From contig NC_081358.1 in assembly GCF_030684315.1 (NCBI RefSeq), positions 80,874,458-80,938,457 of the forward strand: a stretch of 64,000 nucleotides of DNA. The letters run 5' to 3'. The notes beneath the pieces were generated by a model, which was not told where the DNA came from, did not search any database, and was given only the letters and a program-made list of their open reading frames with translations. This DNA comes from Stegostoma tigrinum. Lineage: Eukaryota. The position numbers and the translations under genes are program-made. This document shows positions 1-64,000 of the stretch, one piece after another (positions within the stretch are counted from its first letter, which is position 1; each line of letters opens with the position of its first letter).

Positions 1-669
1 ACGGACAGGTCAAGGAGGTGGGATGAGGTTATTAGGTAGATAGGGGTGTGGCTTGGGGTGGGAGGAAGGGATGGGTGAGAGGAAGAACAGGTTAGGGAGG
101 CAGAGACAGGTTGGACTGGTTTTGGGATGCAGTGGGTGGGGGGGAAGAGCTGGGCTGGTTGTGTGGTGCAGTGGGGGGAGGGGACGAACTGGGCTGGTTT
201 AGGGATGCGGTGGGGGAAGGGGAGATTTTGAAGCTGGTGAAGTCCACATTGATACCATTAGGCTGCAGGGTTCCCAAGTGGAATATGAGTTGCTGTTCCT
301 GCAACATTCGGGTGGCATCATTGTGGCACTGCAGGAGGCCCATGATGGACATGTCATCTAAAGAATGGGAGGGGGAGTGGAAATGGTTGGCGACTGGGAG
401 GTGCAGTTGTTAGTTGCGAACTGAGTGGAGATGTTCTGCAAAGCGGTCCCCAAGCCTCCGCTTGGTTTCCCCAATGTAGAGGGAGCCACACCGGGTACAG
501 CGGATGCAGTATACCACATTGGCAGATGTGCAGGTGAACCTCTGCTTAATGTGGAATGTCATCTTGGGACCTGGGATAGGGGTGAGGGAGGAGGTGTGGG
601 GGCAAGTGTAGCATTTCCTGCGGTTGCAGGGGAAGGTGCCGGGTGTGGTGGGGTTGGAGGGCAGTGTTT
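1..669 (-). mobile_element. Penelope-like retroelement fragment (GIY-YIG endonuclease and downstream region), running off the window start
   Basis: ORF 410..790(-) has CNRRKCYTC and NVVYCIRCTRCGSLYIGETKRRLGDRFAEH; ORF 92..352(-) continues EQQLIFHLGTLQPNGINVDF; near-identical to 56600-57230. Confidence 0.92.
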
Positions 670-755
670 TTAACACTTGGCTTTCCTTCCCTCCTGACCA
701 TTCCAGGAGCTGAAAATCTGTCCTGATATTAGATGGGCTCATAAACCGATGCTTG

Positions 756-769
756 CTGCCCTCTGGTGG
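756..769 (-). promoter_or_regulatory. CTCF-like core motif CCACCAGAGGGCAG
   Basis: Minus strand matches the CTCF consensus CCASYAGRKGGCRS; motif match only. Confidence 0.3.
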
Positions 770-3322
770 TTTTTCTATTTCATTGCTCATGTTTGAAATT
801 TACTTTGATTAGGGATCCAATTTCCTCCACGTCTGCAGTTAAGAGATAAACATTTGAGGAAGAATTGACCAGAAGTGAGTTAAGCATTTCAACTTATGAA
901 AGCAGTTCCCCTTTGAAGTTTTTGAACCTTACCTCAAATTATTAATGCTGGTTGGAGAGTCCTTTCTACAACCAGATTTTAGAGATGCAATAGCATTGAT
1001 AGTCACCAAAAGCAACAACGAATCAGCAGCTTGAAAAAGCAATTAAGTCATTCTTGATCTGTGATTCCTCACAAGCATCTTTGACTCATTTTGAGACATA
1101 AATAGCATCTCTTTTGCTGGCCTGATACCTGTTTGACGTGACCATGAAGGAGAAAGAAGGGAGATAAAAAGGAAAGGGAGTGTGGGACAGTAAAGGAGTA
1201 GCAAGCAAGACAGCACTCCATGTGTAACTCCCCAGTCTGGGGAGTGTGTAGGACTTGCATGATAGTCAATGAGTTGAAGGAACTGACTATGTATGTGCTT
1301 GTCGTATTTTAGGAATGGCTGTATGATGACTTGGTTCTGGTCCAAAAGCAGCAGAACACAGTATTAATAAAACATAGTGAGTAAGCAGTTAAATGCAGAA
1401 TACAGATATTGGCAGAAGACTGTGCAGGGCTGTTGAGGGGTCATACAACTGCAAGCTGAGTAGTTAATCAAGTTTGTCAAGTCCTGAATGGAGCAAGGCA
1501 AGAGGCAAAGCAGGACTGCTGATTACCCCAGAGAAAGAGGGTATGGGACATGCATCAATGAAAGCTCTCCCACAGAACTATATGAACAAAGCAGACTGTC
1601 ACTGCCATAAAGAACATGCAGTGGCATGCCAGCACACAGAAGGAGGACGGTGATCTTGATGTGATTATTAAGCTCAATTCTATCATTAGGAGGAAGAATC
1701 AATCTCCAGTTGTGACATTTACACCTCTTTACTGTGCCTTAGGAAACCTGGTCACCTTCCTCACATCAAAAGTATGGAGGAGGAGTTGGTTGATGTGACC
1801 ACAGACTAGCTTCAGTGTTGTGGCTGTGGGCCATTGTTGTGGGTGGGTGGTTACAGAGGCCAGGGAGGCAGGTAGCTGAGGGATGAAGGAGTAGGGTGAT
1901 AGGTGGGTGGGTAGCAGAATGGACAGGATGGTGAGTGAGTGAGTGAGTGAGAGGGCAGGTTGATACGTAGGATGGAGATAGTCTGGCTGCTGACTGGATG
2001 AGGTTTCGGATGGGCGATGAATTTGCTGAGGCTATTTTGTCATGTGGAGCGGTGACGATTGAGGTGGGAGAGCAGGCAAGGGAATGATGGATGAGAGATA
2101 GGTTGGCAGGTAAAAGTATGGGAAGTGGAATGGCAAGTGGGTAGATGAAAGGTGAGCAGGTAAGCTGGGCAAATGCTAGTAGCCTTGAAAAAAATGACCC
2201 TTAATAAAATATGTATATTGGCTATCCATTTGCATCGAGTGATCAGCCAAACAGTCTCACAACCCAACTTTTGTTCATCTATGCAACTTGAGCCCACGTC
2301 CTGTTCAATCTCAGGCAACACATTCCAAATCTAAATCATTTGCTGCTTTAATACAAAATCCTTATGTTGCCTTTGATTCTTTCGTCATTCAACTTAAAAT
2401 AGTCTACCAGTTCTTGATTCTTCTGCCCCTAAGAATAGCTTCTCACAAGTTATCCTTTCCAGATTTGCCATGATTTTGAAAAGTTCTATCAGTTTGCCTC
2501 AAAAAAGGGTGATAGAAGTTTGCAACTCTCCAGCAACCGATAGTAATCAATGCAAGATCAATTGTTAGTATTAAATCAAGAATGACTGATGCTTGTTAAC
2601 TAAAGGGAAGTGATATAGGACAAAGGCAAGCATATGGAGTTAGGTCACATTTCAATCATGATCTCATTGAGGACTAAATAGCCTATTTCTCTTCCTATGA
2701 CCTGGTATTTTTAATATTTGAAAGTGTTTAGCAGCTCATTTAAAATAGAACATAAATAATTGTCCTGATCCATACACTAACTGTTGGTATTACTGTAAAG
2801 AGTCACTTTTAAGATGTAATTTCTTGCTTAACCTTTACAAAGCAGAATACTATAAGGATTATTTGTACCTCAAGTGTCTTTTCAAAATTGGGCTTCATTC
2901 AGAATCCCATATCATGACTCAATGTCTGAAAGAACATTCCAGTCAATGTTATTTGGTTTTCAAGAGATGAAAATTTTCCTTGCACAGACATGGTAGGCTG
3001 CAGGGTCCGTTTTAGTGCTGAACCGTTCTATGTTGTATGTTCTTGTGCCAAATGGAGAAAGTGGCCTAAGGATCATGGCCTGCAGTGTACCAATGTCACA
3101 ATCTCCAGTCTTGAAGTTCACATGCTTAATTCTAAAGCTTTTCTTTTGGAAGTTGGTTACCCTAAAATTAGAAGGCTTGAGTATATACTACCTATTAATA
3201 ATTTAAAACAAAATCTGGTAACCAGAATCAGTAATGTAAAACCACTTTATTTTTAAAGTAAACTTGAAAATCTATTCCCTGAAGAGCAATAGAGATGCAG
3301 TTCTAGCAGGAATAGAGAGGTA

Positions 3323-3995
3323 ATGACAACTTCAGACCTACAAGCCCAGAATTATAAAGTGCCAGAGGACATCAAAATAGAAATGGATATGAATGCAGAA
3401 GAAGAGCTTGAGAAGAAGTCAACAAAACTGATGTTCCTAAATGTATTACCTACGTAATGCTGCATCATTACCTCAATGGTGATGACTATTTCAAAAGCTT
3501 TAGTCCTTCGCAAATTTATACAGTGTATACATGGAATTGATTCAGAAAATCTCTCAAGAGGGTGGATCGTATGATAAGTGACCCTGAAAAGCATTTCAAA
3601 TTGCCAATCAACATTCTGCGGCTACCCTGCTCAATTGAGCAACCTTGCTTGAATAAGACATGGATGTATGGAACAACTGGTGCTAAAGGCAGTTTTGTAC
3701 AGTTATTGCCCTGTGTATAAAGTATAGAATGCTTTATATCTACAAAGTACACATCTAGTCACACAGTAGAACATGTATATACAAGGACTACGGTGGACAT
3801 AACTTTGTCACCAGATCATTGGCATGTAGCAGACCTTACCTGAAAGCAATATAAGGACACACAGCTTTAAAAATAAACAAATCAGAGGCAGTGCTGATTT
3901 CTAGTAGTCACTCATTGAAATGGTCTTAGACATATTAAGCGAACTTTTCAGAAGATTTAGGGAGAGATGCCTGGACTGCTGTTCATTAAAGTATT
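3323..3995 (+). pseudogene. Decayed SF3-helicase-like (parvovirus NS1/Rep-like) coding remnant
   Basis: Across stops and frameshifts: NKTWMYGTTGAKGSF (Walker A-like), HLVTQ*N (Walker B-like), QIIG..KQYKD (B'-like), AVLISSSH (motif C-like), FRERC, in SF3 order and spacing. Confidence 0.45.
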
Positions 3996-5329
3996 TCAAC
4001 TAATAAAGAAATACTGAACATGCTGACTTATAGCACATTACTCAGCATAAGTACCATGATCAGAGAATATGGATGAGAGAAACAGAAAATGCTAGTAATA
4101 ATTACTGGCTCTGACAGCTTCTATGCAGAGAGAAACAGAGTTGACAGGCCACATTTTAATGAAACTGACACCCTCGCAGTGGGGGAGTGGCCTTAGGTTG
4201 GCAAAGTGATTATTTCAATAGTGGACTTTGCCACAGTTTTCTTTCACTCAGTCACTTCATTAGTCCCTTGTGTCCATGTTTCAAACCAATTGCTGGGAAA
4301 AGGTGTGATGGTGACATAAAACTGCTAATAAAGTTTTCTTCATTGAAGGAGACCCTCGGCAGGGTCTGTACCTAACATTGTTTTTAAAAGTGCAAGAAGA
4401 AGAGTGGAAGCAATACTAGAAGGAAGGCTACCCTTGGTTCTGTGATACTTCCCTAGAGTTGTTGTTAGAGGTGTTGAAGGCCTGGAAAGCTGTGCTGTTT
4501 CAAATGGTTGTAGGAAGGGCCCCATCATGAAAAATAAACAGACCCAATTTGAAGCCCCTTAACCGCAGTTCTCATCCATTGACAGTCCCAGGAGCAAGTG
4601 GGCCAGCCTTTCTTTTAATTCTTTCATAGGATGTGAATGTTGTGGACATTATTGCCCTGCATTAAATTGGCTTGTTAGCCATTGGTTACAATGGAGCTTT
4701 GAGAAATGCACTATCACTTTGGTCCCATTAGTTCTCTGGTCACAATACAGACGTAAATGTTTTACCCAATTACCAATATGGCCAGTTATATACAGTATCC
4801 ATATTATATTTGAAACACATGATGACAATCTATCAGCCAGGTGACTTTATTAAACAACAATATTATGGATTTATTAGACATATTCAATAAAGATGCAAAC
4901 ACTGATTGACAGATAGTTTGAAATATGAAAGTATAGATATTAGTCCTTCTCAATTACCTAAGATGTGCATACATACCCATTAAGAAAAGAACAAAGAACT
5001 TCCCCAGCTGCTGAACAATGTGGGTCATGGTGAGTTTAGGAAAATCATATGAGAAGTCCAACAAAGACCGCTTTGACATCAGATTAAACAGAGATATTTT
5101 CCAACCAAATGTTGGATAGCGAGATGAGATTCTTTCTTGTGGGGAGTGAGAGGCCTATTAGCATGAATTATTGTGACCTTGTCTCGCCACCTAACATTAC
5201 CATTCTCCCATCTGTGGATTGAAATTGGATTCAGAGAATTCCGGTATGAACGTCTGACTTCAGCTCACCAGCTGCTCTTCTGGATCTTTATCACCTGCCC
5301 CCAATGTGTTAGGACATATCAAAACTGAA

Positions 5330-5365
5330 AGAACTGTGGATGCTGTAAATCCAGAACACAAACAG
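5330..5365 (-). mobile_element. Left piece of a split Penelope-terminus repeat
   Basis: aaaactgaaagaactgtggatgctgtaaatccagaacacaaacag joins 10311 aagttgctggaaaagctcagcagg, matching the unsplit copy at about 31832-31900. Confidence 0.65.
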
Positions 5366-5568
5366 TGATGATAAGCTTTATCCCTGTGCTAAACAGCCAG
5401 GAAAGACAGATATACTGTAAGCCTTCATGTGCTGGCTAACATGGCACAGTATAAAAAAGGCAGGGCAAAGTAAGGGATCCTTTGGGCAAGCAAGTAGGCA
5501 CAAAGTCAGTGAGCACTACAAGAATAAGCACTGAGCCCTGAGATGTTCCATGGTCCAAACCCTGAGCT

Positions 5569-8500
5569 TAGAAATGTGGAGATTATTCAAGGAAAAGCTC
5601 CTGTTTGTCCTAGATAAGTATGTACCTGTCAGGCAGGGAGGAAGCTGTAGAGTGCGGGAGCTGTGGTTTATGAAGGAGGTGGAATCTCTGGTCTAGAGGA
5701 AGAAGAAGGCTTATGTTAGGATGAGATGTGAAGGCTCAGTTAGGGCACTTGAGGGCTACGAGGTAGCCAGGAAAGAACTAAAGAGAGAGCTCAGAAGAGC
5801 CAGGAGGAGACATGAGAAGTTGTTGGCGGATAGGATCAGGGTAAACCCTAAGGCTTTCTATAGGTATTTAAGGAATAAAAGAATGACGAAAGTAAGATTA
5901 GGGCCAACCAAAGATAGTAGTGGTAAGTTGTGTGTGGAGTCAGAGCAGATAGGGGAAGCACCAAATGAATATTTTTCAACAGTATTCACTCTAGAAAACG
6001 ACAATGTTGCCGAGGGGAATACTGAGATGCAGGCTACTAGACTAGGTGGGATTGAGGTTCACAAGGAAGCGGTATTAGAAATCCTTCAGTGGGTGAAGAT
6101 AGATAAGTCCCCTGGGCCGGATAGGATTTATCCTAGGATCCTCTGGGAAGCCAGGGAGGAGATTGTCGAGCCTTTGGCATTGATCTTTAACGCATCATTG
6201 TCTACAGAATAGTGCCACATGACTGGAGGATAGCAAATGTGGTTCCCCTGTTCAAGAAGGGGAGTAGAGACAACCCTGGTAATTATAGACCAGTGAGCCT
6301 TAACTCAGTTGTTGGTAAAGTGTTGGAAAAGGTTATAAGGGATAGGATTTATAATCATCTAGAAAAGAATAAATTGATTAGGGATAGTCAGCACGGTTTT
6401 GTGAAGGGAAGGTCGTGCCTCACAAACCTTATTGAGTTCTTTGAAAAGGTGACCGAACAGGTAGATGAGAGTAAACCAGTTGGTGTGGTGTATATGGATT
6501 TCAGCAAGGCATTCGATAAGTTTCCCCACAGTAGACTATTGTACAAAATGCAGAGGAATGGAATTGCGGGAGATATAGCAGTTTGGATCAGAAATTAAGA
6601 CCATAAGACCATAAGACATAGGAGTGGAAGTAAGGCCATTTGACCCATCAAGTTCACTCCGCCATTTAAATCATGGCTGATGGGCATTTCAACATCACTT
6701 CCCTGCACTCCCCCCGTAGCCCTTGATTCCTTTTGAGATCAAGAATTTGTTGATCTCTGCCTTGAAGGCATCCAACGTCCTGGCCTCCACTGCACTCTGC
6801 GGCAATTAATTCCACAAGCCCACCACTCTCTGGCTGAAGAAATGTCATCTCATTTCAGTTTTAAATTTACCCCCTCTAATTTTAAGGCTGTGCCCACGGG
6901 TCCTAGTCTCCCCGCCTAACGGAAACAGCTTCCTAGCGTCCACCCCTTCTAAACCGTACATTATCTTGTAAGTTTCTAATGGATCTCCCCTCAACCTTCT
7001 AAACTCTAATGAGTACAATCCCAGGATCCTTAGCCATTCATCATATGTTAAACCTACCATTCCAGGGATCATCCGTGTGAATCTCCGCTGGACATGCTCC
7101 AGGGCTAGTATGTCCTTCCGGAGGTGTGGGGCCCAAAATTGGACACAGTATTCTAAATGGGGCCTAACTAGAGCCTTATAAAGCCTCAGAAGCACATGGC
7201 TGTTTTTATATTCCAACCCTCTTGAGATAAACGACAACATTACATTCGCTTTCTTAATTACGGACTCTACCTGTAAGTTAACCTTTAGAGAATCCTGGAC
7301 TAACTCTCCCAGATCCCTTTGCACTTCTGATTTGCGAATTTTCTCACCGTTTAAAAAATAGTCCATGCCTGTATTCTTTTTTCCAAAGTGCAAAACCTCA
7401 CATTTACTCACATTGAATTTCATCAGCCATTTCCTGGACCACTCTCCTAAACTGTCTAAATCTTTCTGCAGCTTCCCCACCTCCACAGTACTACCTGCCC
7501 GTCCACCTATCTTCGTATCATCAGCAAACTTCGCCAGAATGCTCCCAGTCCCTTCATCCAGATCATTAATAAACAAGGTGAACAGCTATGGCCCCAACAC
7601 TGAACCCTGCGGGATACCACTTATAACCAGTTACCATTCCAAAAAAGAGCCTTTTATCCCAACTCTCTGCCTTCTGTCAGACAGCCAATCCTCAATCCAA
7701 GCCAGTAGCTCACCTCGAACACCATGGGCCCTGACCTTGCTCAGCAGCCTCCCGTGAGGCACTGTATCAAAGGCCTTTTGGAAGTCTAGACAGATAACAT
7801 CTACTGGGTTTCCCTGGTCTAACATACTTGTTACCTCTTCAAAGAATTCTAACAGGTTTGTCAGGCACGACCTCCCCTTACTAAAACCATGCTGACTTGT
7901 TTTAATCTGACCCTGCACTTCCAGGAATTTAGAAATCTCATCCTTGAGAATAGCTTCTAGAATTTTACCAACTACCGAGGTTAAGCTAATCGGCCTATAA
8001 TTTTCCATCTTTTGCCTAGATCCTTTCTTAAACAAGGGAGTTACAACAGCAATTTTCCAATCATTTGGGACTTTCCCTGACTCCAGTGACTTTTGAAAGA
8101 TCACGACCAAAGCCTCCGCTATTTCCTCAGCCACCTCCCTCAGAACTCTAGGATGTAGCCCGTCGGGGCCAGGAGATTTATCAATTTTTATACCCTTTAG
8201 CTTTTCTTGTACTTTCTCTTTTGTAATGCCTACCGTATTCAACTCTGCCCCCTGACTCTCCCTAATTGTTGGCATACTACTCATGTCTTCCACTGTGAAG
8301 ATTGACGCAAAATACTTATAAGGTCTTCAGCTATTTCCTTATGTCCCATCACTAGCCTTCTAGCATCAATTTGGAGCGGCCCAATATCTACTTTTGCCTC
8401 TCGTTTGTTTCTTATGTATTGAAAGAAGCTTTTACTATCATTTCTAGTATTACTAGCTAGCCTACCTTCATATTTGATCCTCTCCTTCCTTATTGCTCTC

Positions 8501-10114
8501 TTTGTTATCCTCTGTCTGTTTTTGTAGCCTTCCCAATCTTCTGATTTCCCAGCGCTTTTGGCCACTTTATAGGCTGTCTCTTTTTCTTTGATATATTTCC
8601 TGACTTCCTTTGTCAGCCATGGCTGTCTCATCCCACCCCGGATAATCTTTCTTTTCTTTGGGATGAACCTCTGTACTGTGTCCTCAATTACACCCAGAAA
8701 CTCCTGCCATTGTTGGTCTACTGTCTTCCCCGCTAGGCTCTGCTTCCAGTCGATTTTCGTCAGTTCCTCTCTTATGCCCCTGTAATTACCTTTATTTAAC
8801 TGTAACACCATTACATCCGCTTTTGCCTTCTCTCTTTCAAACTGCAGACTGAACTCTACCATATTATGATCGCTGCCTCCTAAGTGTTCCATTACTTTAA
8901 GGTCCTTTATAAAGTCTGGCTCATTACATAGCACTAAGTCCAGAATAGCCTGCTCCCTTGTGGGCTCCATCACAAGCTGTTGCAAAAAGCCATCCTGCAA
9001 ACATTCCATGAATTCTCGTTCTTTGGATTCACCAGCAGCATTATTCACCCAAATTGGCTTGCTGAAAGAAGACAGAGGGTGGTAGTTGATGGGAAATGTT
9101 CATCCTGGAGACCAGTTACTAGTGGTGTACCGCAAGGGTCGGTGTTGGGTCCACTGCTGTTTGTCATTTTTATAAATGACCTGGATGAGGGCGTAGAAGG
9201 ATGGGTTAGTAAATTTGCAGACGACACTAAGGTCGGTGGAGTTGTGCATAGTGACGAAGGGTGCTGTAGGTTGCAGACAGACATAGATAAGCTGTAGAGC
9301 TGGGCTGAGAGGTGGCAAATGGAGTTTAATGCAGACAAGTGTGAGGTGATGCACTTTGGTAGGAGTAACCAGAAGGCAAAGTACTGGGTTAATGGTAAGA
9401 TTCTTAGTAGTGTAGATGAGCAGAGAGATCTCGTTGTCCATGTACACAGATCATTGAAAGTTGCCACCCAGGTTGACAGGGCCGTTAAGAAGGCATACAG
9501 TGTTTTAGCTTTTATTAATAGATGGATCGAGTTCCGGAACCAAGAGGTTATGCTGCAGCTGTACAAAACTCTGGTGCGGCCGCACTTGGAGTATTGTGTA
9601 CAGTTCTGGTCACAACATTAAAGGAAGGATGTGGAAGCTTTGGAAAGGGTGCAGAGGAGATTTACTAGGATGTTGCCTGGTATGGGGGGAAGGTCTTACG
9701 AGGAAACGCTGAGGGACTTGAGGCTGTTTTCATGAGAGAGAAGGTTGAGAGGTGACTTAATTGAAACATGTAAAATAATCAGAGGGTTAGATAGGGTGGA
9801 TAGGGAGAACCTTTTACCTAGGATGGTGATGGCAAGCACGAGGGGGCATAGCTTTAAATTGAGGGGTGAAAGATATAGGACAGACGTCAGAGGTAGTTTC
9901 TTTACTCAGAGAGTAGTAAGGGAATGGAACGCTTTGCCTGCAACGGTTGTAGATTCGCCAATTTTAGGTACATTTAAGTCGTCACTGGATGAGCATATGG
10001 ACGTACATGGAATAGTGTAGGTTAGATGGGCTTGAGATCGGTATGACAGGTCAGCACAACATTGAGGGCCAAAGGGCCTGTGCTGTGCTGTAATGTTCTA
10101 TGTTCAATGTTCTG
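5569..10114 (+). mobile_element. 5'-truncated CR1 LINE (RT ORF2 with stops), interrupted by a second CR1
   Basis: [58 protein letters not shown]; tail gttctatgttcaatgttct; TGAGCT duplicated at 5563-5568 and 10115-10120. Confidence 0.93.
6597..9050 (-). mobile_element. Nested CR1 LINE of a different subfamily (end of endonuclease, RT, 3' UTR)
   Basis: ORFs 8281..9048, 7631..8293, 6845..7576 (LDLVLCN, GGSDHN, QHGFSKGRSC, KFADDTK); tail (tatggtct)n at 6597-6620; AAATT duplicated at 6592-6596 and 9051-9055. Confidence 0.95.
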
Positions 10115-10304
10115 TGAGCTGGGTGCCCTTCCCAGCCTGTAAGGCTCTGGCAGCAGCATTCCAATGTACAGCGCCATTGTGCTCCAATGCACAGAAATAT
10201 ATTGCAAGTAGGTCAGAGATCTGCCCCAATGTTATCATCAGATGGAAAGGTCGGTAGGCATGTGGTGCTTATGGCTGCTACCCATAAAATATGGCCTGAC
10301 ACAT

Positions 10305-10396
10305 AAACAGAAGTTGCTGGAAAAGCTCAGCAGGCCTGGCAGCATCTGTGAAGAAAAATCAGAGTTAATGTTTCGAGTCCGGTGACCCTTCCTCAA
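10305..10396 (-). mobile_element. Right piece of the split Penelope-terminus repeat
   Basis: gttgctggaaaagctcagcaggcctggcagcatctg...gacccttcctca matches copies at about 13200 and 31880. Confidence 0.75.
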
Positions 10397-10777
10397 TTCC
10401 AGCACACTGGAATGCAGCAGAAATAATAGTTGTGAAAGGGAGTCCATATGCTAATGGCTGGATGTAAGGGAAGATTAAGGCTTAGATAAATAACTAGGCT
10501 AGGAATGTGCAATGGAGCTGAAAATGACTAATTCTAGGAAAGTAATGGAGAAACTTGTTTGCCCTGGGACATTCAGCGCAATGGTTTAACAGTTCCATGA
10601 AAGCATGTTCACTTAAGTCCTGGATGTTGATGACACTTCCAACTCAATCAATAATGAAGGGCTGTGAGTCAGCGTTAACCCTCTTCAGTTTGTTATTCTC
10701 TGCCATGCTCACTGATATCTTCCCTGCTGGCACTCCTGCATTGAAACCATGTCTCAGCTGGGATATCAGTAGGACCT

Positions 10778-10989
10778 GTGATAATGGGAACTGCAGATGC
10801 TGGAGAATCCAAGATAACAAAGTGTGGAGCTGGATGAACACAGCAGGCCAAGCAGCATCTCAAGAGCACAAAAGCTGACGTTTTGGGCCTAGACCCCTTC
10901 TCTGATGAAGGGTCTAGGCCTGAAACGTCAGCTTTTGTGCTCCTGAGATGCTGCTTGGCCTGCTGTGTTCATCCAGCTCCACACTTTGT
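10778..10989. mobile_element. Penelope-terminus fold-back element with a hammerhead core
   Basis: Inverted arms; CTGATGA 10902-10908, GAAA 10922-10925, GTC 10927-10929; 14-bp TSD TATCAGTAGGACCT at 10764-10777 and 10990-11003. Confidence 0.88.
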
Positions 10990-11699
10990 TATCAGTAGGA
11001 CCTATTGCCTTTTTCTATCTTAAGTACTTTTCAGTTGTTTCTTGATCTTATATTAGAGTGCATTGAAGTGGCTAAAGATTCATATCTATGAAAGTGGGAA
11101 CTAAGCAAGATCATCTACTCGGGTTACTTTAGCATGGATACTTTCATTAACCGTACTCAGAACCTGTCACTGAACATGAATGGTTGTGATTGTTTCAGCC
11201 TTAGTCTTTGTATGTCAGGTATGTGCTTGTTCATGATGGGGAACATCATGAACCTCCTGCCCTCAATAATTGTTTAATTGTTCTCCAATGTCTACAAAAG
11301 GATAGGATTGAAGAGCTTTTACATGATCCATTCCTGGGGGAATGCTGACTGTGCTGATTTTGTATGTTGTATTTTTACCAGAGAGGCACTTCATTTTCAT
11401 GTTTGGAAAATACTTCTAAAAAATAACCCAATAGTTTTGTAACTTTACCTCAGATCTGCTTGTTCCTTGACTGCACTCACAACTTTGTTGCAGCCTTACA
11501 GTGGGCTAATGTAATACCACTCGCCTTGTGTAATCACTTAACACAAACCTTTACTGTCACATTGCTTAAAATTTGATTCATTGTCTGCAATTTGCAGTTT
11601 GTCCAGTTCTTTTATTGCTAAGAATATGAATTAATTTTTACTGGAGCTTTTATCTTGTGCAATCTATGTGGCTGTTTACTTAGACTGTTAAATCCTCAT

Positions 11700-12340
11700 T
11701 GAATTGAACTGAATCATTTATTGTCATGTGTTCAATGTAAAAATACAGTGAAAAGTGTGTATCTTCACCATCCAAACATGGCGCGGTTCACTTTAACTTA
11801 GAATAAGACAAATAAAAGAGATGACTTAAGAGAGTCCAACTTTCCTTTCCACTGTCACAGTCCCACTCCAGGCTTTCCAGCTCCAGCCATGCCTCCAACA
11901 AAGTCCCACTTTGGACTTTCCAGCTCTTGCCACACCTCCGACAGGGCCCTACTCCGGGCTTTCCAGCTCTTGCCATGCCTCCGACAGAGTCCCACTACTG
12001 CTGTCCCACTGACCCAATCTCACCACCACTGCCTTACCGGCCCACTCTCGCTGGCCCACCCTTGATCTGCTGCAGTTGCTCCGGCTCACAATTGATCAGC
12101 CAACATTACAGGACACAACCCGCATGTTCAGCTCCCACCACATGGTTCCCAGTCGCAACCCGGTTCCTTCCTGACTCCTTAGGTAGGTGGTAAAACGATA
12201 TCAGCAGGAGGAATAGAATTGCAATGGAGGGATAGAGAAGAAGGAAGAGAAGAAGGGACAAAAAAAAAGAAAAAAAGAACTGGCAAGCAGAGTGGACCTC
12301 CGAATGGAGCAACTTACCTTGTTGCTATCTTACCGGAAGA
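11700..12340 (-). mobile_element. Non-autonomous LINE-derived element with an aataaa-(ttcaa)n type tail
   Basis: Tail at 11700-11760 resembles 23570-23620(+) and 60400-60460(-); no coding capacity recognised. Confidence 0.45.
11859..11996. repeat. 43-bp tandem repeat, about 3.1 copies
   Basis: tcccact...tttccagctc...cctccgaca recurs at 11861, 11904, 11947, 11990. Confidence 0.85.
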
Positions 12341-12744
12341 TTATAATATTACAAGAAATATTAATTTTGATTGCAATTAAGCTTAATTGTCCTGGATGTT
12401 GGCAATACAATACGGTTCAATTTTTATTTTATGAGTTTATTATTTCGCTACTTCTTCAATATTAACAGTCCCTTCCACTCATCCCAAAGGTAATCTAGTC
12501 ACTAATTGTTTTTTATGATTATTTAATGTCTTCAACAACAGCTTGAATAGTCTGACGTGTGATTTGGCTCATTTTTAATCTATCTGCAATTTGTCCAATG
12601 AATTTAGCCAAGTCATAAATAATTGATCAGATGTTTAAATGTTCAATATCCTGCTATGCTGTGATTCTGTTGCTATCCTCAGACTGTGTACCAGTACCTA
12701 CTGGTCTCAATAAATGTCTTAATGCTGTTACCAATGATGCAAAT

Positions 12745-12930
12745 ATCCAGGAGAAGTGGACATTTTCCCTTGTTGGGCAATCTAGAATGAAAGGTCATAG
12801 TTTTAAGTTAAGGTTTGGTAGTTTTAAACTAGAGATGAGGAGGAATTACTTCTCTCAAAGGGCTGTGTATCTGTGGAATTCACTACATCGGATCTGGTGG
12901 CAGACTGAATAAATTTGAGGAGACAGACAG
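12745..12930 (+). mobile_element. CR1 3' fragment
   Basis: GHSFKLR..EMRRNYFSQRAVYLWNSL, the CR1 ORF2 C-terminus. Confidence 0.75.
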
Positions 12931-13195
12931 ATTTTCACTCAATAGGATTCTACGTGCTGTTTATTTGCTCAATAAGTTGTATGTAATATTCCAAGTTAAT
13001 TAAGAAATTTACAATATATTGTTTAACCTGCCTTGATGCATTTGCAACCTTTTCTTCAGCATGAATAATTCAAAATGTTGATTTTTATCCATGCGTTTAT
13101 AAATTTTTAAATTAAAATTTCAAAATATGTTAATAATTAATCATTTAAGGGTGAAGTTAATTAGAAGTATAACTCCAATTAAACAATAAATGTTT

Positions 13196-13431
13196 GATCA
13201 AAAACAAAGTTGCTGGAAAAGCTTAACAGGTGGGCAGTACCTGTGGAGGAAATAAACAGAATTAATGTTTCGGGTCCAGTGACCCTTCCACAGCTCTGAG
13301 GAAGGGTCACTGGACTCGAAACGTTAACTCGGCTAATTTCCTTCACGGATGCTGCCAGACCTGCTGAGCTATTCCAGCAACTTTGTTTTTGCTCCTGATT
13401 TACTGCATCCCCAGTTCTTTTAATTTCTTTT
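13196..13431. mobile_element. Penelope-terminus fold-back element (second family) with a hammerhead core
   Basis: Inverted arms; CTGAGGA 13296-13302, GAAA 13318-13321, GTT; 12-bp TSD CAATAAATGTTT at 13184-13195 and 13432-13443. Confidence 0.85.
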
Positions 13432-13516
13432 CAATAAATGTTTCATGGTAGGAATGGTTCATGTGTGTCTGTTTGGTTTTTTACATATAAAAAAAGAGAC
13501 CATTGTCTTCTGCTAA

Positions 13517-13922
13517 CAAAGTGTGGAGCTGGATGAACACAGCAGGCCAAGCCTTCATGGGGTCTGGGATGGGGGTGAGGGAGGAGGTGTAGGGGCAGGT
13601 GTAGCACTTCCTGCAGTTGCAGGGGAAGGTGCCGGGTGTGGTGGGGTTGGAGGGGAGTGTGGAGTGGACAAGGGACCCCCGGATGGAGTGGTCCCTCCAG
13701 AAAGCAGACAAGGGTGGGGACGGAAAAGTGTCTTTGGTGGTGGGGCCGAAATGCAAATGGCAGAAGTGTTGGAGGATGATGCGTTGGATCCGGAGGTTGG
13801 TAGGGTGGTACATGAGGACGAGGGAGATTCTCTTTTGGTGGTTATTGCGGGGATAGGGTGTGAGGGATGAGTCGCGGGAAATGCAGGAGATATGGTTGAG
13901 GGCGTTCTCGACCAGTGCAGGA
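13517..13922 (-). mobile_element. Internally deleted Penelope-like fragment
   Basis: YHPTNLRIQRIILQHF...CNCRKCYTC fused directly to terminal-repeat sequence; TTCTGCTAA duplicated at 13508-13516 and 13923-13931. Confidence 0.85.
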
Positions 13923-14029
13923 TTCTGCTAATTGCATTTACAAAATTATTTTAAGTTTGTTTGAGTTTGTGCATTCTGAATTTGGCAAGGACTGACTTAA
14001 TTGCAGTGTGGTTCCAGTAAGTTAACGTA

Positions 14030-14208
14030 AGGACAGATTACTGCAGATGCTGAAATCTGTACAGAAAACAGCAAATGCTGGAGATCACAATGAGTCAGGC
14101 AGCATCTGTGGAGAGACAGCAAGCCAACATTTTGAGTGCAGATCATTGAGACTTGACATATTAGCTTGCCCTCGCTCCATGGATGCTGCCTGGCCCACTG
14201 AGATTTCC
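14030..14208. mobile_element. Diverged Penelope-terminus fold-back element
   Basis: ctgcagatgctg...ggcagcatctgtggag followed by the inverted ctccatggatgctgcc. Confidence 0.6.
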
Positions 14209-16359
14209 AAGTTAATTTAGGGTTATTTTAACTTGGTCAGATAATGTAGAATGAATCATGTTCGATCAGCCTTCATTCCTCACAAAATTTCACAAAGGAA
14301 AATGAATTTTCATTTCAAGCAAGTAAAAAATCAAGGTGATATACACTGACTGACAGATCAGTTTAATTATCATTCAAATTCAAAAATACAACCATCTAGA
14401 TAAAGCAAATTTTTGCCACTGCCTGCATCTCTCATACTTTCAACATGTTCGCTTAAATTCACTTTGCTTGATGCTGTTCCCCCATCTCCAACTACCTTTG
14501 AATGAGGTAGCGGCATAGTGGTAATGGGCTATATTTTTCTTTTCAAGGAAGGTAGTATTTTCAGGAACTTACCCAGTTTTGCTCATTATCTGGGGAGAGA
14601 GTTCACCCAAAGTCAGGATTTTATTGACATATAATCATTACCTGTTCCCCAGTTCCATTTGGTCACAGGCATCCTTGCCAAATCCTATGAGATGATGACA
14701 GATTCACCCTTCTATACTTTTTTGAAATAATTCAGAGTGTAATGAATGACAAATAAATTATAATAAAAAGGTGGTAAAAATAGAAAATGACAACACACTG
14801 TCCAAAATGACAGCAGCCTAGATCCCCAAGTTTTTGGTGTACATTAAAGTTGCAAATGTTTTTTTGCCTGTATTTCTAATAGTTTCTGAGATCTTGCTCA
14901 TTTCTTCATAAAGCAATCAAAAGCTGACTGCTGCTATTCATCCATTCCAACTTGGTGATTTCTTCATCAACTGTTGTAAGATTGTAACATCAGTGCTCAG
15001 TCTTTTGTAATTTATATGCTTATTAAATGTGTATTATCTTATATCACTTATCACTGATGTGGAACATAATGAGTATTATTGCTGAATCCCATTTTAGAAT
15101 TACTTCCAATAATCTTGCGAAGAAAAGTACCATATCAACCAATTTAACAAGAGTGAGACTTTCTGCCCCTCAGATAGTTCTTATTACTCATCTGATCTTT
15201 TTAGCTCCCCAAGTTAAAGAGCAATAATTGTGCACTTCTTCCAAAAGGTTGAACAGGCTTCTGATTGTTGTGGTATTCTTAGTTTATATTATATTACTTG
15301 ATTTTGTCAAATTACTCCTGGCATCTTACCATCAATCTTGCTATACTGCTATTGTTTGCTCACCTCCTCTAAATAACAGGAGCTTTATCAATCATTCATG
15401 ATTTCTTTCTAGGAGCATCTTCACTCCAGAGCCACTGCCTGAGCTTCCATCTCATACTTCATGTCCTTACTCCCTTGCCTGAACATCTTAACTCTTATAC
15501 TATTCTTTCAACCAATCATTTTATTTTTCAGTGGCCTTCTCTGCTACACTTGTAAAGTTGTTGGTTAATGTTGAACTTTCAAACTCACTTTTGGAAGTTG
15601 TCCTTTGAGACTCATGGTCACAGGTTAATCGTCAGTACTGATCTGTCCTATGTCAATAATTTGAACAGTTTCATCCTCATAGCTGTGTAACATATAGGTA
15701 TAAATGTTGCAGTTTTTTGAAGTAAGTTACATCAATTCACCATAGCCCATATCACTCAGAACCCTTATGCTTTCAAACACAGATACGAGAAGTGCCCATT
15801 TCCTCATTACCTTCCACAGCTCCTTTAGAATCTTCTCATTTATAATCCACTCTAAGCAATGTTGAAAATGGTAAAGTTTGAAAACTTGATGTGTGTGATT
15901 ATTATTTTTCTGTCTCTACCCATAAACTTTTGCATGCACCTTTACTCTTTAATTTGCTCTCTTTTATAATAAACTATATTCCCTGATTGAAACAAGTTTC
16001 TGCTAACAACGCATTATGTCTTAAGGCTTATCGAATTTTCACTGAGACTTCAGCTTCCATGAAAGTCTTTCTGCTGCCACATTCAAAATTATAAAATTCA
16101 TACTCACGTATCTCCAAATTCATCATTCACAAACATATCCCTCCCCATATTATCAGTTAGGGAGATTGGAAGTAGTCCAAGTCAGTTCCTATCCACTTTT
16201 AAATGAACTTAATTTCAATTCCTCAAAATGCAAATTGGAATGTTTTTCTTTATCCGAAATGTTTAAATACATAACCGAAACCTCATTGAAATCTCTTGCT
16301 AAGGGCAGACTTATAGTAAATCATGATGGTGTCCTTCAACATTTCTCACAAACCTCACT

Positions 16360-16700
16360 TTTTTCCTTTACTCATAAGATGTGGGCGCTGCCGGCTACCC
16401 CTTGTTGCCCTTGAGAAGGTGGTCCTGAGCTGCCTTCTTAAGCCACTTGAGTCCATTTGCTGAAGATAGTTTCAAAATGCCATGGGGGAGGGAATTTTGA
16501 GATTTTGATTCAGTGACACTGAAAGAACTGTGGTATTTTCCAAGTCAAGATAATGAGTGGCTTGGAAGTGGTATTCCCATATGTCTGCTACCTTTGTCCT
16601 TCAAGATGGTAGTAGTCATGGTTTTGGAAAGTGCTGTCTAAGGAGCCTTCATGAATTTCTGCAACACCTCTTGTAGATCGTGCACACTGCTGCTATAATC
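16360..16700 (-). mobile_element. 3' end of a CR1/L2-group LINE
   Basis: ttgcccttgagaaggtggt...gctgccttct tail shared with 26900-26990(+), 31500-31620(-) and 43400-43470(+). Confidence 0.65.
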
Positions 16701-17239
16701 CATTTGGTTTCTCTTCTGTTTGTTTATCGTAATCCCCAACCATTATTCTTAATTCCTTAACTATGTAAGTTGTAATTTTTTAAAAGACAAGTAAACAAAT
16801 TTCCAATGTAATTTTAACACAATTGACATTTTGTCTCCAAAATTTCTATCCCTAATGTTTATTACACATTTTTTTCAGTTGAAATATTATATTCCATTTA
16901 AGAAGTCCGTACTGACCAGATTGAGTAAAGTACAAATTCATGCATTTTTCAAATACAATAACTTTGTCATGCTATGTACTCAGTTTCTTCTGTAAATTTT
17001 TTTTATCAATAGCCTACTTAATAACAAAGGTATTTCACCTGATATTATACACATCCTAATCAAATGATTGATTCTATTTTACAAATAATGACTACTCTTT
17101 TTAAATATTTTCCAGTGTTATTATCTTCAAACTTGAAATGTGTTGGACTGTCAAATTCCTTACCTTTATTCTGATCTTTACTAGTAAGAATCTAGGTAGC
17201 ATTTTAGTAGATCCTGTAGACTCCATGAAAAGTCTAGCC

Positions 17240-18215
17240 AGTCACTCAACTAATAACTCAGAAACTTGTAGTAATAGTCTGGGGATAAAGGTTCAATTTA
17301 GTTCATAACAGCTGACAGAATTTAGATTCAGTGACACTGAAAGAATAGTGACATATTCCAAGCCAAGATAATGATTGGCTTGGAGGAGAGTTTGCAGGTA
17401 CCGCTATTCCTATGAATCTGCTACCAACAGCATGGGGTCAAATCCTGCACCAGCTGAGGCTACTATTGAAGGACTGTCCTTCTCAACTTCTCTCCTCACC
17501 TAAGGTGTGATGTTCCTTAAGTTAATGAGAAAGCAGCCCTTTAGGGCTGTGGCTACTTTTACCATCATGCCATTTTTGATTGTTTTAAAATCTATCTGGT
17601 TCACTAACATACTTAGGAAAATAAATCTGTTGCCCTTTCCTTGTCTGCCCTAATCTGACTTCAGCAGTGTAATTGGCCCATAAATGTCCCCAGGAATGGC
17701 ATAGCAAACTGTTGCAAAATCTAAAAGACTGAAAACTGGATGGATCATGTAACATTGACTTGGCACCTGGTATAAAAATTGCCCCTGTGCCCAACTGACT
17801 TTGCAAAGTCGTCCTTCCTAATATTCCAGAGATTTGAACCAAAATTGGGTCAATTATTCCACGGAATAGTTCAACAACAACCTTAGATAACCATGCTTAT
17901 AGAATTACGTCATATTCTCTGATTGATCAGATGGATGCAGCTTTAAAAACACATTAAGCTTGACGCCAACCAGGAAAAGAACATCGCTCTTGACTCGTAC
18001 TCAATCCATCACCATAAACGTTCATTCCTTCACCATCAATTGCCTAGAATAATGCTTTACTGCAAGATGCACTGCATTGACTCACCAAGGCTCCTAGCAC
18101 CTTCCATGGTTGCAATGGTTCAAGAAAGAAGCTTTTCACCACCTGCTCAAGGGAATGTAGGGATGAGAATAAAATTCTGGTCCAACAACTCGCACATCTC
18201 ATAAACAGGTAAGTA
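17240..18215 (+). mobile_element. Internally deleted CR1/L2-group LINE with tRNA-like head; short SINE piece nested at about 17425-17560
   Basis: Head resembles 22610-22890; then EPKLGQLFHGIVQQQP (endonuclease start); then the 3' tail of the same family. Confidence 0.55.
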
Positions 18216-19499
18216 AACACCTTTGTCACTGTGGCAGGGAAGACGTGACTGAAGTCTAAATAAGTGAAGGTACACAGTTTTCTTCAATTTAGTTAACATC
18301 TGTGAGTTATTGCATATATTTAGAATTTAAAAATGATGGATTTAAATAAAAAGTTCCACCATGTGGAGGGTGAATAAGGAAGATGGAAGGCAACGAAAAA
18401 CATTGAGACAGGGCACATGGTTAAGACAACATCTACCATTAGTGAGTTTTAGCTTATTCTGATTGTACATGGATTTTTTTTATTTAGCTGGTCACTTTAT
18501 CGAGATTTGATTTTTACCCATGCTGATTTATGCAGAATTGTCATTAATTTGTTCATATTGATATTACATATGTTTAGGCTGTTTTTTCAAAAAAATGTCT
18601 TCACTGACTAAATCAGAGATGACTTAACAGTTTAGCAACTTAATCAACGCATCACTTTTGATTTTCTTTTCATTTTGATTGACATTCTCTAAAAAAAACC
18701 CTCAAATTAAATGTAGTCAAAATCATTCATTGAATGTGATCACCATTATTTTAATCTTGAAGTTGATTACATGTATTTGGTATTCATCTAATATCCTTTC
18801 TGTATGTACATTTAGATTTTACTTAGTCCAGCCAGAATAGTTTTGGTCTAAGCAATGTAACCAAATGATCCCAATACATCTCACAATAACCGAATGAAAA
18901 ATGGACAATAGGCCATAAATGGAGCAATTAGCAGCAGTAATTTAAAACCTTGATCATTGTACTTCGAAAAATGTTTTTAACAGACTTTAGTGGCAGAATT
19001 CCATGGAGAAATTTGAAATTTAGTGCAGAAGATCCAGTGCAAGTCACTGAGGGCAGGGTTAATAAACACCCCAACTGGACAGCAGAGGATCAGATGGCAG
19101 CTCACTACCAACTTCTCAAGTGCTGCAAGGGATGGGCAAGAAAAGCTGGTCCAGTCAGTGGTGCCCATATCCTGTCAGTAAATAAAATAAAAACTGGGGC
19201 GTAATTTCCCCGTTTGCAATTGGTGTTTTATTCGGTGAAATCCATGGTACCCAATCAGCCATGGCTCAGTGATTTTTCGCTCATGATCTGCCACTCTTCA
19301 CCTGACGAATGATAAAACTGGGCTTTTTGACACCCTTGTAAGGGAATCCTATTACCTAAAGGCACAAACGCTACCAACTGATCAGACTGTCCAGCATTAG
19401 CGCTGCTGGGCCCACATGCAAAGCCTAAGTGCACATCACTTTAGATGCTGTAAACCAGAGACTGGTCTTCACACTGTGGTGTTTCATCATTATCACTGA

Positions 19500-20010
19500 G
19501 GTAATGGCCCAGAAAACAAAGCTCATACTTCTGAGGATCCTAATGATGCTGTTGCAAAGGGTGTTGGAGGGGTTCATCCTCTATCCTGCAGACTGTCAGA
19601 GAAGGTCATGCTACTTGATGCAGCTAGTTTGAACACAGATAGTGGTTGCATTCAGTGCATTCACTCTGCTACATCACATTCCACAAGGCCACCACCGACT
19701 TGAACTCTGCAGCTCCCACCCCTCTCATCACCCCAAATTACTAACTATCTCTGCTCTCTGCATTTCCTTCACACTCCTGAAGGACTCTTCACCGTCTTTC
19801 TCAGTCAAATATCATCACTAGCCACTCTCCCATCAAAATTCATCACTCATTTTGACATATTGGTGGAGGTATTAGCCCACATCCACAACCAAGCCAAGAA
19901 GGCTAAGACCAGCAGAATGTGGTGGCAGACATCAGGCTGATCTCTTCATATGAGGAGAAGATTCTCAATCTTGGTGGAGATAAGCATGACTGCTCATATG
20001 GTGAGAGAAT
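19500..20010 (+). pseudogene. Harbinger Myb/SANT-like DNA-binding protein remnant, two exon-like blocks
   Basis: ILYPADCQRRSC..V*TQIVVAFSA and LAHIHNQAKKAKTS..VADIRLISSYEEKILNLGG resemble Harbinger ORF2 (MSANTD/NAIF1-like). Confidence 0.55.
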
Positions 20011-20679
20011 ACCTTAATGGGTCAGCCAATTCTGCAATATCCACTGTGTTGGACTACACTGGTTTCCCATTGCTACCAGTTGGAACTCATTCTTTATTTG
20101 CACAAGTTTTTTTAAAAGTTCTTACACAATTTATCACCTCTATTTTATGTAGGCAGGCACTAAAGGCACCCAGCAGACCTCAGTAAGGAAGATGCCAGTA
20201 TTGGAGACCCCCAATTGCAATTATGAGGAGGAAGCCACTGAATGCTCAGCAATACAATGGGAAGGCTTTCATCTGTACCCTCCACTAGCTCAGAGACTTT
20301 AACGTTGCTGGGTTCTCTATTAGATTAGATTTGGGAGCACATCACTGAAATGCTTCTGCTCCTCATCACAGAAGAGACATCCCACGTCACTGTCACACAG
20401 AAGATTAAGGGTGACCAGGTACCTGCTTAGACTGAAGCAGAAGACAAATCACTTTTCTTGACAGATAATGACTTTATCAAAATGCTTGGATAGATGTTAC
20501 ACATCACTGTAGAAATGCACTGGAATACAAACCCTGCTTTGCCCAGAGACATCACAAAAGTTAAAGATTTTATAAGATCATGCAAAAATTCCCCAATTGA
20601 CATGTCTTTTAGATTCAGAATGACAGAAAACACAGATCAGGTTTCTGCACTTAGCAAGAATTATTATTTATTACATTGA

Positions 20680-20935
20680 CAAGTTGATGGAGTGGGCAGA
20701 TTGCTGGCAAATGAGATTCAATGCAGAGAAGTATAAGATGATGCATTTTGGGAGGAAGAACATTGAAAGACAATATAAAATACAGGTTACAGTTTTAAGA
20801 GGTTCAGGAGCAGAGGGACCTAGTGTATGTGTACATAAATCATGGAATGTGATAGGACAGCTGGGAAGAACTGATAATAAATTGTACAGTGTTCTCGGCT
20901 TTATTAGTAGGGCCAGAGTACATGAGCAGGAAGGT
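20680..20935 (+). mobile_element. CR1 RT fragment
   Basis: EWADCWQMRFNAEKYKMMHFGRKN. Confidence 0.8.
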
Positions 20936-21504
20936 GGAGTCGAACTTCCTCAACAGCTCCTATCCACAGTGTTCATTGAGGTGATTTATTTTGCATGTCA
21001 GCACCTGCTAACTCTAGATCTCCCTTCGCCAGAAACTTTCACTTCCTTACAGGAAGCACAGAGTAACTGGTTTACGTTTCAAGCTTAAAGGTGTATTTGC
21101 TGCAGAAAGACAGGTAGCTTCTTCCTTTCTGGAGGTCTGATGACTTCTGACATGAACATTCACATCCACAAGCTGTTCAACAAATTGGGAGCCAATCATG
21201 TCGTTGTTAACTGGCAGTAGGCCTTTGTCATGGAAACTGAGCAATATTTCCTAGACCAAGCAGCTGCCTGTTGCTGGCCAAATCTCCATTCATACATACC
21301 CTTGCTCCACCTCATTTGCAACAAGTCCTTCCCTTCTACTCATTGTAACACTGTTACACTGCTGTTTGTTCAATTAGTGCCAGCCTGCTTTACAAAGGGC
21401 TGCAATCCTTTCCATAATCATTGGTTTTTGAAACAATCGTTTTTCTATTTCAGTCCACAATTCAAAGGACAAAAGACAATTGTGGACTGAAATAGAAAAA
21501 TGAT

Positions 21505-21820
21505 TGTACAGTAGCACAATGGTTAGCACTGCTGCCTCACAGTGCCAGGGACCTGGGCTCAATTCCACCCTTGGGCGACTGTTTGTGTCGAGTTTGCACA
21601 TTCTTCCTGTGTCTACATGGATTTCCTCAGGGTGTTCCGGTTTCCTCCCACAGTCCAAAGTTGTGTAGGCTAGATAGATTGGCCATTCTAAATTGCCCAT
21701 AGTGTTCAGGGATGTGTAAATTAGGTGGATTAGAGGGGGATGGGTTTGGGTGGGTGGTCTGAAGGTCGGTGTGGACCTGTTGGGCCAAAGGGCCTGTTTC
21801 CACATTGTAGGGATTCTATG
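21505..21820 (+). mobile_element. HE1-type tRNA-derived V-SINE
   Basis: tRNA-like head tggttagcactgctgcctcacagtgccagggacc, V-core ccggtttcctcccacagtccaaag, CR1-like tail gggcctgtttccac. Confidence 0.85.
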
Positions 21821-22609
21821 AAAGATATGGTCTTTGCACAGGTAGGGGATTACAGGCAAGTTTGTGATATCCAATTGATAAGTTGAACTGAAGAACAGCA
21901 GAGTCTACCAATGTTATTAGTGTTATGTTGCTTCAGAATACATGCTGTTGGGCTGTCCATTTGATCGGTTTGGCTACTGCCTAGGAGACTCCAATCCAGT
22001 ACATTCTATTGCTGGATATGTGCATGGACCTGCTCTCAGTCATTGTGGATATAGATGGTCTGCAACAATGGCAAGGCTAAGGCACCACCATCATTCCTAG
22101 CCTTAGATTGCAAATCCTGTGGAAATTCAAGATGACGAGGGTGGGCCTACATCTGGGAAGAATAATCTCAGCAGGCCTGGGCCCTCTAGGCCCAAATACC
22201 CCTGGAGACAACTGCCCAAGTCTTCCAGGCCAACAGGGCTAATTACAAAGCAAACTCCCTCCACCAGCGCTGCAGATATTTGTACTACAGTAAATGTAGT
22301 GGAAGGGAGAGGAAGAATAAACCTTATTGACGATATATAGATGGCGTGGTGAGGGATGCATAATAGTGAATAACCTTGCACTTATGTAAATTTCTTTTCA
22401 CTTGCTGTTCCAGTGTCTTTTTTCACAATGGTGCCTCTCGCAGGCTCATTCCTTGCCAAGCAAATGCACAAACATTTCGGAGCAACTTACGACCATTCTG
22501 AAACATTGAAAGATCATCGATGTTGGAAGATTCAAAGGGAAATTCCTCAGGATTCCTCTCACCTGTTGGCTATTATGAGATGCTTCATTGTACAACACTC
22601 AGACATGAG

Positions 22610-22950
22610 ACTGGGAGGTAATGGCCTTGTGGTCTTATCAGTGGACTGCTATTCCAGAGATCTAGATGATGTTCTGTGGGGACCTGGGCTTGAATTCTGC
22701 CACAGCAGATGGTGGAAATTTGAATTCAATAAAAAACTGGAATTAAGAGTCTAATGATGACCATGAATCCAATTTGAATTGTTGGAAAATCTCATCTGGT
22801 TTACTAATGTCCTTTAGGGGAGGAAACTGTCACTCTTACCTGATCTAGCCTTCATGTGTCTCCAGGCCCACAGCAATGTGGTTGACTCTGTAGGGATGGT
22901 CCTAGGTTGAGACTGTAGCCACAGACATACCCATCCCATGAATGAATAAA
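22610..22950 (+). mobile_element. tRNA-derived SINE sharing head and tail with the CR1/L2-group LINE
   Basis: A-box-like tggccttgtgg, body gaaatttgaattcaataaaaa, tail cccatgaatgaataaaaaa; second copy at 38030-38380. Confidence 0.75.
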
Positions 22951-23724
22951 AAAAGTACAAACAAAAACACAGGATGGCAGAGAAAAACAGGTGGTATGGC
23001 AGCATCTGTGGAGAAACAGAGTTAATGTTTCAATTCCAGTATGATTCTTCCTCAGAAATGATATACTGCCTGAAGCCTTAAGAGCATCCTAATCTTAACT
23101 TTAACCTTACATGTTGGTTGATGTTCTCACTGACTGCTGCTTTTCCCTGAATGGTCAATAAGACTTGTAATGTGTAGATACTTAAAAGTGGGACCACCCC
23201 AAATGTATAGTTAGCTGGTTAATGAGACATTTATTCATTAACATAAAGGTCCACGACTGCAACAATAACAATATTTACTTATCTTTTGCACTAAGCAGGG
23301 ATTGCTTTACAGATTAACAATAGAATCTTGGCCATTTCGACAGTGTCATTTGAGCTCAGTCATCCTATAAGCAGTTTTCAGTAAGGTCATTGCTGGTCTA
23401 ACAGGCAGGGCATTTGATCTTTTGTATCTAGTTATCTTTGTTGCTGGCTCTGTAAGAACTGTAATGCTGATTATTTACTTTTTTTTTTCCATTTTTCTTA
23501 TTTATATTTCAGATTTTGTACCTAGGTATCTTTATGCCTAAAATGATTCCAGAAATGGTGACTTTGTACTCATGTACCACTGTTATTGAGTACATGTGAC
23601 AATAAATCTAATTCTAATCCTAATGATATAGAATTGTCATGTCATGCTTTCCTGTTTAATGTCTTAATCTTTACCCTCTGATAATTATTGTCATTCACAT
23701 ATTTTGTCTGCATTCAGGGCATTC

Positions 23725-24545
23725 CTCCTTTATCAGCTCCAGTTTTGAAAGGACCAGCATGTCACAATGAAATGGGACATCCTGCTTGGACCATACTTTA
23801 GAGCTTCTGTAGACCAACCCAAGCATCATCCTGAAGAGTCCTATGGTTTGTTCCGAATTGTCCCTAGTGGTAGCATTAGCAGGATTGTATCTTCATTCAT
23901 CTGTCAGTCCGAGGGCTTCATAAAGACGTCACGAGTTATGTGTGGAAAGGAGCCCTTCATCTTCCAGAAATCATCCCCGTGTGGCCTGTTGAATCTGCAG
24001 GAAGCATTAACCTAGAATTCTCCAGTATATGAGAGTCAGAGAAGTTCCCAGGATATCTTGGAGAGACTTCCAATATCTGATTTCAACGGCCGCACATTAT
24101 TTGTACACCAATGTAGTGAAAACCTCCTTTGTTGATAAACTCTGCAGGTCAGTGAAAAGGGTCTCTGAAAGCAACATGAGTGCTGTTGATAGCCTGTGCC
24201 AGTGATCGTGGAGAATCCCTCTGCCAAATTGTTTGACTACCATCATCATGGGGGCACAGCTTGTGGAAATTGCATTAATTTCATTCCAGATGCATTTATC
24301 AGTTGAGGATTGGGAGATGCCAAGTCTTTGCTTCTGGGAAAGTAAAATGTTCAGGGCAGCTGCAACATTGCCAGCCACTGGAATGGGATTGCTTCCTAAT
24401 CTTTCTAAGTGCAAGTCCTGTTCCAGGAAATAACAAATTCAGTGCTGATGGCCTGGGGCATTCTTTAATCAGTTCCTGCACATTCTTTCAAAGAGTTTGA
24501 AGAAATTGACTGTGAGGCCTGTAGATCTGGTTTCTCATCATTTTC
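23725..24545 (-). pseudogene. Harbinger (HARBI1-like, DDE_Tnp_4) transposase pseudogene
   Basis: PIPVAGNVAAALN, GISQSSTDKCI, AINSTHVAFRDP, FINKGGFHYIGVQIMC, RYPGNFSDSHILENS, RYNPANATTRDNSEQTIGLF, ALKYGPSRMSHFIVTC, with stops and frameshifts. Confidence 0.88.
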
Positions 24546-26105
24546 GTCCACCTCCTTGTTGGATCTTGCTGTGCCTGCTTCTCTCTCCGGTGGATTTGCA
24601 GTGGCCACTGGAAGTTACTGTTCTTGCTGGGCTTGCTGAGAGGGTAAAATTATTGTCTCCTTCTATATTGTCTTTAGATTTGAATCATGGCCACAGGTTC
24701 TCCAGCCGCAGTGATTTACGCATCAGATCCATGATCAGAACATCTGTGGGGAATTTATGAAAGCTAATGCAATTCTATTGAAGGTACCCTTGTTCCACCA
24801 GATCCATCAACTAAAGCTTTAAGTTATTCATTCACAAAGTATGACTTAGTAACTACTCAATAACATTATTCTCAAGCGCAATAAGTATTTCTGAAGTATG
24901 TGATTTTATCCAAATATATATTGTACAAAGTTCACATGGGGAAGTAAAACAGTGGGACGAAACCAACATGATAGTCGTCGCTCCTCCCTCCACCCTGCCC
25001 CAGCACCCCAAAGAAAAGGTCCCCTTTTCCATCACAGATGAGGATATGTATGTGACATCTACAAAGTATTAGCTTCCAGTCTAAGCAATGAAATAGGTTT
25101 CTGAAATGAAAATCTCAATTAATTCTTTTGGGTATGTGTGGCTGCTTGCATATGTTTGACTGAATGATAAGGGGGCAATTAATATACACAGTATAATAGC
25201 CACGATTGCTAAAGGCTGTAATTCTTATTGTGCATTCTTGGACAATGAATGGCTTGCCAGGGAAGTGCAAGTTGAAACCGTGTGGGTGATATTACTGAAT
25301 CACTTCAACTATGATTATTGCTATTTTCCTTTGTGGGGCCTCACATTCCCAAAGTTTTACTTCCTCCCCCCAAAAAGAAAAGAACGGCAACTTATTCTAG
25401 GCATATTGTGTGCATTATCAGTCATTTTATGTAGTTATTTATGTTCTTACCATACTATCGAACATGACAAGGTTCCAATTTTGTATTCTTGTGAGTGAGT
25501 TGTAGGCTCATTTTGTGATGCAGAATGATTTCCCATTCCTCCACCCCCTTCTTTCATGTTCCTTTTGATTGCTTTTACAAGTTTTCAACTTCTCCACATT
25601 TCTGTGAAAGCCTACTTATACGTATTAATATCCCTAATTTATCCCCCAAGGCTATGACTTTGCAAATTGCCTTATTGGTCTTACACTCTCCTCATGCGGA
25701 GGCCAGAGTGACCACAACTTATGAGAACCCCTTTCTCTGAGATTTATGGTCTATGGGTTCCCACTCATCTATCTAGAATTGCTCCCTTTCACTGTAATCA
25801 TTCCCTTAGTGACCTACTGCAGTTACCTCCCAGACGTGGGTTACCTGCTTTCCCATGATTCCTTGGACTGCCATCTGATGAGCCCCCAGATCATTACTGA
25901 GTAAACCCCAGAGTGACTATGGCACAATCTCCAGACTGACTTGGAAGGACAATGCCAACTCAGCGTGGCCAACCTCCGGGATTGATAGCTTTACAGCGCC
26001 TCAACTGACCCATTTGTAACTCCCCAGCTGCTTGCACTTGACCTGGAAGAGTGACGATGGCCCAGTCCCTGGATTGCCATGACATGGATCCCACAGACTC
26101 TGACA

Positions 26106-26282
26106 GCCTCCCCCTCTCTCCCTATTTATTCCAGAACCCTCACCCCATCCCCCTCTCTGATGAAGGGTCTAGGCCCGAAACGTCAGCTTTTGTGCTCCTG
26201 AGATGCTGCTGGGCCTGCTGTGTTCATCCAGCCTCACATTTTATTATCTTCGATTCTCCAGCATCTGCAGTTCCCATTATCA
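26106..26282 (+). mobile_element. Solo Penelope terminal repeat with a hammerhead core
   Basis: Near-identical to part of the 61.4-62.2 kb unit; CTGATGA 26157-26163, GAAA 26177-26180, GTC 26182-26184. Confidence 0.88.
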
Positions 26283-26309
26283 CAGGACCAAGTATCTGAC
26301 TGACGTGAC

Positions 26310-26990
26310 CATTCAATGGTGCAACCGTCACTGAATCTCCCACTATCAACATCCTAGGTTTGCCAGTAATCAGAAACTCAACTGGAATCATTATATAAAT
26401 ACAGTGACAACAAGAACAGGTCAGAGGCTAGGAAAACTGTGGCAGGGAGCTCCCATCCTGAGTCCCCAAAGCCTGTCTAAAGCACAGGTCAAGAATGTGA
26501 TGAAATACCACTCCCCCAACCCCCCGACACCCAACAGGCCCCACTGGTGAAACTCCAACAACACTCAAGAAGCTCAACACCACCAGGACAAAGCAGCCTC
26601 TTGACTGGTATCATATTCACAAACATTAACTCCCTCCACCATTGACTTTCAGTAGCAGTACAAGGTGCACTGCAGAAGTTCGCCAAGATACTTCCACACC
26701 CACAACCACTTCCATCTGGAAAGGCAAGGATAGCAAATAAATGGGAACACAACCACCTGCAAGTTCCCCTCCAAGCCACTCACCATCTGGACTTAGAAGT
26801 ATATCACCATTCGTTCACTGTCTCTTTGTCACGATCCTGGAATTCCCTCCCTGGTGGCATTGTGAATCTAACTGTAATACATGGACTGCAGCATTCAAGA
26901 AGCCAGGTCTCTAACACCTTCTCAAGGGCAACTAAGGATGTGCAATAAATGTTGGCCCAGCCAGTGACATCCACGTCCTACGAGAAAATT
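26310..26990 (+). mobile_element. 3' part of a CR1/L2-group LINE
   Basis: TESPTINILG...QKLNW..INTV..RTGQRL, same as ORF 43891..44166(-); shared 3' tail. Confidence 0.75.
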
Positions 26991-27845
26991 AAAAGCAAAA
27001 ATGGTCATTTGCTTGTCCCCTGCCAGTGTGTTTGCTGAATAAACTGCCAGCGTGTTCTGCTGGGTGTGACATTGACGTTGAACTCAGCCATACAGCAAAA
27101 TACCCATCCCTTTCGACCATTCAGTGGTCCCATTCTTAACAAAGTACCACCCTTCGCTTCAGTGCTAAAATGTAATGCCGGGCATAGAAGCTGGCAACCT
27201 CCAAATAAGCGCAAAGTGAGTGAGTTCTAAGGAAACCAGCTAACAGCTATAAGAAACAATCAGCATAGATGTATGAGATACATGTTTTTCCCTTTTGTGC
27301 AAAGTGATCTAGCAGATATATGTAAGTTGTAGTGCCCCTGACCTCCAAAATAAAGTGTTGATGGGTTGATGTGGTGGGTTGAGTTTCTCTGAGAAAAGGC
27401 ATGTTGATATGATTTGGCTGGTGGTTAACTGCTACCGAGTTGCATGGATAAAAGTGAAGGAGACTGTCGGCCATGGACATTATGCTACAAACACAAGTGA
27501 ATAATGGCCAATACAAGCAAGTGATTTGCTACAGCTACACTTGACTTACATGTTAAGGAGTTATGCTATCTAGTTCCTTGGAAATGGCACATTAATAAGG
27601 CGAGTTTGGCTAATAATGAGATATAAATGCATGGAAATAAGGTAGTCTCCATTCATTAACAAGATTCTGAAGTGCAAACTTAAGGCTAAAGCAGAAAATT
27701 GGAAAGGTTGTTTCTTTAAGCTGAGATTCTGACTTTTATTTTCTTCCATTCTCACCATTTTCTATTTTCCCTTCATTATCATCACTGCCTCACTAGGCAG
27801 GGGAACATTTTGCTAGTTCTTTTAAATCAGCATTCCTGTGCAGAT

Positions 27846-28075
27846 AAAACCAAAACATCACAGATGTTTGAAATCTAAAAATTAAAAAGAAACTCAGCAG
27901 GTCAAGCAGTTTCTTTGGAGAATGAAACAGAGTTAATGTTTTGAGTCTGATAAGACCCTTCTTCATGACTGAAGAAGGCACAGCAAAAGTCGTATCAGAC
28001 CTGAAACGTTAACTTTAGCTCACATCCACAGGCGCTGCCAGACTTGATGAGTTCCTCCAGAAAATTTTTACTTTT
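27846..28075. mobile_element. Diverged Penelope-terminus fold-back element
   Basis: Inverted arms; 14-bp TSD ATTCCTGTGCAGAT at 27832-27845 and 28076-28089. Confidence 0.8.
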
Positions 28076-28499
28076 ATTCCTGTGCAGATGTTTGTATAAA
28101 TTGGCATTTGTGGAGGATGGAATGAGAGGCCATTTGGGAAAGAGATAGATCAGGTCTTAATTGGTAAGGGGATCAAGGGCAATGGGATAAAGGAAAGTGA
28201 ATGAGGTTGAGAAACATACTAGCCAGCAGACATGATGAGTCAATTGCTTTAACTCTGTCCCCATGTCTTTATAGTCTCATGATCTTATGCCAAAACGAAT
28301 AAGTTAGCAGTGTTGGTACTGCAGTTAGCTTCAATGTCCCAGACCATGTAAGGGACAATTACCAGAATTTCTTTCTGATTTATGTTCAGTTGTCAAAGCT
28401 GCATTTGACCTCTAGAGAAAGGCAGCTTCAGCTGTGATTGTTAATGAAATAGCCATGGGGTGTTCACATTCAGCTGGTGGACACTTCTTGAGCTCACTT

Positions 28500-28630
28500 G
28501 TGCTCATCACATTAAATAACACCTCGTTGGATGTGGTTGGCAAATTTTACTATCTTAGATCCACCATGACAGACAGTTGTAGAAGATGATTCACACAACA
28601 AGGAAAGCAGCTAATGCCTTTAGCTCACTC
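28500..28630 (+). mobile_element. RTE-like LINE fragment
   Basis: ITLNNTSLDVVGKFYYLRSTMTD resembles the RTE post-RT LEVV..F.YLGS motif. Confidence 0.5.
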
Positions 28631-30404
28631 ATTGAGTCATATCAGGCTGAGTGTCAGAAACAAGCTGCTTGTTTTTTGAGACCTGCATTCATGTGCTGTA
28701 TTGCACAGGTAGTTAGGGAAGCACAATAAATTTCACTCTTGCTATTTGTGGTGAACTGTGGGCCCCACATGGAAAGTGAACTCTTAAGTGTGGTGTTCCT
28801 CTCAACAGCAAATCTCCCGATTATGTTGGCTCTCGAGAGGTAGATGTAACTTCTGTGGTACAGGCGCATTTCGCAGGTTGGAATTAATTCCCCAAAGGCT
28901 TTCTGTAAGGTTAGATACTTGAAGCCAGTTTTGTTTCATTCGCTCATGAGACATGAGCATCACTGACTGGGTGAACATTTATTGCCTGTGCTTATTTCCC
29001 TTTGAGAAGAGAGTTTTGAGCTGCCCTCTTGAACTGCTATGTCCATTTGCTGTAAGTAGATTTACAAGAGGTGCCCAAAGCTATGCTTTGAGAATGCTTC
29101 TGATCTGATATGGAGGCCTAGTCATCAATTCTCGTGCCTATGTTAGAGAAAACAGCACTACCACCTCTGAACTAATGTGCATCACATGACAATCAGTGGC
29201 TACAATGCCTTGCAACAGATGCCCAATGTTGAATATAACAACCCACATTGATCCCTGATAAACATCTTATTTGCAGCATGTGTTACAGAATCTTCTTCTC
29301 GGGGATTGGTTTTCTTTAGCAATTTGCAAAAGTGAATTGGATTTGACATCCTGCATGCTATACAGATAGAAGAATGCCAATCACATCAATGTTCATATAA
29401 GCACAGAATATAAGTGATGTCATTGGGTTGGTATGCATGATGCAATGTGTATACATTGCCCTCGAAATGAGATTTTTGTCACATTGTGTGTAGCATCCCT
29501 GCCTTGTAACCTGAAGGTCTGGCTTCAAGTCCTACTCCTGGAATTGATGGTCCATTAAAGTATAATGTAGCTTACCAAGTTGATAATTAATGTGCAAATA
29601 TTTCCAATACACACCAGTAGCAGATTGCAGGAGTTGGAGAGATTCTTGATCAGCCATGTAATGAAAAGAGCATTGGTGCCTCTACTGTGACTAGCCAAAG
29701 ATTCTGACTAAAACTTACATGTAATAGTGCATATTGTCACAGCAACCCATACTCCCTGATTGAACCAGAAGCACATCAGCACCATTACTTCTCTGTAAAC
29801 ATAAGTTTGTGAAATTAAGAAGACAAGCTTCCAGTATTCTGTCCTTCACTGCTGGGTGGTTTCAGTTCCAACAGTGATTCCCTCCAAATTGCTGACATTT
29901 ACCGTCTAAACTCACATCTGCCCATTTGTCAGTTTCGATAAGGTTTTGGAAAACTGATGTTCCTGCAGGAAAGCTAACAAGAGCCTGTGCCTTTGGGGCT
30001 GTGACAATAATCTTGCAACTTAACAGAAATTTTACCTTCAGGAAACGTTTGTAAGAATAAAATTGTATTAAATTCCTGAAGCAGGTTGCAGATTTTTTTT
30101 CTGATTTTGTAAATATACCCTGTTATATTTTATCTTTGGATAAAACCATCGCCCGTGCTTTGCAATTCTGAGTAATTTATTCCATTCAGCAAATACTAAA
30201 TTGGCTTATTTTTATCATCAGAAGCCTGGGCTCAGCTGCTGGGCCATTTTCTTGTGCACAGTAAATTATTTCAGCTAAATGTACTCATTGAGGTCCTAGT
30301 GTCTCTCCCTCATAATGGATAACTTTCCCTCATAATGGATGAATTTCCCTGTAGGGAGAGATGGAGGAGCAAGGTCTGTGAGAGATGTAGATGTCAGAGG
30401 GCTA

Positions 30405-30810
30405 CATAGTGTTACATAGGAACAGAAGTTTACCATTCAACTCCCAAGCCTGTTCCAACATTTTATGAACGGTGGCCGAATTCCATGTATTCCCTTTGGC
30501 CCTCATCACTTAATACTTTTGCTTAACAAAACATTATCCATCTCAGATTTAAAATTAACAACAGCTTCAGTAATCCACTGCCATTTGTGGAAAAGAGTTC
30601 CAAAAGCCTCTTGACTTTTGTGTGTCAATGTGCTTCCTGGTAGCTATCCTGAATGCCGGCCCTTAATTCTCAGACTATCCCTAGTTCTAGAATCCCTACC
30701 CAGTGGAAATAGTGTAGATAATCTACCCTGTATTTTCCTGTTAATACCTTTAATCAGATTAGCCCTTAAACTTCTAAATTTTAAAGAAAACAAGCCTAAT
30801 TTGTATGCAT
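30405..30810 (-). mobile_element. Old CR1 3' fragment
   Basis: Same layout as the CR1 3' UTRs at 6600-7000 and 51740-52150. Confidence 0.65.
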
Positions 30811-31094
30811 TCTGAGGGGGTTTGCAGACAATGCGGTGTTGTTTTTAGCAGAGCTAAACATAGCCTAATTCATCATGCAAAGAGATGAAAAGGGTATTTG
30901 TCTGGCAACCAGTTTTATGACTTTAAATTTAATTCCAGCCAACACCAACACGGAATTGAAGCAGTTCAAGAAGGTGGCTCACCATCATTTTCAAAGTAAT
31001 CAGGGATAAGCAATAAATGCCGGCCTTGCTAGTGCCCCCATTTCTCGTCAATATATGAAAAAATACATGAACAACTTAACAGCATTCTGCTAGT

Positions 31095-31470
31095 GTTGAC
31101 TGCTGGTGGCACTCTAAGTGACATGGTTCTGGGTATAAGTTCCACTCCAATGCTTGAGCTCAAATAAATCAATTTAATATTCCTGTGTAGTATTGAGGGT
31201 GTGTTGTACCAATGCAAATGCCCTGTGACAAACAAAATGCCAAACTCGAGGCACTTGAATAGTACTTATGACAGGAAAATAAGAAATTTATCCCCAATAA
31301 TATTTGCTCCTCAATCGACAGCACAAAAATAGATTACCTAGTAATATTCATATTGCTTTTTGTCATGGGCTGCTGTGTAAAAACTGGATGCCACATTTAG
31401 CATGTTGCAAGAGTTACATATCAAATACAGTCAATCAGCTGTAAGGTGCTTTGAGGAGTCAGGTAGACAT
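31095..31470 (+). mobile_element. DeuSINE-like (SacSINE1/AmnSINE1-related) SINE, diverged
   Basis: aatatttgctcctcaatc...catattgctttt...gctgtgt...gctgtaaggtgctttg resembles the Deu-domain core, recognised by eye. Confidence 0.55.
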
Positions 31471-31829
31471 GGGAAAAGAAACCACATCATTGCACTTTTT
31501 TAAATTCACTCTTGGGAAATAGGCATTGCTAGCTAGCATTTATTGCCTGTCCCTTGTTGCCCTGTAGAAAATGGTTGTTAGCTGCCTTCTTAAACCACTT
31601 CAGTCCATGTGCTGTAACTAGACCCACAATGCTATCATGGAGACAATACCAGATTGTGACTCAGCGTCATTGAAATTTACAATAAGTTTCCAATTCGAGG
31701 CTTGCAGGAGAGGTTGTGTCCAGAACTCCTGCAGCGATGACTGACCTCCAACAACCACAAACATCTTACTTTGAGCTGGGTGTGACCCCAACCAGCAGAA
31801 AGGGCTTCCCCTGATTCCCATTCAGTCTA

Positions 31830-32072
31830 AATAAAAACCAAAAGTGCTGCAGACGGTGTAAATCGGGAACAAAAACAAAGTTGCTGGAAAAGCTCAGCAG
31901 GTCTGGCAGCATCTGTGTAGGAGAAAACAGAGTTAACATTTCAGTTCTGGTGACCCTTCCTCAGAACTTCCCCAGTTCTGAGGAAGGGTCACCGGACCAG
32001 AAACGTTAAGTCTATTTTCTCCTCCACAGATGCTGCCAGACCTGCTGAGCTTTGTCAGCAACTTTGTTTTTG
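31830..32072. mobile_element. Penelope-terminus fold-back element with a hammerhead core
   Basis: Inverted arms; CTGAGGA 31978-31984, GAAA 32000-32003; 15-bp TSD with 2 mismatches at 31815-31829 and 32073-32087. Confidence 0.85.
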
Positions 32073-33509
32073 TTCCCAATGAGTCTAGTTTTGCTTAACG
32101 TCCTTATTTCCTAGGTGGCCAAATGTGGCCTTGATGTCAAGGGCTGTCACTCTGATGTCACCTCTGGAATTCAGTTCTTTCATCCACATTTGAACTAAGG
32201 CTTCAATGAGGTCAAGAGCTGAGTGACCCTGGCAGAATCCAAACTGGGTGTCAATGAGCAGGTTATTGCAGAGAAGGTGCAGCTTGACAGCTCTGTTGAT
32301 GACACATTCCATCATTTTATTGATGATTGAGAGTAGACCGAGGTAGTAATTAGCCGGTAGATTTGTCCGACTTTTTATGTGCAGGACATAACTGGGTAAT
32401 TTTCCATATTGTTGGGTAGATACCAATGTTGTAGTTGCACTGGGCCAGCTTGGCCAGGGCATGGAAAGTTCTGGAGCAAAGGTCTTCAGTATTCTTACCA
32501 AAACGTTGTCAGGGCCCACGGTCTTTGCAGTATCCAGATTCTCGGACTAGTTTTTTTGATATCATGCAGATTGAATCAAATTGGCTGGTTACAGGCATCT
32601 GTGATGCTGGGGTCCTTTGGAGCAGGGTTAGATGTATTATCCACTCAGCACCTCTAGCTGAGGATCGTAACCAATGCTTTGGTGTCATCTTTTGTACTGA
32701 GGTATTGGTCTCCAATGTTGAAGATGTGAACATTTATGGAGTCTCCACCTCCAATGAATTGTTTAATTGTCCATCACCACTCACAACTGAATATGAAAGG
32801 ACTTTAGAGCTTAAATCTGTAGTTGTGTATTGCTTATCCCTCTTTATACTTCCTGCTAGCTGTCATGTAAGTAGTCCTGTACTGTAGCTTCACCAGGTAG
32901 GAATTTCACACTAATGCCTAATGGTGATCACAGCACGTGTTTCTGCATTATTTATTAAACCAGTTTGATATTCTGGCTTAAAAAAAAACTGAGACACTGA
33001 AGATCTAACACAAAAGCAACAATTGCTGGATCTTATGGTAGTGGTAAAGTGGAGGCATATACCAGACCAGTGAGTTTGCAAATTATGTTTTAGTATTAAA
33101 CCTGCTGCTGATGGCCCACATAGTTTAATAGATGCCCAGCCTAGAGTTGCTGAATGTATTTGAAGTCTATCTCACTTAGCTGAATGGTAGTACCACACAA
33201 AGACAGTGGAGGTATTCTCAGTATGAAGGCAGACATTAGTCTCCACAAGGACTGTGCGACAGTGACTCCGAATGATACAGAATCTGCAGTAGGCAGGATG
33301 AGGCCAAGTGTGGTTTCCCTTTTGTTGTTTGCTCAGCACCTTGTTACAGGCCCAGTCTAGAAACAAAGTCATTTGGGCTCAACCAGCTCAGTGAATAATG
33401 ATACAACCAAGCTACATTTAATGGTGGATGTTCATGTGCCCCAGCCAGTGTCTATTCATGTCCTTGCCGCTGTCAGTATTTCCTTTGAAATGTGATCAAC
33501 ATGAAGGAG

Positions 33510-33712
33510 ACAACAAGGTGTAGAACTTGATGAACACAGCAGACCAAGCAGCATCTTCGGAGTAAGAAAGATGACATTTCAGGCCTAGACCCTTCATCAA
33601 AGCCTGAAATGTCAACCTTCCAGCTCCTAAGATACTACTTGGCCTGCTGTGTTCATCCATCTCTACTCCTTGTTAACTCGGATTCTCCAGCGTCTGCAAT
33701 TTCTATTATCTC
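33510..33712. mobile_element. Penelope-terminus fold-back element
   Basis: Inverted arms; 14-bp TSD TCAACATGAAGGAG at 33496-33509 and 33713-33726. Confidence 0.85.
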
Positions 33713-33754
33713 TCAACATGAAGGAGTACTGATTTAGCAGCCAAGGTAGAGTGG

Positions 33755-34088
33755 TAGAATCCCTACAGTGCAGAAAGAGACCAATCAGCCCATCAAGTCT
33801 GCACCAACTGTCCAAGGAGCGCACCATCCCCATTCCCGTAACCCTGCATCTCCCATTGCTAATCCACCTAGCCTGAACATCCTGGATACTATGGGCAATT
33901 TTGCATGGCCAATCCACATAACCTGCACATCTTTTGACTGTGGGAGGAAGCTAGAGCACCCAGGGAAAACCAACACAGTCACAGGAAGAATGTACAAACT
34001 GCACACAGTCACCTAAGACTGGAATCACACCTGGATCCTTGGTGCTGTGAGGTGGCAGTGCTAACCATCATGAGCCACCATGCCACCC
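33755..34088 (-). mobile_element. HE1-type V-SINE
   Basis: Reverse-complement match to 21505-21820, including the tRNA-like head at about 34020-34088. Confidence 0.85.
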
Positions 34089-34779
34089 ATGCAATCAAAG
34101 CGATACATGGTACTCAATATGCGGTTTCTTTTACCATGTTTGACAGGATGCCATGAGATTTCATGAAGGATTCCAGGACAACTTCCTTCAAACTGTATGT
34201 CACTGAGCTGCAAAGCTGCTGGGTCTGTTCCTGCTCGTGGGACAGGATATATACAGGGATAGTGCTAGTGACGGTGTTGCCCGGGACATTGTATGAGAGG
34301 TATGATTCTGTGAAAATGAGTGTCTTAGGCTGATCCTTGGCTGATCTGTGGCACTGGACCCCATATGTTCACTGGGAGACTCTGCAAGGTTACAGAGCTG
34401 TGTTTGCCATTGTCATTTCTGGAACTTCAGTCAATGCCAGACTTGACAGACTTCGTTCCCTTTTTTTGGAGACTTTTTAGAAGCAGTTTAAAATGACTGA
34501 GCAGCTTTGTAGGCCTTTTCAGAGAACAGTTTACAGGCATTCACATTGCTGTAGGACTATAGACCAGACCTAGTAATAAGCAGTTTTCTCCTATAAAGGA
34601 CATGAGTGAACCAAATGGGTTTTGGCCCGAACAGGTAATATTTCATGGTTATCATTAGACTTCCAATTCCAAATTTCATTGAATTCAAATTCCACCATTT
34701 CCCATATTTAAACTCAAATCCTCTGAACAATATCTGAGTCTCTGGATTACTCTCCAGCATTACCTTGCCATCTCCTTTA

Positions 34780-35865
34780 TTTTTAAACAATCTTGAGAGC
34801 TATGTTTACAGGTGGAGGATCAAAGCAGGAAAATAAGCTATTAATATTTGCTTAGTAATTGGTGATGAAAACTGCAAAGAATTAACCCTTCAAGATTAAC
34901 AGCCAAAGATCTAAAAGACCCCCAAATGATATGATTCACATTGGAAGGCCTGTTCAGAGTCAGATTAGACTTTAATGCTCGTCAATCAGAAATCCTGTGA
35001 TTTGGACAGAAGCCTGCAGATTCCATAGACCACTTCATCCACAAAATGCAATGAAACGGACTCATTATATGATTTTTCAGGCGGGGCACTAGCATTGTTG
35101 TGTTGGTGACTGCATCCTCAGCCATGGAAGTGTTCCAGAAAGCGTTGCTGAACAAGGTGAAGACTTATAGCATCAAAAATCAAAGGGAGGACATATATAT
35201 ATTTCACAGGTCGTTGAAGCTTTTTGGTCTTAAGCACAAATTTGATGGCTAACATAATCACTCAAACACCCACACATAACAAGATATGTGGAAAATGTGG
35301 CCTAGTGCAAGGCAGAGCCTAGCTTTCGATCGATTTTGCAAATCATGTGGCAGAAAAGGTCATTGTCAAAAACAGCGCACTGAAGCAGAGACTAATACAA
35401 TTATAAAGAGCTCTGCACTGACCCAAACAGAACACTGCATCAGGAGTACCTTCAAGCTGCAATAAAAATCAACTGATATCCCTCCAGATATATAAAGTTA
35501 TCAATAAACCAGACCCTGATGGCGTACACAACTAAACAAAAAGTGGTGATATAATGTTTCATACCACCAGTCTTGTCGAAAATGACAACATCACCGCGCT
35601 ATCCATAATGTTTGCAAAAGTTCAAATTATCTGTCCTCAGAAAACCAGTGAGCACTTGTTATTGACCAAGGTTCACATAGGGTCATGTGCCAAAACTATC
35701 TCTGTGAATTTCCATAACCAGATGGGAAGCTGTGACAAAACTTTGGATGTAAAGCTTTCATCATACAACAGTTTGCCAATCCAAAGTACACAGTTAATAA
35801 TGCTGGAGTGTCAGTACAATCAATCTGCCTGGATGTTCTATGTTTGATACACTGCTGGCCCCTTA
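34780..35865 (+). pseudogene. Ty3/Gypsy gag-protease remnant
   Basis: Gag-like DLKDPQMI..QKPADSIDHFIHK..EVFQKALL; knuckles CGKCG and CKSCGRKGHC; decayed protease TKVHIGSCA (for K(I/V)DTGA) and KLSSYNSLPI...FYV. Confidence 0.7.
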
Positions 35866-35869
35866 TTTG

Positions 35870-36090
35870 GGGGTCAGTTAGCTGGGCAATCAGTTTGAGA
35901 TGCAGGATGATGCTAACAGCGTGAGTTTAGTTCCTGCACTAGCTGAAACAACTGTGAAGGTCTGACCTTCTCGACTTCTCCTCTTACCTGAGGCATGGTG
36001 GCCTTCAGGTTAAACCCCCTGCAGTTACCTCTCTCTCTAATGAGAGGGCAGCCCTGCAGGCTGGTAAAACTGTAGTTATTTTAACTTTAC
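35870..36090 (+). mobile_element. Short tRNA-derived SINE
   Basis: Body cctgaggcatggtggccttcaggttaaac...gagagggcagccct also present at about 17425-17560. Confidence 0.55.
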
Positions 36091-38029
36091 CCACAACGTG
36101 AAGCTGCAGACCACTTCTGAGACCGTTCCTTTGGAAATAATGGTGGCTTAGTGAAATTAAATCAAGCAGGATACAGAGGTCACCAAACAACCACTGGAGC
36201 AGGTGAAAGCAAAATGATTTTTTTTAAAAAGTTGAAGATGCGGGACAGTTACTAGAGCAGGTTATGAAGGAAAAAATATACTGATTCAAAAATATTGAAA
36301 TTAATACATTTCAAAGAATACAGGACATAAAATCCAATGTTTCAAAATAGGCTGCTCAGTCTTGAGAAACAAAGTTGTAAATGCAAAACAGACTTACACA
36401 CTCAAAACAGGTGGAAGAATGAAGTGAGCAGGTGGCTAAGTTGTAGCAAAATTTGATTGTGGTGTATCCAGATAAGCATATTCTGGATTATCAACTTCAT
36501 TCCATGAAGAAAAACTTAACCACATAAACAGGAGAGACAGACAGTATCACTGACTAGGGAAAACAACAGCACCTCCAGATCTATCACCAAATTAAGTATA
36601 TGTCATAGCGACTCATAGGTTTGCATGTTATTGTAAATAGTTAAACCTTTCTCTTGGAAAGGAGGGAGATACTGTACGAGTATTTTGCCTTCGAGAGTTC
36701 ATCGTTTTAAGGGCTCCATGTGCTATGTGAACACAATTTGTGACTCTGTTTGGCATTCAGCCTGCTGTGGGTATACAAGATGTACATACAGAAACCTGAA
36801 ATGTCTGCTTCGCTACTTATAATGTGTTTTCCTGTTTTATATAAACTAACCCATGTATCTAATGAATCCCTTTCAAGTGATCGATTATTAGACTACTATC
36901 ATCAACAGGCCAGAGTAAACCATCAGCTGAATACACGGATAATTCGAAGTCGTAGATTGACCTTTTATGAGCCATGTATTATCTTGTCAAAATCTATAAG
37001 ATCACCTCTCAGTCCTATCTTACCAGCCCATTTTTCTCCAATATTTCCATGCAATGTAAAACTCTTATACCAGGAATCGGACTGTAATTTTTCTCCCCAT
37101 TGACTAACAATTGATTATCCACCTTTATTCTTAGTGAAAAATGCACACTGTGCCCAGTTTGATCTAGAAGCTTGGGTTGTTAGTTTCACTGGGTTATACT
37201 CCAAGATGTTTCAGGTTGTCAGTCTTCTTTCAATAGGTTTAGTAAATATGCTTGTTCGAGGGTCACTTGCTTGCTCTTATTAATAAAACATTACTGTAGC
37301 AAAGCATGGAAAATCTTGTACTTATTAGCAGAGACCTAATTGTAAAGTTATTCATGTAACATTTTTCAAGGGAATTTTTCTGCCTGATATCATCCTTAGA
37401 TCAGAAAACAATAATGTATCATCTTATTTGGCACTTCTGTGCACTTATTATTTTTCCCCATTGCATTGCCTGTTAGAAAAGATTACAGTAATTGAATTAA
37501 ATTCTCACAAAGAAGAGACAGTGACCTATTTTCAACATTCTTTGCCTGTATCCACTCAGCATTTAAGAATACTTAACAGTTCAGGGGTCACTGATGGCAA
37601 TGGCAGCTGTTAACCAGTGGCATTGGAGAATTCATCACAGAGAGGAATCCTCCTACTCACTTCCACACTCCCTGAAACCTAACACATTAATGATGCCTGC
37701 ATCTCCGAATACCGTCCCAGGGTCTGACACTTTTAATTCCACTCCATTACAAATTCACTACTTCACTGGTCAAAATGGCATCAAAGTTGCCCTTGGCTTG
37801 GACTGTTCTACATTACTATCTGCAAAAATAAATCTAAATGTGAATCCAAAAGTGTGTAAAACCTTAAAGCAAATAATGATAAGGGTAGGCTGTAAAAGTT
37901 ATTTTTTCCCTTTAGTTCAACATGTTAAATGGATTTGCAGGAAATGGTAACGGTGCAATGGATTCAATGTATTCACATTTGATCAATGCTACATTGAATC
38001 TCTGGGTGATGATTCACTGTGATCAGAAT

Positions 38030-38380
38030 TTTAACTCATTCATGGGATGTGGATGTTGCTGTCTAGGCCAAAATTTATTGTGCATCCATAATTGCACAGA
38101 GGACAGTTGACAGTCAACCACATATTGCTGGGGGCCTGCAGTCACATGGAGACCAGACTAGGTAAGGATGGCAGTTTCCTCTCTAAAGAAGTATTAGTGA
38201 GCCACATGGCTTTTTTTTCAACAATCCTTTTATGGCCATCGTGAGACTCTTGATTCCAGATTTTTCCTTTATTGAGCTCAAATTCTACCACCTGCCATGG
38301 TAGGATTCGAACCACAGCTCCCAGAACATTATCTGGGTCTCTGGATAAACAGTTCAGTGATAATACCACTAGGCTGTTGC
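38030..38380 (-). mobile_element. tRNA-derived SINE, same family as 22610-22950
   Basis: A-box-like gcctagtgg (38366-38374), B box GGTTCGAATCC (38303-38313), LINE-type tail cccatgaatgag. Confidence 0.8.
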
Positions 38381-38407
38381 TTAGTGTCCATTGCCTATCA
38401 ACAAAAA

Positions 38408-39085
38408 GGGGGCAAATCCTATGTTGATCTGTTTCTGATTGGCAATTTCTAAATTCTGTTTCTGATCGGCAGGAGTGCATCTTCCCCAAGACCAAGGACC
38501 CCAAGTGTAAAGCAACAAAGCGGAGATGGTGGCTGCTCAATTCCAAATTGGAGCTGACGATCATCCTTACTGATGGATCAGGGACTGAGTGTCTTTGAAC
38601 AAAGGATTCCAGATTCCAGGACTGTGATAGTAGGAGTGGTGTGTTCATGAGGGTCATGGGAGTGGTTCCTGGGTAAAAAGAGGATGTGACTTTCAGGATT
38701 ATTCCCCTTTCCCACTGATGAGCCCCTTGATTAGGCATTGAGGGCCTTTATACAAGGGGCTCCAAGTGGGGTCCACAGGCTATGCCCCATAATATTCCTA
38801 GTCCTGCTTCTTGCAAGGGAAGCCGTCCCATCTGCAGCTGGGTAATGGCAACAAGCTGGTGAATGAGCCTGTAAGTGGTTTTCAAGTGGGCATTAATTGC
38901 CATTTAAGAGCTTCAACTTATACCTGAGCAGAAAGACTTTCAGCATCAGATTCAACTGAGTTGGAGACAGGAAGGCAGAGCTCAGTAATAGAACAGTACA
39001 GCACAGAACAAGCCCTTCAGCCAACAATGTAATCTCTTGTCTGATTAAATATCCACCCGCCACAGGGGAAGGGCATTACATTCCC
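38408..39085. mobile_element. Possible non-autonomous Harbinger-like (MITE-like) remnant
   Basis: GC-richer island with ggggcaaatcc start and an internal aagtgg..ttaattgccatttaag motif; termini decayed. Confidence 0.3.
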
Positions 39086-39749
39086 TGTATTAAATCTGTT
39101 TCTCTCTTCACAGTTACTTTCAGACAGCTGAGCTTTGCAGTATTCTCTGCTCTATTTTAGATTTCCAGCAACTGTATGATTTTGTTTTTCTTTTGAATTC
39201 CACCTATCCTCAGTGGTTTTAAGTCATCCTCTCTCAGCACTATGGCCACTTTCATGCACTAGTGACGAAATCCAGGAATTAAAATTATTTTGAGAAACTC
39301 TATTGGGATCAGAAATTCACATGCAACCACAAGACCTTCCACTTTTTCCACCTGCTCTCACCACTCAAAATCTGGCTCAGTGTTCACAGTGCTCGAGAGC
39401 ACGCAAATTATTTGTGCCTGCAGTAAATGCAATCAAAGACACCTCTATTGTGTTGTGAAAGATTGTGCAGTATATCTCCTCTTGTTTTGTTGCTAAGTGA
39501 CAAAAAACTGTTAAATTTGATAGTGCCCAACTGTGAGCTAGCAGGACCTCCTCAATCTTCCCCATTCAGAAGATCAGAGACATTGAGGTTTTTCATTATC
39601 TCACAAACTGTTGGAAAAATGGCTTATCAATTCTTTATCATCACTTTTTAAATGTAGTAAAAATTCACCTCCAACACGCATTGTACATCGTTCTCAAATG
39701 CACACTTCACAATACATTGGTCACACTTTTATTGTATATTGTTGAGGAG

Positions 39750-40000
39750 AAAAATTTAAACTGGACCTATGGGGCTACTTTTTCACCCGGAAGGTGGTGT
39801 GTATATGAAATGAGTTGTCAGAGGAGGTAGTGGAGGTTGGTACAATTACAACATCTAAAGGGAATCTGGATGGATATCTGAATAGGAAGGATTTAGAGGG
39901 ATATGGGCCCAAATGCTGGCAAATGGGAATAGGTTAATTTAAGATAACTGGTTGGACGAGTTGAATTGAAGGTCTCATTCTGTGCTGTATGATTCTGTGA
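39750..40000 (+). mobile_element. CR1 3' fragment
   Basis: FFTRKVV-type coding end plus ctgtgctgtatgattctgtgact tail. Confidence 0.7.
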
Positions 40001-41739
40001 CTATTTTACACTACACTTGTATTTTACTGTGAAAATATAAGCAAAGGCATTTTATGCACCTAAGTATCTATCTTTCCCTGTGCATTCGTATTATCTACAT
40101 CCTGTTATTTGTTCTGATATTAACTTCAAGGCGATTTAGAAAGCACATGTTGAGGATGACCTTGCTGTTCCTGACCACTCTCCAAATTAGGTTGTTGCTG
40201 AAACACAGTGCACAGCTTGAAGTAAACACTGTTTAATGAAAAAAAAATGAGCTTTCTCACAGCTTGAAATGATTCCACTTTACGAACCTAGGCCAAATTT
40301 GCTGCCTGCAGCAAGCCTCCTAATTCCTTGTGACGTCTGTAACAAAGCATCATTTTATTAGTTACTCGAATGCAAGTATTGTCACTTCTACTTGTAATGA
40401 CAAGAAGTATTGCTTCTTTATCATGATCCCCATATCCACAATCAGGAAACAGAACCTTTGAGTCAAAACCAATGTGTAATGCAATCTATTACAGAACATA
40501 AGACATTTTATTTCTAAATCCAAAATGAAAGGAAGGCAACCAAATAGGGTAGGAAAGCATAAAGGTGTCAGAAAAGATTGCAACTGAGTTATTGTTTTTG
40601 ACAGACATAACACAACTAAAGATGGCAAAAATTAAGTAAATGAAATGGATTAATAAAACGAAAAGCAAAGGAGACAGTTGTTAGAGTTTCATGCTCTGAA
40701 GTTTAATTGATGAGACTGTAGAATGTGTACCTATTGAGTGAGCTTGCATATTTATCCCTATTATTGTACGTGCCAATGTAAATATTCAATTTTTCATTTT
40801 CCTGGAGAGTTTTATTCTCATTAAAGCTAAAGATTGTCAGAATTTTTTGACCATTGTCGGTGCTCATTGTTCAGTTACAGATCAGGTCAGATGCAGTGCA
40901 AAGTTTCTCTCATTGCCAACAGTCTCAGAGGATATTCCTAAGTGCAGAAATATTAACTCACTTTGGAGAGATAAAAGGAAATGTCATAACTAATACACAT
41001 TGAACATTAATTCCATTTAGAACGATTAATTCTGTTCCAATTAAATTTAGTTTGATATGTCAAGATAACTAAGTGGGTAAGATTAGCTCTTATCTTGGAT
41101 CAAAATTTCATCGGATAGCTTTCTTCTTGAAGTCAATTATACTTTCCTTACATTGATAGCTTTTGTGCCAATTAGATACTGGGAGAATGGGAAACTGAAT
41201 GAATACGCTAAGGCATGTGTATTCTGAAATTCAGCTTATCCTGTGAGAAAGCATTTTCCTCATAAATCTGTCCTTTGTTAAGGTAGTAGCTATTACTTCT
41301 AAATTTGCTCACTTGAAGAAAACCCTTTCCACATGTATCCTGTCAAGGCTCATCAGGATCTTTTATCTTTTAATTGAACCAACTCTTAATCTTCTGAGCT
41401 CCAGCAGATACAAACTTAACCTAACCAATCTCTCCTCATAATCAAACTGTTGGCAGATCTTTCAACAAAAAAAAAATTGGAATTATGTTTGGAGTTCTTT
41501 GAAGAAATATGTCCTGTGGGTAAAGGGGTACTAGGACTTAACTGCACTTAGTCTTTTTGAAAGAAAGTTGTTAAACTGTCACTTGAAATGGATGTCTACT
41601 TGGATAGAAATTGTATACAGAGATGTGAGGAAAAAGCAAGAGATTGACACCAGTGCAGCCACAATGGGCCGAATGGCTGCCTACGGCACAGTAACATTTT
41701 TGCAAAAGTTAAGTCTAAAAGAGTAAGAGCTGGTTCAAT

Positions 41740-42055
41740 TAAAAGATACAAGATCCTGAAGAGTCTTGACAGGCTGAATGTAGAAAGGATGTTTCCACAT
41801 GTGAGACAATTTAAAACTGATGATTGCCAAATTAATGGAAAAATTTAAGAGGAAAATATTTTCTCACAGGACATTGGGAATATTTGGATCTCTCTTCCTC
41901 AAAAGTGGGTGGAAGCAGACTCTTTGAATGTAATTAAAGCAGAGACAGATTTCTTGGTGGGTGGGAAAGTGCAGTAATCAGATAGGACATGATTTTATTG
42001 AATAGCGAATAGGCTTGATGGATCCTGTAACCTGCTCCTAATTGGTATGTTCATA
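41740..42055 (+). mobile_element. Old CR1 3' fragment
   Basis: YKILKSLDRLNVERMFP followed by a CR1-type 3' UTR. Confidence 0.6.
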
Positions 42056-42468
42056 TTTGTCACATACTTATATGATAGGCCAAATTCAGAAGTGATGCAT
42101 TGTGAATGATAATACATCTGGATCATGTTTCTGTTATTCCAGTCAATACATTTAAGTGTTTGATTCATGAACTGGAAATGTGTTAAATTTAGCACTGTTG
42201 ATGGACTTACATCAAAGCGATGTAGTTCTTTGACATGGTGGCTTACAACCATGTCACCAAGGACAATTAAGGATGAGCAATAAATGGACCTGACTTTGAA
42301 CTTTCACATCTCAAGAACGAATAAAGGAAAGACTGACACAGCAAGTTCAAAGATCCAAATGCTCTACCCCTGCTTCTAGCCCTTAGATTCTATTGTTCTA
42401 AAATATTTGCAACTACCTTGAAGGTCTTAGAATGAGCATGCAAAATCCTCAGTATGTTTTCCTAATTT

Positions 42469-43128
42469 ATAGAACATAGAACATAGAACAGTACAGCACA
42501 GAACAGGCCCGTCAGCCCACGATGTTATGCTGACCATTGATCCTCATGTATGCACCCTCAAATTTCTGTGACCATATGCATGTCCAGCAGTCTCTTAAAT
42601 GACCCCAATGACCTTGCTTTCACAACTGCTGCTGGAAACGCATTCCATGCTCTCACAACTCTCTCTGTAAAGAACCCGCCTCTGACATCCCCTCTATACT
42701 TTCCTCCAACCAGCTTAAAACTATGACCCCTCGTGCTAGCCATTTCTGCCCTGGGAAATAGTCTCTGGCTATCAACTCTATCTATGCCTCTCATTATCTT
42801 GTATACCTTAATTAGGTCCCCTCTCCTCCTCCTTTTCTCCAATGAAAAAAGTCCGAGCCCAGTCAACCTCTCTTCATAAAATAAGCCCTCCAGTCCAGGC
42901 AGCATCCTGGTAAACCTCCTCTGAACCCTCTCCAAAGCATCCACATCTTTCCTATAATAGAGTGACCAGAACTGGACGCAGTATTCCAAGTGCGGTCTAA
43001 CCAAAGTTTTATAGAGCTGCAACAAGATCTCACGACTCTTAAACTCAATCCCCCTGTTAATGAAAGCCAAAACACCATATGCTTTCTTAACAACCCTGTC
43101 CACTTGGGTGGCCATTTTAAGGGATCTA
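42469..43128 (-). mobile_element. Young 5'-truncated CR1 3' end
   Basis: Open ORF 42558..43115 (LYKTLVRPHLEYCVQFW...FFTERVVRAWN) and (tgttcta)n tail. Confidence 0.93.
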
Positions 43129-43309
43129 CCATTAGAAAAAAGTTATTATTATTTATTCTGTTCCAACTCTTCATGGACACAACTCGTATACCACATTGCA
43201 TTGAAAATTCATTTTGCAATATTTGAATATTTATATCCACATAAATGTATTAACTGATTTCTGGTAAAATTCAGTTGAATTTTGATTTCCTTTCTTGTTT
43301 ATATCACTG

Positions 43310-44630
43310 CTCCTCCAGTGTCGCTGAGCCAAAAGCCTGGAAATCCCCCCCAGATTGTGGGTTTACCTCCAGCACCTGGACTGCAGCAGTCCAAGAAGGC
43401 AGCTGACTGTCACCTTCTCATGGGCAATTGGGGATGAGCAACAAATGCTGGCCCAGTCAGCGTTACCCATGCTCCGGAGAGAATAGAAAAAATATTAGAA
43501 TGGTATGTGGCTTAGAAGGAAACTTACAGATGATGGTGTTCCTTTGTATCTACTGTCCTTGTCCTTCTACATGGAAGTGGATGTGGGTTGTAAGTGGCTT
43601 TAAGTTGACACATAATGCCCTTAGGGAGAGAATTCCAGGATTCTGACAACCAACAGTGAAGAAATGGTGATATATTTCCAAGTCAGGGTGGTGATTGATT
43701 TGAAGGGGATCTTGCAGATGGTGGCATTCCCATTTATCTGCTGCCCTTGTCCTTGTAGATGGAAGTGGTCATGGGTTTGGAAGGTGCTGTCAATGGAACT
43801 TTGGTGAATTTCTGCAGGTTATCTTGTAGATAGTGTGCAATGCTGCTCCTAAGCATCATTAATGGAGGGAATGGATGAGGTGCTAATCAATTAGGCTGCT
43901 TTGTCCTGAATAGAGTCTTGGTTCTTGAGTGTTGTTAGGAGTTGCAAGTGGGGAGTATTCCATCGCACTCCTGACTTGTGCCTTGTAGATGAAGAACAGG
44001 CTCTGGGAGTCAGGAGCTCAGTTACTTGCTGCAGTAGCCTTAGCCTCTGCCCTACTCTTGTAGCAACTATGTTTATATGGCAGGTCCAGTTGAGTTTCTG
44101 CTCAATGGTAACCCCAAAGATATTGATTGTGGGGGATTCAGTGATGATAACAACACTGAATGTCAAGGAGGGGTGTGTAGATTGTTTCTTTTCGGTGATG
44201 GGTCATAGCTTGTCCTTTGTCCTTTGTGTGTCATAAATGTCACTTGCTATCTTCAGCACAGACCTTGACATCTTCCAGACCTTGAGGCACTTGAAAATGG
44301 ACTGGTTCAGTATCTGAGGACTCATGAACAGTGCTGAACATTTACAATCATCAGTGAACATCCTACTTCTGACCTAATGACACGGGGAAGGTCATTAATG
44401 GAGTAGCTGAAGATGGTTGGGTTAGGAGGCTGCTGTGAGGAACTTCTGCAGAGTTTTCTGGGGCTGAGATGTCTGTCCTCCAACAACCATGAACATCTTT
44501 CTATATGCCAGAAATGACCCCATGAGAGTTTTGTCCCTTGATGCCCATTGATTCCAGTTTTTCTAGTGCTCCTTGATGCCACAGTCAGTTAATGCTGTTT
44601 ATGGCTGTCACTCTTACTTCACCTCTTGCC
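43310..44630 (-). mobile_element. CR1/L2-group LINE 3' part (43490-44630, -) next to a short + strand 3' end (43310-43485)
   Basis: ORF 43891..44166 ESPTINIFGVTIEQKLNW..IQDKAA; PTIFSYSINDLP in ORF 44322..44582. Confidence 0.75.
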
Positions 44631-44631
44631 A

Positions 44632-45290
44632 AGTAATGGAGTCATCAGTCACATTCGCTCTTATAGTCTATATCCCCAGTAACCATCGTTGTGAGACATC
44701 TAGCCCTTTAAATGCAGCAGGAATGAAAGAGTTCTCAAAGGTATGGGCATCAAAGCAGCTTATGGGTGTATACTTCTAAGTAACGGTTTCAATGAATACA
44801 GATGATTTGCTCATTGATAGAATGGAGCATTTTACTATTGGTAAACTTAGCTGCATTATGAAATGATCAGTTCATTTACATTTGTAAACAATGTATGTCT
44901 ATTATGCTCTGTATCTGTGGACAATCAGCTATGTTGCGGAGTCCTACTGCTTGCACTGACCCCATCAGGGTGAAGCAGTGTGATCTGTCACAATCAGTGA
45001 CGGCCTTAATGCATTTGTCTGTGGGTAATTGAGAAATTCCACACAGGTCCCATTGACTCCTTGAAAGGAGCCAGACACAAAATTCAACACAGCTGTCAAC
45101 TTGACAGTGACTAGGATAGGACGTTCATCCACTCCTTCATATCACAGGTCCCATTCCAGCAGTTGGCATAGTTTAGTGATAAAGTCATCCACAGTTTGTG
45201 TTGACACTGTGCCTTGCTCATCCAGAGAAAGTGGTAGAGAAAGTGCTTCCAATATCTATTCCATATCCTGATGGAACCTTCAGTTGCCAC
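44632..45290 (-). pseudogene. Second Harbinger transposase pseudogene
   Basis: ITKLCQLLEWDL, VTVKLTAVLNFVSGSFQG, DLCGISQ..DKCIKAVTD, IADCPQIQSIID, HSINEQIIC, SCFDAHTFENS, WLLG..*LMTP. Confidence 0.85.
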
Positions 45291-46847
45291 CTTTTCATGT
45301 GCAGGTTGTAGCTGGCCCTGGGCTAGCACATCAGTTCCACCACTATCTCCCTGTGCTTTTGTTGCACTGCAGAAGTGGTAATGATTGCACATCCTATGGC
45401 TGGACCCATCAGTCATGCTTTGCAGTCAATCTGTTTGGGGAACATAAGAAACATAACAGGCCCTTAGTAATGAGAGCAGTCAGCATTAACAACACTCCTA
45501 AATCACAAATGATGTTGCTCCATTCAATGAGACATGGGGCACTCTGACAAGAAGAGCCATGGAGTGCCTCTGCATAATACCTTTGTATTGGACCTTATTC
45601 TGAGGAATGCAGCAGTAGTCATGTCCCAAAGCGACAGTCGGAGATGGTAAATGCTGTATGATACTGACATCTTGTCCTCCCATCCTCTCATTACCCAAAA
45701 AGGCATTTTCGCATTCTAGAACATGTTGCATTTTCGTACACTTCAACTAAATCACAAGGAAATCCATGGGCCCATGCAGGCAGTGAGGATTTGTAATTTC
45801 TTGTAGTTTATGGCCTGCAGGAGTAACTTTTAAGATTGCCTGGGATTATTTCACTGAGATGACTGTCTTTAATCTGCAATAATCAATGACGTGGTCAAAT
45901 TGCTTATGACCAGTATTTGTAGCTCACCAGCATTGGACAAGGCAAACATTTTACATGCGTGATTGCTGTGAATGCCCCTTTGATGGGCTTCCCATGGCTT
46001 AGAAGTGGAGCCTTTGTGTGGGACAGCAAACAAAAAGGCTGAGTATTTCCACTCCAGGTGAGGTTCATAGCCATTTTCCATTTTTGTGTCACATTTAGGA
46101 ATTGAGAGGTTATGTGAGGCATGCAGTTCATATTGGGAATCTTGAGTCCCATGCTTAGGTTGGGCATCAAGATCCCCCTGAACTGAATCTCTAAGTCCCT
46201 TTCTACCTCATAATCCCTGTTCAGCCCATTACTACTGATCTCCCGCATGGTTCCTCACCCGGTTCTGACTATAACTCTCAGCTTTACTTCTTGAACCTTA
46301 TCCCTATACTTTACTTCTATTTAGAGTCATTACTCATACTCCCCTATCAAGGCCACTATGGTGGTGACCACCAAAAACCACATCTCCTGCAGCATTTTAT
46401 GTCTTCCCATATACTAATGTACCTTCCTCCACAAAACATCCTTCCAGCACAGTGCAATATAAAGTACCTGTACACTCCAATGAATTAAAGAACAGAAGCA
46501 TATGTAAGCGGATTAGGCCTATGCCACAATGATGTTGGACACCAAGCCCTGTGGACATAAGAGTGCATGTGGTCATGCCCATGGAGCTTGCCCTGAAACA
46601 TTGACGAGAAGTGTCCAAGTTGAGGCTGGAGGAGCAAGTGATGAGCTTGAGTCACCAGGTAGCAGTTGCGATTTTCATGTTCGGAATTTTTGGGGGCTAA
46701 TTTCTATCTGGCAGATGGGAGAATGGAAGTCTGCATATTAATGAGATGAAATTGAGTAATAACGAGGAGGATAATGAGTAATCCATGTTAATAGCATCTT
46801 ACTGCTCCCTGGTAAGAATCCCATTTCCACATCCAACACTTAGAAAT

Positions 46848-47135
46848 ATAGAATCCCTACAGTGTGGAAGCAGGCCATTCAGCTCAAAATCCACACTGAC
46901 CTTCTGAAAAGCATCGCACCCAGACCCACTCAACCCTACCCTACCCCTGTAACCCTGCATTTCCTATGACTAAACTATCTAGCCTGCAGATCCCTGGACA
47001 CTATGGGTAATTTAGCATGGCCAATCCACCTAACCAGCATATCTCTGGACAGAGGGAGGAAACTGAAGCAATTAGAAGAAACTCATCCAGACAAGGGAAG
47101 AATGAGCAAAATCCACACAGACAGTCCCCGCAGGG
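46848..47135 (-). mobile_element. 5'-truncated HE1-type V-SINE
   Basis: Matches the tail and V-core of 33755-34000. Confidence 0.8.
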
Positions 47136-47577
47136 GGGAAAATGCAACTTTTTGTTCTTGAAGCTGAGAAGAGACTCACTGCACACATTACATAATGTTC
47201 ACACATTTCTCACAGTTCACATCATTCAGTGGATGGTCCGCCTGATATTTCCTTCTTGTTTTTTTTTTGCACTGTTGGCAGCTTTCTCCAATATAAACAA
47301 TTACCTGTACAAATTACAGACACCTGAGCCTAAATCACTTATGGTCCCTAACAGCATTGGACTGACCTAGTCTCTTTCCCTGGAAGGTGGCAGTGGTACA
47401 GGCTGCTGTACTCACTTCACACAAGCTTGATAATAGATCCGATACCAGAATTCCAAATTTGCACAACGTATATAGTGGGCACTGCCCACTCCCGAAAAGC
47501 GAGATGTGAAGCAGCAACATTGGTCTTCTCATTAAAAGTGCAGCCACCCTAATGCCAGCTGCACAACGTTACAATGT

Positions 47578-48085
47578 AATAGAGTCATGCAGAATGGAAA
47601 CAGACCCTTCGGTCCAACCAGTCCATGCTGACCATGTTCCCAAACTAAAATAGTCACACCTGCCTTGGCTTTGTCCACATCCCTCCAAACCTTTTCTATT
47701 CATGAACTTATCCAAATGTCTTTTAAACATTATAATTGTTCCTATATTCACCACTTTCTCTGGCCGTTCATTCCACCTGTAAACCGCTGCCAGCGTAAAA
47801 ACGTTGTTCTCGTGTCCTTTTTATGTCTTTCTCCTCTCACCTTAAAAATATGTCCCCAGTTTGGAAATCTCCCATCCCTGGGGAAAGACACTTGCTGTTC
47901 ACCTTATCTATGCCTCTCATGATTTTACAAACCTCAATAAGGTCACCCCTCAACCTCCTACTTTCCGCTGAAAGAAGTCCCAATCTTTCCAGTCTATTTT
48001 TAGATTTCAAACCCTCAAGTCCTGATAACATCCTGGTAAATCTTATCTGAACCCTCTCCAGTTTATAACATCCTTCCTACAACAG
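47578..48085 (-). mobile_element. CR1 3' fragment
   Basis: RLERLGLLSAESRRLRGDLIEVCKIMRGIDKV plus 3' UTR. Confidence 0.88.
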
Positions 48086-48796
48086 GACAGCCTATAACCT
48101 ATAACTTAGACATTACACCTGTTAAGGTGGCCAGCAACCTTGATAAAATTACTAATGATCTTGTGATCTGTATCTTAATTCAGTTATATGCCTCATGAAT
48201 TGGTGCACAAGATCAACCCAAGGTTATGGCAGTGCAAAATATAACAAAATTCATCATTGAGGAGTGACATTGTAGCACAATTTATTGAAGCTAATAAGTG
48301 TAAATAAGCTAGGTGTTATCTTGATTTCATGGTGCTATTAGTTTGTTTTGCATTTGAATTGTTAAAATGGAATTCAAAATGGACAAAAGAAAACACCTTT
48401 ACAAAATATTTTCAAAGTTGCCTTTATATGAGAACATATCCATGCCATTTCCATAAACACAAAATCACCTTTTATCTCTATCACAAGGGCTTGATTTTGG
48501 TTTAAAGTTTACATAGCTGGGCTGATTATTAACTGCGGCAATGTATTCAGGGATTTTTCTCAAACAATCTTAAAATCGTAGCATGTTCTGATCCTGCATC
48601 AGAAATATTGCAAAATTGTACCTTCAGGATGTGGAAAATAGCACAATAACTCAAGTAAATATCGCTTGAATAATTTGGAATTTAAATGCTCCCATCTTTT
48701 TGATACATAGCTCAATAAGGATACGCAATGACATATGGCACTCAAACGATCTGTAACTGAAATTACAAAATCAAATGTGAGCCACATTTTTATAGA

Positions 48797-49005
48797 CTAA
48801 AAGCAGAAAATGTTGAAAACGCTCAGCAGGGCAGGGAGCATCTATGTAGATTCAATGGTAGGATTATATTTTTCCAATGAACAATCATCAACGTGAAACT
48901 TTAATTTTACAATCTTCTCTCCAGAAATGTTACCTAAATTGCCAGGTATTTCCAACTTTTCCAGGTTTTATTTCAGATTTCAAGCATGCCGTATTTTGCT
49001 TTCTG
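48797..49005. mobile_element. Old Penelope-terminus fold-back element
   Basis: aaaagcagaaaatgttgaaaacgctcagcagg versus the inverted atttccaac...gtattttgctttc. Confidence 0.55.
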
Positions 49006-49517
49006 TGTTGGTTACATAAGTTTGACTTTGCTTTTTTTTTAGTCTAGCTTGTGCTGTGTAGTGGAAAGTGTTCTAAGTAAGTTTGTGCAGTTCATTGACA
49101 ATTTTTAAAAAATGGTGCTCTTTATGGGGTTTGAGAGATGATGGGAAACAACAGTTGGAGAATCCAATTCTTGTTCCCAAGTGATATAGTATTTATCCAA
49201 CCTTCATACAATCGAATTTGTTTATATTGGGAATAGCCAACAGTTTAAGCACCAGTTCAGTTTAATAGATATTCATCTAACCTCTGAGAGCCTAATAAGG
49301 TACTCGTCTGTGGCTTTACAGCAGAATTGCAAACATTTGGTCATTTTTCAGGCAAATTCATACAGTTATTTTAATCAATATGTTTGGACATGTTGTGGCT
49401 CACATCCAGAACAAGTAAGACTTGAATGCAGATCTCTTGACCCAGAGATGGGGGCATGCCACTGCACCTCAAGACCCCATTAAGAATTGCTGGATACTTT
49501 GTCACTGGATTATACAC

Positions 49518-50143
49518 TGACATGGACCAGGCCAAACTCCCTTAGAATATATTAAGGAGATAGCCTAGAACCTAACTTTTCTTATTTTAAAGGAAAGTGC
49601 CAGATGTTGCTTTCAAGATGCAATTCAATTGGTCAAACCAACAACCTTGATGCAAAATACCCTTTATTCATACACAATAATTAAAATAAAACAAAAGACT
49701 GAATAAATTGGAATAACTTAACTCTATTGGTAATTTTAACAGAACAACAGATCATTGAACTACTAAATAGTAACCGTTACAGCAGAGAAACACCCCCTTG
49801 GCAAAGGAAGCTTCGGTAAAATATGTTGTCTCACATGTAATTCTCCAATCAAGAAGGAAAGTCATCTCTGAAAGACAGAGAGGAGCAGGGAGAGATGTAC
49901 TATACCTTCCAAACCCAGCTTCCTGACCCCATCAACTGCTACTAAAATGAAAGATCCTGGTTCTTTGGGTGCTTGAACCCAACCATTCAAGTTGCTTCTA
50001 TTCTTCCAACTTTAAAAAGAAACCCAAGGTCTCACAAGCTATTTACTTTATTGTATTCAAATAGACAAATTCTCACCTCTGTCTTAAAATGTCTCTTCAA
50101 AAAAAAGACACAATACTCCTCTTAAAGCCATAGTATCGTCATA
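49518..50143 (-). mobile_element. Solo LTR-like element, about 626 bp
   Basis: Ends TGACATGG and CGTCATA (TG..CA type, one end mutated); flanks ATACAC (49512-49517) and ATACAT (50144-50149). Confidence 0.55.
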
Positions 50144-50994
50144 ATACATGCATGTAATTATGCTGGGAGTTGGATGGTTGAAGGCTGGTTGTAGTTGCTT
50201 CCATTTCCGGTTAAGTTTCGTGAACTAGGGACTGTCAGTTTTTTTTGTAATAATTATAAAAAGGTCAATGATTTAACAATTCCTTCACAGCCTGGAGATG
50301 CAGGCCAAGCTGTTCTGTATTTACATACACAATAAAAATGGAGAATGCTAGAGGAACTCTGGGTTCGTCATCATCTGCAGAGAAAGAATATTTTGAATGC
50401 AATATGATTGACGGGATTCTGACAAAAAGGCATTCTGGATTTGAAACATTAACTCTGTTTCTCCCTTGGCAGATGCCACCAGATCTGTGGAGCTTCTGCA
50501 GCACTTTCTACTTTTATTTCAGATTCCGGCTTCTGCAGTATTTCATTTTTATTTGACTGTATTTCTGTTTGTCTATTAGCATAATGAATATCTTAGTCTT
50601 TGAGATCTCTGAAATAGATGTTATGGAGAAATCAAAACCACCACAAACAGATATTTAAAAGTCAACTCTCCTTTTACAAGCTTCATAATAATCATTAAAG
50701 CTTTATAGGTGAATTTATTATAAGTGTAAAATTCAGAGTTAGAAAATTCTCACAAAATATTTCTATTGCATTAAAAAATGAAAACAATTTCTTTCTGGTA
50801 CTCATCGGAAATAATTTATATTTTGATTATTATTCTCATTGGGCCTTTGAAGGAATCACGAATATATTTGATCATATATTGCCATTACTTGTTAATGAGC
50901 AAGGACTTTCATGCAGTTGTTATTCTTAAATATACAATGTCGTACATTCCAGTAATGCAGCAATTGCGGTAATGTTTCCTTGTGATCGGACCTT

Positions 50995-51330
50995 TATCTA
51001 AGGCATAAGTGTGGACTATGGTGGAATATTCACCACTTGCCTGGGCTAATTCAATGCCAAAACACTTGAGAAACCTGACACCATCCAGGACAGAGCAGCC
51101 TGTTTGAATGGGAACATCACATGCTACCTTACACTCCAATCTGCACACCATCTTGATTAGGAAATATACCACCATTCATTCAATGACACAGAGCCAAAAT
51201 CCTGGAAGATTTTTATAAGCATGAGGTGGACTGCAGTATTTCAAGGAGGTGGGCTCACCACTGTCTTTTGAGGGCAATTAGGGATGGGCAACAATGGAGA
51301 CCTTAACACAAACAATCATACCCAATGAAA
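50995..51330 (+). mobile_element. Deleted 3' fragment of the CR1/L2-group LINE
   Basis: MVEYSPLAW..KPDTIQDRAA and the gggcaattagggatgggcaa tail. Confidence 0.65.
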
Positions 51331-51739
51331 TAATATTGAAAAACAATATGACACTAAATGGAAAAAATTGGCTGTAAACTGGGTCAAATCATACATTAAA
51401 TACCACAGGGGGAAAGTTATTCAACTCAATACTTGTGCATGGGGTGGGGTGGTGGGCACAACTGGAGGTCCTCAAGACACAAAATGTGTCTGTGCATTAC
51501 AGCTGCAGTGTACGTTCTTACACCTTCAGAGTTGGCCTCGTCCTCTGAATGCTGTCAGCAATCTCTGCACACAACAGTCGGTGAGAGCAGTGCAATGACA
51601 CTCTGCCTGATCCAGTCTATTTTCTAATAAAGACAAGTTGCATCTCACAGTGAAGGTAGGAAAAAGAAATGCTACAATGGAAATTCTCATAAACTAAACT
51701 AAACTAGGGCAGGCAGACGGATCTGTTGCGATGGGTGAA

Positions 51740-52775
51740 CGTAAGAACTAGGAGCAGGAGTAAGCCATCCGGCCCCTCGAGGCTGCCTTGCCATCTAATA
51801 AGATCATGGCTGATCTTTGAGACTCAGCTCTACTTACCTGCCCACTCACTGTAATGTCTAATTCCTTTACTGTTCAAAAATTTATCTAGCCTTGCCTTAA
51901 AAACAACATTCAGTGAGGCAACTTCAACCACTTCCTGGGCAGGGAATTCCACCGATTCACAACGATTTGGGTGAAGAAGTTCCTCCTGACCTCAGTCCGA
52001 CATCTGCTTCCCTTTACTGTGAGACTCTGTTCCCTAATCCTAGTTTCACCTGCTAGTGGAAACAACTTTCCTGCCTCCACCTAATCTTTTCCCTTCATAA
52101 TCTTATATGTTTCTATAAGACATCCCCTCATTCTTCTGAATTCCAAGAGTATAATCCCAGCCTATTCAGTGTATCCTCATAATCCAACCCTCTCAACTCT
52201 GGAATCAACCGAGTGAATCTGCTCTGCACCCCCTCCAGTGCTAGTGCATCTCTCCTCAAGTGAGGAGACCAAAACTGCACACAGTACTCCAGGTGTGGCC
52301 TCAACAGAACCCTATACAGCTGCAGCATAGCCTCCCTGTTTTTAAACTCCATCCCTCGAGAAATGGCAGACAAAGTTCCATTTGTCTTTTTAATCACCTG
52401 CTGCACCTGCAATATTACTTTTATCGATTCGTGCACAAGGACACCCAAGTCCCTTTGCACAACAGTGTGCTGCAATTTTTTTTACCATTTAAAACGTAGT
52501 CTATTTTGCTGTTATTCCTACCAAAATGGATAACATCACACCTATCACCATTGTACTCCATCTGCTAGACCTTTGCCCACTCACTTAGACTATCTATATC
52601 CCTCTGCAGACTTTCAGTGTCTTCTGCCCACTTTGCTCTACCACTCACCTTCGTGTTATCTGCAAATTTAGACACACCACACTTAGTCCCCAACTCCAAA
52701 TCATCTATGTAAGTTGTAAACAATTGCAGTCCCCACACTGATCCCTGAGGCACACCACTAGCCACTGACCACCAA
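51740..52775 (-). mobile_element. CR1 RT and 3' UTR fragment
   Basis: [29 protein letters not shown]. Confidence 0.9.
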
Positions 52776-52777
52776 CT

Positions 52778-52960
52778 GAGCATGTTGCTGCAGAAGGTCA
52801 AGATCAGGAGTTTACATGACATGATCCCATGGGGTACCACACTGAGAAAGAATTGGCACAGAAAGCTACGGACATTGAATGTCAGACTACAAGCCCAAAA
52901 ACATGCTAGTAGTGCCACAAGAAATCAAATGAACTCACATGAGTGATCAGTGTCAGTGAA
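52778..52960 (+). pseudogene. Possible Harbinger Myb/SANT-like remnant
   Basis: LRKNW..NVR and SPKTC**CHKKSNELT resemble W....N....RTW.QCRKKFNDL. Confidence 0.4.
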
Positions 52961-54064
52961 TGGATCTTCATATGATACCTCACACTGACCAAAACATCAA
53001 CTTCTCACACTGTCCAATATATAATATCCATCATCCTTTGCCCAACAGAACTGCTTGGTGTTCAGTACTCATGCCTGACATTCAAGTACGCCACCCTCAC
53101 CCTCACACATAGCTGGTCTTGTCTCCACATACACCCAGGCTTGGCAAGCTCCCAACTTCAACACAGTCCTGCACAATCACTGAAATTCTATCTTCCCCTC
53201 TGGCAGCAGAAGGTGCCAAAAAGTAGAGGGGAACAAAGTATAGCTGGCAGAAGACAAGGGCATGGTATTCCCAGAGTTTGATAGAGTTTGATATACCCAT
53301 ACTACGTGGCTAGCTGCAACAGGACAAGTAGCGAGTTGACTGAGGGCAATGACCACTTCCTGTCTTATGCCATATCACAAATCTCCGAACACCCTCGCCC
53401 TGCTATGTAGCAACCAGAGGATGTAATTCCAAAGTGAGGAGTCACCATTTAAGACAGAGCTAAGGAGGATTTTTTTTTCTCTCAGATAGTAGCAAATTTG
53501 TGGAATTATTTAAAATGTAAGGCTGTTGTGGCTAGGTCATTGAGTATACTCTAGGATGAGGTTAACAGAATCTAAATTATTATAGGAATCAAGGGTTATG
53601 GGGTAAAGCAGGAAAGTATAGTTGAAGATTGTCAGATGGGCTGTGATCTAATTGAATGGAGGAATGGTTTTGATGGACTGAATGATTTACTTCTGTTCCT
53701 ACATCCTCTGGTCTTGCAGTCTTATGATAAAAAAGCTTTTGGGAACCTTTGTTTTATGAGTTCCTGCTCTTCGGCATCAAGAATTACTATAGCCCAGATG
53801 CAGTAACTCAAGAAGGAAGGCAGAAGTATAAGCAGAGCACTGACTAAGGGCTCCAGTCACTTTATCTAACATTAACAGCCAACAGCCACTACACCTACTC
53901 TGAATGCTGTCAGAATTGGAATCAGCATGTTGTGAGTTGTGTATGAGTAAGCTGTACCAAGGTGAACTCTCATTGATGATTGTTTGATAGATTGCAAGAG
54001 GGTAAGGACTCATAACAACTCCAAATGGGCAGCATACAGGAGAGCACTGAATAGAAATGTACAA

Positions 54065-55030
54065 TTAGTTACTGGCTGCATTTCGGGAGGGCTGCCAGAG
54101 TGTAGTGGGGTCTGTGTTGGTGCCACAATTATTCACATTATATATTAATGATCTAGGCAAAGGAACTGAGGGTAATGTTGCTAGGTTTGAACATGACACA
54201 AAGATATGTAGCGGAGTAGGGAGGGAGACTGCAGAAGGACTTGGACAGACTAGGACAAGGGGCAAACAAATAGCAGATGGAATACAACATGCAAAAGTTA
54301 CGGTTATGCACTTTGATAGGAAGAGGCATAGACGTTTTTTTTTCTAAATGGAGAAAGGCTTCGGGGATCTGAAACACAGTTGGACTTAAGAGTCCTAGTT
54401 CAAAATTCTCTTAAGCTTCAGTCGGCAGTTAAGAAGGCAAATACAATGTTAACATTCATTTCAAGAGGGTTGGAATACAAGAGCAGGGATGTACCGCTGA
54501 GGCTGTATAAGGCTGTCAACAGAATGCATTTTGAGTATTGTGAGCAGTTTTAGGCACTGCATCTAAGGAAGGATGTGCTGGCTTTGTAGGGGGTCCAGAG
54601 GAGGATCCCAGGAATGAAGGGCTTGTAATACAAGGAGCCATTGTGAATTCTGGTTGTCTGTTCGATGGAGTTTAGACGGATGAGGGGGGGATCTCACTGA
54701 GAGGCTTAGATAAAGTGGACATGAAGATGTTTCCACTGGTAAGAGAGATTAGAATCCCAGAGCACAACTTCAGAGCGAAGGGACAGCCCTTTAGAACTGA
54801 CATGAGGAGGAATTTCTTTAGCCAGAGGGCAACTGAATCTGTGAAATTCATTGCTACAGAAGGCTGTGAAGGCCAAGTCATTGGTGTCTTTAAGACAGAG
54901 ATGGCTGAGTTCTTGGTTAGTAAGGGGATCTACGGCTATTAGGAGAAGGCAGGAAAATGGAGTTGCTAAATATATCAGCTATGATTGAATGTTGGAGAAA
55001 ACTCGATGGGTTGATTAGCTTAATTATTCT
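54065..55030 (+). mobile_element. Decayed CR1 RT and 3' UTR
   Basis: GSVLVPQLFTLYINDL..ARFEHDTK; FRTDMRRNFFSQR. Confidence 0.85.
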
Positions 55031-55800
55031 CCTTTGTCTCATAGTCCTATAACTGGCCTTTCAAACAAGCTCCCATCGATGTCTAGGAACTGGGAGGAAT
55101 CCAACTCCAAACTGGAAGAGCGCATAGTGCAGAGTTTCACCTCACCACTACCTCCACCTGCTGGATACTAGGAGACAAAGGATTAAGAGCTCTATGCTGG
55201 GTGTCCCACCCTCTGAGAATTGCCAGCTAATCAAAGGCTTCCAGATCTCCATTGCTGGCTGGGAGCAGTGACTCATCCTGGTGGAGCTGCAGAAATTCAA
55301 GTACCCGTGTATCTAGAAAATGTTGCTCTTCCTTTTCCTACAGTTCATATGTGATGTAGCCGATGTAACTTCAACAGAGATTGAGTCAGCAATGCCCCTG
55401 TTCTGTGCAGGGCAGATTTGTACATTGGGAAATGAGACAAAAAAAATAAGGTATATGTTCAGGAGAAGTAAGCAGGTGAGAATGAAATTGTTTTGGATGG
55501 AGTATTCACTTCCCTTTACCTTATATTCACCTCCCTGTACCTTTTTTTTTAAATTTCATTCTTTCCTGGGATGTGGGCATCAATGGCTGAGCCGGCATTT
55601 ATTGCTCCTTAACCAAGGAGTTGTTAAGAGTTAAGAATCAACCACATAGCAGTGGGATTCATGCCAAACCAGGTCAGAGGTAATGAGGTAGATAACTTGT
55701 GGACACAAATAGAAAGTAAATGAACATTACAGTGATGTAACTGCAACGTGACATATGCTACATCCTCAGGGATTAAAAGGTAAAATGAAATGGAGGTGGA

Positions 55801-55962
55801 AATTGTATCAGAGATAATGGGAACTGCAGATGCTGGAGAATCCAAGATAATAAAATGTGAGGCTGGATGAACACAGCAGGCCAAGCAGCATCTCAGGAGC
55901 ACAAAAGCTCCTGAGATGCTGCTTGGCCTGCTGTGTTCATCCAGCCTCACATTTTATTATCT
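55801..55962. mobile_element. Penelope-terminus fold-back element with a perfect 58-bp stem
   Basis: 55843-55900 is the exact reverse complement of 55907-55964 (6-nt loop); 15-bp TSD TGAAATGGAGGTGGA at 55786-55800 and 55963-55977. Confidence 0.92.
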
Positions 55963-56395
55963 TGAAATGGAGGTGGAGTAGTTTTGTTAATAAAGGATGG
56001 TATCAGTGCAGTGGTGTGGAGTGACAGAGGTGTAATAGAGAAATAAGTATGTTTTTGGGTGGAAATAATGAAGAGCAAGGGAAGGAAGTTACAGATGGGA
56101 GTTGTCTTCAATCCCCTGACTGTAATTCCCACTGTAGACAAGGAATAAATGAGGAAATAATGGAATTCTTTTAGAAGGGCATGACTGGACAAACCAGATG
56201 GACAAGAATAACATGGAAGATGAATTTGTAGAGTGCTTCAGGGATACTTTCTTAGAGCAGCATGTTGTACTCAAGAATGGATTATTTTAGATCTAGTGAT
56301 GTGTAATGAGATAAGAGTGATTAAGAGAGCTCAGAGGCAAGTCATAGTTAAGGATCCTCTGGGGGGTGATGATCACAAATTGGTACAATTTCAAA

Positions 56396-57860
56396 GATAA
56401 CAAGGTGTGGAGCTGGATGAACACAGCAGACCAAGCAGCATCAGAGGAGCAGGAAGGCTGACGTTTCGGGCTTAGACCCTTCTTCAAAAATAGGGGAGGG
56501 GAAGGAGTTTCTGAAATAAATAGGGAGACGGGGGGAGGCGGATAGAAGATGGATAGAGGAGAAGATGGTTGAAGAGGAGACGGATAGGTCAAAGAGGCAG
56601 GGATGGAGCCAGTAGAGGTGAGTGTAGGTGGGGAGGCAGGAAGGGTTTAGTTCAGTCCAGGGAGGGCAGACAGGTCAAGAGGGCGGGATGAGGTTAGTAG
56701 GTAGGAGAAGGGGGTGGGGCTTGAGGTGGGAGGTGGGGATAGGTGGGAAGGACAGGTTAGGGAGGCGGGAACGACCTGGGCTGGTTTTGGGATGCGATAG
56801 GGCAATGAGAGATTTTGAAGCTTGCGAAGTCCACATTGATACCATTGGGCTGCAGCGTTCCCAAGCAGAATAAGAGTTACTGCTCCTGCAACCTTCGGGT
56901 GGCATCATTGTGGCACTGCAGGAGGCCCAGGATGGACATGTTGTCTGAGGAATGGTAGGGGGAGTTGAAATAGTTTGTAACTGGGAGGTGCAGTTGTTTT
57001 GTGTGAACCGAGCATTGGTGTTTTGCAAAGCGGTCCCCAAGCCTCTGCTTGGTTTCTACGATGTAGAGGAAGCCACAACAGGAACAGCAGATGCAGTATA
57101 CTACATTAGCAGACGTGCAGGTGAACATTTGTTTAATGTCAAAAGTCTTCTTTCGGCTTAGGATGGGAGTGAGGGGGGAAGTGTAGGGGCAGGTGTAGCA
57201 CTTCCTGCAATTGCAGAGAAAAGTGATGGATGCGGTGAGGCTGGAGGGGAGTGTGGAGCAGACAAGGGCATCATGGAGGGAGTGGTCCCTCCTGAAAGCA
57301 GATAAAGGTGGGGAGGGAAAAATGTCTTTGGTGGAGGGGTCGGATTGCAGATGGCGGAAGTGTTGGAGGATGATGCATTGGATCCGGAGGTTGCTGGGGT
57401 AGTAAGTTAAGACAAGGGGAATTCTCTTTGGTTGTTATTGCAGGGAGGGGGAGTGAGGGATGAATTGCAGGAAATGCAGGACACACAGTCGAGGGCGTTC
57501 TCAACTACTGAGGGGGGCAAGTTTCAGTCCTTGAAAAACAAGGACATCTGAGATGTGTGGGAGTGGAATGCTTTATCCTGGGGGCAGATGCAGCATAGGG
57601 AAATGAATTGGGAATAGGGAATGGCATTCTTGCAGGAAGGTGGTTGGGAGGAGGTGTATTCTAGGTAGCTGTGGGAGCCAGTGGGCTTGAAATGGATATC
57701 GATTTCTAGGTTGTTGCCAGAGATGGAGACAGAGAGGTCCAGGAAGGAGAGAGAGGTATTAGAGATGGTCCAGGTGAACTTCAGGTTCAGGTGGAAAGTG
57801 ATGGTGAAGTGGATGAACTGTTCGAGCTCCTCATGGGAGCATGAGGCAGTGCCGATACAG
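56396..57860 (-). mobile_element. 5'-truncated Penelope-like element (RT C-terminus, GIY-YIG, terminal repeat)
   Basis: LKFTWTIS..SFLDLSV..KPTGSHSYL..KNAIPYSQF; NVVYCICCSCCGFLYIVETKQRLGDRF; terminal repeat with decayed hammerhead (TTGAAGA..GAAACGTC); TTCAAA at both junctions. Confidence 0.93.
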
Positions 57861-59429
57861 TTCAAAATACTAAGGCAAAACTTGTTCTAAAAGAAGGATT
57901 CAGAGAAAAGGATAAACCACCCATGGTTAACAAAGATGATCAAAGAGAGCATAAAATCACAAACTACAGCATTGGCAGGCCAGAGGATTGGGTAATTATT
58001 AAGAAGCAGCAGCAGATGATTAAGAGTTACCAAAAACAGAAAAGAATTGATTTTGAACATAAGTTTATAAGAAATACAAAACAAACAGCATGAACTCCTA
58101 TACATACATAAAAAGGAAGAAAGTAACTAAAGTGAGCATGAGGCCTCAAAGGATATGTCTGGATAATTGACAATCGGGAACAGGAAAATAGTAGATAATT
58201 ATTGCTTTGGTGTTAATGGCGGAGGGCACTAACAAAGATAATGGATACGCAAGGTGATAATGGGAAGAAGAGTCTTACAGCAGTGTGTCACGATGTACAA
58301 AATACTTAACAAGCTAATGGCACCAAAGGTGTGCAGAGGGATCGAGCAATATATTCCAGAACACATTAGATTCAGGGCAGATTCTAATGGTGTGGAAAAC
58401 CACTAACATGATGTCCCTGTTGAAGAAGAGAGGAAACCAAAAGCAGGAGGTTATACGTCAGTTAGCCCAACATCTGTTGTTTGGAAAATTCTAGAGCCTA
58501 TTATCAAGGAAGAAATAGCAAGATATTCAGAAAATCTTAATGCAATGAAATAGATCCAACGGAGGTTTGGGAAAGTGAAATCATGTTTAACATTAGAGTC
58601 AAGGTTAATAGGTTTTTTTCAGGGGTGCCAGAAGGATCAGTGCTAGAGCCTGAATTATTCATTATTCATATTAATACGTTGGAGGAGGAGGCAGAGTATA
58701 ATATATACAAATTTGTTGATGTTACAAAAATAAATGAGCACGTATGTTGAGATTAAGCCATAAGAAACTTCAAGGGTATACAGATAGGTTGAGTGATTGG
58801 ACAAAAACTTGGCAGATGACATTTAGTTTAGGAACATGTAGAGTTATGCATGTTGACGGGAAGAATCAAAATGCAGACTATTATTGTTGACAAGGCATTT
58901 CCACCAGTGGAGAATCTCAAAATAGGGGCATAGTTACAGAATGATAGGACACTCATTTTAAATTGATATGTGAAGGAAATTCTTCTCTCTGATGGCAATG
59001 AATGTATGGAATTCTTTATTTCAATGAGTTTGGAGTCTAGATAACAGAACGTATTTAAAGAAGAGGCAGATCATTTTTTAAAAAAATTTATTAAAGATTT
59101 GAGGTCTATGATGAGCCAGCACAAAAGAGGAGCTGAGGCCTGCCGTGGACCAGCTCTGAAGTTATGGAATGGCAAGGTAGCTTGAGGGGCTGAATGGCGT
59201 ATTCCTCCTCCTATTTCTTAAGTTCTAATATTCTTTTACAATATAGTGAAAAAGAAGGCACTGGCAGGCTTAACAGTTTTAAAGGTGGATAAATCTGCAG
59301 CCCTGGATGAGACATATCCCGGGCTATTGAGAAAGGTGAAGACTACATTTTCAAATTTTCAAATGACTAATTTTTAAATCCTCCCAGGCCACTAGAGTGA
59401 TGACAGAGGATGGGACAACTGCAGAGACA

Positions 59430-59995
59430 AATTCATATCGAAAGGCAAGTTTAATTGACTTGAGAAAGGCATGTAATTGGTGTGTGTACCAGATCAATAG
59501 CAAGCAAGGTAGGTAGTCTCTGATTAGTCAAAGTGTGTGCTCTGGGAATATAGCAGAGATTGACAGTCTCAATGACCCCTTTTATTTCAGAAAAAATTGT
59601 GCAATGTATGTATGTACACGTACGTGCAAATTCATTTTGCCCACGTAAAAGGGGGTATTTTTATATATCGCTTCAAGCAGACACAAATTAATTACATTCA
59701 TAAGCCCACCTAATTGCCGTTACTTGGTTTCCAATGTGACTCTTGAGTATGAGCCATATTGTTTAATGTATGATTGCCAATTGCAGAATCACATCTAATT
59801 GTTTTCTTATGTTTGCAGGCATTGATTTGTTGAACACAATTGGCATACTGCCAAATGGATAATGTAAAAAAAACATTTTTCCCAGCTCACAAATGAGAAG
59901 TATGATATATGAGTTTCGGTGCCAGTGTGGTGCCAAGTATGTATGACATATGTCCCAACTATAGGCAGGCCAAATATCAAATAGCATATGCCACT
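59430..59995. mobile_element. Second Penelope-like family, GIY-YIG fragment with an internal inversion
   Basis: + strand near 59890-59960: SMIYEFRCQCGAKYV*HMSQL; - strand 59600-59830: RCDSAIGNHTLNN...LCLLEAIY. Confidence 0.6.
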
Positions 59996-61492
59996 GACCA
60001 TCCTGTTACTTACGATAAATCCAACCCAACTGAGAATGCCATCTCAGACATGATAAAGTCTGTAAGGAATAGCTCTGCTCAGCTCAGAAAGATAATGAGG
60101 AGCTGGAAGCAAAGGAAAGTCAGGAGAATGAACTATAAACTCTGTATCATCAATTCAATAAAGATGTTTCTGGTTTACAGAAAGATCTCTAGCAGCTTAG
60201 ATCAACCATGATCTCACTGAATGGTAGGGCAGAATTGATGGACCAAATGCTCTACTACTGCTTCCAAATTTTACGGTCCTATAGTTTTATGATCTTATGG
60301 TGTTATCTAACTCTCATGTAATGCAGATTAGGAGCAGCAGGAATGGTCACAAGAGCATTGCTTGAGCTCAAAGGATTTCCAGAGAAAATAATTGACTTGG
60401 AATAGAATAGAATAGCCTTTATTGTCACGTGTACTCAAATCAGTGCAGTGAAAAGTTTATAATGACCCAACATCCTCAATCACTTCCCATGAAGTAATCC
60501 TACCATTCAAGACATTAATCTGGTGAAATTCCTTTGCATTCCCTTAGTGAAAATATAGTACTGTGACTCAGATGATGTGCTTTTTATGAGTAATATGTGC
60601 TATTTCTTGCTTTAGCTTCCTTCTTGCAGCTATGTCATTTAATTCAAGTATTAATCATGAATTAAATACTATATGCCTGAGACTAATTTTTATGTTTTCC
60701 TTATCCGATTAATTTTGTACAGTGTTTCTGAGCAACAGATGAGCCAGGATGTGCTTATTAGAGAAGGAACAACAATAAAACCAATGAAGGAAACTACTCA
60801 TTTGAGTCCAGTAACCAGTTTAAATGGCCTAAAACCAATTTTCATTCATCAAAAGTGAATAGTCCAGCGTCAAAATAAACAAATAACTATGAAGATGTCT
60901 TACAAAAGGCAACAATGAATAAAGATTGTTTTATTTTATGCTTAATTATAAAGTTAATTGTCAAAGTTTGCATATGTAAATTCAGAGGATTATATTTTAC
61001 AAAGATTAGCTTACAAAGTAATATTTCATATTGTTATTGCAATAACTCATGATGAATTTGTAATAAAGGACTAATTGATCATGATAACAAACTTAAAAAC
61101 ACAACGGCCTAGCCTTTCCTCAGGAGAGATAAACTTACCAGAGAGGAAGTGCTGTGCAAGTTTACCAGACTCATTCCTGAGATGGTGTGACTGTCCAATG
61201 AGAACACTGGGTTTATATTAGAAGATTAAAAGGTGATCTCATAAAAACTTATAAAATTCTTAAAGGGATATATAGAATTGATGCAGAAATTCCCGCAGGT
61301 TTGAGATCTAGCACTAGATGACACAGCATCAGAATAAAAGGCAAGACATTAAGCCTCTTCCAGGGATGCCTAACCTGAAGAAGTTACCCTCCTCCCTCCG
61401 GACCAACCTCAGGGAATCTCTCTCCCATTGCCATCTTCGGTCCGCCTCCCCCTCTCTCCCTATTTATTCCAGTTCCCTCTCCCCATCCCCCT

Positions 61493-61524
61493 CTCTGATG
61501 AAGGGTCCAGGCCCGAAACGTCAG
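61493..61524 (+). ncRNA. Minimal type I hammerhead ribozyme motif, unit 1
   Basis: CTGATGA (61495-61501), extra A, stem II GGGT-ccag-GCCC, GAAA (61515-61518), C, GTC (61520-61522); stem I is only about 2 bp. Confidence 0.7.
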
Positions 61525-61787
61525 CTTTTGTGCTCCTGAGATGCTGCTGGGCCTGCTGTGTTCATCCAGCCTCACATTTTATTATCTTGGAATTCTCCAG
61601 CATCTGCAGTTCCCATTATCTCTGATACTATTTTAACCTCACTGCGAAGCCTCTTCCAGGGATGCCTAACCTGAAGAAGTTACCCTCCTCCCTCCGGACC
61701 AACCTCGGGGAATCTCTCTCCATTGCCATCTTTGGTCCGCCTCCCCCTCTCTCCCTATTTATTCCAGTTCCCTCTCCCCATCCCCCT

Positions 61788-61819
61788 CTCTGATGAAGGG
61801 TCCAGGCCCGAAACGTCAG
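61788..61819 (+). ncRNA. Minimal type I hammerhead ribozyme motif, unit 2
   Basis: CTGATGA 61790-61796, GAAA 61810-61813, GTC 61815-61817. Confidence 0.7.
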
Positions 61820-62083
61820 CTTTTGTGCTCCTGAGATGCTGCTGGGCCTGCTGTGTTCATCCAGCCTCACATTTTATTATCTTGGAATTCTCCAGCATCT
61901 GCAGTTCCCATTATCTCTGATACTATTTTAACCTCACTGCGAAGCCTCTTCCAGGGATGCCTAACCTGAAGAAGTTACCCTCCTCCCTCCGGACCAACCT
62001 CAGGGAATCTCTCTCCCATTGCCATCTTCGGTCCGCCTCCCCCTCTCTCCCTATTTATTCCAGTTCCCTCTCCCCATCCCCCT

Positions 62084-62115
62084 CTCTGATGAAGGGTCTA
62101 GGCCCGAAACGTCAG
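62084..62115 (+). ncRNA. Minimal type I hammerhead ribozyme motif, unit 3
   Basis: CTGATGA 62086-62092, GAAA 62106-62109, GTC 62111-62113. Confidence 0.7.
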
Positions 62116-62579
62116 CTTTTGTGCTCCTGAGATGCTGCTTGGCCTGCTGTGTTCATCCAGCCTCACATTTTATTATCTTGGAATTCTCCAGCATCTGCAG
62201 TTCCCATTATCTCCAAGACATTAAGGATTGAGATGAAGAGGAACATCTTCACTCAGAAGGTGGCAAGGGTTTGGAATTCTATTCCACAGAGGGCTGTGGA
62301 AACTCAAGCATCATGCAAGTTCAAGACAGAGATTGATATATTTCTAGCTACTAATGATGTCAAGGGATACAGGGACACTGAGGAGATTGCATTGAGGTGG
62401 ATGATCAACCATGATCTAGAATCACAAAGCAAAGTCAAAGTACCTCCTCTTGTATCTATGTTTCCATGTTGCAAAGCATATGACTTGGCCATAAATTAAC
62501 CTTTGAGCTGATTTAGATATGAGTGTCGCTCATAAGGCTAACATCTAAAAGACTGGAACAGGACAATCAAGCTTGCTTT

Positions 62580-62760
62580 GCTATTCATTACGATCATGGT
62601 TGATCCTCAATCTTAATGCCATATTCATGCTTTCTCTCCATACCTCTATGTTGTAGATACTTCCAGTCAACCTGTTCAGACATACCTCTGGAACAGTTGA
62701 GCCTTGAACCCAGACCTTCTGGCCCAAAGACAAGGACACCACTACTGTGTCATTAAGACC
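62580..62760 (-). mobile_element. tRNA-headed SINE with a CR1-like tail
   Basis: Minus strand cacagtagtggtgtcc...gggttcaag; similar heads at about 49380-49480(-) and 29480-29600(+). Confidence 0.5.
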
Positions 62761-62779
62761 TATTTTATTTGCCATCTTT

Positions 62780-63800
62780 AATTGGTCTTGGGTAAATGGT
62801 AGTAAACTATCACTGGTGAAGGTTCAGCTGTACAGTTGTTAGAGAAGGATTTTCAGGATTTTGGTCCAGTGATGATGAACAATTGGTAATGTATTTCTAA
62901 TTCAGAATAGCGTGTGACTAGGAGGAAATTTTGAACATACAGGGTTCCCAAAAATCTGCTGCCCCTGCTGTTCTAGGAGATAAAATCATGAGTTTGGGAA
63001 GCATCTTAAAATGGCTACATGGTACCTTTTAAAAGCTAAACATTGGTGCCATTGTGCACCAGTGCTAGAGGAAGTGAAGTTTTAAGGTGATTGCTGGGGG
63101 ACAATCAAAGGGTTTTTGGTGAAGTGTGTTGAAAGCCCCCGGGCAGATTATATTCTATGTCTTTAATGTCCACTGCTTCTTTGAAGCATGTTCAAAATGG
63201 GGACTGTTGGTTCATTGATTGAATTTGTTGTTAATCACCAGGAGGTTTCTTTGTTCATGGTTGGCCTAACGCCATCAAATTTCACAGGGCTATAGTACAA
63301 AGTAACAATGTTACTGATGTAGTTATCTAGAGGTAAAAAGTCAAGTTTCACCACAGATGCTGAAGAATTTGGTTCAATTAGTTTTTATTTAATCTTTACT
63401 TAGGCAATGGAACTATGGTCTGTGAAGCTATTAGTTTGTTGTGAAAGGCCTTCCAACTTACTAATGTCCTGTATTCAAAGAGGAGGCTCGGCAGCATCTT
63501 CTCAACTTCAATTGTATTTGCTTGCTTTGAGTTACACGAGTCAAATACTCGTATGCTTCCCGGCTTTACACTGGACCACAGTGCCACACGGCACATCAGC
63601 CTTTCCTACATGTGGGAAAGCACACAGCAGGATAATGATGGAAGGGTTTAGGATAGTAGGAAAGTAGAATGGCTATGTCAGGGTGTTGCTTGACTAATCT
63701 GTGGTAGAGTGTTCCCAAATTTTACTTGTGTCCCTAAATACCAGTGAGGAGGGATTTGGAAGAATTGATTTGTCTGTTTGCATGGTTATCTCATCCAAAT
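62780..63800 (-). mobile_element. Very decayed CR1/L2-group LINE
   Basis: Patchy similarity to 43600-43870 and 34100-34430. Confidence 0.45.
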
Positions 63801-64000
63801 CCATGTCCTAAATTGTTGCTGGGTTGCGTGTCTGTAGTTAATTTTCATTTGTAGGTTGGTGTTATTTAATATAGTTATGTGTGATGTTAACTATCAGGAA
63901 CCAAAAACAAAATAGATGGAATTATTTTTAAAGATAAGAGATAGAAATTTTACAGAGATCTATGTCAAGGGATCTATGTTAACAAAAGCCTCAAAAGATG

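Follow-up and report, generated by a model that had tools for sequence, protein, structure and literature searches.

A multimeric, hammerhead-bearing deletion derivative of a coexisting Penelope-like element in Stegostoma tigrinum

Main finding

The tandem array at 61351-62213 of the 64-kb stretch of Stegostoma tigrinum DNA analysed here (the window, whose numbering is used unless a locus is named) is, as judged from its sequence, a non-coding and non-autonomous deletion derivative of an autonomous Penelope-like element (PLE). In the account that we prefer, with a probability of about 0.5, this 296-nt derivative was inserted in one target-primed event by enzymes of the parent acting in trans, most likely through repeated copying of a circular RNA that already bore the deletion join. 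Taken alone, the locus is an unexceptional example of a class that is large in this genome, where such elements have likely been born repeatedly.

Structure and integrity of the array

TRF recovers a period of 295 with 2.9 copies and 98% matches, and on both sides of the array stands the same 12-bp sequence, CAAGACATTAAG (61342-61353 and 62214-62225), a direct repeat without mismatch whose final three bases are identical to the start of the element. These results confirm the preliminary description of about 2.9 tandem units of 295-296 bp within a single target-site duplication (TSD). The insertion interrupts a decayed LINE frame, which we take to be CR1; the TSD consists of three codons of this frame in duplicate, and the host ORF continues across it, with IKGKTL closing the left flank and KTLRIEMKRN opening the right. 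No colinear intact CR1 copy was found among the loci examined. When counted from the predicted hammerhead cut, with +1 as the base after it, the array reads in parental coordinates as +124..+204, -92..-1, +1..+204, -92..-1, +1..+204, -92..-1 and +1..+99, and its features are as follows:

61100..62420, forward strand: host, a decayed LINE coding fragment (presumably CR1) split by the array, limits approximate
61342..61353, forward strand: left TSD, a 12-bp direct repeat duplicating part of the host frame, last 3 bases common with the element start
61351..61431, forward strand: first piece, 5'-truncated, parent +124..+204, with the parental start codon at 61366
61431..61431, forward strand: first deletion join, parent +204 to -92 with 1-nt overlap, recurring at 61726 and 62022
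61431..61522, forward strand: parental 3' end -92..-1 with the first hammerhead (core 61495-61522), haplotype -15C
61523..61817, forward strand: first predicted cut-to-cut monomer, 295 nt, +27G/-15C, three private changes near the join; second hammerhead core at 61790-61817
61818..62113, forward strand: second predicted cut-to-cut monomer, 296 nt, +27G/-15T; third hammerhead core at 62086-62113
62114..62213, forward strand: last piece, +1..+99 with +27T; its end lies in the second 3' end cluster of the family, a candidate start site of reverse transcription
62214..62225, forward strand: right TSD

Hammerhead cores of the form CTGATGA-A-stem II-GAAAC-GTC start at 61495, 61790 and 62086, and the cuts predicted after 61522, 61817 and 62113 would release monomers of 295 and 296 nt; the earlier claim of one hammerhead per unit with monomers of these sizes thus holds by pattern match and cut-to-cut length. 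The pattern has five matches in the 64-kb window against 0.54 expected, and none of 100 shuffles reached five. Coding remnants amount to merely 43-57 codons of the start of the parental ORF, and the GC content of 52% is marginally over the <50% given for retrozymes (Cervera 2020).

Two earlier statements on the form of the array survive in part. It was said to start and end in mid-unit: the 5' end is indeed truncated, whereas the 3' end at +99 is not arbitrary, being an ordinary end point of the family, and therefore provides no evidence for a circle. Likewise, the units are near-identical, with 98% matches, but they do not represent a single haplotype, as units 1 and 2 carry -15C/+27G and the terminal piece -15T/+27T. 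An assembly artefact, previously named as a possible refutation, might be suspected from the lack of any short-read contig found to span the whole array (the contigs come from four runs, possibly of the assembly's own sample). It can nonetheless be practically dismissed: the units differ at five columns, both flank joins are present without differences in short-read contigs (which extend fewer than 31 letters into the element), the array has a clean TSD, and many loci hold comparable arrays.

The parental element

The unit matches an intact PLE of the same genome at 92-100% identity and consists of parental +1..+204 joined to -92..-1, with a 1-nt overlap at the join. As the unit retains the first 204 and the last 92 bases of its parent, it still includes the hammerhead, the beginning of the ORF and the sites at which the family's 3' ends lie. 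A parental copy on contig 1 near 22.10 Mb (L075:2269-5499, minus strand) contains an open ORF of 1076 aa and is itself longer than one unit, with 570 nt of an upstream repeat, 3621 nt and 64 nt; the cut-to-cut length of the parent is 3621 nt. The near identity of both ends of the unit to this intact element bears out the proposal of a mini-Penelope devoid of reverse transcriptase (RT) and endonuclease. The parental ORF gives weak matches to RVT_1 and GIY-YIG, under the Pfam cut-offs, and displays a DKG motif and a CX4CxxC linker, CNRRKCYTC, which fits the pattern CX2-5CxxC between the RT and the GIY-YIG domain at the C terminus. In the account of Craig et al. 2021 (PMC8557442) this linker motif marks Neptune or Nematis and not Poseidon. 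Thus, the parent would be a Neptune-type EN+ element, with a linker motif common to Nematis. The L075 copy is a candidate source of enzyme for in vitro work.

The family is large, with 156,181 exact copies reading intact across the cut site. Its 3' ends (n=338) fall at 60-76 (159), 95-111 (124) and 113-124 (26), with 29 elsewhere, and the three classes are centered at about +65, +100 and +117; the array's end at +99 falls within these sites. Other PLE remnants in the window are:

56390-57505, reverse strand: PLE fragment of an older related subfamily
26106-26281, forward strand: truncated simple copy of the array's own PLE family
33508-33713: diverged inverted PLE pair
55793-55968 and 10780-10993: head-to-head stubs of the array's PLE family

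Two palindromic PLE stubs of the window, at 55871-55936 and 31923-32019, coincide with Rfam matches below threshold (to mir-3150 and mir-3914, respectively), and these families may resemble PLE stubs by chance or by origin.

Deletion joins across the genome

The first 100 of 3388 exact matches to parental +84..+115, representing 91 loci on contig 1, served as a sample. Fifty-four of the 100 enter a deletion join, at 47 of the 91 loci and mostly at different positions, which scales to an estimate of ~1800 joined units genome-wide as a rough lower bound. The 72 joined insertions of this sample include 47 with one join, 17 with two, five with three, two with four and one with seven. Joins agree between loci in 127 of 2556 pairs (5%), 12 of them exactly. 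Searching the genome for the junction, as had been suggested, thus uncovered like units elsewhere that vary in copy number, begin at scattered 5' positions and have TSDs of their own, and the refuting case of a junction unique to this locus did not materialize: deletion joins of various kinds are present at 47 loci of the sample, and the exact join of the window array is found at two other loci (C28 and C3), both on other haplotypes. Three further pattern matches to this join were rejected as chance (control 6 versus 9 matches).

The differing haplotypes of the C28 and C3 copies led us to discard a single common 296-nt family, and the sequences do not support a self-propagating family of this length. 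Certain joins do recur: +198/-96 is present at 13 places, and +215/-115, with a 1-nt overlap, at 41 places with 1-8 matches each. At the 31 loci examined for the latter, no fewer than five parental haplotypes carry it, so it arises repeatedly; one lineage was rejected as the sole account of the corresponding 329-nt unit on the same count of haplotypes, at 31 loci of the 41 places. The positions of the joins at the 47 loci are uneven, with none at +116..+174 against 34 at +175..+233, the supply of microhomology being similar in both; the spared segment agrees with the need of an anole PLE for RNA downstream of the RT start sites. Three joins (L041, L147 and L203) run from +173..+248 directly to the cut site. 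Splicing was discarded as a source of the joins, as inspection revealed no GT/AG pattern on either strand.

When the multimers formed

We consider it highly probable that the multimers formed at insertion, from RNA already holding the join, and not mainly by later duplication. In a wider sample of 199 non-redundant loci, partly picked for shared joins, one join is repeated in 47 of the 52 multi-join insertions. In the contig 1 sample the same join is used throughout 22 of 25 multi-join insertions, against the 5% agreement between loci, and where both inverted arms are joined the join is identical in 13 of 15; the automated count overlooks further cases with short pieces. The two arms have distinct ends: of the 92 insertions with two arms, 82 combine an end at +65 with one at +100 or +117, another 10 show a single end that falls outside the three classes, and in no case do the arms share a class. 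Arms that end at different family sites must have been separately primed and are therefore not products of a later tandem duplication, and separately primed arms with one join imply that the join was already in the RNA. The pattern suggests that priming of the two target strands is paired and uses two fixed positions in the RNA. A one-sided tail is known qualitatively from previous work (PMC3846280, PMC8557442).

Sequence variation is in keeping with this timing. The 52 multi-join insertions have 395 private variants, 38 rare variants common to all copies and 18 that are partly shared, and the biggest arrays are almost uniform. The 5' ends of the arms are evenly scattered round the unit, and exact TSDs of 7-18 bp flank 34 of the 52, against 20 of 500 in the control. 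The earlier view that the multimer was made at insertion and not by local duplication is thus upheld by the joins common to both arms (13/15) and the mostly private variants. A cleaner example than the window array is an insertion on contig 1 near 104.86 Mb (L065:2134-4550): its unit is 329 nt long, its two arms together contain seven joins, its TSD measures 14 bp, and of 2267 bases one column varies.

The contrary proposal, that a shorter mini insertion was enlarged in place by unequal crossover, could draw on the two variants common to units 1 and 2 against unit 3, on the 18 partly shared variants of the sample and on the local amplification proposed in a preprint (bioRxiv 10.64898/2026.07.22.740005). 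We find it very doubtful, as unequal crossover cannot place one join in both of two inverted, separately ended arms (13/15 on contig 1), the longest arrays are the most uniform and even a single duplication at the window locus would require an original insertion with two joins.

A further candidate was a linear RNA with fixed ends, on which arms would halt exactly at the join after repeated jumps. Although 8 of 11 arms looked so at first, 7 of 10 flagged arms in fact extend past the join, by a stretch below the length that BLAST reports, leaving ~3 of 182 against 3.8 expected, and the idea was abandoned. In one insertion (L057:340-2330) the jump of one arm at -1011 and the start of its partner at -1010 look as though a single RNA end had been met by both; this is a single case, and no general excess of such shared RNA ends was seen.

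The hammerhead and its possible cleavage

Consecutive units of the tandem contain a complete type I hammerhead motif in its minimal form. The features of minimal PLE hammerheads (Cervera 2014, PMC4209133) are present, namely an intact core, an extra base between 9 and 10.1, a G10.1-C11.1 pair and palindromic 15.2-16.2. Helix II has 4 bp, helix I has 2 bp and helix III has no loop; hence the motif has neither the 6-bp helix I and loop contacts of the canonical type I form (Cervera 2020) nor the helix lengths of the Schistosoma type (7-8 bp in II, 4-5 bp in I). A 2-bp helix I has been reported for a D. virilis variant (PMC4209133). An Rfam scan gave no hammerhead family match at the array. The predicted energetics are unremarkable: the dimer hammerhead fold lies ~16 kcal/mol above the minimum, the isolated motif folds at -11.4 kcal/mol (the criterion of Li et al. 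2026 being < -5) as a core-hiding hairpin no better than those of shuffles, and no stable special fold of the monomer is predicted (z = +1.45).

The 5' ends of genomic copies offer a possible fossil record of cleavage in vivo. Genome-wide, copies starting at -2, -1, +1, +2 and +3 number 179, 475, 3158, 405 and 481, respectively. By a hand count of the first 100 of the 3158 cut-site starts, ~65 are palindromic arm joins, a class that is ambiguous since a blunt join of two +3 ends yields the same letters, and ~10 show microhomology; the remainder scale to ~790, or ~1.7-2 times the neighbors at -1, +2 and +3. Tiny palindromic insertions joined at the cut were counted 771 times, compared with 41 for the next 4-base palindrome upstream, itself a CpG-containing sequence. 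Stalling at a +3 hairpin was rejected as the cause of the cut-site peak, there being no peak at +3, with the palindromic class still ambiguous. In a small local sample only five ends lie at the cut site. In that sample 5' ends peak at parental -31..-29 (31 ends), just upstream of CUGAUGA, where the predicted core-hiding hairpin has its base.

Taken together, these end counts lend moderate support to cleavage by the hammerhead of a minority of templates in vivo. For an anole PLE, uncut RNA was used in vitro and no RNA reads ending at the cut site are reported (PMC11167929), and among frog dimers cleavage is described in one of nine (bioRxiv 10.64898/2026.07.22.740005).

Circular or linear templates

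The haplotypes of the window array constrain its template. The preliminary description invoked rolling reverse transcription of a ~296-nt circle; an RNA that carried the join beforehand stands, and a hammerhead-cut monomer circle is a putative template. With two parental haplotypes in the array, one such circle is insufficient without a second event. The mixed haplotypes need a template switch, conversion or a mixed donor. The repeated piece of the array is a contiguous parental haplotype across the hammerhead.

A genomic donor was looked for in several ways. The haplotype -15C/+27G is seen at 18 other loci, and none of the 18 shows the join within 3 kb. Indeed, for none of five arrays (window, L064, L065, L066 and L071) was a mini copy found with matching join and haplotype. 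In the case of L065 a variant marks the parental subfamily, and of 22 other loci viewed none has a listed position overlapping the list of joins; for L066 the search gave one other match, of an older haplotype. It may be that this assembly just does not contain the donors. Because the units are uniform, copy numbers fall steadily (47, 17, 5, 2 and one insertion with seven) and donors are absent for five arrays, a circle or other one-off template is favored, and circular RNA appears to be the likeliest template for the window array.

The chief competitor is the single, end-to-end copying of a linear, uncut read-through transcript from an older donor array that had already varied, for which no circle would be needed here. 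It would account for the two haplotypes ordered along the array and for the three clustered private changes in unit 2. Elsewhere, the inner pieces of both arms in L072 and L245 share a variant absent from the terminal pieces, the mark expected of a linear uncut transcript, and in L238 a variant occupies the two 5'-most of five units; moreover, the main in vitro substrate of the anole enzyme is described as uncut RNA (PMC11167929). We hold this explanation to be somewhat unlikely for the window array, since no donor has this join on this haplotype, nor is there one for the four other arrays, the origin of the first multimer is left unexplained and variants within arrays are mostly private (395 versus 18 partly shared). 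In four insertions the second arm continues beyond the join as parental sequence. Across the family, circular and linear routes probably both operate.

It is also conceivable that the join formed outside the chromosome with no hammerhead cleavage, through a fragment of parental RNA from -92 to +204 that closed on itself, or through a transcribed DNA circle derived from cDNA, either of which would then be copied round. The lack of genomic donors in 5/5 arrays is compatible with such an origin, as are the recurrence of +215/-115 (41 places, five or more parental haplotypes), the joins from +173..+248 directly to the cut site and the contiguous parental haplotype across the hammerhead in the piece repeated here. 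The joins have no splice signals by inspection, and the genomic product would be the same as under our preferred explanation; we regard this alternative as quite improbable.

Under the preferred explanation, a short RNA already bearing the deletion join, and most likely circular, would serve as template, its cleavage and ligation being putative steps. Such templates would keep arising from parental RNA or from short-lived mini copies, and not from one stable mini family. The parental RT-endonuclease would bind the RNA somewhere within +1..+175, and reverse transcription would start at +99, pass the hammerhead site and the join and continue for ~2.9 rounds. The piece lying last in the array, from the second parental haplotype, would reflect an early template switch or a later conversion. 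A broader and more tentative proposal, which we rate as possible at less than even odds, is that the PLE keeps shedding one-off RNA circles of ~270-400 nt that combine its two ends and have no durable master copy in DNA. On such a circle a PLE dimer would prime the two target strands, at two fixed sites, and then roll round the RNA, and the hammerhead would cut a share of the templates in vivo.

Relationship to known systems

Circle-templated PLE copying beyond unit length was proposed in 2014 (PMC4209133), and a definition of non-LTR retrozymes followed in 2020 (Cervera and de la Pena, PMC7229834). These resemble the window array in their noncoding tandem units of 150-450 bp with a type I hammerhead each, TSDs of >4 bp and a relation to PLE terminal repeats. 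A July 2026 preprint (Li, Clavereau and Pollet, bioRxiv 10.64898/2026.07.22.740005) presents retrozymes as PLE derivatives, includes one chondrichthyan, in which their mean length is 363 bp, and leaves their life cycle unresolved. A connection of PLEs with retrozymes in a cartilaginous fish, claimed at the outset, is therefore not new. The main text of the preprint does not deal with deletions, junctions or target sites, and it favors local amplification.

Unlike the coral and axolotl retrozymes described as making circles, which have a canonical hammerhead (PMC7229834), the array has the minimal PLE form; and unlike the retrozymes of these two accounts, its unit is what a two-ended deletion leaves of an intact PLE in the same genome, at 92-100% identity, within a family with many different joins. 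As the array agrees with the definition of Li et al. and lacks the canonical hammerhead of the circle-makers, it would function as retrozymes do, and mini-PLE multimer is the most fitting label for it.

With Neptune-type EN+ PLEs as described (PMC8557442) the array shares terminal sequence, minimal hammerhead, TSDs, head-to-head arms and a 30-40 nt tail on one side, and it differs in lacking RT and endonuclease and in a repeat unit of 296 versus 3621 nt. Chlamys elements such as MRC1 (PMC8557442) are likewise non-autonomous PLE derivatives with multicopy head-to-tail insertions, but belong to a green algal clade with an N-terminal endonuclease and mostly without hammerheads. The anole Poseidon element PAc (Frangieh et al. 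2024, PMC11167929) is comparable in having two RT starts inside the RNA downstream of the hammerhead, extension of both target strands and a requirement for RNA downstream of the start sites; it is of another PLE clade, hammerhead cleavage was dispensable for it in vitro and the account of it describes no mini elements.

No report of mini-PLE deletion joins in cartilaginous fish was found in the open-access articles and main preprint texts searched. Within that literature, the multitude of recurrent deletions that join the two ends of a living parent, the spared region and the joins common to both arms appear to be new.

Implications

With an intact parental ORF, a 296-nt substrate, a spared region at +1..+175 and fixed paired starts, rolling copying of a circle is directly testable in vitro. 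The observations bear on how PLEs build their tandem and inverted ends and on whether hammerheads and RNA circles take part. If the broader proposal of one-off circles is true, the tandems of retrozymes would be direct products of PLE reverse transcription and not of a later, satellite-like amplification.
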